From: a virus
Taxonomy: Duplodnaviria > Caudoviricetes
Virus record (IMG/VR): IMGVR_UViG_3300028832_000096
Reading direction: 5' to 3' (one strand)
DNA: 64,000 nucleotides
Shown: positions 1-64,000 of the stretch, piece after piece
Layout of the letters: each line of letters opens with the position of its first letter
Position numbering within the stretch: position 1 is the stretch's first letter
Notes under the pieces: model-generated
Told to the model about the DNA's origin: nothing
Database searches by the model: none
Seen by the model: the letters and a program-made list of their open reading frames with translations, nothing else
Position numbers and translations under genes: made by a program

Positions 1-2179
1 CGATAACGCCTGCGGTCCTGATAACAATCTTACCGATGACGGAGTTAGCATTGACGGAATCAAGTCCGTTGATGTCAGCTGCCATCGTGACATAGTAACC
101 AGGGTCGTCAAGGTCTGTTCTACCAGGTACGTCTGCACCCTTAACAAGTGCACCGAGGTTAGACATTGAGTCAAGAATCGGTGTAACACCTGCGTAGAAT
201 CTATCATAAGCATTTGCGTTGCTATACTGATATGTGATTCCGATACCTACTCTATAAACTACATCCTGAATTGCGTTGAAGATATATCTTGTAGAGAGGT
301 TTGCAAGAGCCTGATATGTTGCAGGAGGTACTTCAAATAATGTTGAGTTGCCCCAGATACCTGCACCTACTTCAGGGAGGTTTGTAATGACGTTAAGTCT
401 GCAACCTTCTCTTGACTGCCACTTGTCTAAGAGGTCTTCAGGAATTGTGTAATCAAGCTTGCCGAGGTTGAAATTGGTCTTTCTAATTGTAGGAAGTGCC
501 CACTCATACTGATTAGCCTGATTGAGAATCATTGACCTTGTAATCATAAGTGCAAGGAACGAAGGCGTAGCAGGTGCCGGTCTAGATGTTCCAACGTATG
601 TATACTGACCCCAAGGAGCAAAGAGTGCAGAAGACGATGTGAAGAGACCTGTCTGACTTGCTAAATCATCCGAAGGTGTATATCTGCAAAGCTTCTGTAC
701 GTAACCTTCCTTTGTAGAATCTGAAGAATCAATCCAAACACCATCACGAGCTAAGCTCTTCGGAATGTCGAGAAGTGCTGTTGCGCATCTGCTGTTGTAA
801 GCAACGTCCATCAGCTTAATGTGCATAGGTGAAAGATTGCCGAAACGCTGCTTAGGTTCTGTATCACCGAACTCGTAGAAGTTCTGGTCGTCCCAAGGAG
901 AAATAACTCTGTTAGGATTATAAGTAAGCTTGTCCTTGAGCAGGTCTAATACCTTTGTAGCATAGCTGAATGTCCACTCTCTGAATCTAAGGGCATAAGC
1001 TACGTTCTTGTCCTTAAGGTTAGTCTTAAGGTAGTTGAATGCTGTAATATAATCGATGTTAGCTAAAGCAGTATCTAACAATGCGTATCTAATCTTAGCA
1101 TAATCCTGAGCTGCAGTAACGATATCAGCAATTTCATCTTCATCGTTCTGAGCTGCTGTATCTGAACCGCCTCCAAGCTGAATTGTAGGAACAACCGATG
1201 TTTCTGTGCCAACAAGTGTACTTTCCTCGTTAAGTCCCTTGAAGTTTGTGAATACGATGTAGTTAGACTCAACCTCACTTATATGAAGGATGTTATCTGT
1301 AGCATTATCTACATCAAATACAAATGTGAGATTCTCAAGAGATGTTCTTACCTTAGAAGCATCTACTGCATAAACAATAGCGTTCCAATATGTAGTACCT
1401 GCAGACTCAATCTTCTTAAGTGTTACTACAAGATTGTTACCGAATGTACCGGGATACTTTGCCTGGATATCAAGAGTATCTCCGCCGATGTTTACCTTTT
1501 CGTAATAGGTGTCTGCTACAAATGTAGGAGCAACTGTCTCTGTACCATCTTTTACATAATATTTAGTATAATTGGTTGCCCAATCGTCAGGCGCTTCACT
1601 CAGGAGCACATATTCATTATCTTCAAGTTCGTAATAGGTATCTACTGCAAATGTAGGAGCAGTTTCTCCTGTAACATGTACATACTTATCCTGAACTACA
1701 CCCTGTACTGCTACATAATCATCGCCGCTCTTTGTATAGTAACTTGCGTAATTATCTGCCCAATCATCAGGCGCAGAAGTTAATAAGTTGTACTCAAAAG
1801 AATCAGCTTCTGTAAACTGACCTAAAGCAGTTGCACCAGGGCAGAGTCTGCAAACAAGTACATCATATCCATTTGAAATGAGCGAAAGAGCTACCTGATA
1901 GGAATAATCCTTTGCTCTTCTGTAGTTGGAAGCAGGTCCTCTGAATGTTGCTACAAAAGACTGCAAACCGGTCTGTGTTGAGTTGAACCTTGTCCATACA
2001 GTGTCTTCGAGTTCCAGCTTCAGTTTTTCCTCGTCGGTATAATCACCAGGAATATTACTCGGGTCTTCAAATGCGGGGCCCCAGCAAGCGGTGATAGGCA
2101 AGGCTACTGTGCAGTAGCTGGAATTGGTAACATTAATCGAATAGTTGTTGGAGATAGGATTAACTGTTATCTTTGCCAT
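1..2179 (-). CDS. Contractile tail sheath protein (3' end runs off the window; absent from ORF track)
   Basis: ATG at 2179 after GGAGG. Hand translation gives an open frame MAKITVNPISNNYSINV...PITACWGP...AKYPGTFGNNL...FAPWGQY...GIWGNSTL...LSTRYIFNAI, matching sheath-type motifs (WGP, AKYPG.xGN, IWGNxTL). Confidence 0.85.
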   Translation of the reverse strand, partial: MAKITVNPISNNYSINVTNSSYCTVALPITACWGPAFEDPSNIPGDYTDEEKLKLELEDTVWTRFNSTQTGLQSFVATFRGPASNYRRAKDYSYQVALSLISNGYDVLVCRLCPGATALGQFTEADSFEYNLLTSAPDDWADNYASYYTKSGDDYVAVQGVVQDKYVHVTGETAPTFAVDTYYELEDNEYVLLSEAPDDWATNYTKYYVKDGTETVAPTFVADTYYEKVNIGGDTLDIQAKYPGTFGNNLVVTLKKIESAGTTYWNAIVYAVDASKVRTSLENLTFVFDVDNATDNILHISEVESNYIVFTNFKGLNEESTLVGTETSVVPTIQLGGGSDTAAQNDEDEIADIVTAAQDYAKIRYALLDTALANIDYITAFNYLKTNLKDKNVAYALRFREWTFSYATKVLDLLKDKLTYNPNRVISPWDDQNFYEFGDTEPKQRFGNLSPMHIKLMDVAYNSRCATALLDIPKSLARDGVWIDSSDSTKEGYVQKLCRYTPSDDLASQTGLFTSSSALFAPWGQYTYVGTSRPAPATPSFLALMITRSMILNQANQYEWALPTIRKTNFNLGKLDYTIPEDLLDKWQSREGCRLNVITNLPEVGAGIWGNSTLFEVPPATYQALANLSTRYIFNAIQDVVYRVGIGITYQYSNANAYDRFYAGVTPILDSMSNLGALVKGADVPGRTDLDDPGYYVTMAADINGLDSVNANSVIGKIVIRTAGVI
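1495..1800 (-). repeat. Two-copy internal peptide repeat in the sheath
   Basis: EYNLLTSAPDDWADNYASYYTK...APTFAVDTYYE followed by EYVLLSEAPDDWATNYTKYYVK...APTFVADTYYE. Confidence 0.75.
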
Positions 2180-2196
2180 GTGTCTTCCTCCTAAAA

Positions 2197-2448
2197 TTAT
2201 TGCTGTTTTGGTTTTCTATTATATTGTCTTTTCTGCGGTTTCTCTTGTGCATTTGATTCTGTTGCCTTAGGCTTCTCTTCCTTAGGTAAAGTAATTGTTG
2301 CTTTAGGAGCAGACGCAGCAGGAACTTCTTTTACTCTAATCATCTTAACATGATTAATGTAACCAGGAACTTCCTTAATATCATTCGGGTTGAATGTTAC
2401 ACCGTAGAAAATCAATGGTTGAGTTGAAACATTTTTATATTTAAGCAT
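2197..2448 (-). CDS. Small protein leading the sheath operon
   Basis: 83 aa, GAGG RBS, AACCTT motif upstream, basic low-complexity C-terminus. Confidence 0.7.
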   Translation of the reverse strand: MLKYKNVSTQPLIFYGVTFNPNDIKEVPGYINHVKMIRVKEVPAASAPKATITLPKEEKPKATESNAQEKPQKRQYNRKPKQQ

Positions 2449-2470
2449 AAAAAGTACCTCTATTTTAAAT

Positions 2471-2476
2471 AAGGTT
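2471..2476 (-). promoter_or_regulatory. AACCTT motif (putative late promoter)
   Basis: AACCTTATTTAAAAT about 25 nt upstream of the sheath operon. Confidence 0.55.
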
Positions 2477-2487
2477 AAAGATTGTAC

Positions 2488-3420
2488 TTACTCTGGATAT
2501 GTTTCTTGAGTAAGCTCTTCTGTTGTCATATACTGAATAGGTTTAACTATAGAGAAGTAAATTTTCTTTAACCTATATGTATAACGCAATGCTCTAGTTA
2601 CCTGAGTTTCAGAGAAATTATCTTCACTGCCCTCTCTATCGCGGCATGATAACCAATTAAATGTGTAGAATTTATCTGTTTGAGATTCTACTTTTATCCA
2701 GCCAGTGCCATCTACACCTTTTGCGTTAGAATAATCACTCCATCTGTCGTAAGATTCTTCTCTGTGAATCTTTACTTTAATCCAAGTGTCTTTGCCAATT
2801 ATTCTAGTAACATCGTAGTTATCAATTTTTTCATCCCAAGAACGTGTATCCATGTAACCAGGATTAGGTGTAGTCATGTAATCTTCTTCTTTAGGTACTT
2901 CATTGTTAACTTTGCGAAGCAATGTATCCCAGTCGATAACCTCTATCTTACTGAATAACTCATAAGTAGCTTTCATAACCTCAAAGTCATCAGCTTCAAG
3001 TAATTCAGTTCTAATCTGAGGTTCCTTGCGAAGACTCAATGTCTCTGTATTATAATCGAAATATAAATAGATATAGTAAGTCCAATAAAATCCTCTAAAA
3101 TCATTACTATAGCTCTTAGCGTTACGATACCTTGTAGGGTTATCTGCTTTTGGAGAACGATAACTCATATAGATAAAATAAGTGTTTCCACGACTAGTAT
3201 ATGAATCATGCTTTACTTCAAATACTGCACCTGGAAGTTTTGCTAAATCGTATGCAACAAGTGATTTAAGCTCTTCAGCTACTTTGTTGATATAATTATC
3301 GGAATCTTCCTTGAATTTTGCCTTTTCAGATTCCCAGGCAGTTTTCTGCTCATTGTACTTCCGTACATAAGCATCTTTTTCACGAAGTAATCTTGTTCTT
3401 TCAGAAGCTCTAATAATCAT
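2488..3420 (-). CDS. Hypothetical protein with leader variant MIIRAS
   Basis: Start moved to ATG 3420 (GAGGG RBS, directly after upstream stop); N-terminal coiled coil. Confidence 0.7.
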   Translation of the reverse strand: MIIRASERTRLLREKDAYVRKYNEQKTAWESEKAKFKEDSDNYINKVAEELKSLVAYDLAKLPGAVFEVKHDSYTSRGNTYFIYMSYRSPKADNPTRYRNAKSYSNDFRGFYWTYYIYLYFDYNTETLSLRKEPQIRTELLEADDFEVMKATYELFSKIEVIDWDTLLRKVNNEVPKEEDYMTTPNPGYMDTRSWDEKIDNYDVTRIIGKDTWIKVKIHREESYDRWSDYSNAKGVDGTGWIKVESQTDKFYTFNWLSCRDREGSEDNFSETQVTRALRYTYRLKKIYFSIVKPIQYMTTEELTQETYPE

Positions 3421-3421
3421 A

Positions 3422-3688
3422 TCAAATACCCTCGTAATCAAAGATTTGAGTGATATCGTCATCAGAATAACCTAAATCGGAAAGTCGACGATATATGTAT
3501 GCTTTAGCATCATCCTTGTTCGGAAATAGTGCAATAGCTTCATCTTTTATAGAGTCAATTTTCTCTAATTCATCAGGATTGAAACTACAAGTAATGTCAG
3601 TGGCACTTGTAATTTCCTCATCAGACTTGAATTGGCTCATCCTTAATTTAAGTGCTGCTAAGAAATCAGATACATTATCATATATCAT
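3422..3688 (-). CDS. Hypothetical acidic protein
   Basis: 88 aa, tightly packed; internal ITSA/ITCS motifs. Confidence 0.65.
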   Translation of the reverse strand: MIYDNVSDFLAALKLRMSQFKSDEEITSATDITCSFNPDELEKIDSIKDEAIALFPNKDDAKAYIYRRLSDLGYSDDDITQIFDYEGI

Positions 3689-3689
3689 A

Positions 3690-5345
3690 TTATTCTACCT
3701 CGTATTCTTTACCTTCAGTAGTCTTTATCTTTACATAACCTTTGTTCTTCTTTATCAACTGAGGGCACTTCTTTTCATCGCAGATAAGTGTGCCTATGTT
3801 ATAGAACTCATAAGGTTCATCATCTTTTTCCCACTTGATGGTAATATTAGGACAATCATCAAATACAGATTCACCTAATGTTGTTTTAGGATAGATAGTT
3901 ACTGTACCTGCATAATCATTATCAGCAAATGAGTAGTTACCTAAATGAGCTCCGTTAGGATTAATGTCGATTGATTTTAAGAACTTGCAATTTCTAAATG
4001 CGTTACTACCAATTTGAACTGCGCTTCTTAAATCAATAGTTTCTAACTTAGAACCAGAGAAAGCACCGGCACCAATAACTGTTGCATTGTTTAAATCAAA
4101 ATTAGTGAAGAATGTTCCTTGGAATGCGTGTTTAGGAATCTTAGTAACGCCACCAGGAATCTTAATAGCTTTACCATCTTCACCTACACCGGCACCGTTA
4201 AATATCTTTACGCCGATACGAGTTACGCTATCAGGTAACTGTTCCTCTAATGAAGCGCAATCTTCAAAACATCCTTCAAGTACATTCTTGAGATTTGAAC
4301 TGTGCTTGATGTGCTTAAGGTTTTCGCAACTAGCGAATGCATATTCTGAATAAGTAACGACGCTATCAGGAATTTCAATAGACTCTAAAGAAGTGCAGTT
4401 CCAAAAAGCCCTTCTAGGAATTGATGTGATTGTATTAGGAAGCTTGACAGATTTCAAATTAATGCAGTTATAGAATATCTCATTGCGCAATTTTGTAAGG
4501 CTGTCAGGAAGTACAATCTTTTCAACAGATTGAGGGAATTTTGCTTCAGGCAAAGCAGTCATTTCATCAGGAACTATAATTTCTGTAGCATCATCTGCAA
4601 AGCCCAAAACAGTCGATGCTCTATACTGAATTCCGTTTTCAGTCTTAAGCTCAAAGAACTTAGAAATAGCAGGATGTTCTTCGCAGAACTTATAAAAAGC
4701 ATCCATGCCCTGAGAGTCATCATGTATGTCGTACCAAGAGTTACTCTCAAAATGTAATTGATACTTCTCGTTATAATCAGAAGTATTGATAAAGACATAG
4801 AGAGGGCCCTTGCGGGTGTAACTATTATAGTAATAAGGGTCACCTTCGTATGCTGTGCACCAAGTGGCCTTTGTTCCACCTACACGAGCAAGTGAAACAG
4901 AACCAGGATAAGTAAGAGGAGTCCAAACTTCCCAAGGGCCGTCCTCAACTAAGAATTTTTTATCAACGTCACTTGCATGATGTGCTTGTTTCTTAAGCAG
5001 CTTAGCTTTTTCTTTTTCAGTAAGTTCTCTGTTACCTACTGCTTCAGTATCTGTTAAGAACTCATCTACTGTTTTATATTGGTTAAGGTCATTCTTAGGA
5101 TATATCTTGTAATTCTGCAAGAAATAACCTAATGCATCTTTTACATTAGTATACTGTTCCTTAGTAAGATTGCCTTTCTTAATTTGTCGAAATAACCAAG
5201 GACAATATTTACCTCCCTTGCCTGCTTCAAAATTAGCAGAAGGGTCTAATTCAACAACTTCCTGAAATTCAGAATCTTCTAAATCCGGAGCATCTTGCTC
5301 TTTGAGTTGTTGCAGTGTCTTTGCGGCTCTGATGTAAAATTTCAT
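3690..5345 (-). CDS. BspA-type leucine-rich repeat protein with N-terminal WCTA/PLY (PcfJ-like) domain and MKFYIRAA leader
   Basis: Repeats such as LKSVKLPNTITSIPRRAFWNCTSLESIEIPDSV; TWCTA...GPLYVFI...KYQLHF in the N-half. Confidence 0.8.
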   Translation of the reverse strand: MKFYIRAAKTLQQLKEQDAPDLEDSEFQEVVELDPSANFEAGKGGKYCPWLFRQIKKGNLTKEQYTNVKDALGYFLQNYKIYPKNDLNQYKTVDEFLTDTEAVGNRELTEKEKAKLLKKQAHHASDVDKKFLVEDGPWEVWTPLTYPGSVSLARVGGTKATWCTAYEGDPYYYNSYTRKGPLYVFINTSDYNEKYQLHFESNSWYDIHDDSQGMDAFYKFCEEHPAISKFFELKTENGIQYRASTVLGFADDATEIIVPDEMTALPEAKFPQSVEKIVLPDSLTKLRNEIFYNCINLKSVKLPNTITSIPRRAFWNCTSLESIEIPDSVVTYSEYAFASCENLKHIKHSSNLKNVLEGCFEDCASLEEQLPDSVTRIGVKIFNGAGVGEDGKAIKIPGGVTKIPKHAFQGTFFTNFDLNNATVIGAGAFSGSKLETIDLRSAVQIGSNAFRNCKFLKSIDINPNGAHLGNYSFADNDYAGTVTIYPKTTLGESVFDDCPNITIKWEKDDEPYEFYNIGTLICDEKKCPQLIKKNKGYVKIKTTEGKEYEVE

Positions 5346-5647
5346 TATCTGTCACCTTCACTTAGTGTTGTTTGAATATGCCTAATCATCATCTCTGTAT
5401 CAATAGGATAGTTAAGCGTAGTATTTACCGCTTTTACTAAGTTATCGGATACATGGATTTTATACAATGATAAAAGGTTAGCGCGATTAAATCGCTCAAC
5501 AAATAGAATTACAACCCTATCTATCAACCGGTCTTTATTCTTATAGTCCTTAGATAGAATGGATTGTAAATCTAAAATTACTGAATCAAACTCGTCTAGA
5601 GTTTTATGTGAAAAATAAGTTAATGGCCAAGCGCTAACAGATGCCAT
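5345..5647 (-). CDS. Hypothetical protein
   Basis: 100 aa, GAGG RBS, operon packing. Confidence 0.6.
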   Translation of the reverse strand: MASVSAWPLTYFSHKTLDEFDSVILDLQSILSKDYKNKDRLIDRVVILFVERFNRANLLSLYKIHVSDNLVKAVNTTLNYPIDTEMMIRHIQTTLSEGDR

Positions 5648-5655
5648 ATTTCCTC

Positions 5656-6009
5656 TTAAACCATATTGTTGTCAACACAATAGTCCCAAATATCGGTTAC
5701 CTCATCATTTGAAAGCTGATAACCTTTATAGTCGAAATATGCTTTGATTTCATTGATAGAATATCCGTCCTTCGGATTGTTGTTGAAATATTCAACAAGT
5801 ACAGGAGCTAAATCATACAAATTGTCTGCTTCGTCCTCTTCAGGAAGTTCATAAGACGTTGCTATGAATTCATACAGGTCTTCCTTCTTATCATATCCAA
5901 GAGCCTTACTAAGAGCTTCAATAAATCCTTCAGGGCCAAGGAACTCAATCAACCTAGCTTCTAAATCATCGATGTACTGATGACGAGGATTTTCATATAC
6001 ATTATCCAT
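5656..6009 (-). CDS. Hypothetical acidic protein
   Basis: 117 aa, AAAGGAG RBS. Confidence 0.7.
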   Translation of the reverse strand: MDNVYENPRHQYIDDLEARLIEFLGPEGFIEALSKALGYDKKEDLYEFIATSYELPEEDEADNLYDLAPVLVEYFNNNPKDGYSINEIKAYFDYKGYQLSNDEVTDIWDYCVDNNMV

Positions 6010-6054
6010 AACAACAATTCTCCTTTATATATAAATATGATTCATTATTAATAC

Positions 6055-6060
6055 AAGGTT
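6055..6060 (-). promoter_or_regulatory. AACCTT motif
   Basis: AACCTTGTATT upstream of gene starting at 6009. Confidence 0.5.
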
Positions 6061-6553
6061 ATGATATCTGGTATTCTTCTGCACTGTTCATGCAAATGTC
6101 AACGAATGTTTCCAAATCTTCACCTATTGTATGTTCGCTAGGGTTGAAGTCTGCTATGTAGAGCTTATCAAATGCATTCCTTTGGCCAAAAGCAAACATT
6201 ACTGAATCAATTAATTCCTGTTCTGATGTATAATAACGAATGCCTTTAAGGTCACTCCAAGCATTTTCTATCCAACACCACTTATCGTCGTCTTTGTAAT
6301 ATACAAATGAATGCGTTTCTTGCCCTTGTCCAAACTTATCTACAGCAATTATGAATTTTGCTTTAACATCATAGCCTTGCTCTGACAATTCTATGAACTC
6401 CATTAGGGATTGGTCATGACAAGAACCCTGCACGTCGAGCAAGACCGCTATAGGTGGCATTAATTGACTGAATTCTACATATTCTACATCTTTTAAGAAT
6501 TCCATCAGTTGCTCAGGTGATTTAAACATACAATTACTCATTTCTGTTTTCAA
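6059..6553 (-). CDS. Transglutaminase/papain-like fold protein (putative Cys-His-Glu triad)
   Basis: GSCHDQ, THSFVYY, WCWIENAW motifs. Confidence 0.5.
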   Translation of the reverse strand: MKTEMSNCMFKSPEQLMEFLKDVEYVEFSQLMPPIAVLLDVQGSCHDQSLMEFIELSEQGYDVKAKFIIAVDKFGQGQETHSFVYYKDDDKWCWIENAWSDLKGIRYYTSEQELIDSVMFAFGQRNAFDKLYIADFNPSEHTIGEDLETFVDICMNSAEEYQIS

Positions 6554-7082
6554 AATCAGGCAGGTCGCCTGTATAATCTAAGATTTCTTTTCTACTTGGT
6601 ATCGTCTGAATTTCCCAATATGGAATGTCCCACTTATCTATTTTCTTGATATTGAGTGACTTTACTTTTAACTTAGATATAGCTTCGCCTTTATGTAGCA
6701 TTTGGTTCATAGTATTCAAAGGCATTTCAGGATTAATAAACTCCGCAATATCTTGTATGTTAAATATAAATGCCCGCTTGTAGGTAACATAAAGCACAAT
6801 TACAAGACCATAACTGCCTTTAATTTGAGATTTAAGTAAAAGTCCATCGCGTTGTGTATCCGACAGATTGTTAAACTCAAATCTATCTTCATAAGTGGCT
6901 TTGCTTTCTATGTGATAAAAATAAGGAAATCTGTAGCAATCAAAATCGCATATGTTTCTAGAAACAATAAAGCGGCCGGACATCTGGTCATAGATTCGAG
7001 TAAAATCGTATCCTAACTCAGGATTATCCAGCCAAGTACGTATTCGTTGTTCTGCTACTTTTCCGTGTTCTGTATCTGCCAT
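6534..7082 (-). CDS. RecU-like Holliday junction resolvase
   Basis: GKVAE, CDFDCY, IESKAT, LSDTQ.xGL pattern of the RecU PD-(D/E)XK family. Confidence 0.7.
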   Translation of the reverse strand: MADTEHGKVAEQRIRTWLDNPELGYDFTRIYDQMSGRFIVSRNICDFDCYRFPYFYHIESKATYEDRFEFNNLSDTQRDGLLLKSQIKGSYGLVIVLYVTYKRAFIFNIQDIAEFINPEMPLNTMNQMLHKGEAISKLKVKSLNIKKIDKWDIPYWEIQTIPSRKEILDYTGDLPDFENRNE

Positions 7083-7084
7083 TA

Positions 7085-7534
7085 TTATAGTAATCCGCTA
7101 TAATTAGTCATCTCATGAAACTCTTCATCTGAAAGATTCATACTTCTTGCCCATTTAGGTTTTCTTCCAGATTTAATATAATCAATATAATCAATATAAT
7201 CTAACATTGATTCATAGTCGCAATCACCGCTAGCAGTCCATGAATTATGACGATTGAAATCTTCCTTTACTTCAGGAGACAAAGATTGATACCATTTTTC
7301 AAATTCAGGCTGCTTGCTTAATCCCCATTGATACTTGGCTTCATATTCATCTACACAAGCTATAGCTTCTTCTAAAGTATCAAAGTCTTCTCCACAGCAC
7401 CACTGGTTGTCTCGGTCAAGGTAAAGTGCATCATAACGAGCACCCCAGGAAAAATTAACTTTCTCCACTTTACCCCTACCGCTAGCCGTAGTATAAACAA
7501 TTTCATCTCTACTAGCTTTTACATAAACTTTCAT
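7085..7534 (-). CDS. Hypothetical protein, MKVYVKAS leader
   Basis: 149 aa, GAGGAG RBS. Confidence 0.75.
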   Translation of the reverse strand: MKVYVKASRDEIVYTTASGRGKVEKVNFSWGARYDALYLDRDNQWCCGEDFDTLEEAIACVDEYEAKYQWGLSKQPEFEKWYQSLSPEVKEDFNRHNSWTASGDCDYESMLDYIDYIDYIKSGRKPKWARSMNLSDEEFHEMTNYSGLL

Positions 7535-7537
7535 AAT

Positions 7538-7849
7538 TTATCTCCTCTGAATTAATGCGTAACAAACAGATATGTTTCTACCAGCATCTTCCTGATAAGT
7601 TAATTCCAAATATTGATTCGGCTTATAATCATCTATAAACACAGGAACTCTCCATCCGTCAACGGGTCGCTTATTTTGCGCTTTCGCCTCGTTATATTTT
7701 TCTTTAAGCCAATCCGAACATTCGTCATAAGAACCCTGAAATTCGATATCCGAATTCCTTACGGGTTTCTTAGCAAGAAGATATCCCATTGAAGGGACTT
7801 TCACTATTGCATAAGCTCGTAAGGCAGACGCTCTGATATACCTCTTCAT
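7538..7849 (-). CDS. Hypothetical protein, MKRYIRAS leader
   Basis: Start moved to ATG 7849 (AAGGT RBS), which restores the shared leader. Confidence 0.7.
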   Translation of the reverse strand: MKRYIRASALRAYAIVKVPSMGYLLAKKPVRNSDIEFQGSYDECSDWLKEKYNEAKAQNKRPVDGWRVPVFIDDYKPNQYLELTYQEDAGRNISVCYALIQRR

Positions 7850-7943
7850 ATTACCTTGTCTCCTATAATAAATTCTTACTGCGTAATCAAAGGTCACATT
7901 CGAATTCTCTGTTATCCATCGCAATAATCTTTGTTGTGTTGCC

Positions 7944-8936
7944 TTAAACTGGTTTTACTAATGTACGAACGTGGAGTCGCTGGATATTATATCCTCCGGC
8001 AAGTATTGATTCTACTCTTGCTTTACCGTCATCTCCAACAACATAACCATTGAGAACAGCACCCATATTACCTTGAGTTACATGTAAACCTGACCAATCT
8101 CTTACAGGTCCTGTTATTTTTGTTACACGCTTAAGTAAATCGAGAATTAAGTGTTCACCGTCTCTCTGGTTCTGTGCATGAATTTGTTCATCAGTCATAT
8201 CCCACAAACTTCTTGCGTAATTAAGCGAACCAAACATTGCTTCAAAAGGTTCGATAATATATTCGGATTTAAATTTCTTTTCGCGAGTCAGTCCCCAACC
8301 ACTCTTAGGAAGGTCAGGATATAATTCTTCTAACTTAGCTTGTTCTACTTCCCATCTATTCCAACTATTAGCACCTTCATAAAGAATTTCATCAGCCCTT
8401 TGCTTAAGTTCTCTATAATAAGGTTTAGATTCATCGCGTATACGCTTATCATGTGCGTCCCATCTTGCAATGATATCATTCATGAATTCTTTAAGGCATT
8501 CTGGAATTCTATCTATCTCATCATTAGTAGACTTAATCTTATCTAACTTAGCATTGTAATTATCAATGACTTGCTTAATTTCTTTGATGCCTTGGTTAGA
8601 CGTATAGATAGATGCTGCATCGTCATCAATGCTGTAAAGCGCTTTACCATACTTGTCATCATAAGTGAAGTGATACTTATCAACAAGTCTCCAAGTATTG
8701 ACATCTATATCAGCAGGTACACGATACTTATCATGTTCCTTAACGTATTCAAGATAAGGTACAAGAGCATTGTAATCACTATCATCAATGTTACCTTTAA
8801 GCAATGCTAACTTCTTTGTAATGGCTTCTTCTTTCTTCTGAATCCAAGCCTTTTTCTTGTCGAGTTCAGCTTGCTTCTTAGCAATCTTCGCTTGCAAATC
8901 AGCGATATTTGTTACAGATTTAACGTAAACTTTCAT
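7944..8936 (-). CDS. Coiled-coil phage protein, MKVYVKS leader
   Basis: 330 aa; C-terminal LNGYVVGDDGKARVESILAGGYNIQRLHVR motif seen in phage hypotheticals. Confidence 0.75.
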   Translation of the reverse strand: MKVYVKSVTNIADLQAKIAKKQAELDKKKAWIQKKEEAITKKLALLKGNIDDSDYNALVPYLEYVKEHDKYRVPADIDVNTWRLVDKYHFTYDDKYGKALYSIDDDAASIYTSNQGIKEIKQVIDNYNAKLDKIKSTNDEIDRIPECLKEFMNDIIARWDAHDKRIRDESKPYYRELKQRADEILYEGANSWNRWEVEQAKLEELYPDLPKSGWGLTREKKFKSEYIIEPFEAMFGSLNYARSLWDMTDEQIHAQNQRDGEHLILDLLKRVTKITGPVRDWSGLHVTQGNMGAVLNGYVVGDDGKARVESILAGGYNIQRLHVRTLVKPV

Positions 8937-8969
8937 GAAGTAATGCTCCTTTTGATGTGATGCATTATA

Positions 8970-8977
8970 TAACGATT
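8970..8977 (-). promoter_or_regulatory. AATCGTTA motif (putative middle promoter)
   Basis: AATCGTTATATAAT intergenic, 34 nt upstream of start 8936. Confidence 0.6.
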
Positions 8978-8992
8978 ATGATTTAAAAATAC

Positions 8993-9313
8993 TTATGTCC
9001 AAGCAGCAGCATCATCAGCATGCACAATTTCTAATGCATTCATAATATCATCAAACAATTTATCTGCTTCTTCAACGGATAAATCGTCCCAATCTTCGGC
9101 TGCTTGACATTTATAATCTCTGATAACACTAGATACTCTTCCGCCTACAGGAGATTCTCCGTGGTAATCAAATTTACCATACTCCTTGTTAACTTCTCTT
9201 AAACAAGAACTAACTAAGTCGTATTTATCATGGTCAATAGTAGATAAGAATCTCTGTGCTTCTTTAATCTTGTCAAAATCAGGCCACTTGTTAGATTTAA
9301 TATACATTTTCAT
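8993..9313 (-). CDS. Hypothetical protein, MKMYIKS leader
   Basis: 106 aa, ATGA overlap with upstream gene. Confidence 0.75.
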   Translation of the reverse strand: MKMYIKSNKWPDFDKIKEAQRFLSTIDHDKYDLVSSCLREVNKEYGKFDYHGESPVGGRVSSVIRDYKCQAAEDWDDLSVEEADKLFDDIMNALEIVHADDAAAWT

Positions 9314-9756
9314 GATAATTGTCCCTCTAAATCGTTCATAATATATCTTTCAAAGATTTTGTAGAATTTAGTAAGGTCAGAATAACTGCTGATTATAACC
9401 TTATAAGTTCCCCACTGTGAATTGTTATAGTTTGTCGCTTCTCCGAACCCTTGCTTCTTACATTCTTCAAGTAAAGGATATGTATCTTCCTTATCACTTA
9501 TCTTAATTACGCAAGGATAACGGTCTCCAGAAGAACCAGAATATAAAGCTCTAGGCACTCTAGATGATGTATCTGTAACACCTACTAGTATACAAACATC
9601 AGCAAATGGTGTATTTTCTGCAAGACTGTATGAATAACGCTTAGAGCCTTCAAGAAACTCTTTTCTAGCTACATATCCATCAAATACAAATTCAACAGCT
9701 TTGCAAATATCTTCTTTAGAAGAAAATGAATTAGATGCTCTAATGTATCTTTTCAT
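9310..9756 (-). CDS. Hypothetical protein, MKRYIRAS leader
   Basis: 148 aa, GGAG RBS. Confidence 0.75.
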   Translation of the reverse strand: MKRYIRASNSFSSKEDICKAVEFVFDGYVARKEFLEGSKRYSYSLAENTPFADVCILVGVTDTSSRVPRALYSGSSGDRYPCVIKISDKEDTYPLLEECKKQGFGEATNYNNSQWGTYKVIISSYSDLTKFYKIFERYIMNDLEGQLS

Positions 9757-9770
9757 AAATCAAACTCCGA

Positions 9771-10037
9771 TTACTCCCAACTAATGTATGCAACATTATT
9801 TTCAATTGCAGTACCAAGCTCATAAGAAATTGTATAGCCTTGACCCTCTAATGTAGTTTTTACAGAATCAAGTATCGTGCCAGTGTAAGCTACTTTATAC
9901 TGTCCGCAATTTGCAGCTGTATTGATAAGATATGCAATAGCTTGTGTTTGCTGGTCTACTTCTGCTGTGTTTGCTGTTGTCTTTACAGCTGATGCAGCTT
10001 TTAATGTTTGGAGTTCGTCCATTGGAATAAGTGCCAT
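9771..10037 (-). CDS. Small Ala/Thr-rich protein, possibly virion-associated
   Basis: 88 aa, AAAGGAG RBS. Confidence 0.65.
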   Translation of the reverse strand: MALIPMDELQTLKAASAVKTTANTAEVDQQTQAIAYLINTAANCGQYKVAYTGTILDSVKTTLEGQGYTISYELGTAIENNVAYISWE

Positions 10038-10068
10038 GTTATATTCTCCTTTATATAGTACTCAATTA

Positions 10069-11190
10069 TTACAGATACATGAAAAGTTCTGCACCGCCAT
10101 CTTTTGCTAAATCATCAAACCAATTATCCGGAGAAAAATCGCAGATAACTCCATCTGTAAGATTACGAACTCTAATGAAATATCCTTTGTTGGCATACTC
10201 ATTTATGGTTTCATTAAGTGCAGATATATCAGAAGTTTCATAAGATTCTGCTAAACCTCTAAGCTGTTCATCGTAGTAACCTTCAACGAGGAAATCATCA
10301 TTTAACTCAGGGTCAGAAGAACCATTTACCATATTAGCGAAGTACTTTGTATCAGTTGAACAGTTAACATCTCCGCAAGCATCAACTGAATTATCTTCAA
10401 CCCAGAAATCCTTGCCGTAAACAGCATCTACAGGAGTATATCTTCCGCTGAACTCCCAAGAAAGCAATCTATTATCAGGAGTTACTATATAGGAAGTCCA
10501 CCAATTACCTGAACCGGATTTAGGTTCAAATACATCACCTTCTCCGGATGTATAGTGGAATTCATAACTATCACCATCTTTAAAGACTAATTTCTTATCA
10601 GGAATAGTGTAACTGGAAGCCTTGATGTCGTCACAAGCATCTACTCCAAAAACTCTATTATAAAGTGCTTCAAACTCCTCTGAAGTCATTTCTTCATCAT
10701 AGATTGCAAGAAGTTCTTCGGCTGTTGCTTTCTCAGTAATTTCTTCTGCATCACAGAAATCAAGATTCATATACTTATCGTTGTCTTCAAGCATATCTAA
10801 AACATTTCTCTGAAGGACTTTTCTAGATAATACTTTTGTTCCATCAGGTTTTGTGGTATAACTTTCGCCATTATATCTGCTGAAATGATAAGTCTTTGAT
10901 GCTTTGATATCTCCACAAGCTTCGACATCTTCGCAAGGAACAACATCTCCGTCCTTCTGGCAGTAACCTATCTGGTCAAGATACCTGTTGATTTCTGTCT
11001 CAGAAGGAATATCATACTGCTTGAGCTCATCTGCAGTTAAGAACCTATCAAGCCAAACCGCTGTGTAGTAGTTGGGCAAGTCCTTAGACCTAATAACATT
11101 TACATCTTTTGGAAGTGTTCCAGGGCCAACACCATGCTTAAAAATGTAGAGATAACCATTATTTGAACTTGATTTAATATAAACTTTCAT
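10069..11190 (-). CDS. Multidomain putative polyprotein, MKVYIKSS leader, N-terminal DarA_C-like domain
   Basis: YIFKHGVGPGTLP...LDRFLTADELKQYDI resembles DarA_C; three V(E/D)AC(G/D)D(I/V)(K/N)(A/C)S linkers. Confidence 0.7.
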   Translation of the reverse strand: MKVYIKSSSNNGYLYIFKHGVGPGTLPKDVNVIRSKDLPNYYTAVWLDRFLTADELKQYDIPSETEINRYLDQIGYCQKDGDVVPCEDVEACGDIKASKTYHFSRYNGESYTTKPDGTKVLSRKVLQRNVLDMLEDNDKYMNLDFCDAEEITEKATAEELLAIYDEEMTSEEFEALYNRVFGVDACDDIKASSYTIPDKKLVFKDGDSYEFHYTSGEGDVFEPKSGSGNWWTSYIVTPDNRLLSWEFSGRYTPVDAVYGKDFWVEDNSVDACGDVNCSTDTKYFANMVNGSSDPELNDDFLVEGYYDEQLRGLAESYETSDISALNETINEYANKGYFIRVRNLTDGVICDFSPDNWFDDLAKDGGAELFMYL

Positions 11191-11226
11191 AGGGAGTTCT
11201 CCTGTAAAATGTATTCTCTAATATAA

Positions 11227-11232
11227 AAGGTT
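11227..11232 (-). promoter_or_regulatory. AACCTT motif
   Basis: AACCTTTTATATT just after a terminator and upstream of start 11190. Confidence 0.55.
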
Positions 11233-11248
11233 AGTGTTGTTAACAATG

Positions 11249-11285
11249 AAAAAATAAAAGCAAGCAAGTATATATTCTTGCTTGC
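11249..11285 (-). terminator. Intrinsic terminator
   Basis: GCAAGCAAG/CTTGCTTGC stem followed by TTTTATTTTTT on the minus strand. Confidence 0.75.
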
Positions 11286-11311
11286 CTGTAGTGCAATTTA
11301 TCAAGTTGTTG

Positions 11312-12292
11312 TTATACGTTACTGATGTAAGCTTCAAGAGCTTTGTATATCTTATGCGAAACAATACCGTATACTTTATCAAGTATTACTTCATCTCTAT
11401 CTTTAAAAAGCTTCTGAACTTCCATAAATTCTTCAAAGCTTGTGATATCAAAGAGTACTTTCAATACATCATGCATGAGTGACTCATCCACAGGAGTTTC
11501 AACTTTCTTAGTATCAACAACTTTAGTACTAAGATAACTTTCGTGCAAGCGATTAAATCCTTTGCTTCCTCTTGTGATGTCAACCCCTCCATACAGTCCG
11601 CAAAGCATTCTTATAGTATTCAAATCAGGAATATCTTCTCCTGTAAAATACTTTTTAACAACATCTTCTTCTACATGAAGAAATACAGCGATGTCATTAG
11701 TAGAAAACTTAGAATTAGCGAACAATGACGGCCAGAATGTGTAATCTACGTCATCTTCCTGAACTACTTCAGGTTTTTCATTTTCAGCAGGGTCAGGTTC
11801 AACAGGTTTGCCTTCTTTGATTGCAAGATACTGCTCATGAGCATTTTTAAATTCTTCCTTACCTTTATCAAGAGGTATGTCAAACAAATTACAGTACTTC
11901 TCAAGAGCGGGCTTCCTAGGCATATTTCTACCACTGAAATTTGTAGAAACAACAGCAGGAGCAATGCCTGTCATCTTTGAAATATCTTCTAAAGAAAGAT
12001 TATTTTCCTCTCTAAGTTTATTCCAGAATGTGTCGTAATAGTGCTGTGTCTTCCTTTCTGAATCCCATTTCTTTTCCGCATTGTAGAAAGCATTATAACC
12101 TCTATCAAAAGGAATATCAAAAAGCTTGCACAACTGCTCGATATGATGCTCATTTCTTGGAGCCTTAACTCCTGCAAACCATGACCCGAGGGTTGATTGA
12201 GGGATACCTGTCTTCTTTGCAATGTATTTAAAAGACCAACCCCGCTTTGTTCTTTCGGTGTTCCAGAAAGTATCTTTTGCTGCTCTACTCAT
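11312..12292 (-). CDS. Transcription regulator with three tandem XRE-type HTH domains
   Basis: Three repeats beginning TFW, each with HTH pattern (IAKKTGIPQSTLGSWFAG; ISKMTGIAPAVVSTNFSG; IAVFLHVEEDVVKKYFTG). Confidence 0.8.
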   Translation of the reverse strand: MSRAAKDTFWNTERTKRGWSFKYIAKKTGIPQSTLGSWFAGVKAPRNEHHIEQLCKLFDIPFDRGYNAFYNAEKKWDSERKTQHYYDTFWNKLREENNLSLEDISKMTGIAPAVVSTNFSGRNMPRKPALEKYCNLFDIPLDKGKEEFKNAHEQYLAIKEGKPVEPDPAENEKPEVVQEDDVDYTFWPSLFANSKFSTNDIAVFLHVEEDVVKKYFTGEDIPDLNTIRMLCGLYGGVDITRGSKGFNRLHESYLSTKVVDTKKVETPVDESLMHDVLKVLFDITSFEEFMEVQKLFKDRDEVILDKVYGIVSHKIYKALEAYISNV

Positions 12293-12338
12293 AAACTACT
12301 CCCTTCAGATATTGATGTCTTGAGTACTATACATACTA

Positions 12339-12346
12339 TAACGATT
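12339..12346 (-). promoter_or_regulatory. AATCGTTA motif
   Basis: Upstream of the triple-HTH gene. Confidence 0.6.
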
Positions 12347-12359
12347 CTCTGTTAACTAA

Positions 12360-12508
12360 AACGGATAGGCTGTTCGTCAAACTCCATTTAAACACTACAT
12401 TGAAGGTGACTAAAGGTAATTCAAATACCAGTCTGTCGTGTCCTTCTAAGGGGCTGCTTCTTCAAGCCCTGTCGCACTCATGTGCCGTCTATCGTGCACC
12501 TACCTATT
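12360..12508 (-). ncRNA. Candidate structured small RNA
   Basis: ORF-poor, GC-richer stretch between two AATCGTTA motifs with hairpins GCAC-ATGA-GTGC, GGGCT...AGCCC, GACT-GGTA...TACC-AGTC. Confidence 0.35.
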
Positions 12509-12513
12509 ATCTA

Positions 12514-12521
12514 TAACGATT
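12514..12521 (-). promoter_or_regulatory. AATCGTTA motif
   Basis: Directly downstream of a terminator, not followed by a substantial ORF. Confidence 0.55.
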
Positions 12522-12524
12522 TAC

Positions 12525-12565
12525 AAAATAATACACCCCGAGGAGGTGAGGTTCGGGGTGTATTA
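12525..12565 (-). terminator. Intrinsic terminator
   Basis: TAATACACCCCGA/TCGGGGTGTATTA 13-bp stem, TTTT after on the minus strand. Confidence 0.7.
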
Positions 12566-12591
12566 CCAGATGGAAAAGAGCCTAAGCGGGA

Positions 12592-12927
12592 TTAGTTGTA
12601 ATTAGTTTCATCACCTTCAGAGTAGCATTTAGGACAATAGCCTCCGTCAGTTAACCTTGTTCCACATTCAGGACATCTTGCGATATCTTGACCTTCTAAT
12701 GGTTGCTCATTGAAATCAGGAAGTTCTTCTACATCATTAAGCAATTTCAAATATGCACTCTGTTTAAGCTTTAATCTAGCTTTCGCTTGAGATAATATAT
12801 TTGATTTTGCTTTTGCTTCACTTACAGCATTTGAATAGAATACAGCATCGCGGATAAGTATATTGTTGAACTGGTCCGCGATGCTTCCTTCATATATGTA
12901 TCTGTTTGATTTAATGTAGATTTTCAT
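12592..12927 (-). CDS. Zinc-ribbon protein, MKIYIKS leader
   Basis: C-terminal CPECGTRLTDGGYCPKC; start could also be 12939. Confidence 0.7.
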   Translation of the reverse strand: MKIYIKSNRYIYEGSIADQFNNILIRDAVFYSNAVSEAKAKSNILSQAKARLKLKQSAYLKLLNDVEELPDFNEQPLEGQDIARCPECGTRLTDGGYCPKCYSEGDETNYN

Positions 12928-12935
12928 TGGAAACA

Positions 12936-13181
12936 TCATGCCCAGCGAGCATTTAACTCCTCAACCAAATCAGCAGCAGCTAAAAGTGCTTCAGCAAATT
13001 CGCGTGTATCTTCTACAGGCTGTGTACCCCAAGCTCCCCAGTTGATACCTGCTTGGAATCCGCTATCCCTGCCTCTTCGGCCGCGAAGGTCAAAAATTTC
13101 AATACGAGTATCGCCATACTGAGCATTAAATTCCATGCGGACATCATCTAATTCTTGTCTCCAACGCTCCCATTCTGTCAT
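12936..13181 (-). CDS. Hypothetical protein
   Basis: 81 aa, GGAGG RBS, AATCGTTA upstream. Confidence 0.7.
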   Translation of the reverse strand: MTEWERWRQELDDVRMEFNAQYGDTRIEIFDLRGRRGRDSGFQAGINWGAWGTQPVEDTREFAEALLAAADLVEELNARWA

Positions 13182-13206
13182 AGATAGAATCCTCCGATGC
13201 TTAATA

Positions 13207-13214
13207 TAACGATT
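13207..13214 (-). promoter_or_regulatory. AATCGTTA motif
   Basis: Overlaps the tail tube stop; upstream of start 13181. Confidence 0.55.
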
Positions 13215-14334
13215 TACTGAATATCTTCAGGCTTAAGATAGATTGCACGAGAAATCTGGAAGGTGCAGGTAACATTTACCAGTCCGCCATCCTGAGACAT
13301 TTCGCCGTTGTTGAGTGAAGAAATCCAAGTACCAGGGCACTTAATAACGTCTCTTGCCTGTCCGCCAGTACCATCGTACTTAATAAAGTAAACTTGTCTC
13401 ATATACTGAGAAGGAAGTCCTAAGCACTCTGTGAGCGGGTCATATACCTGCTTTCTCCAAGCTCTAAGAGCTTCAAGAACATTAGGTGTTGTGTAGCAGT
13501 TAAGTGTCCAAGAAACGTCATTGTAGCTGATTTTCTGAGGGAACTTAATCAAGCCGTTACCATAATGAACAGTAATTGCGTCCTGAGACTCTTCAATTGC
13601 GCCAACTTCCTGTGTAGAAAGTGTTAACATATCAGAGAACTCAGCAGGGCTGGAACCATCCATGTTATAGATTCTGATTTCGAAGTTGTTCTTGTACAAT
13701 GTCGATAGGTAAGTCTATTGTATCAATGTTTCTGACTTTTCCCCCGACCCACACCGGACATGAGACTTTCACCTCATCCGGCGTTCCATCGTATTTATAA
13801 TTACTTCGAATCTAATATAAACACGACTAAAGGCCATCACTCCGCTAAATTATTATCAGTAGCATCATCGCTTCGACCTTAGCTTTTCAGTATTAGTTAA
13901 TTAGCTTATTATTCTTCGACTAAACGCTGAACGCCTAATACCTTTCCTTGTTCCGAAGATTCTATCTTTGCATATATCTTTAGGTGCTTGCTTTGCATAA
14001 AATAATTGAATATTAGATTTTTCTAATATATAGGATTTCATATTCCGCAATTTACTTTCCTACATTATTGTTATACGTTCATTCGCAAGTTCGTCAGCCT
14101 ATTAGACATTCTCACCATGGATATTTTATAGACTCCCGACATTCTTTGCCGACTTCACCGAGCTTTATACATAAGTACTATGCATATCGGATATTAGAGA
14201 AATTACTTAATAATTTTCGAATCTTCAGTTCACCCTTAAGTGCTTAATCTTTTCAATTAAGAACAAGTCGCACGCGGAACATATGAATCAACACCTAACA
14301 TATGGTTGGTGCCCATAGCTAATGGGGTGAACAT
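13214..14334 (-). CDS. Tail tube protein (T4 gp19-like), spliced: exon 1 14334-14274, exon 2 13698-13214, 181 aa
   Basis: Exon 1 MFTPLAMGTNHMLGVDSYVP with AGGAGG RBS joins in frame (C|TG) to YKNNFEIRI...ITVHYGNGLIKFPQKISYNDVSWT...W..QVYDP. Confidence 0.8.
13699..14273 (-). mobile_element. ORF-less group II intron (IIB, bacterial class B-like), 575 nt
   Basis: 5' GTGCGAC; domain V GAACGCCGGATGAGGTGAAAGTCTCATGTCCGGTGTG; domain VI GGGGAAAAGTC...GACTTACCTATCGACAT; EBS1 GCGGAA (14043-14048) complements the exon 1 end TTCCGC. Confidence 0.92.
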
Positions 14335-14390
14335 ATAATGTATTCCTCCTTAATTTGAATTATTTTTGTAGCTTATCTACATTTCAATAC

Positions 14391-14396
14391 AAGGTA
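14391..14396 (-). promoter_or_regulatory. TACCTT variant of the AACCTT motif
   Basis: TACCTTGTATT upstream of tail tube exon 1. Confidence 0.45.
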
Positions 14397-14471
14397 CTGT
14401 ATATTTAAAATTGATGACATCTAATATATAATAAAATAGTACAATAATTTTAAAGTTTGGAGGTACAATAA

Positions 14472-16148
14472 ATGCCCACAGGAATACCAGAAAAACTCAA
14501 GCCATGTAAGATATGTAAAGAAATGTTTTTACCTGCAACTCCATCACAAAAGATATGCAAGAACTCACACTATGCGAATTGTCCAATATGCAATAAACCT
14601 ATGTTATGGAATACTACTAGAGCACCTGAACCTTGCTCCAAAGAATGTCGAAAAGAAAAAACAAGAAAATTCTATCAAGAAAAGTACAATGTAGACCATC
14701 CAATGAAAAATGCAGAAGTTAAAAAACATTTCCAGGAAGCTATGAAAAAGAAATATGGTAATGAACATGCTTTACAATGCAAAAAATTTAAAAATAAAGC
14801 TATAGAAACGAACCGAAAGAAATTCGGAACAGATTGGGCATTGAGCAACAAAAATGTTCAAGATAAAAGAAAACAGACGATGTTAGATAGATATGGAGTT
14901 GAATGCCCTTTCAATATGAAAGACTATCAAGAAAAAGTTAAAACAACCTCTAATAAAAAATATGGTGTAGACCATCCATCTAAATCAGAATCGGTTAGAG
15001 AAAATATGAAGCGAGGTATGTTAGATAGATATGGAGTTGAATTTCCATCTCAAAACAAAGAAATATTAAGTAAAATGCAAGCAAAAAGGGCTGCTCATAT
15101 GGATGAGATTGTAGAAAATATTAGGGCAAGCTTTATACAAAAATATGGAGTACCTAATTGTTTTCAATCAGAAGATATCAAAGAAAAAATTGTTAAAACA
15201 TGCATAGACAAATATGGATTTCCAAGTGCAATGCAAAGTGAAGAAGTTAAGAAGAAAGTATCTCAAACGATACGGGAAAGATATGGTGTTAATTGGTTTG
15301 TTCAATCTGAAAAATATCTAGATGCGCATTCGTATATATCTAAAGTAGCGCAACAATTTGCTAATAGATTAATTAGCCGAAACATACCTATATCATATGA
15401 ATTTCCGTTAGATTCTTATAGATATGATATAAAACTAAATAATACACTAGTAGAAATTGACCCAACATACACTCATAGCATCTTAGAAAATCACTGGGGT
15501 CCAGGTTTAGATAAAGATTATCATAAAAATAAAACCGATGTAGCAAATCAAGCTAGTTTCAAGTGTGTCCATGTATTTAGTTGGGACTGCCAAGGAAAGA
15601 TTATAAACATACTTAATCCTAACAAGATATGTGTAGATGATAGTGAATTACAAATATACGTGCTCAACAAAGCAGCAGCTACTAGATTTCTCAACAATTA
15701 CTCAATCCAAGGTAATTATAATAAATCAGCATATTACATAGGGCTAGTTAAAGATGATATTATTTATCAATTGGTAGCAATAGGTAAATCTAGATATAAT
15801 TCTGAATACTATGCCGAAATAACTAGATGGCAAACAAACCCTAACTACAAAATATCTAATGGATATTCTAAGATATTAAACTTTATACAATCAGATGAAT
15901 TCTTATCAGTTAAAAATGTAGTGTTGTACTATGATAAATCTAAACAATTCGAGGACGACATTACGACAAACATGGAGTATGTTCATGATAATCCTCCAAT
16001 AATGATATGGTCTGACCAAGGAAACAAATTTATAACAGATAGAATATTTAAACAATATGGATATAAAGGAATTACTAATGAATTAGATATGATAAAAATG
16101 GGTTGGCGTCCTGTATATAACTGCGGATACAGTGTTTATAAGATTTAA
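14472..16148 (+). CDS. Free-standing homing-endonuclease-like protein (Zn-finger, KYGV repeats, Vsr/Hef-like nuclease)
   Basis: CxxC clusters, about 8 (K/R)YGV(E/D)xP repeats, YDI...VEID...H...YHKNKT...HVFSWD, GWRPVYNCG; lone plus-strand, very AT-rich gene. Confidence 0.7.
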   Translation: MPTGIPEKLKPCKICKEMFLPATPSQKICKNSHYANCPICNKPMLWNTTRAPEPCSKECRKEKTRKFYQEKYNVDHPMKNAEVKKHFQEAMKKKYGNEHALQCKKFKNKAIETNRKKFGTDWALSNKNVQDKRKQTMLDRYGVECPFNMKDYQEKVKTTSNKKYGVDHPSKSESVRENMKRGMLDRYGVEFPSQNKEILSKMQAKRAAHMDEIVENIRASFIQKYGVPNCFQSEDIKEKIVKTCIDKYGFPSAMQSEEVKKKVSQTIRERYGVNWFVQSEKYLDAHSYISKVAQQFANRLISRNIPISYEFPLDSYRYDIKLNNTLVEIDPTYTHSILENHWGPGLDKDYHKNKTDVANQASFKCVHVFSWDCQGKIINILNPNKICVDDSELQIYVLNKAAATRFLNNYSIQGNYNKSAYYIGLVKDDIIYQLVAIGKSRYNSEYYAEITRWQTNPNYKISNGYSKILNFIQSDEFLSVKNVVLYYDKSKQFEDDITTNMEYVHDNPPIMIWSDQGNKFITDRIFKQYGYKGITNELDMIKMGWRPVYNCGYSVYKI

Positions 16149-16158
16149 TTCAAAAATA

Positions 16159-16192
16159 AGAAAAGTCCCAACCGAAGTCGAGACTTTTCTTT
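16159..16192. terminator. Bidirectional terminator between convergent genes
   Basis: AGAAAAGTC...GACTTTTCT stem with A/T tracts on both sides. Confidence 0.7.
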
Positions 16193-16216
16193 TGAGGTTA
16201 CCAATATGGTTAGGTG

Positions 16217-16690
16217 TTACTTGTAATAAGGTACTCCAAAACCTACAATGTTCTTTGATGTATAAGAAATGTGTCGATAGCCTACTTTGTTACTTTTGTT
16301 TCCTTCAATAACATATATGTAGCCCTTTTTCTTATAGTTGACGCTCGTAACCATACCTGTGTGAGTACTTTTTGATGTAGAGCTATCTTTGAAATTGTAG
16401 AATACGAGGTCTCCTACCTTAGGAGTTGCTCCTCTACTTCTCCACCTCTTCTTAGATTTGTACCACTTCATCTGCTGAGTGCATCCGGCAGAAGTACTGA
16501 GCTTAGTTACACCGATTTGAAGTAAGCAAGAAGCTGTTGTAATTGCGCACCAAGGAGTTGTCTTGCAATTTTTCTTATTGCCTGTTTTCTTATTCCAAGG
16601 GTCTACAATGTACTTCTGGGCTTTACCGTTGCTCTCGCTGTAACCGTTCCAACCTTTGAACTTATCTCTTGCTTGAGCAGCTGTTGCCAT
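16217..16690 (-). CDS. CHAP-domain endolysin
   Basis: [22 protein letters not shown] motifs; follows the holin. Confidence 0.85.
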
Positions 16691-16691
16691 A

Positions 16692-17033
16692 TTATGCCTC
16701 CTCGCCAGGGTCTCCTACTACAGGTTCCTCTTCGTCTGCAGGTCCTTCAACGTACTCTTCGTCAACCTTGGTAAACTGTTTGTAGACCTGGTTGATACCA
16801 ACAGATGCGAAACCTGAAACGATACCGATAGCAAGTGCGAAAAGCCAATTGTCAGCAGGAATGCAACCGGGAATTGTATTGAATACAACTACACCTAAAA
16901 TTCCACCAATTGTTGCGCAAATAACAGGGATAAACTTGTCAAGCTTCTCAAAGTTAAATGCCTTCAATGTTGCACCTGCTAAGTAGCAAATAACTACAAT
17001 TGCCGGAAATGCTACGAAACCTAAATCGTTCAT
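16692..17033 (-). CDS. Holin
   Basis: Three hydrophobic segments, [17 protein letters not shown], acidic tail; adjacent to lysin. Confidence 0.85.
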
Positions 17034-17140
17034 CTTTTTTGTCCTCCTTCGTCGTCTTTCGTAGTGATATAGAAAAGTATCGCTAATGCCGATACAAATA
17101 GGCTGATGATAGCGAACTTTGCTAACTCCTTAATAAGTAT
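17030..17140 (-). CDS. 36-aa single-TM peptide with probable ATA start (not in ORF track)
   Basis: AGGAG 10 nt upstream of ATA; [35 protein letters not shown]; TGA overlaps the holin ATG (ATGA). Confidence 0.45.
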   Translation of the reverse strand: MLIKELAKFAIISLFVSALAILFYITTKDDEGGQKR

Positions 17141-17214
17141 ATTACATCATCTCCTATAAATTATTCGTCGTTCAGACCTCGCCACGAATTCCTATAGGAT
17201 ATGTATAATGATTT

Positions 17215-17220
17215 AAGGTT
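17215..17220 (-). promoter_or_regulatory. AACCTT motif
   Basis: Upstream of the lysis cassette. Confidence 0.55.
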
Positions 17221-17223
17221 GAT

Positions 17224-17847
17224 TTACTCGTCACCTGCAGTCGGTGGTGCTATTTCAATATCATTTGAAAGTACCTGACGCTGCAAATGTCTAGGCGTGT
17301 AAGATAAAGAAACGCAACCATGTGTCTTAAGATGTATTGTTGATTGATAAAGTGCACCGGATTTTATGTAATTAACACTACCAGATTCTTTCTTGATTCC
17401 AAAACCTAAATCTATCTCAACGCCAAAGCGAATCTTTCTGTCAGATTCATAAGGAAGTTGAATAGTTAAGAAGTACTGTGATAAATACTTATAGAAAAGC
17501 TCACGAGCTAATTCATCAGAATCTGCTGTATTTGTAGCGAGTATTCTTACAGTATATTGTAAATCAACAGGGAGGGCTTTCTCAAAGTAGATGTTATTTG
17601 TTTTGTTATCAAAAACAGCAGGCACACCAAATTGCGCTCTAGAAAAATTATACAATTCAGTAATGACCGGCATATCGTCATCTCTACTTACTAAGATAAG
17701 TGGATAAGTGATAGTATCATTCTGTATCTGAGCGATAATTCCTGGATATGTTTCAGCATCAGAAATAACTACATTTGGGTTAGCAGTATCGCTGTTGATA
17801 GATTGCTTGATATCATCAACTAGTGCTTGGTCATATTTCCAAATCAT
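17224..17847 (-). CDS. Putative tail terminator / neck protein
   Basis: YPLILVSR...LPVDLQYTVRILA pattern and position in the morphogenesis module. Confidence 0.5.
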   Translation of the reverse strand: MIWKYDQALVDDIKQSINSDTANPNVVISDAETYPGIIAQIQNDTITYPLILVSRDDDMPVITELYNFSRAQFGVPAVFDNKTNNIYFEKALPVDLQYTVRILATNTADSDELARELFYKYLSQYFLTIQLPYESDRKIRFGVEIDLGFGIKKESGSVNYIKSGALYQSTIHLKTHGCVSLSYTPRHLQRQVLSNDIEIAPPTAGDE

Positions 17848-17859
17848 TTACAATACTCC

Positions 17860-18405
17860 TTATTTGTCTCCTGGATGATATGTTCCTTTGTAGTCATTAC
17901 CACGATAGTCAGTAGCATCTTTAAGGAAGTGACTTGACTTATTGAATGTTTGCTCTGTTTCTTTTCTAGTCCTTCCGGTAATAGGTTGACCATTTGCGAT
18001 AGGAACAACTTGGCAAATAAGATGGTCAGCCGCTACCATATCATAAGTAATTTCGGTAACTCGGAATTTCCTCTCAGTTAATTCTGAATACAGGCCAGAC
18101 AAAGAAAAGATGCTATCCTTTTGCACTTTAGGCAAGTCCCAACTGCAGTGAAGAAGAAACGGAAGGTTTGTATCATTATCAACAACCCAACCGTACCTCT
18201 TAAAGGTCTTCACCTTAGGATTTCCATCAAAGAAAATAAATGTATCCATAGGTTCTGAATATGAATCTATTTCTGATTCACCTTGTTCGTTTGTCTGAGC
18301 AATATTAGGAAATTGGTACTTTGCAGGAACTCCTTGCATGCTCAGAGCTTCGTTGTACCTTTTACGCATTAATAATATATCAGGACCTATTAAGTGATTA
18401 CTCAT
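17860..18405 (-). CDS. Putative head-closure/neck protein
   Basis: Beta-rich, EALSMQG...KRYGW...FRVTEI; context near portal. Confidence 0.45.
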   Translation of the reverse strand: MSNHLIGPDILLMRKRYNEALSMQGVPAKYQFPNIAQTNEQGESEIDSYSEPMDTFIFFDGNPKVKTFKRYGWVVDNDTNLPFLLHCSWDLPKVQKDSIFSLSGLYSELTERKFRVTEITYDMVAADHLICQVVPIANGQPITGRTRKETEQTFNKSSHFLKDATDYRGNDYKGTYHPGDK

Positions 18406-18735
18406 TTATTTTCCCTCATATCGCATACAACCAACCCATTTCTTAAAACCTAATTTTTCATACCAAGATGTAAGTTGTTGTACTGTCATTGCTTTATTAC
18501 CTATAGGTGCGGGCTGTAGTTCAATCGGTACGTTAAGATAATCTGCAATCTGAATAATCTTATGCATTAACTCCGTACCTATACCTTGACCTTGCTTATC
18601 TTCATCTACTTTAATACCGTGCACCCAAATACACGGATTTTTAGGGTTATCCATAGACCAACAAAGAACACCACCATCTACTTTGATTTCATATTTTTTA
18701 TAAAAATCATAAGATGATTTAATGTACCTTTTCAT
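18406..18735 (-). CDS. GNAT acetyltransferase with MKRYIKSS leader
   Basis: IKVDEDKQGQGIGTELM acetyl-CoA motif; WYEKLGF. Confidence 0.8.
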   Translation of the reverse strand: MKRYIKSSYDFYKKYEIKVDGGVLCWSMDNPKNPCIWVHGIKVDEDKQGQGIGTELMHKIIQIADYLNVPIELQPAPIGNKAMTVQQLTSWYEKLGFKKWVGCMRYEGK

Positions 18736-19368
18736 TTATTCCTCGCCATAGCTGTTATCTTCAATAATATCATCAATATCTGCTACATAAGTAAGCCAAG
18801 TCCAGTCGAATAACTTTGTTTGACTCATGAATGTGAGGTTTGCTGCTACACCTGCGTTTAACTTACCTAAGAATTCAGTACGCTTGCAGCTGTAATTCAT
18901 ATCAATCCAATCAGGGCAATGCTCAACATTGAAAGCAACTATGTATTCAGCAAAAACTTTGTTACCTAAATCGTCATAATCAAATACAAGAAGCCTTCTT
19001 ATCTTATCGTAATTGAGTCCAGACAATGTAATAAGATAAGAAATCTGCTCACCGCTGAGATGCTGATTGATTTCAAATGTAACGTCAAATCCAAATTTAT
19101 TCAACTCTTTAAGTATATCATCAGTAGAAAATTCTCTAATAATTCCAGATTCTGGGTCAGGAGTTAATAAACTTCCTTTAGAATTTATAAGACAAGCAAA
19201 TAATGTTCCATATTGAGCATGATTAACTAGAATAATAGTTCCTTCTAATCTATGTGAACCGTCATCGATTACTTGCTTTACAGTTATGTATAAATCTACG
19301 GAATTATTTGACTTACATTCTGATAGCTGTAACCAATTAGAAATGTTGTAACGAAGTGGTGCGTTCAT
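18736..19368 (-). CDS. Hypothetical protein
   Basis: 210 aa, coupled to neighbours. Confidence 0.7.
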   Translation of the reverse strand: MNAPLRYNISNWLQLSECKSNNSVDLYITVKQVIDDGSHRLEGTIILVNHAQYGTLFACLINSKGSLLTPDPESGIIREFSTDDILKELNKFGFDVTFEINQHLSGEQISYLITLSGLNYDKIRRLLVFDYDDLGNKVFAEYIVAFNVEHCPDWIDMNYSCKRTEFLGKLNAGVAANLTFMSQTKLFDWTWLTYVADIDDIIEDNSYGEE

Positions 19369-19718
19369 ACAGCTTCCTCTTTTAATGACTCAAGATAATC
19401 TCTATTTTCAGCTACGAAATTGCGTAATTCAATTTGAAAAGCAACTAACCTATCTGTATTTGTTTCCGGATACTCACTGAAATACTGCGCAACTAAATCA
19501 AGCTTGAGCTTGAAGTATAGGATTTTGTTTTCCTCATCAGTAATCTCAGGATGTTTTTCTTGGAATATAAAATATCGTGTTAATACAGAACTAAATGCTT
19601 TATGAACTACTGCACTGTTCTTTGTTAAATCGGCCTTTTCAAGAGTCTTGAAGTTAGTCGAATTGTAGTTCTTCAAATCTTTAAAGAAAATTGTTGTAAG
19701 GTCTTTACTACTTCTCAT
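19365..19718 (-). CDS. Hypothetical protein
   Basis: 117 aa, directly after portal. Confidence 0.7.
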   Translation of the reverse strand: MRSSKDLTTIFFKDLKNYNSTNFKTLEKADLTKNSAVVHKAFSSVLTRYFIFQEKHPEITDEENKILYFKLKLDLVAQYFSEYPETNTDRLVAFQIELRNFVAENRDYLESLKEEAV

Positions 19719-19719
19719 A

Positions 19720-21246
19720 TTACATCATACCTCCACCCATTCCGCCTTCTTCACCGCTCTTTAAATCAACACCCCATTTCATTACATTGGAGCCGGTTTG
19801 AGGTAAGGACTGTGACAAGATTTCAGTTATTGCTTTCTTATATGCTTCAGGGTCATTGATACCTAAGTTCTTCATAAGGTCAGATATTGATGCAGCTTGA
19901 TTGATGGAAGAATCACGCTTATCAAACTGTACCTGGTCCATATTAGTGATAATAGGGCTCATGTTGAGAACAAATTTATCAACGAAACCACTCATGTTTC
20001 TAGACAAGAAATACTTATTAAGTGCATCTCTCCAGCCGTTCTTATAAGCGGTTTCAATTCTTAATAAGTGGTTAGCATAAAGAGCAGACCTCTGTGACAT
20101 TACTGCGCCTGCTCCGCCTAATCCTTCAGCAGATGAGAAGTTCATTGCTTCCTTAGGAACACCAAGAACAGATAACTTCTTATCCTGATAATAGTTAAGA
20201 AGTTTGTTCTCACTTTCGGTAGGCTCACCCATGTTGAGGTCTGTAATAGAAACTGCGTCCTGACCGTTTACCTTTGCAAGATAAATCAAGTTATTAGGGC
20301 TCTGTGGATTGACGAAGCTCTCCGCATTACCTGTAGCAGTATTGAGTGCTAACTGCTGCTCAATCATGTCCTTGATTACCTGTAAATTCTGCCTGATTTC
20401 ATCTTCCTCTGTAGTCGTACCACAATCTACATTGACGAATCTGACAGTACGAGTAAGTGATGAAAGCAACATTGCATCTTCAAGAAGGCTTAATGTTTGT
20501 GTAGGCTGTACTGCTTGCGACAAAATAGGTTCAGCGAACTGAATATCATAATCAACAGATTCACCTTTAGAGTTAACACCTGAAATATGATACTTACCTA
20601 ACAAGCCTCCTAATGAGAAATGAATAACAGATGATTCAGGATAACTAATAATCGTATCGCCTGAAAATGACGCAGAATTAGGGTCAGATGACGCCTGATA
20701 GATATAGCCCTGAGGTTTTCCTTGATACCATAAATGAACAATGTCTTCGGGTGGTATCATATAAGACGGGATAATATCATAATCGAGATTAAGTAATGTG
20801 TTATCGTCTAGCGAAACTAATTCTCTATTTTGATGTACTCCAGGGCCTCTATAAATTTCTGTTGTAGGAATATAGACCTGACCAATTGTTGCTAATTCAA
20901 GAATATGGTCTCTTGCGTAGTCATTTACCTTCCAACGCTTAAAACACTGATTGATAATGTCAGCTACCTGCTGTAAATCTTCAGATACAGCAGTAGCCCA
21001 GATAACATCACCACCTGTATTAGGCGTTGTAGCATCTGTTGCATAATATGATAATGCGGTGCTTATTTGAGAATCTCTTGCAAGTGCACGCATTACATTT
21101 ATTTGTGTTCTAATATCTTCAATATCAGAATCTCCGCGAAGGTCTGATATCTTATAGAAAGTACCACCTACACATACAGTACTTCTTAATCTAGATATTG
21201 TATTGCCTTTACGGGGTCCAAATAATCTGTCTAACCATCGAGCCAT
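19720..21246 (-). CDS. Portal protein (T4 gp20-like)
   Basis: DSQISTALSYYATDAT, LSLLEDAMLL..L.R, YYQDKKLSVLGVP; near terminase. Confidence 0.8.
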   Translation of the reverse strand: MARWLDRLFGPRKGNTISRLRSTVCVGGTFYKISDLRGDSDIEDIRTQINVMRALARDSQISTALSYYATDATTPNTGGDVIWATAVSEDLQQVADIINQCFKRWKVNDYARDHILELATIGQVYIPTTEIYRGPGVHQNRELVSLDDNTLLNLDYDIIPSYMIPPEDIVHLWYQGKPQGYIYQASSDPNSASFSGDTIISYPESSVIHFSLGGLLGKYHISGVNSKGESVDYDIQFAEPILSQAVQPTQTLSLLEDAMLLSSLTRTVRFVNVDCGTTTEEDEIRQNLQVIKDMIEQQLALNTATGNAESFVNPQSPNNLIYLAKVNGQDAVSITDLNMGEPTESENKLLNYYQDKKLSVLGVPKEAMNFSSAEGLGGAGAVMSQRSALYANHLLRIETAYKNGWRDALNKYFLSRNMSGFVDKFVLNMSPIITNMDQVQFDKRDSSINQAASISDLMKNLGINDPEAYKKAITEILSQSLPQTGSNVMKWGVDLKSGEEGGMGGGMM

Positions 21247-21278
21247 TGGAAAATTCCTCCAAATCTATACGAATATAA

Positions 21279-21284
21279 AAGGTT
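21279..21284 (-). promoter_or_regulatory. AACCTT motif
   Basis: Upstream of the portal. Confidence 0.55.
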
Positions 21285-22851
21285 ACTTAAGGAATTTTTC
21301 AAGGTCTGCGTCTATCTGATATCTAGCGAAGAATGCAGATTCATCAAACATCGGAATATCTAATTCCCTTGCGGCCTGAATTGCTAATCCATCAATATTC
21401 TCTTTAATATCACCAACAACTACACACTGAACTTTCTTGTCGAAAGCAGTTACTACATCTGCAGAATAACTGTTGAAAATAGCAGTAATATCTTCTAAGC
21501 TTCCGTGCATGAATGTTCCGGTAATCATGATGCGCTTATTTCTAAGAATAGGGTCGCCATCAAATTTAACAATTCTATCTCCTTCAATAACCTTAATCTG
21601 GTCAGAGGACATGATTGTATCTAATTCTACGAGGTTTCTAGGATTATTCAACCAGTTGTTGAACCTGATAGGCAGGTCCATATCAAGCTCTGTTCTAATT
21701 CTACGAGGACCCTCTAAGTAATACTTAACTGTCTTGTAGTTGTTATTGCACTTGTTGCAGAACTTAACAAGCCACTCCCTGCTCATTCCTACATCGCCAT
21801 CAATACTTGCAAGTATGATTTCAGATAAATGCTTTTCAATCTTGATATCTTTATACTGAGGTAAAATAAGTAAGTCAGGAAGTATCTGGATTTCATGCTT
21901 TTCTAACAACTCATCAAATATGTTAGTGGGCAATTCAGGCAGACCTAATATCTTACAGAACCTTGTAACTCTAGGATACAATCTAGATATGCAGAATTCG
22001 TCAGAACAAACCATAGGACCAGATTGAGGGACATCAAGAATCTTACCGCAATATGTACATACAGAACGTCTAGATAATCTATTGCTATCCTCCTGTGCTT
22101 GTGTACTACTCCAAATTACCTTGTTACCTTCAAGAACAATCTGAGAATCTTTCTGAATATTAAATGCTACAGCATCAGGATAATCCATTGTAAGTGTAAC
22201 ATTATCACCATACACAACGCCATATTTAATATAACCGTCATGGTCTGTAAATCTCTGTGGTGTTTCAATTACTTTAGCTGTTGTTAAGTCTGTTGAATGG
22301 AATACGCCTTTGTTCTGTCCTTCAAAGACAATAAAGCCAGCTATAAGAGGATATTCAAAATGAATATAAGAATTTCCTGTGATATATGTTTTGAGTGTTT
22401 CTGCTGTTGCATCATAAGGAACTGCCCAACAAGGAAGCGATTCAAAACCAACCATCTTTGTCCAAGCCTGCATAGATGAAGGTGTTATTTGCATTGCGCC
22501 GCTTTCTACAGCACCTACATAGAATCTATATCCAGGAGTTCCTGATTTCATATCAGCTACAATGGAGTCAAATTCGCAATCAGGAAGAATTCCTTGTTTA
22601 GCATTAATCTTAGGAGAATAGAAAACACCAATAATATCGGTAGTGCCTCCATGAAGCTTGATTGAGTTAGGAACTAAGCCCTCTTTAACAATCAGCTTCA
22701 GAAATTCTTCTCCAAGGTCAGTTTTAACATTGATGCCCTGATACACTTTGTGAAGTATTCCATGAACATCATAACGAAGTGTAGCAAGAAGACCCATAGG
22801 CACGATATAAGCTAACGAACCTGGAGTACAAACGGTTTTTGTGAACAGCAT
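21283..22851 (-). CDS. Degenerate NAD-dependent DNA ligase-like protein (adenylation-like, OB, Zn-finger, BRCT)
   Basis: CTYCG...CSDEFC Zn finger; BRCT (IMITGTF...VVVG...ARELDIPMFDE); motif I reads IVPMG instead of KxDG. Confidence 0.65.
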   Translation of the reverse strand: MLFTKTVCTPGSLAYIVPMGLLATLRYDVHGILHKVYQGINVKTDLGEEFLKLIVKEGLVPNSIKLHGGTTDIIGVFYSPKINAKQGILPDCEFDSIVADMKSGTPGYRFYVGAVESGAMQITPSSMQAWTKMVGFESLPCWAVPYDATAETLKTYITGNSYIHFEYPLIAGFIVFEGQNKGVFHSTDLTTAKVIETPQRFTDHDGYIKYGVVYGDNVTLTMDYPDAVAFNIQKDSQIVLEGNKVIWSSTQAQEDSNRLSRRSVCTYCGKILDVPQSGPMVCSDEFCISRLYPRVTRFCKILGLPELPTNIFDELLEKHEIQILPDLLILPQYKDIKIEKHLSEIILASIDGDVGMSREWLVKFCNKCNNNYKTVKYYLEGPRRIRTELDMDLPIRFNNWLNNPRNLVELDTIMSSDQIKVIEGDRIVKFDGDPILRNKRIMITGTFMHGSLEDITAIFNSYSADVVTAFDKKVQCVVVGDIKENIDGLAIQAARELDIPMFDESAFFARYQIDADLEKFLK

Positions 22852-22891
22852 ATTGTGTTCCTCCTTCTTAAAAATAATTTATTTAAAGTTA

Positions 22892-25330
22892 TTAAAACTT
22901 TCTGTATTGATTACCAAATCCAGGTAATGGCGATTTTATTCCTGAACCAAACCTATTTGGTATGCCATAATTGTTACCAGTATTTACTGATGCAATTGCA
23001 TTGATTACACTCTTAGCAGGAGGTTTAACTAAATCTAAATGAGCAATTAGCGTAGAACATGCTCCGCATAAAGCATCGGCACAGTCTTTACCTATTCCTT
23101 TTGAGTTATATCCATTTTCCAATTTTGGTAATTCTGTTAATGAATTACTTTGTGCAGGGTGGTCGACACGGTCGCCATTTCTTTGCAAATTAATTAACTC
23201 AATTTCTTGCAAATCGCATTTTACTAATTCTAATCTTTGGTCTTGCAATAAGTTCCTTAATGAGATGTAGGGGTCAATAGTTCTATCAACAGATACCTTT
23301 TCTGTATCAAAACCTTGTTGGTCTAAATTCTCTCTAACATAAGATGATTGATACTGGTCGGTTGAGATTATGCCTAAAGCAAAACCGCTGCGTCTTAACC
23401 AGAGAATGAAATTGATAACTTTCTGGAAAGACATTCTATCGCCTCTAGGTGCTCCGATAGCAACTTGAAATATCTGTCTAAAGAAAGGCATAAGGACTTT
23501 TTTATTTGTTTCCAAATCTACAATAGTTTTATTGCCATCAACCACTACTCCAGATATTCCTATATGGTCTGACTTCTCAGCGAAGTCGATATGGATGTTC
23601 ATAGGTAAAGCTCGCAAATTAGCTGGAACTACTTCTGGATGGAAATGACGCTCTATTGTATCATTGTCTCTCAAACCTATCTCATAGTAATCTTCAAAGA
23701 AAGGATTTACTCTAGTTTCAGAAACATTAGGAGTTATCATATCTTGTGTGATAAATCCCATTGCACCTACTACGGAAATACCTGCAATGTCTCTTAAAGC
23801 GATATCATAGTCGGCTTTGAAGTTTGGTTTATAATCTGCAGGTACTTCTAAGACCTTGTAGCCTTCTGTTCGATACTCTTGCAGATGCTGTTCATCAGAA
23901 TTTTCATCAGGTACTACAAAACCTCTCTTATATCTGTCGCCTACAGTAATATAAAACTTTTCTGTGCCGAAACGATAAGATGGCAATACTTCCCACTGAG
24001 GTTTGTCAAACAAATACATGTGAGTATTACCTGAATCAATCTGCTTTTCAATATGGTCTGAAAGATAATCGTTATCACTGTTCTTAGAAGAACAAGTAAA
24101 CATCTTTCCATATATTTTACCATTGAGTTTGAATGTACCTGTGATACGAGCATTCGCTGTATCATATATGTGCTTCATGTGGGACTTAGATATCGAAATA
24201 TCTTTTACACCTGCTCGAGAAAAATTTACCTCATCTTGCAAAAGGCAGTTATGAGAAACAATATCACTATTATCTGTAGAGATTATAAAATTATGCAAAT
24301 CTCCTGCATTGATTACATCATACACTGGAATAGGCTTGTCATAATGAATATGTTCTATTTTAGCAACCTTCATTAATAGACTTCCAAATGAAAATACCTT
24401 ATCACTCTCAGTCAATTCGTCTAATCTCTTGTATGTACCATCTGCAAGCATTACTCTATGCTCAGGAGTCCCTTCAAATACTGAACCGTCTTCTAATGTT
24501 ATCTTTATAGTATCGCTTGTATACTTTGTTAGCATAACCGGAGCAGTCGCATAACAGTAATTAGAAGCATTATAATCATACTGCAAAACATTAATGACAC
24601 TATTTGCTAATTCAGATATAGGAAATATTCCCTTATCAGTAACAATCTTAGTACTTCCTACTAAACACCAAAGCTGCATGCCGAGAACGTGAGCTGCATC
24701 GGAAGCAGTTACTAACTCAATCTTATCACCTTCAGGTATGTATACAGGATAGCGTGCATTTGTGAATCGGCCATGAGAATTAAACCAAGGAGACTTTTTG
24801 AGAGTGTCGTTATACTCTCTGAAAGCTACACCTTCTGCGAGGTCTTTAGTAAGGTTAGCAAATGCAATTGTTGCTCGGGATACTTCTTTCAGACCAAAAT
24901 AAGCTTGAGGATTTCTATAACACATCAAGAGATATGTCATATAACACATCATTGAAACTGCGGTTGATGTTTTACCGATACGAGTAGCACCGGAAAGGAT
25001 AACTTCGTACTTTTCTTCCTCAGAATTAAATACAGTATTGTATGCGTCCCACCAGCCTGGATATATTTGAGAACCTTTGCCGTTAGACTCACCTAGATAC
25101 TCAGGGTCACATAAGAACCTGTCAATACTAACAGGTACTTCCTTAAAGTCTATCAAGTAAACTTGCTCTAATGTTTGAGAATATCCTTTATCGCTGAGCT
25201 CTTCAACAATCTTGATTAATACAGCTTGCTCCATAGGAGTACAACTGCTGTATATATCCTTAATACGTACGATTATGTCTTCATAATCTAGAGCATCACT
25301 GCGTATTGGCGTTTGTATTAGTTCCGTCAT
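22892..25330 (-). CDS. Terminase large subunit with intein
   Basis: Walker A GATRIGKT, Walker B LLQDE after the intein, HIDFA and KDCADA nuclease motifs. Confidence 0.9.
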   Translation of the reverse strand: MTELIQTPIRSDALDYEDIIVRIKDIYSSCTPMEQAVLIKIVEELSDKGYSQTLEQVYLIDFKEVPVSIDRFLCDPEYLGESNGKGSQIYPGWWDAYNTVFNSEEEKYEVILSGATRIGKTSTAVSMMCYMTYLLMCYRNPQAYFGLKEVSRATIAFANLTKDLAEGVAFREYNDTLKKSPWFNSHGRFTNARYPVYIPEGDKIELVTASDAAHVLGMQLWCLVGSTKIVTDKGIFPISELANSVINVLQYDYNASNYCYATAPVMLTKYTSDTIKITLEDGSVFEGTPEHRVMLADGTYKRLDELTESDKVFSFGSLLMKVAKIEHIHYDKPIPVYDVINAGDLHNFIISTDNSDIVSHNCLLQDEVNFSRAGVKDISISKSHMKHIYDTANARITGTFKLNGKIYGKMFTCSSKNSDNDYLSDHIEKQIDSGNTHMYLFDKPQWEVLPSYRFGTEKFYITVGDRYKRGFVVPDENSDEQHLQEYRTEGYKVLEVPADYKPNFKADYDIALRDIAGISVVGAMGFITQDMITPNVSETRVNPFFEDYYEIGLRDNDTIERHFHPEVVPANLRALPMNIHIDFAEKSDHIGISGVVVDGNKTIVDLETNKKVLMPFFRQIFQVAIGAPRGDRMSFQKVINFILWLRRSGFALGIISTDQYQSSYVRENLDQQGFDTEKVSVDRTIDPYISLRNLLQDQRLELVKCDLQEIELINLQRNGDRVDHPAQSNSLTELPKLENGYNSKGIGKDCADALCGACSTLIAHLDLVKPPAKSVINAIASVNTGNNYGIPNRFGSGIKSPLPGFGNQYRKF
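24248..24667 (-). mobile_element. 140-aa mini-intein in terminase
   Basis: CLVGSTKIVT block A, GTPEHRV block B, VYDV...HNF...VSHN|C block F/G; no endonuclease. Confidence 0.9.
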
Positions 25331-25919
25331 TATTCTCAGTTACCTCATTCTCTGAAAGGTTTTCGGCAGAAGGGTTCTCTGTAGAAGTGTTTTCTGTTTT
25401 GCGGAGTTCTGTTAACAATGCTTGCGCACCATTTCTAATTGCATTACGAGATTCTTTCGGCAGTATAGCTGCACCAAAAGAAGTTTCTTCATTAATTTCT
25501 CGAGGAGGTGCGATTGAATCTAAATCTATGTCCATGTAAGGTTTGAGCAATTCCTGAGATAATACCATAGACTTTTGTAAATCGCCTTGCACCTTAACAA
25601 GCATTAACATTGTGGCAGGGTCAAATTCATCCATTTGAGACAGGTTGGCATCAATAGATGCGTATAACTTATCTTCAAGCCTGTCCATTACTTCAGTATA
25701 TCTTATAATTCTTGATACTTGATGATATACTTGAAGAACTGCTATGTTTTGTAATGCTACTTTTGCAGAAGTAATATCGTTCTTCTTGCATGTTAAAAGG
25801 GCAGTCCTCATTTGGTCTGCCTGTGCTTTTTGTTCTTGTAATAAGGGGTCTACAAGACTATCGTCTAATACAGGTATATCTTCAGGCGCCCCAACGGTTT
25901 TGAGCTCGTCATTTTCCAT
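25296..25919 (-). CDS. Putative terminase small subunit
   Basis: Helical 207 aa, overlaps the TerL start; assigned from position only. Confidence 0.45.
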   Translation of the reverse strand: MENDELKTVGAPEDIPVLDDSLVDPLLQEQKAQADQMRTALLTCKKNDITSAKVALQNIAVLQVYHQVSRIIRYTEVMDRLEDKLYASIDANLSQMDEFDPATMLMLVKVQGDLQKSMVLSQELLKPYMDIDLDSIAPPREINEETSFGAAILPKESRNAIRNGAQALLTELRKTENTSTENPSAENLSENEVTENNDGTNTNANTQ

Positions 25920-25965
25920 CTGTTTATGATACCTTTTTGTAATTTTGGTTTTGTTATCACTAATA

Positions 25966-25971
25966 AAGGTT
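25966..25971 (-). promoter_or_regulatory. AACCTT motif
   Basis: Between a terminator and the packaging operon. Confidence 0.55.
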
Positions 25972-25974
25972 AAA

Positions 25975-26008
25975 CAAAATAAAAAAGACCTTAGCGGAAT
26001 GCTAAGGC
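25975..26008 (-). terminator. Intrinsic terminator
   Basis: CCTTAGC/GCTAAGG stem followed by TTTTTTATTTT on the minus strand. Confidence 0.75.
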
Positions 26009-26045
26009 CTCGATATCCCTCGAAAGGAGTTTATATGTCTAAGTA

Positions 26046-26423
26046 TTATTTTAACTCTACCTTATAGCGATACAATCCATCCATAGACTTTATCGGCTCT
26101 GTTATAATAAATCCAGCATCTTCTATTATATCAGCTATTTCATTCTTAGCATAATTATCTGCTATCTTGACTAATTTTCTAGGTAAATACTGGCGCTTAA
26201 ATGTATAATCTACATTATCAATATCTTTCCCAGCAAGCTTATATAAATCAATTTTATCGCTCCATTTTTCTGTATCAGGTGCTACCCATATAGTAATCCA
26301 ATTCTTTCCAGAAGAAATACTTACAGTAACTGAATCAATACCTAAAATATTGCATATTTTCGATTCAATTAATCTTTCTATATCATCAAATGCATCATAC
26401 GATGCTTTTACAAATATCTTCAT
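26046..26423 (-). CDS. Hypothetical protein, MKIFVKAS leader
   Basis: 125 aa, AGGAG RBS. Confidence 0.75.
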   Translation of the reverse strand: MKIFVKASYDAFDDIERLIESKICNILGIDSVTVSISSGKNWITIWVAPDTEKWSDKIDLYKLAGKDIDNVDYTFKRQYLPRKLVKIADNYAKNEIADIIEDAGFIITEPIKSMDGLYRYKVELK

Positions 26424-26426
26424 AAC

Positions 26427-26606
26427 TTACTCCTGGCTGCCCATTAAGTCAAACATTACTACACTGAGATTTGCAATGTTATCTTTTGCGATTACATCAT
26501 CTTTATCACAAGTAGCAAGAATGTCGATTGCAGCTTTGATATGCTGCTGAGCGTCCTTATAGTTCTTTGACGCGTTGATTGTTTTCTTTGACTTCTTAAT
26601 CTGCAT
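26427..26606 (-). CDS. 59-aa hypothetical protein (not in ORF track)
   Basis: MQIKKSKKTINASKNYKDAQQHIKAAIDILA...GSQE fills the gap exactly; GGAGG upstream. Confidence 0.7.
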   Translation of the reverse strand: MQIKKSKKTINASKNYKDAQQHIKAAIDILATCDKDDVIAKDNIANLSVVMFDLMGSQE

Positions 26607-26607
26607 A

Positions 26608-27126
26608 TTATTTATTCCTCCTATATGTAGGTGTTATAATACCACTAATAGCTTTGCGAAGTTTATCTTCATCGTCAATTGCATATACATTATTGGATAC
26701 ATAGGAAAGCATCTTATCTATATACTGATTAGGAGTAAGTATTCCTTCTGTTGATATAGTTGCTTTGTAATTTCTCTTGAAAAATTTTAAGAAAATAGCA
26801 ACCCAATTATCTGCATAACTATCTATGTCAGTTGAATCAATTGATGTATAAGCAGTTCCTGGAAGATTGATTATTTCAATCTTATTATCAAAAGGAGAAT
26901 AAATCTCAGGAGTAACTCCTAATTTATCAGAAATCTTGTCAGCTACCTGCAGTGCAATATCAATAAAATTGACCGCATTTGCTAAATCTTTATCAGAAAT
27001 ATCTTCTTTAGTAACTCTATTAATTAAAAGCTTTGCACCTAAATCTGCAGGTCCTTTTAAATAAGATTTGAGTTCAGATATAACTGTATTACCTGCTTCT
27101 GTAGTAGATTTGATATAAATTTTCAT
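26608..27126 (-). CDS. Hypothetical protein, MKIYIKS leader
   Basis: 172 aa, GGAGG RBS. Confidence 0.75.
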   Translation of the reverse strand: MKIYIKSTTEAGNTVISELKSYLKGPADLGAKLLINRVTKEDISDKDLANAVNFIDIALQVADKISDKLGVTPEIYSPFDNKIEIINLPGTAYTSIDSTDIDSYADNWVAIFLKFFKRNYKATISTEGILTPNQYIDKMLSYVSNNVYAIDDEDKLRKAISGIITPTYRRNK

Positions 27127-27143
27127 ATAAACCCTCCAAGTAA

Positions 27144-27476
27144 TTATATTAGTCCTTCAGCTTTTAAAGCTTCATACATTTCAATAACGCCTAATGCAAA
27201 ATCTTTACTTGCGTCAAGATTTCCGTTAACTGCATCATTGTAAAATTGCTCAGCGTAGCCTTCCTGTCCTACATGAAGCGTTCCTTGTATCCTATCATAC
27301 TTGTCTTGAGCAAAACCAAAGAGGGCTTCTTTACCATCATCAGTCATCTCATCTAATATTTCAGGAATTGTGAGCTCACCCTCAGGGTCATATCTAGAAA
27401 GAATCTTATCTATAACATAAGTCTCGTTGTTATCATAAAGTATGTTGTATATCTGAATGAATTCATCTGTGCTCAT
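27144..27476 (-). CDS. Acidic hypothetical protein
   Basis: 110 aa, AAGGAG RBS; resembles the N-half of 27910-28449. Confidence 0.7.
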   Translation of the reverse strand: MSTDEFIQIYNILYDNNETYVIDKILSRYDPEGELTIPEILDEMTDDGKEALFGFAQDKYDRIQGTLHVGQEGYAEQFYNDAVNGNLDASKDFALGVIEMYEALKAEGLI

Positions 27477-27488
27477 GGTTTATTCTCC

Positions 27489-27872
27489 TTAATAATGTGA
27501 CATCATTGGTTTAATATCCTTATTTAATCTTTGTAATTCAACTGCAACGGTATCTAATACAGCATCTACATATTCATAAGGAGTTTCATACATTTCGTCA
27601 TCGTAGTCAGGGATTCTTCCTGTGCTAACTTCTTTACCTTTTTGAATATATCTTACCTGAAGCGGCTGTAAAGCTCCGATTTGTGCCCAAATATAAGGTG
27701 CTTCATCATAAGGGTGAATTTCAGATATTGTAGCTTTGAATTGGTCTAAATCCCCTAATTTATCGGCATCGACCATATGGCAACTAAACTTCTGTCTGCC
27801 CTGATTAAAAGATACATATTCGGTTAATTGCGAATTAAAATCCGAACTTGATTTAATATATCTTTTCATCAT
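27489..27872 (-). CDS. Hypothetical protein, MKRYIKSS leader
   Basis: 127 aa, AAAGGAGATAT RBS. Confidence 0.75.
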   Translation of the reverse strand: MMKRYIKSSSDFNSQLTEYVSFNQGRQKFSCHMVDADKLGDLDQFKATISEIHPYDEAPYIWAQIGALQPLQVRYIQKGKEVSTGRIPDYDDEMYETPYEYVDAVLDTVAVELQRLNKDIKPMMSHY

Positions 27873-27909
27873 ATATCTCCTTTAAAATAATCATCTGCAT
27901 CATTCCAAT

Positions 27910-28449
27910 TTATATATCTATATCGCAATTCAGATTATAAAGTCCGCACGTATAAGAACCCTCTAATAATTCCCAACCGTAATTAATAACGTACTTATAT
28001 TTTTTAATAAGCTTAACAATTTCTACTAATCGCTTAGGATAACCATCTGTTACCCTTATATGAACTGTGACGTATGAGCCCTTATATAACGAATCATAGC
28101 ACGTATATGTAAATACTTCAGCGTCATCTACGTGTTCAACAGTTAGAATGTCTGATATATCTTCAACAATTGCTTTGGCGGCTTTAGCACGTTTATCTGA
28201 TTTATGTTTTATTTCATCCATCTTAGATTGAGCTATTTCACATACAGTATATGCATCTTCGTCAGATAGCTTATCAAAGACCTGATACATTCTATCTTCA
28301 TTATATTCATCATACTTGTCAAATACCATATCTAAATCATAGCCGTATTTTTTGAATATCGAATCTATTTCATAACAAGTATCATAATACTGCGAATATT
28401 CAATTAAGTATCCATACGCTTCTATAAAATTATCTATATCTACTGGCAT
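27910..28449 (-). CDS. Acidic hypothetical protein
   Basis: 179 aa, GAGGAGGGAG RBS. Confidence 0.7.
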   Translation of the reverse strand: MPVDIDNFIEAYGYLIEYSQYYDTCYEIDSIFKKYGYDLDMVFDKYDEYNEDRMYQVFDKLSDEDAYTVCEIAQSKMDEIKHKSDKRAKAAKAIVEDISDILTVEHVDDAEVFTYTCYDSLYKGSYVTVHIRVTDGYPKRLVEIVKLIKKYKYVINYGWELLEGSYTCGLYNLNCDIDI

Positions 28450-28464
28450 CTGATAACTCCCTCC

Positions 28465-28725
28465 TCAGTTAAAATAATCTCCATCATTCCAATCATCTTC
28501 AGGAAACTTACCCTCCATAGCGTCAGAAATCATATCGGCTAATCTTCCTGACTCCTCTCTATCTATTACTTTCCATTTCCAAAGCCAAGTAATCATATCG
28601 CATGCAGTAGCAATATCTGTTGAAGATGCTGTACCTTTGCGAATCTTGTTGATTGTATCATTGATAAACTTTTTCTTATAATCAATGGTCTTTTGATTAA
28701 CTTTAGAATGTGAATAGATTTTCAT
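28465..28725 (-). CDS. Hypothetical protein
   Basis: 86 aa, GAGGT RBS, MKIYSHS start. Confidence 0.65.
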   Translation of the reverse strand: MKIYSHSKVNQKTIDYKKKFINDTINKIRKGTASSTDIATACDMITWLWKWKVIDREESGRLADMISDAMEGKFPEDDWNDGDYFN

Positions 28726-28728
28726 CTA

Positions 28729-29145
28729 TTATACCTCAGTATACTCAATACCTGCTGCATCAAGTGCGTCTAATCCGTCTTCAAGAAGCAGGATTCTATC
28801 CCACTCATCGTCATACTCATACCAACAACCAGCTTTATCAAGAACTTCAGCTACTTCGGTATAGTTATCAGGGGATATTCTATATACTGTAGCCATCTCA
28901 GTATCATCGATATCTACATCTGCATTTGGAATTTCTGCAATGGCTTGCATGCGAGGACTAGCTTTAAGATAACCGTTTTCATCAAATTCGAAATTATTGT
29001 AAGCAGCATAAGCTTCTAAAACATGCCAATCATTAGCGTAGTTATAATCGTTACGCCAAGCGAATTTGTTTAAGCTATTGAGAAAATTTGCAGTTTCAGC
29101 TATTGCGTTTTCCCAAGCGCTTGCGTATAAATCGTCAATCTTCAT
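28729..29145 (-). CDS. Acidic hypothetical protein
   Basis: 138 aa, AAGGAGATAT RBS. Confidence 0.7.
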   Translation of the reverse strand: MKIDDLYASAWENAIAETANFLNSLNKFAWRNDYNYANDWHVLEAYAAYNNFEFDENGYLKASPRMQAIAEIPNADVDIDDTEMATVYRISPDNYTEVAEVLDKAGCWYEYDDEWDRILLLEDGLDALDAAGIEYTEV

Positions 29146-29158
29146 ATCTTATATCTCC

Positions 29159-29542
29159 TTAGTTAAGCGATAACCAGATTTCACGGTCAAAGTCACCGCT
29201 CAATCTATCATAAAGATTTGAAGCAGCACGAGCAACTTCGCAATACAATGAAATCGTCATATAAGGATTACTTTCGTCATCTACTTCAAGCGCAGGAGCA
29301 TTGCAATAAACGAACAAGAAATCAAATACTACGCAGTTTTCTTCTTCATCAATTCTAACATTGTTAAAACTTACTTGCATAGTAAAACCGCTGCCAAGAT
29401 AGGTTTCAATTTCTTCATCGCCATAATTGATAAAAGCTAAATAACTTCCATCACTCTGAGCGCTGATATCAATTCTATCCGCAGGAAAACTGCCTTTACT
29501 TGCCAAGTACTCTGTGAAGATGTCTCTGTAATCCAAATCCAT
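29159..29542 (-). CDS. Acidic hypothetical protein
   Basis: 127 aa; probable paralog of 29561-29929. Confidence 0.7.
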   Translation of the reverse strand: MDLDYRDIFTEYLASKGSFPADRIDISAQSDGSYLAFINYGDEEIETYLGSGFTMQVSFNNVRIDEEENCVVFDFLFVYCNAPALEVDDESNPYMTISLYCEVARAASNLYDRLSGDFDREIWLSLN

Positions 29543-29560
29543 ATCTATATCTCCTTTAAA

Positions 29561-29929
29561 TTAAAAATATGTGCGTTCTTCGGGGTCGGAATAAACGTCT
29601 ATCTTATCAAGTATGTTAGAAACTATCTCGCATCTCTCAATATACTTATTAAGTTTATCTACATAATACTGAGTATCTGCATCTGCCTCAAAAGGGGTAA
29701 TCTTGCAAGAGACAAAATCAACAATTGCTGAATAACCGTCTTCACCGTCATCATAAACTTCATCTCTAACATCTGAAAAAGCATAAATGATTTCAGCAAA
29801 AGAATTTATAATAATAGCCTCATAACCACCATTAGATTCTTCTACTCGGAAGTTATATGTAAATTCGTTACTGGGCTGATAAGTACGCTCTTCTATAAAA
29901 TCCTTTATTGCTTCCTTAATTGTAGCCAT
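29561..29929 (-). CDS. Acidic hypothetical protein
   Basis: 122 aa, first gene after an AATCGTTA motif. Confidence 0.7.
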   Translation of the reverse strand: MATIKEAIKDFIEERTYQPSNEFTYNFRVEESNGGYEAIIINSFAEIIYAFSDVRDEVYDDGEDGYSAIVDFVSCKITPFEADADTQYYVDKLNKYIERCEIVSNILDKIDVYSDPEERTYF

Positions 29930-29964
29930 TATTTATATCTCCTTTAAATTAGATTCATTTATAA

Positions 29965-29972
29965 TAACGATT
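29965..29972 (-). promoter_or_regulatory. AATCGTTA motif
   Basis: AATCGTTATTATAAAT upstream of the acidic-protein operon. Confidence 0.6.
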
Positions 29973-30589
29973 TATTCGTCATCTTCCTCTTCAGGAGGCA
30001 GCATAGGAAGTGCCTTAATTATAGGACGGATATCGTGCATTACACCATTTCCTCGAAAGGGGGGCTTTTCATAGCACTCAAACATCTTGCCGTAGATTTC
30101 GCGCTCCTCCATTGTGTAGTAGCCTTTTTTCATGCACCGGCGGTAATTATCTAATAATCTATCTCTCATTAGACCTGTTATAGATTCAATGAATGCTTCT
30201 TGAACCGCAATAGCGTCTTTATCACGGCTATCTCTTACTTCTCTATATTTAACTGTAGCTTCGTTAGCTTGCTGAAGTATAACTAAGTCCTTTTTCATTT
30301 CCTGTACGTCTTCAGCTAATGTATCTACTTTAGTTTCTACTGCTATAAATTGATTTTTAGATTGTTTTGATATTTCCGATACCTGTTCGGAAATTTTATC
30401 TAGCTTTACATCATAGTTCTTTTCTTCTTTTTTATCTTCTCGCTTAGCTTGAAATTTTGCTTTTCGCAACTCCCAGAAGCCTGTACAAGTAAAAACTGCT
30501 GCTAAGGCAACGATAAATTCTACGATTACCTTGCCTATGTCGATTGTTTGTACAGCAGCATCTGTAGCTTCATTGAGTAAAGTAATCAT
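29972..30589 (-). CDS. Membrane-anchored coiled-coil protein (holin-like family)
   Basis: N-terminal TM, coiled coil, C-terminal LMRDRL...KKGY...Y....GNG. Confidence 0.55.
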   Translation of the reverse strand: MITLLNEATDAAVQTIDIGKVIVEFIVALAAVFTCTGFWELRKAKFQAKREDKKEEKNYDVKLDKISEQVSEISKQSKNQFIAVETKVDTLAEDVQEMKKDLVILQQANEATVKYREVRDSRDKDAIAVQEAFIESITGLMRDRLLDNYRRCMKKGYYTMEEREIYGKMFECYEKPPFRGNGVMHDIRPIIKALPMLPPEEEDDE

Positions 30590-30633
30590 TTCAGTTCTCC
30601 TGAATTAATTTAGTTAGGTGTTCACAATAAAAT

Positions 30634-30639
30634 AAGGTT
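30634..30639 (-). promoter_or_regulatory. AACCTT motif within an inverted repeat
   Basis: ATAAGGTT...AACCTTAT arms (about 30632-30663), upstream of start 30589. Confidence 0.5.
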
Positions 30640-30683
30640 AAGTTAGTTAAAACTCAACCTTATCGCCATTTTACATAATATTA

Positions 30684-30893
30684 TTAGTATACTCTAAATG
30701 CCAACCCGTTGTCATATAAGAAATCTATTACTTCGTCGCATTCGCTATCCGGGCCTTCTATGTCTAAGAAAGGATTATAAGCAGCGATATAGGACTTCTT
30801 ATAGCGTAAAAATTCACTAATCAGATTTTCATCTACGCTATCAACAATTCTGATATAATATGAATTTTTATTATTTGAAGCTAAAATTTTCAT
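30684..30893 (-). CDS. Hypothetical protein
   Basis: 69 aa, MKILAS start. Confidence 0.6.
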   Translation of the reverse strand: MKILASNNKNSYYIRIVDSVDENLISEFLRYKKSYIAAYNPFLDIEGPDSECDEVIDFLYDNGLAFRVY

Positions 30894-31321
30894 TATTTAT
30901 TACCTAAATGTCCTACTGTAATGTGCATCTTCTTGGGTTCATCAGACTGTCCTGTAGCTTCTCCCTCTGCTCTAATGCTTGAAAGGTCAAGCTTCTGCTC
31001 AATCTGGTAGATATCATAACCATTATCATTGAAGTTTTCTATAGATGATTTAAGCTTATCAAAAGTCTTCTCAAATTCTTCGTCATCTTGTCTCTTAGCT
31101 TCTCTGATGGTGTCCTGAATATCAGTTTCAAGGAGACGTAAATGATTTTCCATCTCCTCCTTGTCAGGAAACCTCTTGAAAATAGCAATTTCTAAATTTG
31201 CTAAATTCATAACAGTGCGCATGTCCCAAAGATATTGCATCATGCATGCGTAGAATTTGATATAGTCATTTTGTATATCTTGCGATAAGATAACTACATT
31301 GTCATTCTGATTGTCCATCAT
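30893..31321 (-). CDS. Hypothetical protein
   Basis: 142 aa, coupled. Confidence 0.7.
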   Translation of the reverse strand: MMDNQNDNVVILSQDIQNDYIKFYACMMQYLWDMRTVMNLANLEIAIFKRFPDKEEMENHLRLLETDIQDTIREAKRQDDEEFEKTFDKLKSSIENFNDNGYDIYQIEQKLDLSSIRAEGEATGQSDEPKKMHITVGHLGNK

Positions 31322-31503
31322 GTGATATTACCTAGTTCCTTTTGGATTTTAATTATCAGTTTATTAATATCATTAAAGGTTTCAAGCTGGTTGATTTCCT
31401 GTCCAATATTATCATCTTGTACAGATAATACATAATTTTGATAGAAAGTTGCGAAATCTTCATCAGGAAGCGATTTAATATACTGTTTAACTGTTTCTAG
31501 CAT
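31318..31503 (-). CDS. Hypothetical protein
   Basis: 61 aa, coupled. Confidence 0.6.
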   Translation of the reverse strand: MLETVKQYIKSLPDEDFATFYQNYVLSVQDDNIGQEINQLETFNDINKLIIKIQKELGNIT

Positions 31504-31505
31504 AA

Positions 31506-31976
31506 TTAATCATCAAATGTTACATCGCAGGAAATGATAGCACCATTTGTTAAAGTAAATGTAATTGTCCTTACATCACCATAGATACCTACATCAGGGT
31601 CTGCAGGGTCGTAATCAAAATCTACACCTGTAATATTTGTAAAAGACGCATTTTCTAAAACACTGCGGATTTCACTGTAAGCAGCTAATGTAGTGTCATT
31701 GTAATTATGATAGTAAGCATCTACAATTTCTTCAAGCTTGAATTCTACTTCTTCAATTGCGTTTTCTCTAATGTCTTCAACATCTGAAGGAACATTATCC
31801 GACCAGTCGTAATTAGCCATTTCAGCATCGACTAAAGAACCTATGTAGTCATGACTATATTGCTTAGTAAATTCTCTAGCAGAATTCTGGTCTAACTGAA
31901 GATGCATATCTTCGGGAATATTAAGGTTGCGATAAACCTCATTAGCAATGTCTTGTGCAAATCCGTAATCAAGCAT
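31506..31976 (-). CDS. Acidic hypothetical protein
   Basis: 156 aa, AAGGAG RBS. Confidence 0.7.
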   Translation of the reverse strand: MLDYGFAQDIANEVYRNLNIPEDMHLQLDQNSAREFTKQYSHDYIGSLVDAEMANYDWSDNVPSDVEDIRENAIEEVEFKLEEIVDAYYHNYNDTTLAAYSEIRSVLENASFTNITGVDFDYDPADPDVGIYGDVRTITFTLTNGAIISCDVTFDD

Positions 31977-31988
31977 AAATGAGTCTCC

Positions 31989-32639
31989 TTAGTGATTTTT
32001 AGCAATCTTGTAAAACTGATTGAGCAGATAATGTACTACGCTATCTGCAGTTTCCTCAGGGACATTGTCTATCCATTCCTTCCAGTTATCTGTTACATCT
32101 CCATCTTCAAATATAACAGTTACATAAAATACATCTTCAGCAGGAACAATATCATAGCTGTAATCTGCTACAATACCGCTCCATGTCTTGTCACTAAAAA
32201 GAATTTGACCAAAACGCTGGAGACCTTCGTCAAGATACTCTAATCCAGGTTCTACTGTATCTTCAGTCTCTTCAAGATTAAAAGGAAGTTCTTCCTCTTC
32301 ATTCACCTGTCTCCAGTAGTTTTCCTCATTATCCATTGAATCGATAAGTGTTTCAATAGAATCATAAACTACAGGCATACCATATTCATTTTCTTCATTA
32401 TCGTCAAAATACTCGTTGTAGCTATCTACATAGAGGTTATGGAAGTCGAAATTAGGATGTGCAGACTTAGTTGATTCAAATTCTGCTTTAGCCGATGCAA
32501 GGTCATCTGCGTAGAATTTACCTATACAATAGAACTCATCACCATCAATACCGGTTTCGCCGTCACCCGGAAAATACTCCATTAGCATGAAAACATCATA
32601 ATCAGGATTAATATCTGTGTCTGCTAAAAAATATTTCAT
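31989..32639 (-). CDS. Highly acidic hypothetical protein
   Basis: 216 aa, very D/E-rich. Confidence 0.7.
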   Translation of the reverse strand: MKYFLADTDINPDYDVFMLMEYFPGDGETGIDGDEFYCIGKFYADDLASAKAEFESTKSAHPNFDFHNLYVDSYNEYFDDNEENEYGMPVVYDSIETLIDSMDNEENYWRQVNEEEELPFNLEETEDTVEPGLEYLDEGLQRFGQILFSDKTWSGIVADYSYDIVPAEDVFYVTVIFEDGDVTDNWKEWIDNVPEETADSVVHYLLNQFYKIAKNH

Positions 32640-32650
32640 AGCTTTTCTCC

Positions 32651-32965
32651 TTATCTATATACTTCTTTTATCTTACTTACTAATTCATGGAATTCTATAG
32701 GAATATCACCTACGGATTTCTTCTTGCTAACATATACATCATAATACCACTGGAGAGCTTGAATATCTTTGCAAAGCTCCTCTAATGTTGGTATTGTAAT
32801 AGTTTCGCCTCCTGCATACTTGCATAACTTAATGAGCGATTTCGCTCCTATTATACTAAAAAGTTCAGGAAGATTTGCAAACTCAGGAGTTTCATGCAAC
32901 GGCGGCAATAATTGCAGCAGATACTGAAAGTCTAATTCTTCTGATATAGGTAATTCTTTACTCAT
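32651..32965 (-). CDS. Mor-like transcriptional regulator
   Basis: IIG...LIKLCKYAGGETITIP signature of the Mor/C family. Confidence 0.55.
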   Translation of the reverse strand: MSKELPISEELDFQYLLQLLPPLHETPEFANLPELFSIIGAKSLIKLCKYAGGETITIPTLEELCKDIQALQWYYDVYVSKKKSVGDIPIEFHELVSKIKEVYR

Positions 32966-33405
32966 GACGCAAGTATAACATTCATCTTATTCATTGTGTC
33001 TTCGCAAACTTCCATCCAACCAGTAATGTTATACTCTTCACAGAAATTATCCCAATCATAATTGCGATAAAGGGCATCATATAATTTCTTAGCGGCATCA
33101 TATATGTCCTGTGCATACTCTTTATCTGTGCGTCCTTCTACAAAACCAGGGAAATCAAGTGAAGGTGTACCCAAAAGCTGATGCATTCTATCTGCAAGAT
33201 ATTCAGGTTCGTCTCCGCCGGTTATGTCATAAGTGTTGTAGAAATCTTCACTTACTGAATAAACAGCTAACATAAAGTTATCGGCAGCTTCGCAGATATC
33301 ATCTACATCAGGTTCCTCGTCGTCGTAATCATAATCGTCATAATCACGATATCTAGGGTCGTCATCACCTTGGTCAGGTACATTAAGAAATGGATTAATA
33401 GGCAT
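32962..33405 (-). CDS. Highly acidic hypothetical protein
   Basis: 147 aa, DYDDYDYDDEE tract. Confidence 0.7.
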   Translation of the reverse strand: MPINPFLNVPDQGDDDPRYRDYDDYDYDDEEPDVDDICEAADNFMLAVYSVSEDFYNTYDITGGDEPEYLADRMHQLLGTPSLDFPGFVEGRTDKEYAQDIYDAAKKLYDALYRNYDWDNFCEEYNITGWMEVCEDTMNKMNVILAS

Positions 33406-33418
33406 AAGTTACTCCTTA

Positions 33419-33787
33419 TTAGTAATCTGCGTCTTCATCTTCAATGTCTTCTACAAACTGACCTTCGTCTTCAACATCTTCTGACTCAGGAGCTACGTAC
33501 TTCTGAAGCTTAGCATAACCCTTAGGACTGATATCTCCTATATGACGCTTGAAGTTAATCCATCCAATGTTTTCTCCATTGTAAAGAATAACCTGGTCAC
33601 CATCTTTATTAGGGTCACCGAAAGAAATATTAGGGTCGTGCATGATATTATCAAATATCTGAGCCATTGACTCACCTTTGTAGGAACCTTGCGATTTCTC
33701 AGCAATCTTTTCAGGAGTATATACCTTTGAAACCATCTGAGAAACCTTGTTTGTGAACTTGTTAGCTGCTTTAATGTAAATTTTCAT
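33419..33787 (-). CDS. Hypothetical protein, MKIYIKAA leader
   Basis: 122 aa, AAGGAG RBS, acidic tail. Confidence 0.75.
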   Translation of the reverse strand: MKIYIKAANKFTNKVSQMVSKVYTPEKIAEKSQGSYKGESMAQIFDNIMHDPNISFGDPNKDGDQVILYNGENIGWINFKRHIGDISPKGYAKLQKYVAPESEDVEDEGQFVEDIEDEDADY

Positions 33788-33821
33788 GAGAGTATCTCCT
33801 TATAATGATTGTTATTTATAA

Positions 33822-33851
33822 TAACGATTCTTAACAAAATAAATAAAGGTT
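33822..33851 (-). promoter_or_regulatory. Tandem AACCTT (33846-33851) and AATCGTTA (33822-33829) motifs
   Basis: Both motif classes in one short intergenic region. Confidence 0.6.
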
Positions 33852-33858
33852 AGATAAA

Positions 33859-34635
33859 CTAACCTTCTCTGCATTTGTTGTTAAATTCAATTAGTTCTTT
33901 TAGCAATTCCGCATTGTATTCTTCGGCTATCGCCTTTACATCTTTATTTAGACAATGGCTGTCCCAATAAGGTTTATCTCGATATACAAAAGTATGAGAG
34001 GGATTTACTCGAGGGTCAAGTATGAATAATTCTCGAAGTTCCTCGTAGTTAACTCCTGCGGATTCTGCAATTCGATAGAACTGATTGCAGAAAGAAACCT
34101 TCATAGCTAAATAAGAGTTCTCCATATACTTGACCAACTCAGCAGTTTTAGAATCTGTAATACGAAATTGGTGTGAAGCATCATAAACTTGTTGGAGTAT
34201 CTGAATAGCTTTTATGCAATCTGTTTTGAAGCCTCCAAGGATAGTGAAGTTGAAATTAGAATTGTTGCAGTGTTGTGTATTTCCATAGTATTCAGGACTA
34301 AAAACAATGTGCTTACCAGTTTCTCGCCTAAGCATCTCAGTCGTTCCAGGCAATACTGTGCTTTTAATAACAAATAATTCTGCATCATTCTCTATCAAAG
34401 CATTTCTTACTTCGGAAATGTCGCAAGTGTCATCAACAGTCAAAGGAGTATCTACGCAGATAAATGCTAAATCGTAATGCTTATCTTCTTTCTCCTTAAA
34501 GTTTTCTTTATACTTATCATAAACATAAACAGATACTCGACCTTCAATTGTTGGAGGTTCTGGAAGTAATCTTCTTGCTACATTAGTACCAACAACACCG
34601 ATACCTACAACTAAGATATTAGGTTTCTTCATCAT
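33859..34635 (-). CDS. UDP-glucose/GDP-mannose dehydrogenase-family protein (short form)
   Basis: GIGVVG Rossmann motif, FICVDTP, IKSTVLPGT, FSPE, AELVKYMENSYLAMKVSFCN, CLNKD. Confidence 0.85.
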   Translation of the reverse strand: MMKKPNILVVGIGVVGTNVARRLLPEPPTIEGRVSVYVYDKYKENFKEKEDKHYDLAFICVDTPLTVDDTCDISEVRNALIENDAELFVIKSTVLPGTTEMLRRETGKHIVFSPEYYGNTQHCNNSNFNFTILGGFKTDCIKAIQILQQVYDASHQFRITDSKTAELVKYMENSYLAMKVSFCNQFYRIAESAGVNYEELRELFILDPRVNPSHTFVYRDKPYWDSHCLNKDVKAIAEEYNAELLKELIEFNNKCREG

Positions 34636-35606
34636 TCAAGCTCCTCTATATGCGTTATCCATTCGTCAAAAGTAAAGTGTTCGAGCAATACACCTTCATC
34701 AAGTACTCGCCGTTTGACACCACTTATTATACGATACCGCATTTCAGGGCTTAATCTACTGAATAACTCTTTGTGTTCTTTATAATACTGTTTAAAACAT
34801 TTCTCTGTTTCATAACGATACTTAGAATTCATCGGGTCAAGCCATATTGGTTTATTTAACATATAGTAGGTGTTATATATAAGTAATCCGGTATGATACT
34901 TGGCGTTATCTAACATACGTCTTTCTAAAAAATCTCGCACTAAGTAATTGTTAGAATATATCATTCGAGTATATGTTTTCAAAACATAAAGTTTATCGGA
35001 CCTACAAATAGAGTTATCACGCCATTTCCATAAATAGATGGGAATATTGCAATATTCTCTAACTTTAGCAGTAGCTAGTGCTAAAACATTATAAGAACCG
35101 TCTTCATGGTACTTGATATCAGAATACCAAACTATCTTATTATCAATAAGGTGCCTACGCCTGTAAACTTTACCATGAATGAATCTATCGTCTTTATTGT
35201 GTGTTATATATCTGTATGTTCCATACTTAGTATCTTGTGCTTCTTCTATAAACGAGCACACAAGTGCATCAAACCCTTTAGTAATAAAAGAAAATATACC
35301 GTAAAGGCCGAGTGCATTCATAAACATATCATCAGCATCGCAAAACATAACATAATCGGCAGTTGCTTCTTCAAAAAGCTTCTGTCGAGTTCCTGCAGGG
35401 CTAGAATGTTCGTATTGGAAATACTTTACGGAAAAGGAATAGCTGTTGATAAAATCTTCTGACAACTTAATGTCTGAACCATCGTTTCCGATTAAAACCT
35501 CAATGTCGTCAAAATTTATGCCCTTCTGAATTGCTATACTATCTAGCATATTCTTGACAACAGAATTATCCTCATTATATTGAGGAATAAGTAATTGTAA
35601 TTTCAT
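34632..35606 (-). CDS. GT2-family glycosyltransferase
   Basis: LIPQYN, NDGSD, YVMFCDADD, HED motifs. Confidence 0.85.
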   Translation of the reverse strand: MKLQLLIPQYNEDNSVVKNMLDSIAIQKGINFDDIEVLIGNDGSDIKLSEDFINSYSFSVKYFQYEHSSPAGTRQKLFEEATADYVMFCDADDMFMNALGLYGIFSFITKGFDALVCSFIEEAQDTKYGTYRYITHNKDDRFIHGKVYRRRHLIDNKIVWYSDIKYHEDGSYNVLALATAKVREYCNIPIYLWKWRDNSICRSDKLYVLKTYTRMIYSNNYLVRDFLERRMLDNAKYHTGLLIYNTYYMLNKPIWLDPMNSKYRYETEKCFKQYYKEHKELFSRLSPEMRYRIISGVKRRVLDEGVLLEHFTFDEWITHIEELE

Positions 35607-35651
35607 TTATGGCCTCCTTAAAGGTTTTAAGTAAGTACCTAGTATAAGATA

Positions 35652-36305
35652 TTAATGGGTGTTGATATAAGAGATTAAATCCCCTAAAGTAACATATTCA
35701 GGTCCCCAAGTATTATCTTCATCATCAAATACGTTTAAAACAATACGAGTATTATCAGATAAGTCATAGTAGTTTGGCATTCTAGAATACAAGCTACTAA
35801 CATTATGTAGGAAATAATGGCTATCTACACCTATATGATGTGTACTAATATATTCACTGATATATTCGGTAAGATATGTATCTAAAGCGTCATGAGATGT
35901 ACCAAAATATTCGCTAAGATAGTCGTTTACAGGAGTCTGTGGATAGCTGTCAAAATATTCGCTAAAGTAATCAGACCCTTCGACACGTACAACCTCACCT
36001 TCATGGCTTGTATCAAACATTACAAATTCATAGTCTGTCACATCATAACTTTGTGAAGGACATTTATAAATAGCACTGTTTAGATTAAAAGAATGGTGTT
36101 GGATATACGAATCAAAGTTATGGTATTGACCTTCTGAATTTATTCCGAAGTTTAAGTAATTACTAACCATATCATAACCGTCGACTATAAATGTCGAAGT
36201 ATTGTTATGGCTGTTAGCTAAAAGCTTAGGACTTTGCGAATATTCTGATAAATATGGAAAATCAGCAATAGCTTTATACTTATTATGTTTGCTGTTATCT
36301 GACAT
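35652..36305 (-). CDS. Hypothetical protein with YxSEY repeats
   Basis: DYFSEYF / DYLSEYF / TYLTEYISEYI. Confidence 0.6.
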   Translation of the reverse strand: MSDNSKHNKYKAIADFPYLSEYSQSPKLLANSHNNTSTFIVDGYDMVSNYLNFGINSEGQYHNFDSYIQHHSFNLNSAIYKCPSQSYDVTDYEFVMFDTSHEGEVVRVEGSDYFSEYFDSYPQTPVNDYLSEYFGTSHDALDTYLTEYISEYISTHHIGVDSHYFLHNVSSLYSRMPNYYDLSDNTRIVLNVFDDEDNTWGPEYVTLGDLISYINTH

Positions 36306-36315
36306 AGCCTACCTC

Positions 36316-37491
36316 TTAATAATTATATTGAAGTTCAATACTCTTCTCATAATCGCCTGTCTTCTTATAATAATCTAACTGTGCTCTTAAGTTGTCCATA
36401 CTATCTGATTCAAAGCGACGTGTTTCTCTTGTAGTTTGTCCATATTCAGTGTCGAACGGAGGAACATATACTCTTAGTGTGATTTCAATAGCAGGCTCAC
36501 CCCAACTCATTGTTCTATCAATACTAAAATAATCAGATATTCGTTTAACCCAGTATGGAAGTGAATTAAAGCAGCGTTTAGATTGCTTGTCCCAGAAACG
36601 CATAGACTTCTCTTCAGGCAATGAAGCGTCATTAGCGTTAGCCATATCAGTTAAAAATTTATTGCCTTCGCAGAAATCTGCAATCATTGAAATAAGATGA
36701 TTCTGAATATAATCATAGAACTTAATATAGAATGCTTTATCAAAGTATGCATTTATTTGGTCGACTGACTGAGTAGGTTTAAATGCAACAGAAAATTTGA
36801 CCTCTATACCTTTGAAGTCAGATTTAACTCCAGGTATCCTCAACCAAATAGTTGCCCAATAAGTAAATGTATATCCATTTAACTGGACTTTTTTAGTTTC
36901 AAGAGTAATTGAAAAATCTACACCATACTCATCTGCAAGCTTCTTGAGTTTCTTACTGTGGTCTATAATTTTATCGAATACAGAATTAGCATAAGCGGTC
37001 CAATATTCAAAATCTTTATTGACCCATTCTTTAAGATAATCACCTACATTAGTGATATCGTCTGCTTTAATGCCAGATTCTACGACCCAATAGCCCATTA
37101 CAATATAATCAGTAGAATTCCAGCTATCGTAGATTCTATCATTAATTACGCAAACAAGATGGTTAGTCCTACCAGATTTACCATCAGCACTACACCAAAT
37201 AATGTAAGTTCCTGAATGAGTATCTGCAAACTGTCCGACAGTAATCTTTTCTTCAGGAGTGATAATGTCACCACCGCCAAGCTCTTTAATTACTTTGATG
37301 CAATTGGAGTGGCTATTATAATGCCAACCCTTTCTCCAATTCTCTTTTGCAGAATCATTAAGTGCTTTTCTAGCCTTAGAGTAGTCCATATTAAACGCAA
37401 GGGAGATTGCCCTTGCGGTGCAGTCTCCGGTTCGTGTTCCGCGCACATTTGCGTTGTAGTTAATAACTTTAGATGAAACTACTCTTGCCAT
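36316..37491 (-). CDS. Protein with N-terminal GDCxxRA domain (papain-like peptidase candidate)
   Basis: GDCTARAISLA...HLVCVI...IYDSW. Confidence 0.55.
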   Translation of the reverse strand: MARVVSSKVINYNANVRGTRTGDCTARAISLAFNMDYSKARKALNDSAKENWRKGWHYNSHSNCIKVIKELGGGDIITPEEKITVGQFADTHSGTYIIWCSADGKSGRTNHLVCVINDRIYDSWNSTDYIVMGYWVVESGIKADDITNVGDYLKEWVNKDFEYWTAYANSVFDKIIDHSKKLKKLADEYGVDFSITLETKKVQLNGYTFTYWATIWLRIPGVKSDFKGIEVKFSVAFKPTQSVDQINAYFDKAFYIKFYDYIQNHLISMIADFCEGNKFLTDMANANDASLPEEKSMRFWDKQSKRCFNSLPYWVKRISDYFSIDRTMSWGEPAIEITLRVYVPPFDTEYGQTTRETRRFESDSMDNLRAQLDYYKKTGDYEKSIELQYNY

Positions 37492-37700
37492 TGATATTCC
37501 TCAAATATCTCACACTCATCAAAATATTTTATGGACCATAAGTCTACTGCAATATTTACTGCGTTTAATAACGCTTTGTTATCTGTTATCATATCGCTGT
37601 ACTTGTAAACAGTATCAGCAATTGCATTGTATATTGCGTTATTTAGGTCGTTCTGAAAACTATTATCTCTATCGTTGAATGAGTTAATATGTTTTTTCAT
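37479..37700 (-). CDS. Hypothetical protein, MKKHINS leader variant
   Basis: Start moved to ATG 37700, right after the upstream stop. Confidence 0.6.
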   Translation of the reverse strand: MKKHINSFNDRDNSFQNDLNNAIYNAIADTVYKYSDMITDNKALLNAVNIAVDLWSIKYFDECEIFEEYQWQE

Positions 37701-37701
37701 A

Positions 37702-37902
37702 TTATGCTTCGTCTGAATATTTAGTAAGGAGGATTCTTGCATTATCTAACACCTCAATATCTTCTGCTGTAAAATATTCAGAAAATTCCATTGGACCTGT
37801 AATCATATTCTGAAAATCCCAGATACTATCTGCAGCTTCTTTAGCGGCTCTTTTGCATGAAGCCATGGCATTTTCATAATTAGCTCTAACATACTTTTTC
37901 AT
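37702..37902 (-). CDS. Hypothetical protein, MKKYVRA leader
   Basis: 66 aa, GAGGAG upstream. Confidence 0.7.
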   Translation of the reverse strand: MKKYVRANYENAMASCKRAAKEAADSIWDFQNMITGPMEFSEYFTAEDIEVLDNARILLTKYSDEA

Positions 37903-37903
37903 A

Positions 37904-38653
37904 TCATTTATTCTCCTCTTCTATTTCTTTGATAGATTTTACTTGTTCTGCAACTAAATTTATATCAAATACAATAGCATTGTTGCTTCTTGCTAACCTG
38001 CTGAATGTTAAATAAGTATAACCGGCACCATTAATGACTTCAATTACATTGACCATTATGTCACCGATGTTTACTTCGTCTTTGTAATAAATCCAAAGCT
38101 CATTGTCATCAATTGCTATTCTAAGAACACCAGAAGTATCTTCTCTACTATTAAGTGTTCCTTTAATTACCTCAGACTCCGATGCAATATCAATTACAGG
38201 GCAAACCTTAGTGTCAGCAGTAACCTTGCCATAAATTGCTGTAGACTCTTCAACAGGCTCCTCAGGTTTAGGTTCAGGTGCAGGAGCTTCTCCGCCTTCA
38301 TCACCTGAAGGTTCTGCAAACAAATCAGGTTCACCTTCCATATCGCTCGGAGGAGCCGAAGGAGCTGAACTATGATGGCTTCCACCAGAATACGAAGGTG
38401 AAAATACATTGCTTTCATCAGGAATATCAGAATCAAAAGCACCAACTTCTTCATTTTCAGCCGGCTTAGGTGCTTCTTCAACTTCCTTCTCCTCAATAGC
38501 TTCGTCTAATTGCTCTTTAGAATCATCGTCTAAGTAATCAGAAAGTTGCTGAACTAACTCCGCATTCTTAGGACTCGTCATAGTTGCATGAATCTTGTCC
38601 TTGCGGCTGCTAGTTAAATACAATTTAGATGAATAAATTCTAGACAATTTCAT
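37904..38653 (-). CDS. Acidic Pro-rich linker protein
   Basis: 249 aa, disordered central region. Confidence 0.7.
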   Translation of the reverse strand: MKLSRIYSSKLYLTSSRKDKIHATMTSPKNAELVQQLSDYLDDDSKEQLDEAIEEKEVEEAPKPAENEEVGAFDSDIPDESNVFSPSYSGGSHHSSAPSAPPSDMEGEPDLFAEPSGDEGGEAPAPEPKPEEPVEESTAIYGKVTADTKVCPVIDIASESEVIKGTLNSREDTSGVLRIAIDDNELWIYYKDEVNIGDIMVNVIEVINGAGYTYLTFSRLARSNNAIVFDINLVAEQVKSIKEIEEENK

Positions 38654-39144
38654 TATTTGCTCACCTTCTCCTTTATATAGAAATAATTCTTTCTGTCTCT
38701 GTAACTAGTTATATAATATAATCCCAATTCTTTACAATAACGCCAATCGTCATCCTTCATAGGTTCATAATCTTCTATTCCAAAATAGATTTCTTCGTCA
38801 TTATCAGTTATATTCCAAACTCTAACCTCATCGTCATCGTAATCAATACGGCTAGAAGGCTTAAACGATTTAGGAAGTACAATATAACTATCGGAAATAT
38901 CCCAATAACTACTTATGGGCTTGTCTTCATCATTGTAAAGCCACTTATAGGTGTCAGAATCTTTTTTGAAATATCCGGTATTATAACCTCTGTTCCCTAG
39001 TACTAAAATATAACGATTAACTGGAATTTCAGATAAAAGGATTTCAAGTTGTTCAGCTAACTTAGTTTTATCGCCTCCATTTATACTTGAAAGCGAAATT
39101 TTCCTTAAATCAGAATTTAAACTAGCCTTAATATACACCTTCAT
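38653..39144 (-). CDS. Hypothetical protein, MKVYIKAS leader
   Basis: 163 aa, ATGA coupling. Confidence 0.75.
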   Translation of the reverse strand: MKVYIKASLNSDLRKISLSSINGGDKTKLAEQLEILLSEIPVNRYILVLGNRGYNTGYFKKDSDTYKWLYNDEDKPISSYWDISDSYIVLPKSFKPSSRIDYDDDEVRVWNITDNDEEIYFGIEDYEPMKDDDWRYCKELGLYYITSYRDRKNYFYIKEKVSK

Positions 39145-39536
39145 GATTGTGTGTCCTCGCTTCTATCCATATAGATATAAGGCTTATCTACATGATTATC
39201 TTGAACAATATAGCCAAACCAACAAATTGCAGGTAAGTCAATTCCAAGTTTAGTAAATGTTAACTTGTAAACATGTTGACCAACAGAAAGGTCTAATAAT
39301 GATGAACGAATATCTATCCAAGGCTTGTGTTCATCTCTAGTTACATATTCATAAAAATCAAGAGATTTATTAGCGTTTAAATCATAAATACCAGACAGTT
39401 CCATATCTCTAGGCATACTATCTGGTAATTTTACACAAATTATATCTGGAATTTCTGCAAGATTGAATACTTCTGTATTAGAAGCTAAATTCTGCATATT
39501 AGCTGATTGAATTGTAACAGTAAACCAACTTTTCAT
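39141..39536 (-). CDS. Hypothetical protein
   Basis: 131 aa, AAAGGA RBS. Confidence 0.7.
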   Translation of the reverse strand: MKSWFTVTIQSANMQNLASNTEVFNLAEIPDIICVKLPDSMPRDMELSGIYDLNANKSLDFYEYVTRDEHKPWIDIRSSLLDLSVGQHVYKLTFTKLGIDLPAICWFGYIVQDNHVDKPYIYMDRSEDTQS

Positions 39537-39573
39537 TCAGAGTATTCCTTTATAGTGTGATTATTAATCAATA

Positions 39574-39579
39574 AAGGTT
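39574..39579 (-). promoter_or_regulatory. AACCTT motif
   Basis: AACCTTTATTG at the boundary between the replication and accessory blocks. Confidence 0.55.
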
Positions 39580-39581
39580 AG

Positions 39582-39770
39582 TTAACTGTTTTCCACATCA
39601 TTATTAATTTTTGTATAGACCTCTAAAAACAGTTTGCTTACATCGGCCGGATTATAGTTATACCGCTTAGCAATAACTACTACACCTTGTGCACAACATA
39701 TACAAAGTTCTCTGATGTCCTGAAAGAATGCATCATTTAGTTTTTCTACTTTGCTCATAACGCACCTCAA
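39582..39770 (-). CDS. Small hypothetical protein
   Basis: 62 aa or shorter from MSKVE; GAGGTG RBS. Confidence 0.55.
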   Translation of the reverse strand: MRCVMSKVEKLNDAFFQDIRELCICCAQGVVVIAKRYNYNPADVSKLFLEVYTKINNDVENS

Positions 39771-40759
39771 AACAGCTTCTTAGGTTTCTTAACCTTCTTA
39801 CTGTCGTCGTATTTGTACTTGCCTTTAGTGAGTTGTTGTACTGCCCAAATGTTAAATGATGTTCTTGCATCAGAACTTTCTTGTACATCTTCCCAAGTAA
39901 GCCCGCACTTTGCTAATTCACCCTTTACAGTTTCAAAATCTTCATCACTTGCGAAGTAGCCAAATGCAGCTCCGGACTTATTATTGTCTTTTCTAACACG
40001 CATAGAAGTTGAAATAACTCCAAATGTAGGTGAAAGAATTTTGCTATAAGCGGCCTGGAGTCTATGGCTAACACTATCTGCAGAATAGCATCTGTTCTTT
40101 GCAAGAGACTGTAAAGATGTCATTCCGTATAAATGCGTTTTTACATTAGGGTTACTTGACTTATCAATGATATCATTACACTGCGAAATGTAAATGTCTT
40201 TTTCTTCTTGCGATGCATCGTTAGCTGGAGATATTCCGATATAGTCTAACTTGCTTCCATCTTCGGCACGCCACTCAAGCATGTTCTTAAGGGCATCAAG
40301 AGATTCACCATAGTGGAATACTGGCATCAGCTTTTCAGGAGACTTTAATTTACTACGCATGTAAAGGTAGTTGTCCCAAGACTTCTTTGCAGACTCTACA
40401 TAGTCCTCAGGCTTCTTAGGCTGTTGGAACTTACCTGGGATAGTATCTAACTGAGCAAATACATCAATATATTCATCAATGCTGTTAAGATACTCGATAT
40501 AGTTATCTTCCCACTGCCTAAAAGTAGGTTCTTTGATAGATTTATCAGGAAAATGAGCGTTACCAGTGTGGATAGAAAACGCACCGGAATCAATAAAGAG
40601 CCATCTGCAGAAACCATCCTGCTTATACTTGATAACTAAATCAATTTCACGTCTATCAAGCTGAGATACAAGAACGTCAAGAGGTTCAAAATCAGGCAAG
40701 GACATCAACTTATCGTGAACAAATGGTCTAATTGACCCGCTAAATACGTACTTTTCCAC
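39767..40759 (-). CDS. tRNA-guanine transglycosylase-like (DpdA-like) protein
   Basis: FIDSGAFS, QLDTI, PVFH, HLYG, YSADS TIM-barrel motifs. Confidence 0.65.
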   Translation of the reverse strand: MEKYVFSGSIRPFVHDKLMSLPDFEPLDVLVSQLDRREIDLVIKYKQDGFCRWLFIDSGAFSIHTGNAHFPDKSIKEPTFRQWEDNYIEYLNSIDEYIDVFAQLDTIPGKFQQPKKPEDYVESAKKSWDNYLYMRSKLKSPEKLMPVFHYGESLDALKNMLEWRAEDGSKLDYIGISPANDASQEEKDIYISQCNDIIDKSSNPNVKTHLYGMTSLQSLAKNRCYSADSVSHRLQAAYSKILSPTFGVISTSMRVRKDNNKSGAAFGYFASDEDFETVKGELAKCGLTWEDVQESSDARTSFNIWAVQQLTKGKYKYDDSKKVKKPKKLF

Positions 40760-40772
40760 TATGTGTTCTCCT

Positions 40773-41555
40773 TTACTCGGTATATTTTAAATCGAATATT
40801 AATTTACAAATTACTGCATTTGATGATATATGACTATTCTGCAAATCATCCAGACAATCTATACAAGGCTTAATCTGATTAGCTTTGAGCAATTTCATCA
40901 GATAACGAATTACTATAGTTACTGGAGCTTCCGAATTGTCTGGATAGTGTTGAAGTTTCCAAGAAATACTGCTAACATTATCCTTGAATTCTAACATTGT
41001 TGATAACGATTCAAAATATGCTAATTTGTTTGAATCTAAATCAAGTATTATCTTAACATCAGAAAAACTTTTAGCACATTTCCATATTATTTTATCTTCT
41101 ATAAAGTGAAATTTTTCAAAACTGATGCTAGTTGCAAATGCTTCCAAGTCCTTTGAGGTAGGCATTGCAACATCAATTAGAATACAACGACTTAAGATTG
41201 TATCAGGAATACTGCGAATATTTGTGCATGTTACTGCTACATACAGATAGTTAGGGCACTCTTCTATGAATTTAAGAAGAGGATTAGCTGCTTGTATTAC
41301 ACCTTCATCAAGATTCTCAATACAAAGTACAGCAGGAGCTCTATTATCAAGCAGAGTATCAATTACAGTTTTCAATTCCGATACAGAAGGATTAACTAAA
41401 GCAACGTCGTTGATATTGAGCATCTTAGCCCATTCTTTTACTACATAGGTCTTTCCAGAGCCTGCACAACCTGATACTAAAATAGAATGCCTACCTGCTT
41501 CTACTATTTGCTTCAGATTCTTTATAGCTTGTGTCTGACATTGAAACTCCATCAA
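40773..41555 (-). CDS. Clamp loader subunit (delta'-like AAA+)
   Basis: GCAGSGKT, ANPLLKFIEECP, IPDTILSRC. Confidence 0.75.
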   Translation of the reverse strand: MMEFQCQTQAIKNLKQIVEAGRHSILVSGCAGSGKTYVVKEWAKMLNINDVALVNPSVSELKTVIDTLLDNRAPAVLCIENLDEGVIQAANPLLKFIEECPNYLYVAVTCTNIRSIPDTILSRCILIDVAMPTSKDLEAFATSISFEKFHFIEDKIIWKCAKSFSDVKIILDLDSNKLAYFESLSTMLEFKDNVSSISWKLQHYPDNSEAPVTIVIRYLMKLLKANQIKPCIDCLDDLQNSHISSNAVICKLIFDLKYTE

Positions 41556-41737
41556 ACATCTCCTGAATCAATATTTAAAATATCTTTTAATAACCTATCT
41601 TTATAACAATCTTCGCAAAGATGAAATCGAGTAACTTTTCCTAAATAGGACACACGTACTTCGCAGAAATGATATAACATATTTGCATCATAATATGCTT
41701 GCTTCTTGCAGCAATCGCATTCTATTAATTCACTCAT
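41552..41737 (-). CDS. Small zinc-finger protein
   Basis: CDCC...HLCEDC. Confidence 0.6.
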   Translation of the reverse strand: MSELIECDCCKKQAYYDANMLYHFCEVRVSYLGKVTRFHLCEDCYKDRLLKDILNIDSGDV

Positions 41738-42645
41738 TGCAATACCTGTAAATCCGGGATATTCTTAAATCTAAGCAATGCTGCTAGATACACTATGTAA
41801 AGTGATGGTTCATTTGTATAACCTAAGCGAAGCTGTTTTAAGGCGTTGTAGGTATGGTTGAACATAAAGTATATATCATACCTTGTCCAATACTTGCTCG
41901 CCTTTTGTACAACCGATGAGGCGTATTTGTTATCTAAGCATTTATCTAGCTCTAACATCGTCTTAAGAATTATGTATAAAATGTTTTGAATATCGCCATC
42001 ATAATGTTCTGACATATACACTAACGAAGCAAAATCTCTGTTTGCTACTGCAAGCATTATGTCAGTATCAGAATAAGTAGTGTCCATACCAAAAAGCCAT
42101 TTTATCTGTGCTTCTGTCAATGTGTACTTATCTTGAATAGAATAAATGCATCTACAGATATTTTTAGCTTGATAGTAATCTGACGCAATATTTGCAACTA
42201 TCCTAAAATAATCTTCTTTCAGTTCAGGAAAATCTGTCTTCAGATACTTTATTATGAATTTACTGTCGACATGTGTAACTATTGCTGTGTTTTCAGGAAA
42301 GAACTTATCGACCTTATTAACATCGGAATCAGACTCATATATGAAAACTATGCAGCCATTTATCTTACACTTCTTTATACGCTGTTGTAATTCCGCATTG
42401 ATTTTGCTGAGAAATACTTTATCATAGCGGATTACATACACCGCAGGAGGAATAGGTATCATCTGCTTCTTCTCCATAGAAGCAATTAAGTCCAAAGCGT
42501 TTGAATATTCAATTCTGTTACCAATCTTACTGGTCAAGATATCGATGTATTTTTCTTTGATGCCAAACTCTGTTCCGCCTAAGAAGTATAAATTCTTAGG
42601 TGTGTCTGACATTATGCTAAGACCTAAATCTTGAATAGTTAGCAT
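41734..42645 (-). CDS. Clamp loader subunit (Pol III delta-like)
   Basis: NLYFLGGTEFGIKEKYI N-terminal pattern of HolA; context. Confidence 0.6.
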   Translation of the reverse strand: MLTIQDLGLSIMSDTPKNLYFLGGTEFGIKEKYIDILTSKIGNRIEYSNALDLIASMEKKQMIPIPPAVYVIRYDKVFLSKINAELQQRIKKCKINGCIVFIYESDSDVNKVDKFFPENTAIVTHVDSKFIIKYLKTDFPELKEDYFRIVANIASDYYQAKNICRCIYSIQDKYTLTEAQIKWLFGMDTTYSDTDIMLAVANRDFASLVYMSEHYDGDIQNILYIILKTMLELDKCLDNKYASSVVQKASKYWTRYDIYFMFNHTYNALKQLRLGYTNEPSLYIVYLAALLRFKNIPDLQVLQ

Positions 42646-43151
42646 TCGAACTCCTGCTGATAAAAATTTCTGAATTCTTCTAAAGACATAATAGCAACTT
42701 GCTCGCCATTACACCATTCAGGAAAATAACTTGTTTTCTTGTCATGATGTCCTAGTTTAAATAATAACGAAGCAGCTGAATTCTTAAAAGTGATTGTGCT
42801 ATCAGTCCTAGCAGTATTTACTAGACCAAATATTTTGAATACTTTGTCATCTGCAAACATCCTCTTTGGAATCATGACCCAAGTATTCTTTGACTTTTGA
42901 GTTCCATTATCTACAATCAACGCAGGATACTTATTTACTGTTCTTGATTCTGTAGAAATTTTCTCCCAGTGTTTCTTTTGAAATACTATATTGTCCTGTT
43001 CCTCTATGTGTGTTTTACACTCCACAAGGAAATGGTCACTGTTTACATCTCCGGGAGTAAACGGCCTAGCACCGCTACCTGTTACTACTTTCCAACCAAG
43101 GAAATCGGCAACCATCTTTTCTTGTTTACTTGAAGCTTCTTTATTCGTCAT
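42639..43151 (-). CDS. PD-(D/E)XK nuclease / Holliday junction resolvase
   Basis: QEKMVA...GSGA...GDV...LVECKT. Confidence 0.7.
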   Translation of the reverse strand: MTNKEASSKQEKMVADFLGWKVVTGSGARPFTPGDVNSDHFLVECKTHIEEQDNIVFQKKHWEKISTESRTVNKYPALIVDNGTQKSKNTWVMIPKRMFADDKVFKIFGLVNTARTDSTITFKNSAASLLFKLGHHDKKTSYFPEWCNGEQVAIMSLEEFRNFYQQEFEC

Positions 43152-44310
43152 CGCTATTATCGTCTAATACCTTTACGCCATTCTGGTTGATGTCATCAAT
43201 TATGTACTTACACATCCTATCATAATATTCAGGATTATTCTGCAGATAATCATAGACCTTTGTCATACCATTTAATTTAACGATTGAACCATCAACTTCA
43301 AGCGGTTCTTTAGTTTCAGGGTCGCATATAGTAAACCAAGCACCATTCTTTCTAATTATCTCGTACTGCTTGATTGCAAGATTAGCAAACTCGAAATCAA
43401 CACGGAGACCGGACTGAGCCATAAGATAATACTCTGCCTGTTTTCTATCGAACGGAGCAGACTTCTGCTTCTTGATATTAACTACAATCTTATAACCTGC
43501 CGGATTTTCTGCTTTCATAGGAAGGTCATTACCTACGAAATCAAGAGGTACACCTAACTTGAAACTAAGTCGAAGTGACGAATAAAACTTAATTGCTTCA
43601 CCACCAGGTGTCTGGTCAACATAAGGGTTGTCCATATTGACACGAAGCTGATTGATAAAAATCATTGTTGTGTCATATCTAGTAAGCAACTGTGTGAGTT
43701 TTCTACAGAATACTGTCATCAAACCTGCAAGTGAAGCAACAGTACGTTCACCGTATTTTTTCTCTAATTCAGCTTGAGTTACTAATGAAGGAATTGAATC
43801 AAGAACAATAAGGCCTACCTGGTTGCTTTCCATCAACTCCTGAACGCTCTGGATGATTTTCTCAGCAGCAACATTAGGTGGTTGCATAATCTCAATTGCT
43901 TTGTTAGTAATGCCGAGGGTAGATGCCCACTTCTTGTCAAATGAGTGCTCAAGGTCTACGTAAAGAATCTTTTTAGGTCCTCTATCTTTTAAATCTGACA
44001 ATGCAACCTTGTATTCTTTCTTGCCTTCTGAAATCTTCTGCTCTAAATTTGCAACTTCTTCGTTGTATTCTTCTAAGAAGATGTCAAGAGCGTTTTTACA
44101 GATGTCAATAGCAGATGTTGTTTTACCACCACCAGGTACTCCATAAAATTCTGTCAATGCGTTTCTAGGAACACCGCCGTAAGTAGCCCAGTTAAGTGAT
44201 GGAGATGAAAATGGAATTTTCCTTCCTGAAACCTTATTGACGCTATCCATCAATTCAGGACAAGCCCATTCCTTAGAACATTTCTTGATAATATCTTCAA
44301 ATGATGCCAT
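43141..44310 (-). CDS. recA: RecA-like recombinase
   Basis: GVPGGGKTT, YVDLEH, LIVLDSI, FINQLR, PGGEAIKFYSSLR. Confidence 0.9.
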   Translation of the reverse strand: MASFEDIIKKCSKEWACPELMDSVNKVSGRKIPFSSPSLNWATYGGVPRNALTEFYGVPGGGKTTSAIDICKNALDIFLEEYNEEVANLEQKISEGKKEYKVALSDLKDRGPKKILYVDLEHSFDKKWASTLGITNKAIEIMQPPNVAAEKIIQSVQELMESNQVGLIVLDSIPSLVTQAELEKKYGERTVASLAGLMTVFCRKLTQLLTRYDTTMIFINQLRVNMDNPYVDQTPGGEAIKFYSSLRLSFKLGVPLDFVGNDLPMKAENPAGYKIVVNIKKQKSAPFDRKQAEYYLMAQSGLRVDFEFANLAIKQYEIIRKNGAWFTICDPETKEPLEVDGSIVKLNGMTKVYDYLQNNPEYYDRMCKYIIDDINQNGVKVLDDNSDDE

Positions 44311-44830
44311 CTATTCCTTCTCCTCCTCTAATATAAACATTTCTTTGAATCGGCTTGTAATCAGGAAGTTCAGGCGTACTAGTTTCATTTACTGCAGGCT
44401 GTTCTGCACGCTTTCGTGCTTCCCAAACCTTTTTAGCACCCATTATCAATTCTTTAGAGAAAGAAATTTGATGCTCCACTTTAGCAATAACAGAAGAATA
44501 AACTATCTGCATAAGTTTGTATTCTTCGTCAATTTCCTCTTCCTGTTTCTTCTGCTTTCTTTGTTTGATTGTAAGTTTAACAATCTCATTATGCTGTTTG
44601 AATTGTGCAAGAGCATCTGACGCTGCAAATAAATCCAGCGGAAGTGCAGTGATAATCCATTCCAATTCCTTATCTGTAATAGATACTTCAACATCCTTAA
44701 AGCGATTATGCATTTCAGTTACTCGGCTGAAATACTTTGCAAAATACTTCTTATAGATGTCGTCTACTACATTATCAGCAGCTTCAAAATCTGCTTTAAG
44801 CGATTCAAGTGCATTCGCTATAGAATCCAA
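44297..44830 (-). CDS. Helical hypothetical protein (possible recombination mediator)
   Basis: 177 aa, GGAGGT RBS, adjacent to RecA. Confidence 0.6.
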   Translation of the reverse strand: MDSIANALESLKADFEAADNVVDDIYKKYFAKYFSRVTEMHNRFKDVEVSITDKELEWIITALPLDLFAASDALAQFKQHNEIVKLTIKQRKQKKQEEEIDEEYKLMQIVYSSVIAKVEHQISFSKELIMGAKKVWEARKRAEQPAVNETSTPELPDYKPIQRNVYIRGGEGIDGII

Positions 44831-44842
44831 AGTAACACCTCC

Positions 44843-45868
44843 TTAAGATTTCTTAGACGACGATAAAAGATAGGTCAATGCTGTTTCAACTTGATACTGT
44901 GTAGTCCTCAAGTCCTTATTAAGTTGCAATAATACACTAGAAAGTTTCAGACAGATTATTGCATGAGTCTCTGTATATGCAGATAATTTCTGTGCATACT
45001 GCGACGGTATCAAAGTAGCACCAATATCCTTCATATAGATAAATTTGATGATATTACATAAGAAAGAGTGGAAACCTTCAAACCACTTTACAAAGTTTGT
45101 ACCACAGTTATATACATCATCAACTATCTTAGTTATCTGCTCATTTTCGTGTTTAACCAGACTGTTTAAAAGATTGAAATATGTATCATAATCAGGAAGG
45201 TCTAAAGCTTCGCTTACATTTTCAAGAGTAATATCCTTACTGAATGCTAAACATCTATCCAAGTTAGTTAAGCTATCTCGCATTCCACCATTAGACAATC
45301 TTGCAATGTAGTCTAACGCCTCTTCATCATAAGTGATTTCTCTGCCCTCTTTATTTTCCTGCTCTATAACATATTGCAATCTGCTTTTAATACCTTTAGT
45401 ACTAATTTTAGAGAGCTTAAACGTCTGCACCCTCGATAGAATGGTTGCAGGTATCTTTTCAGGGTTTGTAGTAGCAAAGATAAAAATAGTACGAGCAGGT
45501 TGTTCCTCTAAGGTTTTGAGTGCTACCTGCCAAGCCTGAGAGCTGAATGCGTGACACTCGTCGCATATGATTACCTTATACTTCATTCCGATAGGGAATT
45601 GTGAAGCCTGTGACATCAGTAATCTCATTTCTTCAGTACTTCCATGAGAAGCTGCGTCAATCTCTATAGGCTCGCCTTTTCCTTCATTGAGGGTATCTGC
45701 AATGATTCTTGCTGTAGTGGTTTTGCCGCAGCCCGCAGGTCCTATAAACAAGAAGCATCTGTTTTCCAGTGTCTTGGATTCACACATTGTTTTGACAAGA
45801 GTCATTACAAGAGACTGCTCAGTTACTTCTGCAAATGTTTTAGGGCGATATTTGCTTGCGAGGTTCAA
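44843..45868 (-). CDS. dnaX: Clamp loader ATPase, Pol III gamma/tau-like
   Basis: LASKYRPKTF, GPAGCGKTT, IEIDAAS, DECH, LKTLEE, TILSR, GGMRD. Confidence 0.9.
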   Translation of the reverse strand: MNLASKYRPKTFAEVTEQSLVMTLVKTMCESKTLENRCFLFIGPAGCGKTTTARIIADTLNEGKGEPIEIDAASHGSTEEMRLLMSQASQFPIGMKYKVIICDECHAFSSQAWQVALKTLEEQPARTIFIFATTNPEKIPATILSRVQTFKLSKISTKGIKSRLQYVIEQENKEGREITYDEEALDYIARLSNGGMRDSLTNLDRCLAFSKDITLENVSEALDLPDYDTYFNLLNSLVKHENEQITKIVDDVYNCGTNFVKWFEGFHSFLCNIIKFIYMKDIGATLIPSQYAQKLSAYTETHAIICLKLSSVLLQLNKDLRTTQYQVETALTYLLSSSKKS

Positions 45869-45906
45869 ATCAAATTACCTCCATTCATACAAAGATACAT
45901 ATTCTA

Positions 45907-45914
45907 TAACGATT
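45907..45914 (-). promoter_or_regulatory. AATCGTTA motif
   Basis: Upstream of the dnaX-like gene. Confidence 0.6.
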
Positions 45915-46684
45915 CACCATTGTTTACATCTACTGTAATATCTGCAATAACTAGGAGTACAGTATCTAGTATCTGCAGGTTTAGGTGGTGCGATATTTTT
46001 GGCAACAAAGTCTTCTACATCTCGAAACATCTGCCACATTTCTTGCATATCGCTATCAGTTACTTTTACCTCGTAACATTTCATGTTACCATATTGCCTA
46101 TCCTGATAAACAACTAATGCACTGTGCAGATTAAGTAAAGTACAATAGCATTTAATCTGGTCAATGTGGTTAGGCTTTGGGTCAGTTAACCTGTCAAAAC
46201 TTTGCCTATCAGATGTTTTGATTTCAAGCAGCCTATACTCACCTTGGAATCTTATGATACCGTCAGGTGCAAATTTAATAGGAGGGTCAACAATTTCTAT
46301 TTTAGTTTCAAGCCCTGACTGTTCACAAGTGTATTTGTAAGGAGGATTTATCTTAGCTAAATATTCTTTGACATCTATCCAATCTTCCTTCAAGCCGCCG
46401 ATTAAAGTTGACTGAATGATTTGATGACACGCAGTTCCAATATCTGCAGTAAATCGCAAATCTCTATCAACACGTTCCTCAACTTCAGGCTCTACTCCGC
46501 GAAGTCTAAACCAACTAACACGCTTGCATCTGATAGACGAAGGCGCAAATGTGTTAGAAGGTTGTTTAGCTTCGGAACTTCGTATGAAGTCGTCTAATGT
46601 GTTTTCATAGTAATCCAAAAAACTACTACTGAGCGCAGAATTGAAGCGAGCAACTCTGAACTCATCTACTGACTTAAAGGCCAT
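45914..46684 (-). CDS. Cas4-like PD-(D/E)XK exonuclease
   Basis: PSSIRC, GTACH, PDG, LEIKT, Q...Y, C-terminal C..YC.Y..RC. Confidence 0.8.
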   Translation of the reverse strand: MAFKSVDEFRVARFNSALSSSFLDYYENTLDDFIRSSEAKQPSNTFAPSSIRCKRVSWFRLRGVEPEVEERVDRDLRFTADIGTACHQIIQSTLIGGLKEDWIDVKEYLAKINPPYKYTCEQSGLETKIEIVDPPIKFAPDGIIRFQGEYRLLEIKTSDRQSFDRLTDPKPNHIDQIKCYCTLLNLHSALVVYQDRQYGNMKCYEVKVTDSDMQEMWQMFRDVEDFVAKNIAPPKPADTRYCTPSYCRYYSRCKQW

Positions 46685-46687
46685 AAA

Positions 46688-47791
46688 TTACTCCTGGAAT
46701 GCAAGAACAATTGAGAGGTTATCTGTCCAGAAAACGCTACCAGACAATTCACCTTCGTTGTAAACAGGTCCAATCTTAATCTTATCACCGTCTACGCTAG
46801 AGAAAATTGATTTAAAGAAAGAGGACTTGAAGTCACCTGAATAATTTTCAAGTTCGCCTGTCTTTGTGATGTCTACCTTAAAGTCACCAGAACCTCTGTT
46901 AAGTGTGAGGGTATTTCCTTCTACCTTAAAGAATGTAGAAGTATCCTGTGCAGTAGCAACGATATCTGCCTGATTAAGGAACTTATTGATAGGTGCTACG
47001 TCAACTTCGATGTATGACTCAGGTGTCTTAAGCGTTTCCAGAATAGTATCGGAATTGTAATTACCAACGCCTTCATCATCCTCATATTCAGGAATGAACT
47101 GAGAAGTAAGGACATAACCATCGGTATCTACTGTTAAGACATAACTGTTGTCTACTTTCTTAATCTTTGAACCTTCAGGAAGATTAGTAAACAGATTGAT
47201 GATAGTAGGATTAAGGAGGCAAGTAGAACCAAGATTCGACTTATTAGACAATGTAAAGATTACGTTGTCAATATCACCTATGATTACCTTACCATCCTGA
47301 CCAATCCAAACCTTAGTGTAAACTGGGTGAATCATCCAGATAGAAATTGCGAACATCTGATGCTCTTTAACGAACTTCCAATCTCCGGACTTCAACTCAA
47401 TGCTATTACCTTCAGCAGTAGTTGTAGGTCTGTTAAGCGAAAGGTTATTTGCATCGAGGAGTTTAGGGAGTGTAAACTTACTAGAACCTGAATGCAAAAC
47501 AATTCCGCCTTCAATGAAGTCGATAGATGTGATATCCTTGTCGAAAGAATCAATGAGCTGCCTAAGCAGTGCACAATCTACAAAGATTGTTTCTGATGTA
47601 TCAGAATCTCCAGAACCCTTGAGTACAATCTCTGTATAGATTGAAGGAGCCTCAATATTGATTCTAAGATTTTCTCTTGTTGCAGTAACCTGAGCCAAGC
47701 AGCTCTTCTGGTTGAACTTGCTGATGTTTTCCTTGATAATACCAAGGTCAATGGCATTCTGCAAGGGCTTAGTGGACAATGTGAATTTCAT
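46688..47791 (-). CDS. Sliding clamp (beta-clamp-like)
   Basis: 367 aa, MKFTLS start, three-domain beta-clamp-like pattern, next to polymerase and loader. Confidence 0.7.
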   Translation of the reverse strand: MKFTLSTKPLQNAIDLGIIKENISKFNQKSCLAQVTATRENLRINIEAPSIYTEIVLKGSGDSDTSETIFVDCALLRQLIDSFDKDITSIDFIEGGIVLHSGSSKFTLPKLLDANNLSLNRPTTTAEGNSIELKSGDWKFVKEHQMFAISIWMIHPVYTKVWIGQDGKVIIGDIDNVIFTLSNKSNLGSTCLLNPTIINLFTNLPEGSKIKKVDNSYVLTVDTDGYVLTSQFIPEYEDDEGVGNYNSDTILETLKTPESYIEVDVAPINKFLNQADIVATAQDTSTFFKVEGNTLTLNRGSGDFKVDITKTGELENYSGDFKSSFFKSIFSSVDGDKIKIGPVYNEGELSGSVFWTDNLSIVLAFQE

Positions 47792-47817
47792 GTTGACTTC
47801 TCCTTTATGGTTTATTT

Positions 47818-50233
47818 TTAATTAATTACATCGCCGTTAACTCTGTGATGAATGTTATCTACGAAATCTGAAGGTGATATCTTATATTTGTGAATATAAT
47901 CATACATTGCGTCTTCTACTTCCTTTGACCAAGTACCATTTACACCTAATGCAGCATCGCCTATCGGCTTCTTACCGTCTTTATCTTTATAGACCGGTAA
48001 CGTATATTCGCACTCAAATAAGTGATACTGTATCCATTTGATTTCTGATTCAGATAATGTATCTAACGAACCAAAGTTGATGTTAGGCTGCTCATATGAA
48101 CAAGGGAAACTTAATCCGTACCACTTATAAGTTATTTCAACATCACAACTGATAGGGAATGGCAAGAAGTTACCTGCCTCGCTCATCATCTTACCTAAGA
48201 TTTCTGATGCTCTAATAGCATTTCTGATAGGAACTTCTGCAATTATTTCATCATGTACAGGAAGTAATACTTTTGCTCCAAGCTGTTCCCACTCCTTGTT
48301 ACTAAATACTTTAAGCATCGCCATCTTAGTAAGGTCAGCAGCTGAGCCTTGAATTATACTGTTTACACATTTTCTAGAAGCATCAGTAATCTTTCTAGAA
48401 TTATTGATTACTTTGATGTGTTCATCTTGTAAACGCTTTGTTGCCTTTACTACCTGGCCATAATACTTATAGTTATTGAATTCTTCCTCGAGCTTCTTAA
48501 CGATTCTTTCAGGAATTTCATTCTTATTATTAAGTGTTGAAGGGTCAAGTGGGTCAATATCAGGATTTATATATCCCTTAGCGGCCTTAAATTCATAAGG
48601 TTTCAACTGCATATCAGGAATGTGCCTACGCCTACCTAATATAGTTTCAACATAACCATATTTACGAGCATCGCTTTGTGCTTTAATCATGAATGCTCTA
48701 AGATTAGGGAAAGCATTCAGAACTGCGTCATATATAACTTGAGCTTCTTTAGTGCGTTGCTCATCAGTCATCTGTTTATTCCCGCCAAATAACTGGTCAC
48801 CAATAGTTTTTGTAGACCTTCCGTAAAGAATACCTAATACTATGCTTTTTGCTTGACTTCTGCGCTCCTTACCTTCTCTGTTAACTTCATCTGTTTTATT
48901 TCCGTTTGCATCGAAGAAATGTTCGGAACACTCTTCATAAGTTTTGTTGAAAGCAAGTGCTGCAATAGTAGAATAGATGTCTCTATTATGTTTAAAAGCA
49001 TCTATCATATTCGGGTCCGAACTGACAAACGCTGTCATTTTTGGTTCTTGTTGCTATCTTAGTTATGTGCTCGTTACGCACTTCTCTTGTTACCAAGAGT
49101 GTCGGACTATCTCTTGAATACTATATACTGTTACTATATACAGTAAGCCCTGGCATTTCCATTTAACAGATTTACTATAGACTATTATCATCTATAAACT
49201 GACCGACTTCGGCTGTACCCTACTTGCTTGGTTATCTCAATCTACCTGAATTCTCATTTACATATTTCTATGATTGTAGATTTTTAGCTTTTGGTAGTCT
49301 CTACACACGATAGACCCATTTTAACCCTTTGATGTATTTGTCAAATTTAGCAGATTCTTTAATTTTGTCGTTTAATTGGTCGCTAGATTTAACGGTTCCA
49401 TAACCATTAGCATACCACCAATTAGCAGCATCTTTGACACGCTCAAACTCAGCTACAAAACTGCCTTGTGTATCAATACAATAAACGCATTTGTTTTTTG
49501 AATCATTTAACGCTTTATAATGTGCTTCGCTAAGTTTAAAAGATTTCCTAAATTTTGCCCTAACTTCTTGACCTTTTTCAGAAGCATATAAAGCTTTTCG
49601 GCTATCAGATAGATGTTTTTTATGCTCTTTAGAAGGCCCACCTCTATCTTTATATGATTGCTTCATTGATTCCGAAATGCGTTTACGGACATCTTCGCTA
49701 CGCATTATATTATCATGCTTTTCTTTTACTATTACAGAATACATTGTATTTATTGACCCTCCAGGAGCCATATTGTATCCATTTCTTATAGTATCATATT
49801 TAGCAATATAATATGCTTCGAGTTCATTGAGCGTATCTTGGTCCTCCACTTCAGCAATAATTTGAAAGTGAAATTTGTCCCATCCGTACTTTCGCATTGC
49901 ATTATACAAATGAGTATTGACGTCAGACACCATGCTATTTCGATGCCCATCTATTCGTTCTTTCAATGTTTTAGTGGTTTGACCAATATACAATTTGTCA
50001 TTTACATCATTGGTTATCTTATATATCAACATATTCGGCACCTCCAAGATATATTAAAGGTTATTCCCAACAAGTTGATAGTCTATCTTGCTCGGTATTG
50101 TCTCTCTAACGAACCTTATTAGAAAGAGTTCACCGACTTAACCAGGTTTTACTACAGCCAACACTTAACTGTAGTCAGCAGACAACATCACGCAAGGTGG
50201 AGTCATCACTGGAATTTGAAATTTCTTTGACAA
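47818..50233 (-). CDS. Family A DNA polymerase, C-terminal subunit; spliced exon 1 50233-50168, exon 2 49053-47818 (about 433 aa)
   Basis: TTG start 8 nt after AAGGAGGT; MSKKFQIPVMTPPCVMLSADYS|QQEPKMTAF restores motif A; motif B RSQAKSIVLGILYG; motif C VHDE. Confidence 0.8.
49301..50032 (-). CDS. Intron-encoded GIY-YIG homing endonuclease
   Basis: LIYKITN...LYIGQT...R...H...E...GYN; GGAGGT RBS before ATG 50032. Confidence 0.9.
   Translation of the reverse strand: MLIYKITNDVNDKLYIGQTTKTLKERIDGHRNSMVSDVNTHLYNAMRKYGWDKFHFQIIAEVEDQDTLNELEAYYIAKYDTIRNGYNMAPGGSINTMYSVIVKEKHDNIMRSEDVRKRISESMKQSYKDRGGPSKEHKKHLSDSRKALYASEKGQEVRAKFRKSFKLSEAHYKALNDSKNKCVYCIDTQGSFVAEFERVKDAANWWYANGYGTVKSSDQLNDKIKESAKFDKYIKGLKWVYRV
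50057..50062 (-). promoter_or_regulatory. AACCTT motif inside the group I intron
   Basis: AACCTTTAATAT about 25 nt upstream of the GIY-YIG ORF. Confidence 0.55.
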
Positions 50234-51722
50234 TTCTCCATACCTCCTTTCCTTCTTCTAATAATTTTATTGTATCGCCAACAACTAGGTCTTCTACATC
50301 TTTTTGTCCAACACTAGTTGTTACACTATACCATCTATTTAACGATATACAAACTGTATCATTAGATTCTTGATAATCAGCATCTAAAAGTATCTTCTTA
50401 GCAGGAGTTGCTCGGAACTGATGCCTAATATCAAGAGCGTGTGAGGGAATCTGCTGTACGTTCGGTTCAGAACTTGACATACGTCCAGTATCTGCGCCGA
50501 TGCTTTTGAAGGTTGCATGGATTCTTCCATCCTTGCCGACTTCATTAGGAAGCTTATCAACAAATGCGTTGAGCAATTTGTTTAACGCCCTAACTTTCAA
50601 TATTTGATTTGTTACAGGAAGATTTAATTCAGTTAATGTAGCTTTATCTCCTGATGATACATCACAATGTAGGAAGTTGTTTAACAGATATGTAACCTGT
50701 TTTGGACTTGCTTCATTAAAAGCTGCACCGTTCTTAAAAGGAGATTTAGATACAGTTATTGCATCGGAATTATCCATAATTTCTTGAATAATTTCAGAAA
50801 GTTTGTTTAATTCCTCTTGATATTTTTTATCATATTTAATTTTCAATATATCTCTGATGTTCTTATCAAAGTATACACCAGTGCGATGCATTAAAGCACA
50901 AACGCGAATCATCGGGATTTCAATATTCCAAATGAGGTCTGCGATTTTCTCTAACTTATGTTTTTGACATTTCGGGTGAGTCTTTGTTACATAAGGTAAC
51001 TGCCAGAAGAACAATTCATAAGTTATCTTAGCATCGTTTGCAGCGTATAACTTTGCTACATCTGTAGGGCAGTAAGGAAATAACTTAGGACTAAAGAAGT
51101 CTGAGAAAGATTTTGGGTCGCCTTTGCCTTTCTTTACATATTTCATGTAAAGTGCTTTCAAGCGGTTATCTAACTCATCTTCTTTGATACAACGCCATGC
51201 GGTGATGACATCGTAATAACAAACAGGGATTAAATCTACTTTGAGGTCCTTGTATATCATTGCTAAGTCGAAGTCAGCATTAGCAAAAATCATTTTAGTT
51301 TTTGCTTCAACAAAATATGCTAACTCCGAACCAAGGTCTTCATATGAAACTTGATTTTCATAAGGTACTTCGAATACTGGAGCAAGATGTTTGCATGGTA
51401 TGTAGCATTCTACTCCGCCAGGATAATAAAGCGAAGCACCTACAATTGTATCATGCACCCTATCAAGTCCAGTAGTCTCTGTATCTATTGCACAATAACC
51501 ACTTTCAATTGCTTTTAAAACATATTCATGTAACTGCGCCTTACTCGTGATTAATATAGCCGGACTATCTTTAAAATATTCTTGAACAGCTTTGATGGAT
51601 TCTTGTATCTCATGCTGAGAAGAAGTTACACTTTTAGAAACCTTTATAGGTTTTAGAACTTCCTTAGACTTTTCAGCGATAGCATTGATTTCGTCCATCT
51701 TAGCTTGACTGAATAGACCCAT
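50175..51722 (-). CDS. Family A DNA polymerase, N-terminal subunit (3'-5' exonuclease, thumb) with Hint-like C-terminal tail
   Basis: AIDTETTGL, ANADFD, YAANDA, TGRMSSSEPNVQQIP, FRATP, then SLNRWYSVTTSVGQKDVEDLVVGD and stop. Confidence 0.85.
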   Translation of the reverse strand: MGLFSQAKMDEINAIAEKSKEVLKPIKVSKSVTSSQHEIQESIKAVQEYFKDSPAILITSKAQLHEYVLKAIESGYCAIDTETTGLDRVHDTIVGASLYYPGGVECYIPCKHLAPVFEVPYENQVSYEDLGSELAYFVEAKTKMIFANADFDLAMIYKDLKVDLIPVCYYDVITAWRCIKEDELDNRLKALYMKYVKKGKGDPKSFSDFFSPKLFPYCPTDVAKLYAANDAKITYELFFWQLPYVTKTHPKCQKHKLEKIADLIWNIEIPMIRVCALMHRTGVYFDKNIRDILKIKYDKKYQEELNKLSEIIQEIMDNSDAITVSKSPFKNGAAFNEASPKQVTYLLNNFLHCDVSSGDKATLTELNLPVTNQILKVRALNKLLNAFVDKLPNEVGKDGRIHATFKSIGADTGRMSSSEPNVQQIPSHALDIRHQFRATPAKKILLDADYQESNDTVCISLNRWYSVTTSVGQKDVEDLVVGDTIKLLEEGKEVWRIVKEISNSSDDSTLRDVVC

Positions 51723-51749
51723 TGTGTATCCTCGTCAAACGTAAAGTTC

Positions 51750-51771
51750 GGGCAGTATATGAATACTGCCC
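51750..51771 (-). terminator. Hairpin after the SSB gene (weak terminator or processing site)
   Basis: GGGCAGTAT/ATACTGCCC perfect stem, poor U-tract. Confidence 0.45.
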
Positions 51772-51793
51772 TACCAGGACTTAACCTATGATA

Positions 51794-52567
51794 TTAGAAA
51801 GTTGCAGGAGGAAGTTCTCCGCCTTCTCCTTCGTCATCATCTGCTGTAAAATCTTCCGTGGGTGCCGGAGCATCAGCAGGTGTAAAGTTTACATTTACAG
51901 TCTCTTCGCTAGAAGCATTTACAGAAGAAGTATCAACAAAAGTTTCAGGGATGGACGACTGATATCCTGCTCTAGGAATAGGTGTATATTCAGGAAGACT
52001 TGAAGCAGATTCATTACCAGAATTCTGGAGCATCTTAGATAATTCGGAAATAGAAACATCTCGAATAATCTCGGAATAATAATCAGGCATCTTAGCGTTG
52101 AACTTAGCAAGAATCTCTGCGTAAGAACCAATTGTATTCTTACCAATAGCTTCAATGCTATATGTAGTGTTGATGTCATTAGGAATACCGTGACGAGTTA
52201 TTCTGAATACAAACTCAGACGGATTAGGGAAACGACTGAATACGTCTTTCTCAAGCTGAGGTTCAAACTTCATAGTTCTATCCCAGAACTGAATTTCACC
52301 TATACCATCGTTAGCGTTAATGTTAAAAACAGGGACAAAAAGCTTGGTTTGCACTCTGATGCCTTTGCTGCAAGCAGGGCAACCCTTATCGCAACAATGT
52401 ACATAACCTGAATAATCTGCTGACTTGATGTAATGTCCCTGAGCAACAAGCATGTCCTTCATCGACTGATAAAGGAATACAACATCTGCGCTTTCACCAT
52501 CGTTGATGAGTCTAAACAGCCCATGATACCTATCATCATTGAACTGAGCTACGGACTTAAATGCCAT
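51794..52567 (-). CDS. Single-stranded DNA-binding protein (gp32-like)
   Basis: H...C...CPAC, FWDR, FRITRHG...TTY, acidic tail ending in F. Confidence 0.75.
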   Translation of the reverse strand: MAFKSVAQFNDDRYHGLFRLINDGESADVVFLYQSMKDMLVAQGHYIKSADYSGYVHCCDKGCPACSKGIRVQTKLFVPVFNINANDGIGEIQFWDRTMKFEPQLEKDVFSRFPNPSEFVFRITRHGIPNDINTTYSIEAIGKNTIGSYAEILAKFNAKMPDYYSEIIRDVSISELSKMLQNSGNESASSLPEYTPIPRAGYQSSIPETFVDTSSVNASSEETVNVNFTPADAPAPTEDFTADDDEGEGGELPPATF

Positions 52568-52672
52568 TTTGTTTCCTCCTTGGATAATTGATTTGTGATT
52601 TATTGATGTGGCGTTGTTGTCCGTACTCTTGCACTTTTGATAAATAACTTGGCCTACATTTCATGTATACAA

Positions 52673-52680
52673 TAACGATT
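52673..52680 (-). promoter_or_regulatory. AATCGTTA motif
   Basis: Upstream of the SSB-polymerase operon. Confidence 0.6.
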
Positions 52681-52686
52681 CAGAAA

Positions 52687-53346
52687 TTACAAGTTGCATG
52701 CAATTCTAAGCATGTTCATGAGTGCAGCGTTATTGTGGAACTGCTCCATGATTTCAGTAAACTCGGCAGGAGAAACAGATACGTTCTCCAACCTATCCAT
52801 GCCGGTCTTCTTGCGTGCTGCTGAAAGTGAATCGTCAGGGTTGAGCAGCTTGTTAGCGACCTTTTCAGCTTTAGGTCCCATCTTAGCGATGATTTCCCAA
52901 ACAGCTTCCTTGGCCTGTTTAACTTCATAGCTGTCATCAACGGAAGGTGCGAGGTCGAAAAGGTTAACAACGTCGTCACCAACAGTGACTTCATTAGAAA
53001 CCTCAAACTTGTCGCGATTGATTTCTACCTGAGGCTCTCTAAGACAATAGATGCAATTCGCAGCTACTCGGTAGATATAGTTAGGAGTGAACCTCTTCGG
53101 CTCGGCCTTAATCTTTTCTACGTTCTTCATGAGATACATGTTAACAGTAGAAACTGCATCTTCCTCAAGTACATAGGAGAATCTCTCCTTGTACCAAGCG
53201 AGCTCGATTTCATCGAAAAAGTTCACAAATAAAAGAACCGCCTTGTACTCATCGTCGGCTGCAAGCCAGGCGTCGTACGTCAGCGGAAACTGAAATTCTG
53301 AAAGGGCTTCGAGATAAAGGTTACGTGTAGTTCTGAACTGTGACAT
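52687..53346 (-). CDS. Sigma-factor-like protein (ECF region 2-like)
   Basis: EEDAVSTVNMYLMK...FTPNYIYRVAAN; ATG 53346 after GGAGG; host-type promoter upstream. Confidence 0.55.
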   Translation of the reverse strand: MSQFRTTRNLYLEALSEFQFPLTYDAWLAADDEYKAVLLFVNFFDEIELAWYKERFSYVLEEDAVSTVNMYLMKNVEKIKAEPKRFTPNYIYRVAANCIYCLREPQVEINRDKFEVSNEVTVGDDVVNLFDLAPSVDDSYEVKQAKEAVWEIIAKMGPKAEKVANKLLNPDDSLSAARKKTGMDRLENVSVSPAEFTEIMEQFHNNAALMNMLRIACNL

Positions 53347-53413
53347 GACAAATCCTCCTAGGAATATTGATGATTGTTGATACGTGGTCATGTATAACCA
53401 TAAAGATATTATA

Positions 53414-53442
53414 ATTATATAGTAACAGATGTGAGAAATCAA
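53414..53442 (-). promoter_or_regulatory. Host sigma-A-type promoter
   Basis: TTGATT-17-TATAAT with AT-rich UP region. Confidence 0.75.
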
Positions 53443-53471
53443 TAGTTTATATAAAAATTTTTAAAGATTTT

Positions 53472-54509
53472 TCACTCTCGCTGAGAATAATAGTAATCAA
53501 ATTCTTCTTTTGTCAAGTCGTTTACATCTCTATTTTTAGATTCGCCTGTTTGAGGGTCAACTATAGGCGGAATTGTTACAGTCCACACAATTGCAATAGA
53601 CGATAATGCTTTCTTGAGTTTCTTTATACCTCTATGACCAGCGTCATCATTATCAAGACAAAGTACGTATTCGTTAGCACCTAATCGTTGTAACTGCGAT
53701 ATCTCTGATTCTGTTCCGGTACCTAATAGAGCTACTGCATTGTAACCATATACAGCGCAGGTCAAAGCATTGAAACACGATTCACAAACAATAACGGACT
53801 TAGCGTCCTTAGGCAATTCATAAATACCATATAATGGTTTCTCAATTCCTTTAGGCATAAAGAATTTCTTGCCTTTTATACTGCGTCTGCAAAATGATAC
53901 TGTGTTTCCATTTATATCTCTTATAGGAAATGTAATGCAAGGAACAGGATTTTTACTACCTTCAGGTCGGAAGTTTGCATCAAACCCTACATCATATCGT
54001 GCAATTATTTCATCAGTTAATCTGCGCTCATACATGTAAGGGACTGTAAGACGATATGATGCAAGTTCTTGCTCACTTACATATTGCGGTTTCTGCTGTG
54101 TTAAACTAGTGATATAATTTATCGCATATTTATTAACAATATCAGCCGATATCTCTTTAGGGATAAGGTAGTCAAAATCATCTTCAGCAATTTCAAATCC
54201 TGGTATGTTTTCCTTTAACCAATCTATACCGGATTTAGCGATATTCTTCTTTTTAAGAATATCTGTAACAACTCCGGGCAACATTCTAGAGTAGCCACAA
54301 GAAAAGCAATGACACCAACCTGCTTTAAATGTCTTACCGTTTCTAACTTCATCATGTAAAAGTACACCGCATGAAGGATGTTTATCTTCTCCTCCATTGT
54401 GGCCTTCAGTATTAGGACAGTGAATCTGATAATAATTACCAGTAATACGCACCAGACGGAGCATATTAAAATCTTCTAATTTGTGAAGAATTGTTTCTAC
54501 ATTATCCAT
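53472..54509 (-). CDS. DnaG-type primase
   Basis: CP...H...CHCFSC zinc domain, ITFPIRD, VCES, LCLDNDDAG TOPRIM, DVND; TAATG coupling at 54509. Confidence 0.9.
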   Translation of the reverse strand: MDNVETILHKLEDFNMLRLVRITGNYYQIHCPNTEGHNGGEDKHPSCGVLLHDEVRNGKTFKAGWCHCFSCGYSRMLPGVVTDILKKKNIAKSGIDWLKENIPGFEIAEDDFDYLIPKEISADIVNKYAINYITSLTQQKPQYVSEQELASYRLTVPYMYERRLTDEIIARYDVGFDANFRPEGSKNPVPCITFPIRDINGNTVSFCRRSIKGKKFFMPKGIEKPLYGIYELPKDAKSVIVCESCFNALTCAVYGYNAVALLGTGTESEISQLQRLGANEYVLCLDNDDAGHRGIKKLKKALSSIAIVWTVTIPPIVDPQTGESKNRDVNDLTKEEFDYYYSQRE

Positions 54510-54856
54510 TAAGTAGCACCATACCAATCTCTTCTATTGAATTGCGGAAGTTCATATTTTTCATCTACAACCACGTTATCATTGTCGATATGATATTTTA
54601 TTATCTGAAATTTATTAGCATTATTAACTAATGCAATATCAACTACTTCGGATGTTGACAACTGCGATAAATCGATGTTTTCTCTTTTTATGAATTTTGC
54701 TAAGAACTCTTCAGCAGCTTCTTTAGTTCCAAAATCATGAATATCTTTTGGACAATCTGCATTACCATCAAATACAGGATAAGGCAGTCCAGTATCTCTA
54801 AGCCCTACATATTTAGTGCCTTTGTACAATCTATTGATGCATTGAATTGCGTACAT
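54509..54856 (-). CDS. Hypothetical protein
   Basis: 115 aa, GGAGGT RBS. Confidence 0.7.
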   Translation of the reverse strand: MYAIQCINRLYKGTKYVGLRDTGLPYPVFDGNADCPKDIHDFGTKEAAEEFLAKFIKRENIDLSQLSTSEVVDIALVNNANKFQIIKYHIDNDNVVVDEKYELPQFNRRDWYGAT

Positions 54857-54881
54857 AATAGCACACCTCCTACATATACTA

Positions 54882-54889
54882 TAACGATT
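54882..54889 (-). promoter_or_regulatory. AATCGTTA motif
   Basis: Upstream of the primase operon. Confidence 0.6.
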
Positions 54890-54894
54890 CTGGA

Positions 54895-56241
54895 TTAGAA
54901 CTCCGCACCTTCCTCTTCGCTTGTAAGGTCCAGTCCATGGTTATCAGGAACCACAGGATTCTCTATTATGCTAGCTGATAAATCAGGCGTGCTTACCATC
55001 GGGTCATCTTCAGCACCACCAGGTAGATACTGCATGTTTCCGTTGTTGACGTCCCAAGAATATGATAATGTATTATTTTCGTTAACTGCCATTCTGGATT
55101 TCTCTAAACGGAACTCAAATACATGTTTGTCGAATATCTGACGAATCGCATAAACCTGTGTAGCAATCTGGCCGATAGCATCGGAACCGGCAATGTTATA
55201 GATTGTAGGGAATGGTACACCTTTCTCATCTTTAGATTCTTTAGTTTCTCTGTTTGCCTGAGTAGCTACAACAACTGCGCAACTGTATTTCTTACTCAAC
55301 TGGAACAGGTCGTGACAGATGTTACCATATTTTTCATGGTCGCTAAATCCATGTCGGTCATCTACCATGTAAGAAATACCATCTATGATAAGGAGTTGAA
55401 TCTTGTGCTTCTTAACAAATGCAGCAAGGTGTCTAGGAGATACTCCATCTGGCATATCTTTATCTTCAATGACGAAAGCATCTGCCTTTTCTCCTGGAAG
55501 GTCTTTAATGTATTCAATATAGTTCTGGTCGTATTGGCCTCTAAACAAATTACTATTCTGGAAGTGTCCTCTCCAAGTATCAACACGAGTAGCAAGATAT
55601 GCTGCTTGCATTTCTGGAGAATAATATGCAACATTGAAACCTGCTGCTTGAGCAGCTTCCATCATCCTTGTACAGCACCAGGACTTACCTGCGTTAGTTC
55701 TACCTACAAGTACTAACAACTCCTCAACTGTTGACAAACCGCCATAACTGAGTTTGTCTAACTCTGCAAAACCTGTTGGAATTCTGGTTTGCTTACTCCA
55801 TAAGATAACTTGTTCACTTCGTGTTTGAGCTTCCTTAATGATATTCATTGGAGCATTATCACTAAGCTCTTCTGATTTATCATACTGCTGACCTAAGTAC
55901 TCCCAAGCATCTTCGATATCTCCAGAACCTAAATCCTTCAACTTGTTGAAGGTTTCCATAAATAAGATTCGTTTCTTATTACGCTTAAGTTCCTTTACAA
56001 GATACTCAGTTGTTTCATCTACTTGGACTAAGATTACATTAGGGAATTCAGCTTGGAAAGTAAACTTATCAGGAATAGTTCCATACTTCTCCCTGTGGTT
56101 TAAGATGAAAGTAATTTGCTTCTTTAATTCATCTATAGCATAATAACTTTCGTCAAAACTGCAAAGTTCATCAAGCAGTGCCTCGTCATTAGGCGATGCT
56201 ATGATTTTTGATATAACCTGTAATTCAATAGAACCGTTCAT
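54895..56241 (-). CDS. DnaB-like replicative helicase
   Basis: IPTGF, GRTNAGKS, YSPEM, LIIDG, TQANR, GSDAIGQ. Confidence 0.9.
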   Translation of the reverse strand: MNGSIELQVISKIIASPNDEALLDELCSFDESYYAIDELKKQITFILNHREKYGTIPDKFTFQAEFPNVILVQVDETTEYLVKELKRNKKRILFMETFNKLKDLGSGDIEDAWEYLGQQYDKSEELSDNAPMNIIKEAQTRSEQVILWSKQTRIPTGFAELDKLSYGGLSTVEELLVLVGRTNAGKSWCCTRMMEAAQAAGFNVAYYSPEMQAAYLATRVDTWRGHFQNSNLFRGQYDQNYIEYIKDLPGEKADAFVIEDKDMPDGVSPRHLAAFVKKHKIQLLIIDGISYMVDDRHGFSDHEKYGNICHDLFQLSKKYSCAVVVATQANRETKESKDEKGVPFPTIYNIAGSDAIGQIATQVYAIRQIFDKHVFEFRLEKSRMAVNENNTLSYSWDVNNGNMQYLPGGAEDDPMVSTPDLSASIIENPVVPDNHGLDLTSEEEGAEF

Positions 56242-56247
56242 TTATTA

Positions 56248-56835
56248 TTACTTCATTACTGAATTTGTAAGAATCTTCTTAAGCTGTATAAAGAAATTAC
56301 CGTCACCGGCAAGTGCATTTACTTGAGGTGATACAATGATTGTACTTAAACCATCAGCAGCTCTATTCTGAATAAGTTTAAGTAATGTAGTACACTGAAA
56401 CTCTTTGAAATTTACATAATCGATATTTGAGATAATAAGCAGCTTTGCTTTCTTAGCCCAAATCTCTGAGTACTCCATATCCTCTGAAGGCCCTTTAACA
56501 TTCCAACTTTTCTGAATGTTATCGACATACTGAGAAAATCGGAGATTGTATACAACTACATTAAGTCTGCTGTGTTTCCAGTATTTGCAGATTCCACAAT
56601 ATGTAAGCAACTCAGAAGCCTCATTTGTGTTGTTAGCAATTACTGTAGATAATTTACCTTCAGATTCTGCAATTATGTTAGAATACTTCTGTATTGTTTT
56701 TGCATCTGAATGAAATACATTACTGTTTAACGATATTCCGTTTCGTTCTAAGAGGTACGAAGATTCTACAAAATCTGGACAAGATTTATCACATTCACCA
56801 TTAACACAGAAACCTGTGAACATGCAATTATACAT
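56248..56835 (-). CDS. Degenerate DnaC/IstB-like helicase loader
   Basis: AKLLIISNID...LIQNR...LSTIIVS; no intact Walker A; upstream of helicase. Confidence 0.5.
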   Translation of the reverse strand: MYNCMFTGFCVNGECDKSCPDFVESSYLLERNGISLNSNVFHSDAKTIQKYSNIIAESEGKLSTVIANNTNEASELLTYCGICKYWKHSRLNVVVYNLRFSQYVDNIQKSWNVKGPSEDMEYSEIWAKKAKLLIISNIDYVNFKEFQCTTLLKLIQNRAADGLSTIIVSPQVNALAGDGNFFIQLKKILTNSVMK

Positions 56836-58027
56836 TCTTGTTCAACCTCCTTAATACAGGATTTCTAGATTGCTTGAAGGCAACTCTACTTCTAACGCAT
56901 TGCTTAGCAATTTCAAGCGGGTCATATCCACGCTTTCTATATTCTTCAGCAGGCATCACAAGTGTAAGGAACGGCTGCAAATCTCCAAATAGAGGATATT
57001 TAAAATAAACACCATTATCTCTATCTAAAAGATATTTTCTTACTACATATTCCTTTACATATTCTGCTTGACGAGGAATCATCTTAGATATAGGTAACGA
57101 GTCCCATATATCCATAGTGAATACTAACTCACCCTTGATTTCCATCCATCCGTAGAAACTAGGATAATCTGTTCCACTTTGCAGACCCTTTTGATGTCTA
57201 GCAAGTTTGTAAAGATGAGGATATTCAATAATGCACTTAAGCACTTGTTCTTTTGTATAACCGTCGATTGGAATTATGTTTCCAAATAACTCATCAGATT
57301 CAAGTCCAATGTCTTCATACATTGCTTCTGCCCTAGTCCTAATAAAATGATTAGGGAACAAGTTCATTAAATCTGCGTCAGTCATTTTATTGATATCTGT
57401 AGTAACTGAAATATCTCTTTGCCTCTTAGGTATTTCAGGCAATGTAGTATAGATAACTAACTTATCGGCACCGTCTACTCCAGTGATGAACGGCTTATTA
57501 ATATCAAATTGAGGTACTTCGGGTGCTTGCAGATACAAATCAAGCGGGTCTGTAGGTTTAACTGAGAAATCCTTTACAGATTCTTCTACCTTAGCAGAAT
57601 CAACCGGAGTAAATTTAGGTTTAGCTACAGCGATTATATTCTGTGCAGGTTTAGTATCTGCAGGTTTTGTTACAACTTCGTTCGGTTCTTCAACTACAGC
57701 TAAGTCCCATTCAATTGCATCGACAGTCAAATAGATATCACCTAAGACTTCACGAATTGCATCATCGTCAATGTTTGGCATATTGATGAATGGATTCTGA
57801 GGTGACCAATCAAGCGGAAGAGGTTCTGCCGCATATACCGCATATGTAATTGTATTGAGAATCTTAACTACTTTCTCTTTATACTTTGCAGTTCCTTGAT
57901 AGTGCTTAACTACATAAGTAATAACAGAAGAATGCATTGAAGATAAAGTACCTTTAAAGGATTTCTTTACTTGATAGTTCTCTGAAATGTTTGTAAATTT
58001 AATCTTATGCTTATCGGAGTACAACAT
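56828..58027 (-). CDS. Hypothetical protein (replication operon)
   Basis: 399 aa, GGAGGT RBS. Confidence 0.75.
   Translation of the reverse strand: MLYSDKHKIKFTNISENYQVKKSFKGTLSSMHSSVITYVVKHYQGTAKYKEKVVKILNTITYAVYAAEPLPLDWSPQNPFINMPNIDDDAIREVLGDIYLTVDAIEWDLAVVEEPNEVVTKPADTKPAQNIIAVAKPKFTPVDSAKVEESVKDFSVKPTDPLDLYLQAPEVPQFDINKPFITGVDGADKLVIYTTLPEIPKRQRDISVTTDINKMTDADLMNLFPNHFIRTRAEAMYEDIGLESDELFGNIIPIDGYTKEQVLKCIIEYPHLYKLARHQKGLQSGTDYPSFYGWMEIKGELVFTMDIWDSLPISKMIPRQAEYVKEYVVRKYLLDRDNGVYFKYPLFGDLQPFLTLVMPAEEYRKRGYDPLEIAKQCVRSRVAFKQSRNPVLRRLNKNV

Positions 58028-64000: not shown

What the first reader, a model, noticed from the sequence alone, without database searches (positions are those of the whole stretch)
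10069..11190. Apparent polyprotein: four small domains separated by repeated copies of the tag core
Seen: after MKVYIKSS there are three similar linkers, EDVEACGDIKASK (~10898-10932), GVDACDDIKASS (~10612-10644) and SVDACGDVNCST (~10351-10386). Each holds paired (V/I)-x-(A/C)-(C/S) sites, and IKAS is identical to the core of the N-terminal tag. The first domain resembles DarA_C; P1 DarA is a processed internal head protein linked to anti-restriction. Inference: one packaged precursor cut by the head protease into about four effectors. This independently supports the tag being a cleavage signal. Similar internal sites occur in 3422-3688 (ITSATDITCS) and before the KTSC domain of 62824-63450 (IVTAA).
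Basis: partly seen in the sequence, partly recalled or inferred. Interest (0 to 1): 0.8.

Follow-up and report, generated by a model that had tools for sequence, protein, structure and literature searches.

The report
Phage cargo polyprotein with cut-site linkers
A large uncultured phage strings four small folded proteins into one chain, joined by short flexible connectors that look like its capsid protease's cutting sites, so it probably loads several small proteins into the virus head with one gene; no cut has been measured.

Summary
ORF 10069-11190 (-) encodes 373 aa: the tag MKVYIKSS, then four modules separated by VEACGDIKAS, VDACDDIKAS and VDACGDVNCS. This paired motif occurs nowhere else in about 89 window ORFs (0.004 expected per shuffled protein).

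AlphaFold2 gives four confident domains; the tag and all three linkers are disordered.

Among 241 homologues the modules are shuffled, and the same linker follows D1 in 115 distinct junctions and precedes D4 in about 80. Each module also exists as a separate gene. There the N-terminal tag replaces the linker in the same register (offset 0 in 382 of 2345 pairs, against 28 at random). A syntenic relative splits the locus into two tagged genes.

Close relatives have a T4-type head module. Its gp21-family protease-scaffold carries RIKA|S, TIKA|S and QVAA|S at conserved positions, and the gp23-family capsid propeptide carries five such sites.

Best reading (0.6): a capsid-loaded precursor cut by the head protease into about four small proteins. 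Cleavage, packaging and effector function are all inferred.

D1 is only weakly DarA_C-like, and the YodL hit is spurious. The scan has flagged the same kind of polyprotein in other genomes, one with the same VEAC linker. I found no published description.

The parts
10069..11190 (-). Whole polyprotein ORF, 373 aa (P0001)
11258..11287 (-). Terminator-like hairpin (11 pairs plus a T run) that ends the upstream HTH gene's unit
11220..11234 (-). Promoter-like motif CTAACCTTTTATATT, 29 nt before the ATG. The same motif precedes the protease-scaffold/capsid operon of relative G005.
11167..11190 (-). N-terminal tag MKVYIKSS (aa 1-8), disordered in the model
10933..11166 (-). Module D1 (aa 9-86), a weakly DarA_C-like alpha/beta domain, pLDDT above 90
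10897..10932 (-). Linker 1, EDVEACGDIKAS (aa 87-98): sites VEA|C and IKA|S
10648..10896 (-). Module D2 (aa 99-181), helical, with no family match. It is a stand-alone 84-85-aa gene elsewhere; in P0155 and P0163 the Met aligns with S98.
10615..10647 (-). Linker 2, GVDACDDIKAS (aa 182-192)
10390..10614 (-). Module D3 (aa 193-267), a beta domain. Stand-alone tagged forms are P0237 (MKRYIRAT...) and P0150 (the KYP-type tag).
10357..10389 (-). Linker 3, SVDACGDVNCS (aa 268-278)
10300..10356 (-). Conserved but disordered leader of D4 (TDTKYFANMVNGSSDPELN). It holds a third site-like motif (VNG|S, usually VSA|S) and is replaced by an N-terminal tag in P0159.
10072..10299 (-). Module D4 core (aa 298-373), an alpha/beta domain with pLDDT 94-97. 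It is the C-terminal bookend in about 110 homologues.
8993..9313 (-). Stand-alone tagged gene (MKMYIKS|N...). It is homologous (E 2e-30) to an internal module of other phages' polyproteins, where ...DITSSTEVKA|A takes the tag's place.
27489..27872 (-). Stand-alone tagged gene (MMKRYIKSS...), homologous to internal modules that follow D1 in P0177, P0207 and P0213

Best explanation
The gene encodes a precursor of several small virion-internal proteins. It appears to be made late, because its promoter-like motif matches the one before the head genes of a close relative. The N-terminal tag MKxY-IKS|S is built like a compressed T4 capsid-targeting sequence and would direct the chain into the assembling prohead. 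There the gp21-family head-maturation protease would cut after the small residue of each [I/V]-x-[A/S/C/G]|[S/C/T/A] site. The same sites stud the protease's own scaffold and the capsid propeptide. Cutting would remove the tag and sever the three disordered linkers, leaving about four folded products of 8-11 kDa (D1-D4), free to leave the head with the DNA. The paired sites give redundancy and trim the leftover tail. Because the linker is portable, related phages add, drop, swap or split modules at it. Shown here: the modular anatomy, the disordered linkers, the in-register interchange of tag and linker, the T4-type head module in relatives, and conserved motif positions in the scaffold and capsid propeptide. 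Inferred: cleavage itself, which protease does it, packaging, ejection, and any anti-defence role.
For: Motif statistics show 3 copies against 0.004 expected. AF2 gives four domains with pLDDT 90 or more, with pLDDT below 50 at aa 1-8, 92-108, 184-194 and 271-292, and pTM 0.37. Architectures among 241 homologues are D1 alone 122, D1-D4 89, D4 12, D3 5, D2 3, plus D1-D3, D3-D4 and even D4-D1. The linker follows D1 in 115 distinct junctions with unrelated downstream sequence. A site sits in a fixed register before D4 in most of 83 distinct junctions. Stand-alone forms exist: D2 = P0155/P0163, whose Met aligns with S98; D3 = P0237 and P0150; D4 = P0136 and P0159. Tag P1' and internal-site P1' coincide in 382 of 2345 homologous pairs, against 28 at random positions. 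Window genes 8993-9313 and 27489-27872 are tagged stand-alone versions of internal modules of other polyproteins. The syntenic relative L002 has the locus as two tagged genes. A second leader type, MKRKFTKYPSx[IV]xAS, ends in the same site. 83% of linker-bearing homologues are tagged, against 39% of the rest. Head module of relative G005: the 497-aa protein matches phrog_207, head maturation protease, at E 8e-19; PF03420 is recorded on most of its listed homologues (more than 1200 found); the capsid protein matches Gp23 at E 1.5e-17. Conserved scaffold sites are QVAA|S 98%, RIKA|S 99%, TIKA|S 81%, VVA|S 97%, ISA|S 91% and VTA|S 97%, with 18.9 sites per protein against 6.2 when shuffled. The capsid propeptide has five conserved sites, the last directly before the conserved ATNTSNI. 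The T4 capsid-targeting sequence MKTYQEFIAE was verified in the T4 record, and Tyr4 and Ile8/Glu10 are its targeting and processing residues (PMC9026906). phiKZ-type propeptides carry redundant sites (PMC9026906, PMC10052503). The same promoter-like motif precedes this gene and the G005 protease/capsid operon.
Against: No cut, packaging or ejection has been observed, and the phage is uncultured. Every gp21-family protease characterised so far (T4, phiKZ, SPN3US) cuts after Glu, so Ala/Ser specificity is an inference from motif positions only. I used a relative with 81-83% identical structural proteins. Site 1 of the linker has a strong preference for acid at P2 and Cys at P1' (81%), which plain redundancy does not explain. 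25 of 148 linker-bearing homologues have no N-terminal tag. D1 and D4 are conserved as bookends, which could mean the intact chain has a function. D2 occurs untagged among replication genes of an unrelated 105-kb phage, so its modules need not be virion cargo.
Confidence: 0.6

Rival explanations
1. The protein is an uncleaved multidomain (polyvalent-type) protein. The linkers are only conserved flexible spacers and favoured joints for module shuffling, and the chain acts intact.
For: Shuffling happens exactly at the linkers. D1 and D4 are kept together as bookends in 89 homologues. No cleavage data exist.
Against: A spacer needs no conserved sequence, yet the motif is nearly invariant across junctions whose flanks are unrelated. 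It is interchangeable in register with N-terminal tags placed 4-8 residues from the Met. The linker DNA copies are only about 70% identical, with no long identical run, so they are poor recombination substrates. The same motif is conserved in the scaffold and capsid propeptide, which in T4-type heads are degraded.
Confidence: 0.14
2. The chain is cleaved at the linkers by something other than the prohead protease, or somewhere else. Candidates are a host protease, another phage protease, or Cys-dependent self-cleavage at A|C after entry into the host.
For: Site 1 almost always has Cys (81%) and an acidic P2, unlike the scaffold and capsid sites. 17% of linker-bearing proteins lack a tag.
Against: Many junctions have no Cys at all, for example VKGSTSVKAAT and VVASGTVEAAK. 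A 10-residue disordered linker has no fold to catalyse an acyl shift. The motif's co-occurrence in the scaffold and capsid propeptide points to the head protease.
Confidence: 0.12
3. The tag and linkers are binding motifs rather than cut sites. They would be repeated docking peptides for the scaffold core or capsid interior that raise the avidity of loading.
For: In the T4 capsid-targeting sequence, the targeting and processing determinants are separable (PMC9026906). The conserved KYFANMV leader before D4 looks like a short linear motif.
Against: What is shared between tags and linkers is the part that corresponds to the T4 processing residues (P3 to P1), not the MKxY part. Stand-alone genes begin exactly at the predicted P1'.
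Confidence: 0.08
4. The linkers are small structured metal- or disulfide-forming elements.
For: Cysteines recur (C86, C92, C186, C272, C277).
Against: pLDDT is below 50 in all linkers. L2 has a single Cys. Cys is replaced by Ser, Thr or Ala in 19% of site-1 copies, and whole junctions lack it.
Confidence: 0.03

Closest known systems
Phage T4 internal proteins IPI, IPII, IPIII and Alt: capsid-targeting sequence plus gp21 processing (PMC9026906)
   Same: Both have a short N-terminal leader starting MK-x-Y and ending in a P3-aliphatic protease site (T4 MKTYQEFIAE|, verified). Both come with a gp21-family protease and a gp23-family capsid protein. The products are small (about 8-20 kDa) and vary between related phages.
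   Different: Here the leader is 7 residues, not 10. P1 is Ala/Ser/Cys/Gly rather than Glu. One precursor carries internal sites that would yield several folded products. T4 leaders are removed from single-domain proteins.
Polyvalent proteins of phages and conjugative elements (Iyer et al. 2017, PMC5512222)
   Same: Both have several unrelated, heavily shuffled modules in one polypeptide of a mobile element. A DarA-related domain is present. Both are predicted to be delivered with the DNA and processed into units.
   Different: This protein is small (373 aa, modules of 75-95 aa). It has no embedded zincin-like peptidase and none of the hallmark enzymatic domains. Processing would be written in a conserved linker read by the capsid protease.
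Head and ejection protein maturation in phiKZ, 201phi2-1 and SPN3US by gp21-like proteases (PMC9026906, PMC10052503)
   Same: Many head proteins are cut at a short motif, and several redundant sites occur close together.
   Different: In the characterised cases (best documented for SPN3US) the cuts follow Glu and remove propeptides, nearly all N-terminal, leaving one mature product per precursor. Here several folded products are predicted.
Herpesvirus assemblin-scaffold precursor with release and maturation sites (PMC4498786; HCMV substrate ...Asn-Ala-Ser-Ser..., PMC13486704)
   Same: The protease is fused to its scaffold. The sites have the form branched-aliphatic-x-Ala|Ser. One site lies right after the protease domain (QVAA|SS) and others lie near the scaffold C-terminus. 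That assemblin and gp21 share a fold is from my own knowledge and was not tested here.
   Different: This is a bacterial virus. The resemblance in specificity is inferred from motifs only.
Phage P1 DarA (PMC9024508, PMC12810830)
   Same: DarA is an internal head protein, cut by the head protease and linked to anti-restriction. D1 aligns weakly with DarA aa 409-469.
   Different: DarA loses one N-terminal piece of about 9 kDa and stays bound to the capsid wall. D1 scores below the Pfam cut-off, and DarA_N is absent.

Membership tests
T4-type capsid-targeted internal protein (CTS cargo) | Short N-terminal leader (Lys2, Tyr4) ending in a prohead-protease-type site | tested here: met
   The tag is MKVYIKS|S. 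At least 12 further window ORFs share it. The T4 leader MKTYQEFIAE was verified.
T4-type capsid-targeted internal protein (CTS cargo) | The phage has a gp21-family protease and a gp23-family capsid protein | tested here: met
   In relative G005: phrog_207 at E 8e-19, PF03420 at 22.7 bits, and Gp23 at E 1.5e-17. Most listed homologues carry PF03420. Capsid protein P0244 comes from a contig of the same length (193,604 bp) as this gene's. The window genome's own protease was not read.
T4-type capsid-targeted internal protein (CTS cargo) | Cut after Glu in (L/I)-x-E | tested here: not met
   P1 is A, S, C or G in tags, linkers, scaffold and capsid propeptide.
T4-type capsid-targeted internal protein (CTS cargo) | Found inside the capsid with the leader removed | not testable with these tools
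   Needs virion proteomics.
Polyvalent proteins (Iyer et al. 2017) | Two or more unrelated, shuffled domains in one phage or plasmid polypeptide | tested here: met
   Four AF2 domains; the architecture table.
Polyvalent proteins (Iyer et al. 2017) | Embedded processing peptidase (MPTase) or other hallmark enzymatic domains | tested here: not met
   No Pfam or PHROG domain in the protein or its modules apart from a weak DarA_C hit.
DarA_C (PF18789) | HMM score at or above the 27-bit gathering cut-off | tested here: inconclusive
   D1 scores 14.8 bits, E 0.042. 33 of 42 D1 relatives hit at E 1 or less, best 4.4e-5, all below the cut-off. hhalign to P1 DarA aa 409-469 gives E 0.15. ESM Atlas structural neighbours have TM about 0.5.
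YodL (PF14191) | HMM match to the module | tested here: not met
   The whole protein gives E 0.038 across a linker. D2 alone and the stand-alone D2 proteins give no hit.
Peptidase_S77 (the protease invoked) | HMM match at the curated cut-off | tested here: inconclusive
   The G005 protein scores 22.7 bits against a cut-off of 27, but the family is recorded for most of its 120 listed homologues and phrog_207 matches at 8e-19. Catalytic residues were not checked.

The most novel reading that the evidence does not exclude
A large clade of ~200-kb rumen/gut-type phages has re-specified its T4-family head protease from Glu to small residues, which makes it assemblin-like. The clade has more than 1200 protease-scaffold relatives. 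It would use a portable two-site linker ([V/I]-[E/D]-A-C-x-x-[V/I]-x-A-S) as a universal cut-here cassette. Any small protein can then be fused into, or split out of, a capsid-loaded precursor. That gives a combinatorial way to evolve the set of proteins injected with the DNA, with D1 (DarA_C-like) and D4 as conserved carrier ends.
Probability: 0.4. Interest if true: 0.8.

Novelty: new variant of a known kind. Interest (0 to 1): 0.66.

Why it matters
If the linkers are cut, one short tag and one 10-residue connector are enough to load a changeable set of small proteins into a phage head. That would extend the T4 capsid-targeting idea from single proteins to polyproteins. It would show a gp21-family protease with a different specificity. 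It would also give a sequence rule for finding virion-delivered proteins, which are likely early host-takeover or anti-defence factors, in uncultured phages. Finally, it offers a compact, natural design for packaging foreign proteins in phage capsids. Every module here (D2-D4 and dozens in the homologues) is of unknown function, so the family is a catalogue of candidates to test.

Tried and rejected
- Searches of cultured phages (INPHARED) with the protein and with 25 kb of DNA found nothing.
The window phage's own protease was therefore not read; I worked through IMG/VR relatives.
- The genome search with PF03420 found no candidate in eight relatives' records, although hmmscan and PHROGs later identified the protease. 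That blank was a sensitivity limit.
- Fold searches of the whole model against PDB, BFVD and VIA-wide gave nothing above chance. The best was Z 5.7 for D4, and small inhibitor-like folds such as Dmd and AcrIF9 at Z 4-5 are not meaningful.
- The YodL hit was rejected.
- hhalign of the capsid family to T4 gp23 aligned only the C-terminal half, so the T4 cut site could not be mapped onto this capsid protein.
- A literature search for the tag string found nothing relevant. Searches for the assemblin consensus gave only indirect support.
- The one D1 relative carrying a crAss_CARG1 domain was not among the ten proteins I rescanned.
- Metal-site and recombination-joint readings were considered and ranked low (see rivals).

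Full report
**1. What is there.**
Window 10069-11190 (minus strand) is one open frame of 373 aa. It reads:
- tag MKVYIKSS (aa 1-8)
- D1 (aa 9-86)
- linker EDVEACGDIKAS (aa 87-98)
- D2 (aa 99-181)
- linker GVDACDDIKAS (aa 182-192)
- D3 (aa 193-267)
- linker SVDACGDVNCS (aa 268-278)
- a conserved leader TDTKYFANMVNGSSDPELN (aa 279-297)
- D4 core (aa 298-373)

The coordinates were checked. Each linker is a pair of [I/V]-x-[A/C]-[C/S] sites two residues apart.

The paired motif occurs three times here and nowhere else in about 89 window ORFs. Shuffles of this protein give a mean of 0.004, and none of 5000 reached three. The three copies use different synonymous codons, so the peptide is what is conserved, not the DNA.

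The gene begins a transcription unit. A terminator-like hairpin lies at 11287-11258. It is followed by CTAACCTTTTATATT at 11234-11220 and a Shine-Dalgarno sequence.

At least twelve other ORFs of the window start with MKx[Y/F]I[K/R].

**2. Structure.**
AlphaFold2 was run on a 75-sequence alignment (A1). It gives four compact domains: D1, D3 and D4 at pLDDT 90-97, and D2 at 57-74. Confidence drops below 50 at exactly aa 1-8, 92-108, 184-194 and 271-292. pTM is 0.37, so no fixed arrangement between domains is predicted.

The tag and all three linkers are therefore predicted to be flexible and exposed.

Fold searches of the model gave nothing above background.

**3. Relatives.**
The protein has about 300 representative relatives in metagenomes and none in cultured phages. 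The modules behave as independent units:

| Architecture | Homologues |
|---|---|
| D1 alone | 122 |
| D1...D4 | 89 |
| D4 alone | 12 |
| D3 alone | 5 |
| D2 alone | 3 |
| D1-D3, D3-D4, D4-D1 | 2 each |

- After D1 (…GDVVPC) the linker [D/E]-[V/I]-x-A-C-x-x-[V/I]-x-A-[S/T] follows in nearly all of 115 distinct junctions, whatever comes next.
- Before D4 a site sits in a fixed register ([I/V]-x-small-[S/C/T]-x-x-K-YFANMV) in most of 83 distinct junctions, whatever comes before.
- Over 299 two-residue-spaced pairs, site 1 is V/I-E/D-A-C (Cys in 81%) and site 2 is V/I-T/K-A-S.
- Junctions without any cysteine exist, such as VKGSTSVKAAT and VVASGTVEAAK.

**4. Tag and linker are interchangeable.**
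Each module also occurs as a separate gene.
- D2: P0155 and P0163 (85 aa), whose Met aligns with S98, the predicted P1'.
- D3: P0237 (MKRYIRAT…, ending at FWVE) and P0150.
- D4: P0136 (MKRRFTKYPSNVTAS-KKPR-YFANMV…) and P0159.
- D1: also found without a tag (MTGYLYILKHG…).

A second leader type, MKRKFTKYPSx[I/V]xAS, ends in the same site.

I took every homologous pair in which one protein aligns from its N-terminus and the other internally. I projected the tag's P1' onto the internal partner. It falls exactly on a site's P1' in 382 of 2345 pairs, against 28 for random positions. Secondary peaks at -2, -6 and -10 probably reflect the paired upstream site and gapped alignments. The pairs are not phylogenetically independent.

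Two tagged stand-alone genes of this very window are homologous to internal modules of other phages' polyproteins:
- 8993-9313: MKMYIKS|N… aligns with …DITSSTEVKA|A…, E 2e-30.
- 27489-27872.

A family of MKIYAS/MKIYCS paralogues in relative G005 matches the module that follows D1 in many polyproteins.

In the syntenic relative L002, the locus is two adjacent genes:
- MKRLINAS-D1-linker-X
- MKILHSVTAS-Y-INACDKVISS-D4

Linker-bearing homologues are tagged in 83% of cases, against 39% of the others.

A motif that works both at an N-terminus and between domains cannot be an initiation or N-end signal. A protease site is the simplest reading.

**5. The protease.**
The window's own head genes lie outside it and could not be fetched. 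IMG/VR relative G005 is 200,233 bp, and its 812-aa structural protein is 83% identical to the window's. Around its head genes, in order, it has:
- a 372-aa KYP-tagged polyprotein-like gene with linkers DIEGCGDIKAS… and IDACGPVESCGDINACGD;
- one tagged 265-aa gene;
- a 497-aa protease-scaffold fusion (phrog_207 head maturation protease, E 8e-19; Peptidase_S77 at 22.7 bits);
- a Gp23-family capsid protein (E 1.5e-17).

The fusion has more than 1200 homologues, and PF03420 is recorded for most of the 120 listed.

In an alignment of those 120, sites are conserved in position:

| Site | Conserved in | Position |
|---|---|---|
| QVAA\|SS | 98% | directly after the protease domain |
| RIKA\|S | 99% | scaffold |
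| TIKA\|S | 81% | scaffold |
| VVA\|S | 97% | scaffold |
| ISA\|S | 91% | scaffold |
| VTA\|S | 97% | scaffold |
| LIKC\|ATNT | 93% | scaffold |

There are 18.9 sites per protein, against 6.2 ± 2.1 after shuffling.

The capsid family includes P0244, from a contig of the same length (193,604 bp) as this gene's. Its basic propeptide of about 85 residues has five conserved sites: ITA|S, INA|G, ITA|x, IKA|S or VAA|S, and VMA|A. The last lies directly before the conserved ATNTSNI….

In G005 the scaffold has the fourth-highest motif density of 283 ORFs, 2.8 per 100 aa against 0.69 for the proteome.

Scaffold and capsid propeptide are exactly what T4-type proteases destroy (PMC9026906). So [I/V]-x-small|small is the likely specificity, but this has not been measured.

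The motif TAACCTTT[T/A]AT occurs ten times in G005, always 30-116 nt before an ORF. One copy precedes the protease/capsid operon and another precedes the unit holding the KYP-tagged polyprotein. The exact 15-mer sits before the window gene. This suggests co-expression with head genes.

**6. Comparison with the known.**
- **T4.** The T4 capsid-targeting sequence is MKTYQEFIAE|, found twice in NC_000866. Residues 4 and 7 are needed for targeting, and residues 8 and 10 for processing (PMC9026906). The tag here keeps Lys2 and Tyr4, then goes straight into I-K-A|S.
- **phiKZ and SPN3US.** Their proteases also use clustered redundant sites, but after Glu. They essentially remove propeptides and leave one product per precursor (PMC9026906, PMC10052503).
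- **Polyvalent proteins.** These are the closest concept for a shuffled multi-module delivered protein (PMC5512222), but they carry their own peptidase and enzymatic domains.
- **Herpesvirus assemblin.** The site chemistry and the protease-scaffold fusion recall assemblin (PMC4498786; the substrate in PMC13486704 reads …N-A-S-S…). The shared fold of assemblin and gp21 is from my own knowledge.

**7. The modules.**
- D1 is weakly DarA_C-like. It scores 14.8 bits against a cut-off of 27. 33 of 42 relatives hit at E 1 or less, with the best at 4.4e-5. hhalign to P1 DarA aa 409-469 gives E 0.15. Structural neighbours (DarA_C and DpnD-PcfM) have TM about 0.5. I do not file it as a member.
- The YodL hit is spurious.
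- D2-D4 match nothing.
- D2 is an untagged 84-aa gene among replication genes of an unrelated 105-kb phage. This suggests an intracellular role that does not depend on packaging.
- An anti-defence function is a guess based on analogy with T4 IPI and P1 Dar.

**8. Weak points.**
- No experimental evidence exists.
- The protease specificity is inferred.
- The window phage's own protease was not read.
- The acid and Cys preference of site 1 is unexplained.
- 17% of linker-bearing proteins are untagged.
- The D1/D4 bookend conservation could mean the intact chain has a role.

**9. Earlier notes of this scan.**
The tag had been reported on other windows of this genome. The same kind of polyprotein has been reported in other genomes, one with the same VEAC-xx-[IV]T[ASC]S linker, and those reports reached the same reading. 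I treated them as leads. The tests above are my own.

I found no published description of the tag, the linker or the family.

**Verdict.**
This is a new variant of a known kind. My confidence in the precursor-cut-by-head-protease model is 0.6.

Noticed in passing
window 11220-11234 (-), 21272-21286 (-), 5467-5481 (-); G005 (L018-L028), ten copies: A promoter-like motif (C)TAACCTTT[T/A]AT(ATT) lies 30-116 nt upstream of ORFs only. These include the head protease/capsid operon of G005 and several tagged genes. It is probably the late promoter of this phage group.
   Followed up: partly
L017:8120-9238 (+) = G005 152119-153237: A 372-aa polyprotein-like gene has the second leader type (MKRRFTKYPSNYVGAAS) and triple-site linkers (IDACGPVESCGDINACGD). 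It sits two genes upstream of the protease-scaffold and capsid genes. G005 has no D1-D4 orthologue at the syntenic slot, so the window gene is accessory.
   Followed up: partly
L002:6773-8127 (+): A syntenic relative carries the locus as two adjacent tagged genes (tag-D1-linker-X and MKILHSVTAS-Y-linker-D4). This is a natural split of the polyprotein.
   Followed up: yes
G005, e.g. 48515-48847, 114336-116594, 139361-144297, 147823-148439 (+): At least a dozen paralogues of about 100-120 aa start MKIYAS, MKIYCS or MKIYAN. This is a shorter tag in which I-Y-A|S is itself a site. They are homologous to the module that follows D1 in many polyproteins.
   Followed up: partly
window 10300-10356 (-), aa 279-297: The leader of D4 (K-YFANMV-S/N-A/C-S) is strongly conserved yet predicted disordered. 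It contains a further site-like motif and is replaced by an N-terminal tag in P0159. It may be an internal tag-like or docking element.
   Followed up: partly
linkers of 241 homologues (P0001-P0241): The first site of the pair strongly prefers an acidic P2 and Cys at P1' (81%). The second prefers T/K and Ser. The reason for the cysteine is unexplained.
   Followed up: partly
L017:10309-11802 (+) aa 458-470 and L017:11837-13276 (+) aa 82-96: The scaffold C-terminal region (…LIKC|ATNTSNIGAMPSF) repeats the predicted mature N-terminus of the capsid protein (…VMA|ATNTSNIMAKPEF). This may be a shared docking or recognition element.
   Followed up: no
alignment A2 (D1 relatives): One short D1-containing protein also matches the crAssvirus cargo protein 1 domain (PF25725, E 1e-5). 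I did not identify which member.
   Followed up: partly
window 11312-12292 (-): The upstream neighbour is a 326-aa protein with repeated XRE-type helix-turn-helix domains (HTH_3, E 1e-17), ended by the hairpin at 11258-11287.
   Followed up: no
window 3690-5345 (-): This tagged 551-aa protein (MKFYIRAA) carries BspA-type leucine-rich repeats (LRR_5, E 8.5e-51). Its aa ~128-237 are homologous to the N-terminal module of other tagged polyproteins (P0112, P0139).
   Followed up: partly
window 49301-50032 (-): This ORF starts MLIYKITNDVNDKLYIGQT, which looks like a GIY-YIG homing endonuclease, and lies between two ORFs that may be DNA-polymerase pieces. This was read from the ORF list only.
   Followed up: no

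What the first reader, a model, noticed from the sequence alone, without database searches (positions are those of the whole stretch)
13699..14273. ORF-less group II intron interrupting the essential tail tube gene
Seen: canonical GUGCG start, class B-like DV with CGC triad, DVI ending in AU, EBS1/IBS1 complementarity, and exact in-frame restoration of a 181-aa tube protein. At 575 nt it has no RT/maturase ORF, and none is in the window. Known: phage introns are mostly group I, and bacterial group II introns usually avoid essential genes. Inference: virion assembly depends on maturase-independent splicing or on a maturase supplied in trans, which could act as a regulatory or host-range checkpoint.
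Basis: partly seen in the sequence, partly recalled or inferred. Interest (0 to 1): 0.82.

Follow-up and report, generated by a model that had tools for sequence, protein, structure and literature searches.

The report
Protein-less intron with neighbouring nuclease partner
A small self-splicing RNA intron that encodes no protein splits the tail-tube gene of an uncultured gut or rumen phage; such introns were described in other phages in 2025, but this one is always present wherever a particular DNA-cutting gene sits next door, which suggests the intron spreads by riding on that enzyme.

Summary
Observation confirmed. 14273->13699 (minus strand, 575 nt) is an intact ORF-less group IIB intron. 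Removing it gives a 181-aa gp19-fold tube protein, 90.6% identical to uninterrupted homologs. The same intron sits at the same site in 14 other phage loci, with compensatory stem changes and EBS1/IBS1 covariation. DIV is always a ~38-nt hairpin. No group II RT was found in the window or in 17 near-complete relatives, and only 9 of 121 genomes of the likely host family carry this intron class, so maturase-free splicing is likely (not shown). ORF-less IIB introns in essential phage genes, including a tail gene, are already published (Merk 2025). The 'checkpoint' idea has no support: most relatives lack the intron, and the gene's first 25 codons are an intron hot spot. New here: the divergent neighbour (14472-16148) is an EDxHD-type endonuclease whose clade lies beside this intron in 9 of 9 loci (5 picked blind) and co-diverges with it (r 0.96, against 0.57 for exon 2). 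This fits collaborative homing, so far known only for group I introns (about 45%; sharp exon boundaries argue against). The scan noted this idea on this DNA and a similar case in another phage.

The parts
14274..14334 (-). Tube gene exon 1 (20 codons + 1 nt), ending in IBS1 at 14279-14274; GGAGG ribosome-binding site just upstream
   Evidence: pN/pS 0.17 among 11 intron-bearing alleles
13699..14273 (-). ORF-less group IIB intron (class B-like RNA), 575 nt
13947..14267 (-). Domain I, with the AAGC epsilon-prime bulge (14165-14162), tetraloop receptor (14119-14115 with 13984-13978), delta U (14049), EBS1 (14048-14043, extendable to 14041) and EBS3 A (13993)
   Evidence: alignment fold and pair counts; EBS1/IBS1 and EBS3/IBS3 covariation across target sites; coordinates. 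Names of tertiary contacts follow established group II anatomy.
13828..13942 (-). Domains II and III with the J2/3 linker AGC (13884-13882)
   Evidence: consensus fold; J2/3 assignment by analogy with CGC-triad introns (own knowledge)
13789..13826 (-). Domain IV: 38-nt hairpin, no ORF, no DIVa-like arm
   Evidence: 121/121 cells paired, 4 pairs with two-sided changes in 11 alleles
13751..13785 (-). Domain V, CGC triad at 13783-13781, GAAA loop
13701..13748 (-). Domain VI, bulged branch A at 13706
   Evidence: basal stem 55/55 cells paired, 3 two-sided changes
13214..13698 (-). Tube gene exon 2; with exon 1 it encodes a 181-aa T4 gp19-fold tail tube protein
   Evidence: PHROG 4542 E 4.7e-12; Foldseek of an 88%-identical intronless homolog to the T4 tail tube 5W5F, E 1.2e-7
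14472..16148 (+). Free-standing 558-aa putative homing endonuclease, divergent from the tube gene and starting 198 bp from the insertion site: zinc finger and DUF7487 repeats, EDxHD/Vsr-type nuclease, Mom-like GNAT domain
   Evidence: Pfam/PHROG; invariant E, D, E, H, H; VIA Z 8.9 to I-Bth0305I 3R3P, 91 aligned, rmsd 3.0; Foldseek to Mu Mom 8BV8

Best explanation
A functional, compact group IIB ribozyme that lost its reverse transcriptase long ago sits after codon 20 of the single tail tube gene. It splices itself out of the late mRNA by branching, without a cognate maturase and perhaps helped by general RNA chaperones (inferred), so the phage makes a normal tube. It is a tolerated parasite, not a regulator. 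It most likely persists and spreads at the DNA level with the adjacent free-standing EDxHD endonuclease: the enzyme would cut intron-less tube alleles at or near the insertion site in mixed infections, recombination repair (the phage encodes a UvsX-like recombinase) would copy the intron and sometimes the nuclease gene, and the intron would protect its own genome by splitting the target. Shown: anatomy, conservation, absence of RT where searchable, one-way association and co-divergence with the nuclease. Inferred: splicing, cleavage, target site, direction of transfer. My odds: functional intron 0.95; maturase-independent splicing 0.7; nuclease partnership as the cause of the association 0.45. 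The confidence given is for the whole statement.
For: Function: stops in all frames; exon 1 under purifying selection; compensatory changes in DI, DIV, DV, DVI; EBS1/IBS1 change together between intron types A and B and across five other target sites, and EBS3 follows IBS3. No maturase: DIV short in every complete allele; no group II D5/D6 or group II RT in 17 near-complete relatives, the one RT looking DGR-like; nearest RNA relatives are also RT-less (support only 77/96); 9 of 121 genomes in the family of a likely host carry this intron class; precedent C.te.I1 (PMC3919590). Mobility: intron-bearing exon-2 alleles are not one clade (6 changes, AU p 1e-30); intron and exon-2 branch lengths are not proportional (LRT 73.7, df 16, p 2e-9; within-exon controls p 0.006 and 0.01). 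Partner: the nuclease clade (support 100, stem 0.41) lies beside the intron in 9 of 9 readable loci, 5 of them fetched by the nuclease alone, against about 1 in 60 unselected loci; nuclease subclades A and B match intron types A and B; distances correlate at 0.96 (intron-nuclease) against 0.57 (intron-exon 2); the reverse does not hold, as the intron also occurs beside nuclease-less or other genes. IBS1 is perfect in only 1 of 43 intron-less alleles plus two wobble-free near misses, so RNA-level homing has few targets.
Against: Exon residues right beside the intron (codon 17 S or N; codons 22-24) follow the exon-2 lineage, not the intron or nuclease type, whereas break repair usually co-converts flanks and carrying the nuclease should carry exon 1. 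The nuclease starts only 198 bp away, so linkage alone gives some association; the nine loci are not independent (two subclades, a few tube lineages), and r rests on 6 loci dominated by the A/B split. Free-standing nucleases of this superfamily are common beside intron-less tube genes (13 of 23 unselected loci). No RNA data could be obtained. Whole genomes of intron-bearing phages could not be searched for RT.
Confidence: 0.45

Rival explanations
1. Same functional, maturase-free intron, but the tie to the nuclease is plain linkage: both arrived in an ancestor of this phage subgroup, were inherited together, and ordinary recombination (easiest inside the highly conserved intron) plus repeated loss produced the patchy pattern.
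For: All intron-bearing alleles fall in one 20-row tube subclade; well-supported nodes of the intron tree agree with the exon tree; neighbouring genes are generally mosaic; distance to the nuclease is 198 bp.
Against: The slot upstream of the tube gene turns over freely: the 270-aa family occurs with four different intron states, yet the A/B nuclease clade is never seen without this intron. At least five precise losses are needed, each followed by synonymous change in IBS1.
Confidence: 0.28
2. The intron spreads by retrohoming, and perhaps splices, with a class B reverse transcriptase supplied in trans by a host intron or by one elsewhere in the phage genome, as shown for Thermosynechococcus ORF-less introns and proposed for phage LPJP1.
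For: Sharp boundaries with no co-conversion beyond about 10 nt upstream and 1 nt downstream; RT-less sisters occupy several other sites with re-matched EBS1, which needs RT at some time; RT-coding introns of this class exist in 7% of the host family sample; PMC2882425.
Against: No DIVa-like arm; no group II RT in the window or 17 near-complete relatives; host introns match only in short blocks; matching IBS1 is rare in intron-less alleles; does not explain the nuclease association.
Confidence: 0.2
3. One reading: splicing depends on a host or phage factor and acts as a regulatory or host-range checkpoint for virion assembly.
For: The gene is single-copy and presumably essential; unspliced RNA gives only a 25-residue peptide.
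Against: Nearest relatives lack the intron; the same 75 bp carry unrelated ORF-less group I introns at codons 8, 10, 12 and 24, the pattern of a parasite hot spot; dependence on an element present in 7% of likely hosts would be costly.
Confidence: 0.05

Closest known systems
ORF-less group IIB introns of phages c-st (minor tail protein, 683 nt), PALS_2 (580 nt), Internexus (594 nt) and LPJP1 (three; 625-690 nt); Merk, Jones, Eddy 2025, PMC12350094
   Same: IIB RNA matching RF02004, CGC or AGC triad, about 600 nt, no ORF, inside essential phage genes, defined by intron-less homologs; none shown experimentally to splice.
   Different: Different phage group and gene (gp19-fold tube); sequence match limited to DV/DVI; here a population of alleles is available; an adjacent free-standing nuclease partner was not reported there (their endonucleases lie inside DIV).
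Collaborative homing (cyanophage S-PM2 psbA intron with F-CphI, Zeng 2009; Bonocora and Shub 2009) and trans homing (T4 mobE with the nrdB intron, PMC2790892)
   Same: Endonuclease-less intron in a conserved phage gene with a free-standing endonuclease gene next to it, inherited together.
   Different: All described cases are group I introns; I found no paper on a group II case. Cleavage was shown there and is untested here; the nuclease here is EDxHD/Vsr-type with a Mom-like domain.
C.te.I1 of Clostridium tetani (PMC3919590)
   Same: ORF-less class B intron that splices with no intron-encoded protein anywhere in the genome.
   Different: C.te.I1 has a 311-nt DIV loop, a shifted 5' splice site, alternative 3' exons and splices by hydrolysis in vitro; this intron has canonical ends, a bulged A and a 38-nt DIV.
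EDxHD homing endonucleases (I-Bth0305I, PDB 3R3P) and Hef-like phage nucleases
   Same: Catalytic-domain fold (Z 8.9) and conserved acidic and histidine residues.
   Different: Free-standing rather than intron-encoded; DUF7487 repeats and a C-terminal Mom-like domain; the likeness to Hef is from memory and was not tested.

Membership tests
Group II intron, subgroup IIB | DV with catalytic triad and DVI with bulged A eight nt from the 3' end | tested here: met
Group II intron, subgroup IIB | 5' GUGYG, 3' AY, six-domain fold | tested here: met
   (alignment fold with covariation; the single-sequence fold alone is unremarkable, z -1.18)
Group II intron, subgroup IIB | 4-nt AARC bulge at lambda/epsilon-prime | tested here: met
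   AAGC at 14165-14162; criterion from PMC12350094
Group II intron, subgroup IIB | EBS1-IBS1 and EBS3-IBS3 pairing | tested here: met
   covariation across alleles and sister introns
Group II intron, subgroup IIB | EBS2-IBS2 pairing | tested here: inconclusive
   candidate region gives only 3 bp in this allele and 3-5 bp in others, read by eye
Group II intron, subgroup IIB | Discrete insertion relative to an intron-less homolog | tested here: met
Group II intron, subgroup IIB | Splicing to ligated exons and lariat | not testable with these tools
Bacterial class B (IEP-based class) | Phylogenetic placement of the intron-encoded protein | not testable with these tools
   no protein is encoded; RNA resembles RT-coding Firmicutes introns, whose class B label is from my own knowledge
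Collaborative homing system | Intron lacks its own mobility protein | tested here: met
Collaborative homing system | Adjacent free-standing endonuclease with an intact active site | tested here: met
Collaborative homing system | Endonuclease occurs only with the intron-bearing allele | tested here: met
   9 of 9 loci, 5 blind; not independent samples
Collaborative homing system | Co-conversion of flanking exon sequence | tested here: inconclusive
   IBS1 region travels with the intron, but codon 17 and codons 22-24 do not
Collaborative homing system | Cleavage of the intron-less allele at the insertion site | not testable with these tools
   needs a biochemical assay
T4 gp19-like tail tube protein | Tube fold and profile match | tested here: met
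   baseplate tube initiators share the fold and score similarly, the 181-aa length favours the tube itself
T4 gp19-like tail tube protein | Essential for virion assembly | not testable with these tools
   single copy in 5 complete relatives and in the window; essentiality is inferred

The most novel reading that the evidence does not exclude
A group II ribozyme that has dropped reverse transcription altogether and survives as the immunity half of a two-part selfish element: a free-standing EDxHD endonuclease cuts intron-less tube genes, the intron splits the target and is copied by DNA repair. This would be the first collaborative homing system with a group II intron, and the missing step before the endonuclease-containing phage group II introns described in 2025.
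Probability: 0.42. Interest if true: 0.72.

Novelty: new variant of a known kind. Interest (0 to 1): 0.56.

Why it matters
It bears on an open question left by the 2025 survey: how protein-less group II introns in essential phage genes splice and spread. This locus supplies a 575-nt natural ribozyme with 14 allelic relatives, matched intron-less targets and a named candidate enzyme, so both maturase-free splicing and collaborative homing can be tested with short synthetic substrates. A compact IIB intron that splices without a maturase would also be a useful structural model. As merely another ORF-less phage intron it would be an ordinary new member.

Tried and rejected
Whole-genome access: none held; records behind L051, L053, L054, L065 not searchable. 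A D1 pattern found no copy in the species-genome collection. The nuclease found no close relative in viral contigs. A sequence search of solved structures for the nuclease gave nothing. Alternative start at TTG 13699: rejected, no ribosome-binding site and exon-1 peptide conserved. Decayed or recently ORF-deleted intron: rejected, DIV is the same short hairpin over 16-18% divergence with compensatory changes. A 10-bp extended EBS1 is possible on paper but the extra bases belong to a conserved AGUA/GAA motif and to constrained codons, so only 6-8 bp are claimed. Several of my hand-set helix registers were off; only helices confirmed by the alignment fold are cited. Contact between residue 17 and residues 22-24 could not be judged (pLDDT below 50). 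A first family tree held no RT-coding intron and was replaced. An early idea that the intron had no tie to the nuclease, because L051 and L108 lack it, was dropped after the blind test.

Full report
Observation. The window is a phage fragment (portal, holin, endolysin, primase, helicase, polymerase, UvsX-like recombinase). On the minus strand, 14273 to 13699 is a 575-nt group II intron: Rfam RF02004 at 63 bits and RF00029 at 57.5 bits. Exon 1 (14334-14274) and exon 2 (13698-13214) join to 181 codons, and all frames through the intron are closed. The joined protein aligns over its whole length at 90.6% with uninterrupted genes in L001 and L002. The exon-1 peptide is conserved in 65 homologs. 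The protein matches a PHROG tail tube family, a model of an intron-less homolog matches the T4 tail tube, and the gene is single-copy in five complete relatives. Essentiality is an inference from that.

Anatomy. The alignment of 11 alleles folds into the six-domain wheel. It has the AAGC bulge that marks subgroup IIB, a CGC triad, a bulged A eight bases from the end, and a DIV of 38 nt. DIV is paired in 121 of 121 cells with four two-sided changes; the DVI base in 55 of 55 with three; DI(ii) in 66 of 66 with two. EBS1 and IBS1 change together between type A alleles (like the window) and type B alleles, and also in sister introns at other sites; EBS3 is A where exon 2 starts with U and U where it starts with A. 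EBS2 is weak. Exon 1 in intron-bearing alleles has pN/pS 0.17.

Distribution. The same intron at the same site was found in 14 other loci: type A at 90-94% (L004 with L058, L051, L052, L053, L054, L108, L109/L110, L114, L115) and type B at about 80% (L061, L062, L116, L117, L122). All complete copies are 568-584 nt and ORF-less. In unselected viral contigs only about 1 locus in 60 has it. The first 25 codons of the same gene carry ORF-less group I introns at codons 8, 10, 12 and 24 in other relatives, sometimes together with the group II intron. This is a hot spot for selfish elements and argues against a regulatory role.

Maturase. None of 23 group II RT queries hits the window. Of 50 related records, 17 near-complete, none has another group II D5/D6, and the single RT looks DGR-like. 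A relative lies in the Ruminococcus callidus chromosome, which points to Clostridia hosts; 9 of 121 genomes in that family match the same D1 model, and only in short blocks. In a tree of 42 introns, the tube introns form a clade (99/100) whose nearest neighbours are other RT-less introns, either ORF-less or with an endonuclease in DIV, with weak support of 77/96. C.te.I1 is a precedent for splicing with no intron-encoded protein (PMC3919590). I put maturase-independent splicing at about 0.7. The caveat is that no complete intron-bearing genome could be searched.

Mobility. On an exon-2 tree the intron-bearing alleles need six changes and cannot be one clade (AU p 1e-30; type A alone p 3e-5). 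Intron and exon-2 branch lengths are not proportional (p 2e-9; controls about 0.01); the branch that separates L053/L054 from the window's clade is 0.17 in the exon and about zero in the intron. The intron also evolves about 3.6 times slower than the exon, so constraint and homogenisation explain part of this.

The neighbour. The gene at 14472-16148 runs away from the tube gene, 198 bp from the insertion site. It has DUF7487 repeats, a nuclease domain with invariant E, D, E, H and H that aligns with the EDxHD homing endonuclease I-Bth0305I (Z 8.9), and a Mom-like domain. Its relatives fall into tiers of 77-82%, 49-54% and 44% or less; the first two form one clade with full support and a long stem. 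After seeing this clade beside four intron-bearing loci, I fetched five more loci by the nuclease alone: all five carry the intron, and of the matching type. The clade is thus 9 of 9 with the intron. The reverse is not true: L058 and L108-L110 have the intron beside nuclease-less derivatives, and L051 beside another nuclease clade that goes with the codon-8 group I intron. Distances among six loci correlate at 0.96 between intron and nuclease and at 0.57 between intron and exon 2. Across unselected loci, any 5' intron is more frequent beside an intact nuclease (10 of 23 against 6 of 36, p 0.036, uncorrected for kinship). This one-way dependence is what collaborative homing predicts (PMC2988022, PMC2790892).

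Against it. Codon 17 (S or N) and codons 22-24 follow the exon-2 lineage, not the intron or nuclease type. One continuous repair tract cannot give this; it needs two steps, short tracts, or selection for compatible tube residues. Sharp boundaries suit retrohoming, but a perfect IBS1 is rare in intron-less alleles and no RT is at hand. Linkage over 198 bp remains a serious rival, and the nine loci are not independent. I give 0.45 to the partnership, 0.28 to linkage with loss, 0.2 to RT in trans and 0.05 to a checkpoint.

Comparison and verdict. ORF-less IIB introns in essential phage genes, one of them a tail gene, were published in 2025 (PMC12350094), so the finding as written is a new member of a known kind. 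A group II intron tied to a free-standing endonuclease was not found in the papers searched. First-stage notes of this scan raised the same idea on this DNA, and a follow-up described a similar pair in a 332-kb phage; I reached the idea before reading them, and confirmed only that L070, from a phage of that size, has a nuclease-domain ORF just upstream of an ORF-less sister intron. Verdict: new variant of a known kind, interest 0.56.

Noticed in passing
window 49054-50167 (minus): The DNA polymerase gene is split around a GIY-YIG ORF (50047-49301) with group I-like flanks; below the Rfam cut-off.
   Followed up: partly
L003, L005, L107, L111, L051, L058 (codon 8); L014, L023, L185 (codon 10); L184 (codon 12); L031, L046 (codon 24); L044: ORF-less group I introns, some confirmed by Rfam, crowd the first 25 codons of the tube gene; several nuclease subfamilies seem to pair with particular ones (457-aa type 3 of 3 and 517-564-aa type 2 of 2 with the codon-8 intron).
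   Followed up: partly
upstream slot in L001, L007, L017, L108 and others: 214-276-aa proteins that keep the Mom-like C-terminal domain but lack the nuclease motif fill the same slot; they may be decayed nucleases or have a function of their own.
   Followed up: partly
L057, L059, L063, L064: An FtsK-like ATPase gene carries up to three ORF-less sister group II introns within about 100 coding bases, with a nuclease-domain ORF just downstream.
   Followed up: partly
L065:450-2104, L077, L096, L090: Sister group II introns with an ORF other than RT in DIV (EDxHD-like in L065, GIY-YIG-like in L077), like those of Merk 2025.
   Followed up: partly
L070:1-1709: ORF-less sister intron (637 nt) at the start of an ATPase gene in a 332-kb phage, with a nuclease-domain ORF directly upstream.
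   Followed up: partly
window 14387-14396 (minus): An ACCTT-containing motif about 55 nt upstream of the tube start is shared by many relatives and may be a late promoter; 26 near matches in the window against 14 expected.
   Followed up: partly
L203: A relative of this phage lies in the complete chromosome of Ruminococcus callidus ATCC 27760, so the group may be temperate and culturable.
   Followed up: no
window 39767-40759 (minus): Queuine tRNA-ribosyltransferase-like gene, possibly part of a DNA modification pathway.
   Followed up: no
L113: DGR-like reverse transcriptase cassette in one relative.
   Followed up: no

What the first reader, a model, noticed from the sequence alone, without database searches (positions are those of the whole stretch)
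50168..50410. PolA naturally split at motif A into two overlapping genes joined by a Hint-like remnant
Seen: after FRATP the first ORF continues about 75 aa (KKILLDADYQ..., then SLNRWYSVTTSVGQKDVEDLVVGDTI, resembling intein block A) and stops at 50175. The true motif A (TPPCVMLSADYS) lies in the +1 frame, opened by a TTG 8 nt after a perfect AAGGAGGT. The intron does not explain this break. The second chain has no intein C-terminal (H)N-C/S/T signature. The Thr-Pro codons (ACTCC) and a motif-A-like strand appear on both sides. Inference: a two-chain PolA that assembles non-covalently, perhaps through a degenerate split-intein-derived module; a +1 frameshift is the alternative.
Basis: partly seen in the sequence, partly recalled or inferred. 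Interest (0 to 1): 0.8.

Follow-up and report, generated by a model that had tools for sequence, protein, structure and literature searches.

The report
Phage DNA polymerase in two chains
This uncultured rumen/gut phage encodes its family A DNA polymerase as two separately translated proteins, broken just before the catalytic motif A inside a small inserted beta-barrel that weakly resembles a dead intein; many related phages share the break, so it is an inherited way of living with a gene broken by a mobile element, not an error.

Summary
ORF1 (51722-50175, minus strand) runs 75 residues past FRATP and stops. Motif A lies in the +1 frame, behind a perfect AAGGAGGT, 8 nt and a TTG.

It is not an assembly error. 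Of the 120 best protein clusters, 97 end in the same roughly 75-aa tail.

It is not a frameshift. In 21 distinct split loci, chain 2 starts at the same homologous position (10 TTG, 10 ATG, 1 GTG), nearly always behind a Shine-Dalgarno site. It lies in frame 0, +1 or +2, from 68 nt inside ORF1 to 1.9 kb downstream. Homing-endonuclease genes fill the larger gaps.

A few relatives carry the same insert in frame as one chain. Many have no insert, and none of those is split.

The tail is under purifying selection (dN/dS 0.08-0.32). It folds as a beta-barrel whose last strand is the N-terminus of chain 2, so docking in trans is plausible but inferred.

Intein ancestry has moderate sequence support. 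Structural support is inconclusive, and no splicing residues are conserved.

This is a new variant of HEG-fractured genes. This scan reached the same reading earlier on another genome (e1-5666477).

The parts
50175..51722 (-). [quoted passage not shown]
   Evidence: Pfam DNA_pol_A_exo1 (E 1.9e-11) and DNA_pol_A (E 7e-24). Exo I, II and III motifs and TGRMSS..PNVQQIP are present.
50178..50402 (-). Lineage-specific insertion (tail) domain, residues 441-515: beta-barrel strands 1-8, weakly Hint-like, no splicing residues
   Evidence: Alignment A2. AF2 model of an in-frame homologue, core pLDDT about 91. dN/dS 0.08-0.32. Hint_2 hits in 7 of 28 members. hhalign against clade inteins P 4.5e-5.
50242..50249 (-). 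Shine-Dalgarno site AAGGAGGT of chain 2, lying inside the Lys-Glu-Val codons of ORF1
   Evidence: Nearly all of the 21 split loci have such a site 5-12 nt before the start. It is absent at this place in the single-chain relatives.
50231..50233 (-). TTG start codon of chain 2
   Evidence: the homologous start is TTG in 10 loci, ATG in 10 and GTG in 1. L001/L013 has an unambiguous ATG (MTKYQIPIITSPYVMMSSDYS) after a 1.8-kb endonuclease gene.
50168..50233 (-). Chain 2, exon 1 (22 codons): N-terminal strand SKKFQIPV, Thr-Pro, and the motif A strand CVMLSADYS
   Evidence: In the AF2 model of the in-frame homologue the equivalent QIKHET is the last strand of the insert barrel.
50175..50233 (-). 59-nt dual-coding overlap of ORF1 and chain 2. 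The ORF1 stop lies inside the Ala-Asp codons of motif A
   Evidence: Overlaps of 56-68 nt recur in 10 loci (window, L018, L019, L022, L025, L031, L039, L067, L074, L075).
49054..50167 (-). Group I intron between DYS and QQEPK. It is context for the break, not its cause
   Evidence: The boundaries follow from intron-less relatives that read SSDYSQQEPK. Rfam gave no match.
49301..50047 (-). GIY-YIG homing endonuclease gene inside the intron
   Evidence: Pfam GIY-YIG E 3.7e-11. phrog_314 homing endonuclease E 1e-32.
47818..49053 (-). Chain 2, exon 2 (411 codons plus stop): fingers and palm with motif B (RRSQAKSIVLGILYG) and motif C (VHDE)
   Evidence: DNA_pol_A E 4.7e-43..

Best explanation
The phage's family A DNA polymerase is a gene in pieces.

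[quoted passage not shown] Chain 2 (433 aa after intron splicing) is translated on its own from a TTG behind a strong ribosome-binding site that lies inside the end of ORF1. It carries motifs A, B and C.

The two chains are not rejoined by frameshifting, RNA splicing or protein splicing. They most likely associate non-covalently. In this model the first strand of chain 2 (SKKFQIPV) completes the barrel at the end of chain 1, so that the motif A strand sits where it does in an unbroken enzyme.

The insert and break probably began as an intein-like element fractured by a free-standing homing endonuclease. The endonuclease gene is still present in some relatives and has been lost in this window. 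The insert-bearing segment still moves between phages by recombination.

Shown: two genes, conserved start signals, variable frame and spacing, endonucleases in the gap, purifying selection on the tail, and a recombinant patch around the insert.
Inferred: assembly in trans by strand complementation, intein ancestry, and activity of the heterodimer.
For: 1. The break is inherited, not an error. 97 of the 120 best clusters end in the tail, and identity runs down to about 55%.

2. There are three states at FRATP / motif A among about 70 IMG/VR loci:
- no insert, always one chain;
- insert in frame, one chain (L015-17, L023, L073);
- insert plus split.

3. Chain 2 starts at the same place in 21 distinct split loci, 12-14 codons before the motif A strand, nearly always behind a clear SD 5-12 nt upstream. 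Its offset to the ORF1 stop runs from -68 to +1942 nt, and its frame offset is 0, 1 or 2. The single-chain forms have no SD or start codon there.

4. The genes in the gap are homing endonucleases: phrog_3339 at E 5e-98 and 2e-104 (L013, L052) and HNH at 2e-27 (L079).

5. The tail has dN/dS 0.08-0.32 in four clean pairs.

6. The AF2 model of the in-frame insert has pLDDT 83 (core about 91) and nine strands. The break maps to the loop at residues 84-92, and the last strand (93-98) equals the chain 2 N-terminus.

7. Intein likeness: Pfam Hint_2 in 7 of 28 tails (best E 0.0016); gp41-1 intein in a PDB profile search at E 0.17; blastp against the clade's own PolA mini-inteins at bit scores up to 32; hhalign P 4.5e-5 against at least 0.048 for shuffled or reversed controls; structural alignments to about 12 inteins in the same register.

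8. Mobility: the state is patchy on the tree, with at least 5-7 changes. L025 (split) and L040 (no insert) are 95-100% identical over 7.5 kb, except for a 1.8-kb patch of 68-86% identity centred on a 208-nt insertion.

9. All catalytic motifs are intact.
Against: - No protein-level data exist. Neither the association of the chains nor the activity of the enzyme was tested.
- Only single chains could be folded, so strand complementation rests on a single-chain homologue. The full-length model was poor around the junction.
- Fold searches do not single out inteins. Membrane-fusion-protein barrels and the N-terminal barrels of F1/V1 ATPases score the same (Z 6-7), and Foldseek found nothing significant.
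- No relative with a complete intein at this exact site was found.
- The Thr-Pro codons flanking the insert look like a short duplication, which classical intein insertion does not produce.
- The recombinant patch could reflect ordinary mosaic recombination rather than endonuclease-driven homing.
Confidence: 0.78

Rival explanations
1. The inserted barrel is not intein-derived. It is a generic small beta-barrel acquired for another purpose, such as DNA, clamp or partner binding. The gene merely broke in one of its surface loops when an endonuclease gene landed there, and the chains are held together mainly by the polymerase's own palm and thumb interfaces.
For: Fold matches to membrane-fusion-protein barrels (Z 6.7-6.9) and to F1/V1/HerA N-terminal barrels (Z about 6.2) cover the whole domain, as well as or better than inteins do. 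Foldseek found nothing significant. No splicing residue is conserved. Single-chain relatives keep the insert, so it is tolerated or useful in the mature enzyme. In Aeh1 NrdA the tails are not needed for heterodimer formation itself (section heading in PMC3045599).
Against: Sequence similarity to the N-terminal lobe of real inteins from the same polymerases is well above shuffled controls and is in the same register as the structural alignments. Hint_2, Hint or Vint are the commonest Pfam hits among the tails. No split occurs without the insert. Endonuclease genes sit exactly inside the domain, as in fractured split-intein loci.
Confidence: 0.35
2. A programmed +1 ribosomal frameshift, or translational bypass, joins the two frames into one polypeptide. 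The AAGGAGGT acts as a stimulator, as in prfB.
For: The two frames overlap by 59 nt. A strong SD-like sequence lies within the overlap, and ACTCC is repeated on both sides.
Against: In relatives, chain 2 is in frame 0, +1 or +2 and can lie up to 1.9 kb away behind another gene. In L021 the ORF1 stop precedes the chain 2 start, and the window shared by the two frames is only a few nucleotides, with no slippery codon. The SD-to-start spacing of 5-12 nt fits initiation. The start codon is conserved as ATG, TTG or GTG.
Confidence: 0.03
3. The module is a still-active, atypical split intein, and protein trans-splicing ligates the halves and removes the insert.
For: There is weak Hint similarity. 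A subclade has His at the penultimate place and Thr at +1 (..IKH[KRE]|TP).
Against: No Cys or Ser is conserved at any candidate N-terminal junction: the residue after FRATP is A, S, P, E, Q or K. There is no TxxH and no terminal Asn. The window reads ..PVM|TPP. The whole module is about 85-95 aa, below any known intein. In-frame relatives have the same non-catalytic sequence, so they must function with the insert retained.
Confidence: 0.04
4. The break is a sequencing or assembly indel, or the polymerase is a decaying pseudogene.
For: A single-base frame difference is the commonest assembly artefact.
Against: The identical protein is on record from two contigs. 97 of 120 related clusters share the tail, which is under purifying selection. 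All catalytic motifs are intact, and start signals are conserved.
Confidence: 0.02

Closest known systems
[quoted passage not shown] 2009, PMC2677866)
   Same: The order is collinear: enzyme N-part plus N-module, then endonuclease gene, then C-module plus enzyme C-part (seen in L013, L052, L079). That paper's model predicts later loss of the endonuclease, leaving adjacent or overlapping halves as in this window. The start codon and RBS of the downstream half lie at the edge of the invading element. The host is a replication enzyme.
   Different: The module here has none of the splicing residues and is about 85-95 aa. Its C-part is a single strand of about 10 residues. The host is a family A polymerase, which the passages read of that paper did not mention among the fractured host genes. 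The halves must work without ligation. The same module also exists unbroken and in frame in some relatives.
Aeromonas phage Aeh1 nrdA split by mobE, with element-derived tails essential for activity (Friedrich et al. 2007, from memory; Crona et al. 2010, PMC3045599)
   Same: An essential enzyme gene is broken by a free-standing homing endonuclease. There are two separately translated chains and no splicing. Extra sequence at the new C- and N-termini is proposed to act in assembly.
   Different: It is a different enzyme. The tails there are short and unique, not a folded barrel. Here the extra domain also occurs in unbroken genes, is widespread (97 of the 120 best clusters), and in this window the endonuclease has gone.
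Split family B polymerases: gp43 of some T4-like phages (Petrov et al. 2006), Nanoarchaeum equitans PolB with a split mini-intein, and Methanothermobacter PolB (all as cited in PMC2677866)
   Same: A replicative DNA polymerase is encoded as two genes, sometimes with an endonuclease gene between them or an intein at the break.
   Different: They belong to family B, not A, and are broken at other places. N. equitans ligates its halves by trans-splicing.
Split family A polymerases of T7-like cyanophages of clade B (exonuclease and polymerase in separate ORFs; PMC12695635) and of MEP401-type OM43 phages (PMC10580990)
   Same: A family A phage polymerase is encoded in two ORFs.
   Different: In the cyanophages the break is at the exonuclease/polymerase domain boundary. 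Here it is inside the polymerase domain, 12 codons before the catalytic Asp of motif A, within an inserted domain.

Membership tests
Family A DNA polymerase (Pol I type) with 3'-5' exonuclease | Pfam DNA_pol_A and DNA_pol_A_exo1 above their gathering scores | tested here: met
   ORF1: exo1 44.5 bits (cut-off 23.6) and DNA_pol_A 84.9 bits (cut-off 34.3). Exon 2: DNA_pol_A 148 bits.
Family A DNA polymerase (Pol I type) with 3'-5' exonuclease | Exo I-III motifs and polymerase motifs A (DYS), B (RxxxKxxxxGxxYG) and C (VHDE) intact | tested here: met
   The Exo motifs are on chain 1. Motifs A, B and C are all on chain 2.
Intein / splicing-competent Hint domain | Conserved N-terminal nucleophile (Cys/Ser1) and block B TxxH | tested here: not met
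   Alignment A2. No conserved Cys or Ser at any junction candidate, and no TxxH. Only the Leu of the DL dipeptide is nearly invariant, and the downstream GD is common but not conserved.
Intein / splicing-competent Hint domain | C-terminal His-Asn followed by a Cys/Ser/Thr nucleophile | tested here: not met
   The window reads ..PVM|TPP. One subclade reads ..IKH[KRE]|TP, with His and Thr but no Asn.
Intein / splicing-competent Hint domain | Significant match to Hint profiles | tested here: inconclusive
   Hint_2 is matched by 7 of 28 tails, best E 0.0016. For the window's own tail it scores 12.6 bits against a gathering score of 28.4. hhalign against the clade's intein N-parts gives P 4.5e-5, probability 69%, and controls at 0.048 or worse.
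Intein / splicing-competent Hint domain | Hint fold | tested here: inconclusive
   Inteins score Z 6.0-6.6 (rmsd 2.1-2.6 Å, 60-64 residues aligned), tied with other barrels at Z 6.2-6.9. Foldseek best E 0.048.
Fractured gene (Dassa et al. 2009) | [quoted passage not shown] | tested here: met
   Met in relatives L013/14, L052, L071/76 and L079. In the window itself the endonuclease gene is absent and the halves overlap, which corresponds to the loss stage of the published model.
Fractured gene (Dassa et al. 2009) | The halves carry the two parts of an active split intein | tested here: not met
   See the intein rows above. The module lacks the catalytic residues.
Programmed ribosomal frameshift or bypass | Conserved shift site and a fixed frame relation between the two ORFs | tested here: not met
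   The frame offset is 0, 1 or 2 and the distance runs from -68 to +1942 nt.
Genes in pieces with assembly tails (Aeh1 NrdA type) | Each piece has its own translation signals, and the extra termini are needed for assembly or activity | not testable with these tools
   The translation signals are shown. The need for the tail and the N-terminal strand requires biochemistry or a multimer prediction.
Group I intron (context) | Match to the Rfam Intron_gpI model, and exon junctions that restore the conserved protein | tested here: inconclusive
   Rfam gave no match. Junctions at 50167 and 49054 restore DYS|QQEPK, as in intron-less relatives.

The most novel reading that the evidence does not exclude
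The insert is a natural, splicing-dead split intein that evolution has kept as a non-covalent clamp. On this reading, a fractured-gene cassette (Hint N-lobe, homing endonuclease, last Hint strand) invaded PolA next to motif A and lost catalysis. It now both neutralises the break it caused and still spreads between phages by recombination around the site. That would be a missing stage between contiguous inteins, split inteins and plainly split genes, and a ready-made set of small natural heterodimerisation tags (about 75 aa plus about 10 aa).
Probability: 0.4. Interest if true: 0.75.

Novelty: new variant of a known kind. Interest (0 to 1): 0.62.

Why it matters
A replicative polymerase that is cut 12 codons before its catalytic aspartate, yet conserved in that state across a large clade of roughly 120-250-kb rumen and gut phages, shows how essential genes survive fragmentation by selfish elements.

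If the tail and the first strand of chain 2 dock as proposed, three things follow:
- It would be a family A counterpart of the Aeh1 NrdA solution.
- It would be a possible end-state for split inteins that have lost splicing.
- It would offer dozens of diverged natural pairs usable as small protein-complementation modules.

There is also a practical point. Gene callers and annotation pipelines will report these polymerases as truncated or frameshifted. Surveys that use PolA as a marker gene will miscount or misalign this clade.

Tried and rejected
- Megablast of the locus against GenBank phages found nothing. The best protein-level hits are Clostridium and Bacillus phages at about 31% identity.
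- Rfam with permissive thresholds found nothing over 47500-52000.
- Foldseek against the PDB gave no significant match.
- VIA-align, both the wide search and the second look, gave only tied middling scores.
- The ESM Atlas look-up with the tail returned only PolA clusters.
- A search among longer proteins for a complete intein at this site found only one more split form carrying an upstream LAGLIDADG intein.
- The full-length single-chain AF2 model (pLDDT 74, pTM 0.41) was too poor around residues 396-444 and 501-542 to say how the insert sits on the palm.
- No whole genome is held for this window, so I could not check whether this is the only polymerase.
- The idea that ILLDADYQ is the real motif A and TPPCVMLSADYS a relic was rejected. 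Pfam and tblastn do extend through ILLDADYQ. However, DADY is confined to one subclade, while the second copy is universally conserved and continuous with QQEPK.
- The idea that the 205-208-nt insert is a small intron was rejected, because it evolves as protein and is read in frame in single-chain relatives.
- DNA identity profiles of the window against L013 and L017 showed no clear recombination patch. Only the L025/L040 pair did.
Full report
**What is in the window.** The polymerase lies on the minus strand.
- ORF1 (51722-50175, 515 aa) carries a 3'-5' exonuclease domain and the first part of the family A polymerase domain (Pfam). It reads ...DIRHQFRATP, continues for 75 more residues, and stops at TGA 50177-50175.
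- One base out of frame, the sequence reads ...FQIPVMTPPCVMLSADYS. This frame is opened by TTG (50233-50231), 8 nt after a perfect AAGGAGGT (50249-50242).
- The group I intron with its GIY-YIG gene begins only at 50167 and ends at 49054. Exon 2 (49053-47821) starts QQEPKMTAF, which restores the DYS|QQEPK seen in intron-less relatives.
- Chain 2 is therefore 22 + 411 = 433 aa and holds motifs A, B and C. Chain 1 holds Exo I-III and TGRMSS..PNVQQIP.
- All four perfect AAGGAGGT sites in the window lie 6-9 nt before a start codon on the coding strand. The other three open long ORFs.

**It is neither an error nor a pseudogene.**
- A search of 5.8 billion proteins found the identical ORF1 on two contigs (longest 193,604 bp) and more than 1,300 relatives.
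- Of the 120 best clusters, 97 end in the same kind of tail, 13 have no insert, and 2 carry the insert in frame.
- The tail evolves as protein, with dN/dS of 0.08-0.32 in four clean pairs.

**It is not a frameshift.** I fetched about 70 related loci from IMG/VR and classified them. Three states exist at FRATP / motif A:
- no insert (FRATPGYVMLSSDYSQQEP), always one chain;
- an 85-100-aa insert in frame, one chain (L015-17, L023, L073);
- insert plus split.

Among 21 distinct split loci, chain 2 always begins 12-14 codons before the motif A strand. The consensus is M-S-K-[YWF]-x-[IVL]-x-[VI]-x-T-P-x-Y-V. The start codon is TTG in 10 loci, ATG in 10 and GTG in 1, nearly always behind a clear Shine-Dalgarno site 5-12 nt upstream.

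The distance to the ORF1 stop runs from -68 to +1942 nt, and the frame offset is 0, 1 or 2. In L021 the ORF1 stop even precedes the chain 2 start. The single-chain forms lack the SD and the start codon at that place.

Where the gap is large, it holds homing endonuclease genes. A roughly 600-aa family (phrog_3339, E 5e-98 and 2e-104) occurs in L013/14 and L052, with a look-alike ORF by sequence in L071/76. An HNH enzyme occurs in L079. These facts fit two independently translated genes and exclude recoding as the general mechanism.

**What the tail is.** An alignment of 28 distinct inserts (A2) shows a diverged, strand-rich domain with little conserved beyond ..DL.vGD.v. No Cys or Ser is conserved at either junction, there is no TxxH, and there is no terminal Asn, so protein splicing is excluded on sequence.

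AlphaFold2 on an in-frame homologue (L023) gave a confident all-beta model of nine strands (mean pLDDT 83, core about 91). The split forms are broken in the loop at residues 84-92. The last strand, 93-98 (QIKHET), corresponds to the N-terminus of chain 2. This is the basis for proposing that chain 2 completes the barrel of chain 1 in trans. It is an inference, since only single chains could be folded and the full-length model was poor near the junction.

**Is it a Hint remnant?** The evidence is mixed.

For:
- Hint_2 is the commonest Pfam hit among the tails (7 of 28, best E 0.0016), and Hint and Vint also appear.
- A profile search of PDB sequences lists the gp41-1 intein at E 0.17.
- Genuine inteins sit elsewhere in these same polymerases, at TGRM|C..HN|SS and GAD|C..HN|TGR. 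Their N-terminal 55 residues align to the tails: blastp bit scores reach 32, and hhalign gives P 4.5e-5 against 0.094 for the reversed profile and at least 0.048 for 30 column shuffles.
- About a dozen inteins appear in the top 50 of an all-against-PDB structural search (Z up to 6.5). They align intein residue 1 to model residue about 27 and the intein C-terminus to about 98, which is the same register as the sequence alignment.
- A subclade keeps ..IKH[KRE]|TP, reminiscent of HN|T.

Against:
- Membrane-fusion-protein barrels and F1/V1/HerA N-terminal barrels score equally (Z 6.2-6.9).
- Foldseek found nothing significant.
- No complete intein at this site turned up.

I put intein ancestry at roughly even odds.

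**Mobility.** On a tree of the N-terminal 440 residues the states are interleaved, with at least 5-7 changes forced by well-supported branches. L025 (split) and L040 (no insert) are 95-100% identical over 7.5 kb. The exception is a 1.8-kb patch of 68-86% identity centred on a 208-nt (3n+1) insertion flanked by the Thr-Pro codons. The insert-bearing segment has therefore been exchanged between nearly identical phages. This is what endonuclease-driven co-conversion would produce, though ordinary recombination is not excluded.

The motif A neighbourhood is a hot spot for mobile elements. Inteins lie upstream, this cassette sits at FRATP, and a group I intron at DYS|QQEPK is found in many relatives with or without the insert.

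**Comparison with what is known.** The architecture matches the fractured genes of Dassa et al. (PMC2677866). There, split-intein halves flank a free-standing endonuclease, and the authors' model predicts later loss of the endonuclease. Here, however, the module cannot splice.

Functionally it most resembles Aeh1 NrdA, which was broken by mobE and whose element-derived tails are essential (PMC3045599).

Split family B polymerases are known. So are family A polymerases split at the exonuclease/polymerase boundary, or with a small ORF inserted (PMC12695635 and PMC10580990). I found no report of a family A polymerase broken before motif A within a Hint-like domain. The library searched is incomplete.

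This scan had already reached the same reading on a related genome that has the endonuclease in the gap (e1-5666477). My analysis was done before I saw that note and agrees with it.

**Verdict.**
- Two chains: very likely.
- Assembly by strand complementation: plausible.
- Intein ancestry: about even odds.

This is a new variant of a known kind, of moderate to good interest.

Noticed in passing
Relatives P0004, P0007, P0008, P0020, P0051, P0054-57; loci L059-L080: Genuine inteins interrupt the same polymerase at two or three other sites about 25-30 residues upstream of FRATP. At TGRM|C..HN|SS there are mini-inteins of 138-142 aa, or about 333 aa with an HNH domain. At GAD|C..HN|TGR there are inteins of about 381-385 aa with a LAGLIDADG domain. 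A third type sits at TGRMS|C. They occur together with the split tail.
   Followed up: partly
L001:5548-7368, L052:4695-6500, L071:5802-7262: A free-standing homing endonuclease of about 600 aa sits exactly between the two PolA halves in L001 (same contig as L013) and L052. It has N-terminal CxxC zinc ribbons, matches phrog_3339 (E about 1e-98 to 1e-104), and in L001 matches Pfam DUF7487 plus a weak Mom-like hit. A look-alike ORF by sequence lies after chain 1 in L071. It may belong to the Vsr-like family that Dassa et al. found in fractured genes; this was not tested.
   Followed up: partly
window 50175-50233 and the same place in L018, L019, L022, L025, L031, L039, L067, L074, L075: The 56-68-nt overlap codes in two frames. 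The last strand of the chain 1 barrel (STLRDVVC, ASVCFDV) is the out-of-frame reading of TPPCVMLSAD / TPAYVLMSS of chain 2, and the ORF1 stop lies inside the motif A codons. In non-overlapping relatives the two strands are encoded separately, yet the sequences look alike (APNNLITFKIV versus APYASVCFDV). This is unexplained.
   Followed up: no
window 50199-50203 and 50404-50408; L025:4300-4560: The insert is flanked by the Thr-Pro codons (ACTCC) on both sides and has a length of 3n+1 (205 nt here, 208 nt in L025 relative to L040). It looks like a short target duplication, which intein homing does not make.
   Followed up: partly
window 50370-50399: The first strand of the tail reads ILLDADYQ, which Pfam's DNA_pol_A model and tblastn align as motif A. 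This mimicry is confined to the window's subclade; elsewhere the sequence is DDCTET or similar. It may be chance, or gene conversion between the two strands.
   Followed up: partly
window 49054-50167 and many loci (L019, L022, L031, L034, L037-39, L042, L049, L055, L062, L063, L067, L075, L080): The group I intron at DYS|QQEPK is widespread and independent of the insert/split state. Rfam does not detect it in the window, probably because the 747-nt endonuclease ORF sits in a loop.
   Followed up: partly
L036:4506-5018: In one relative the gap between the PolA halves holds a 160-170-aa ORF matching phrog_18716 (unknown function) and, more weakly, a dATP/dGTP pyrophosphohydrolase-like family, rather than an endonuclease.
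   Followed up: no
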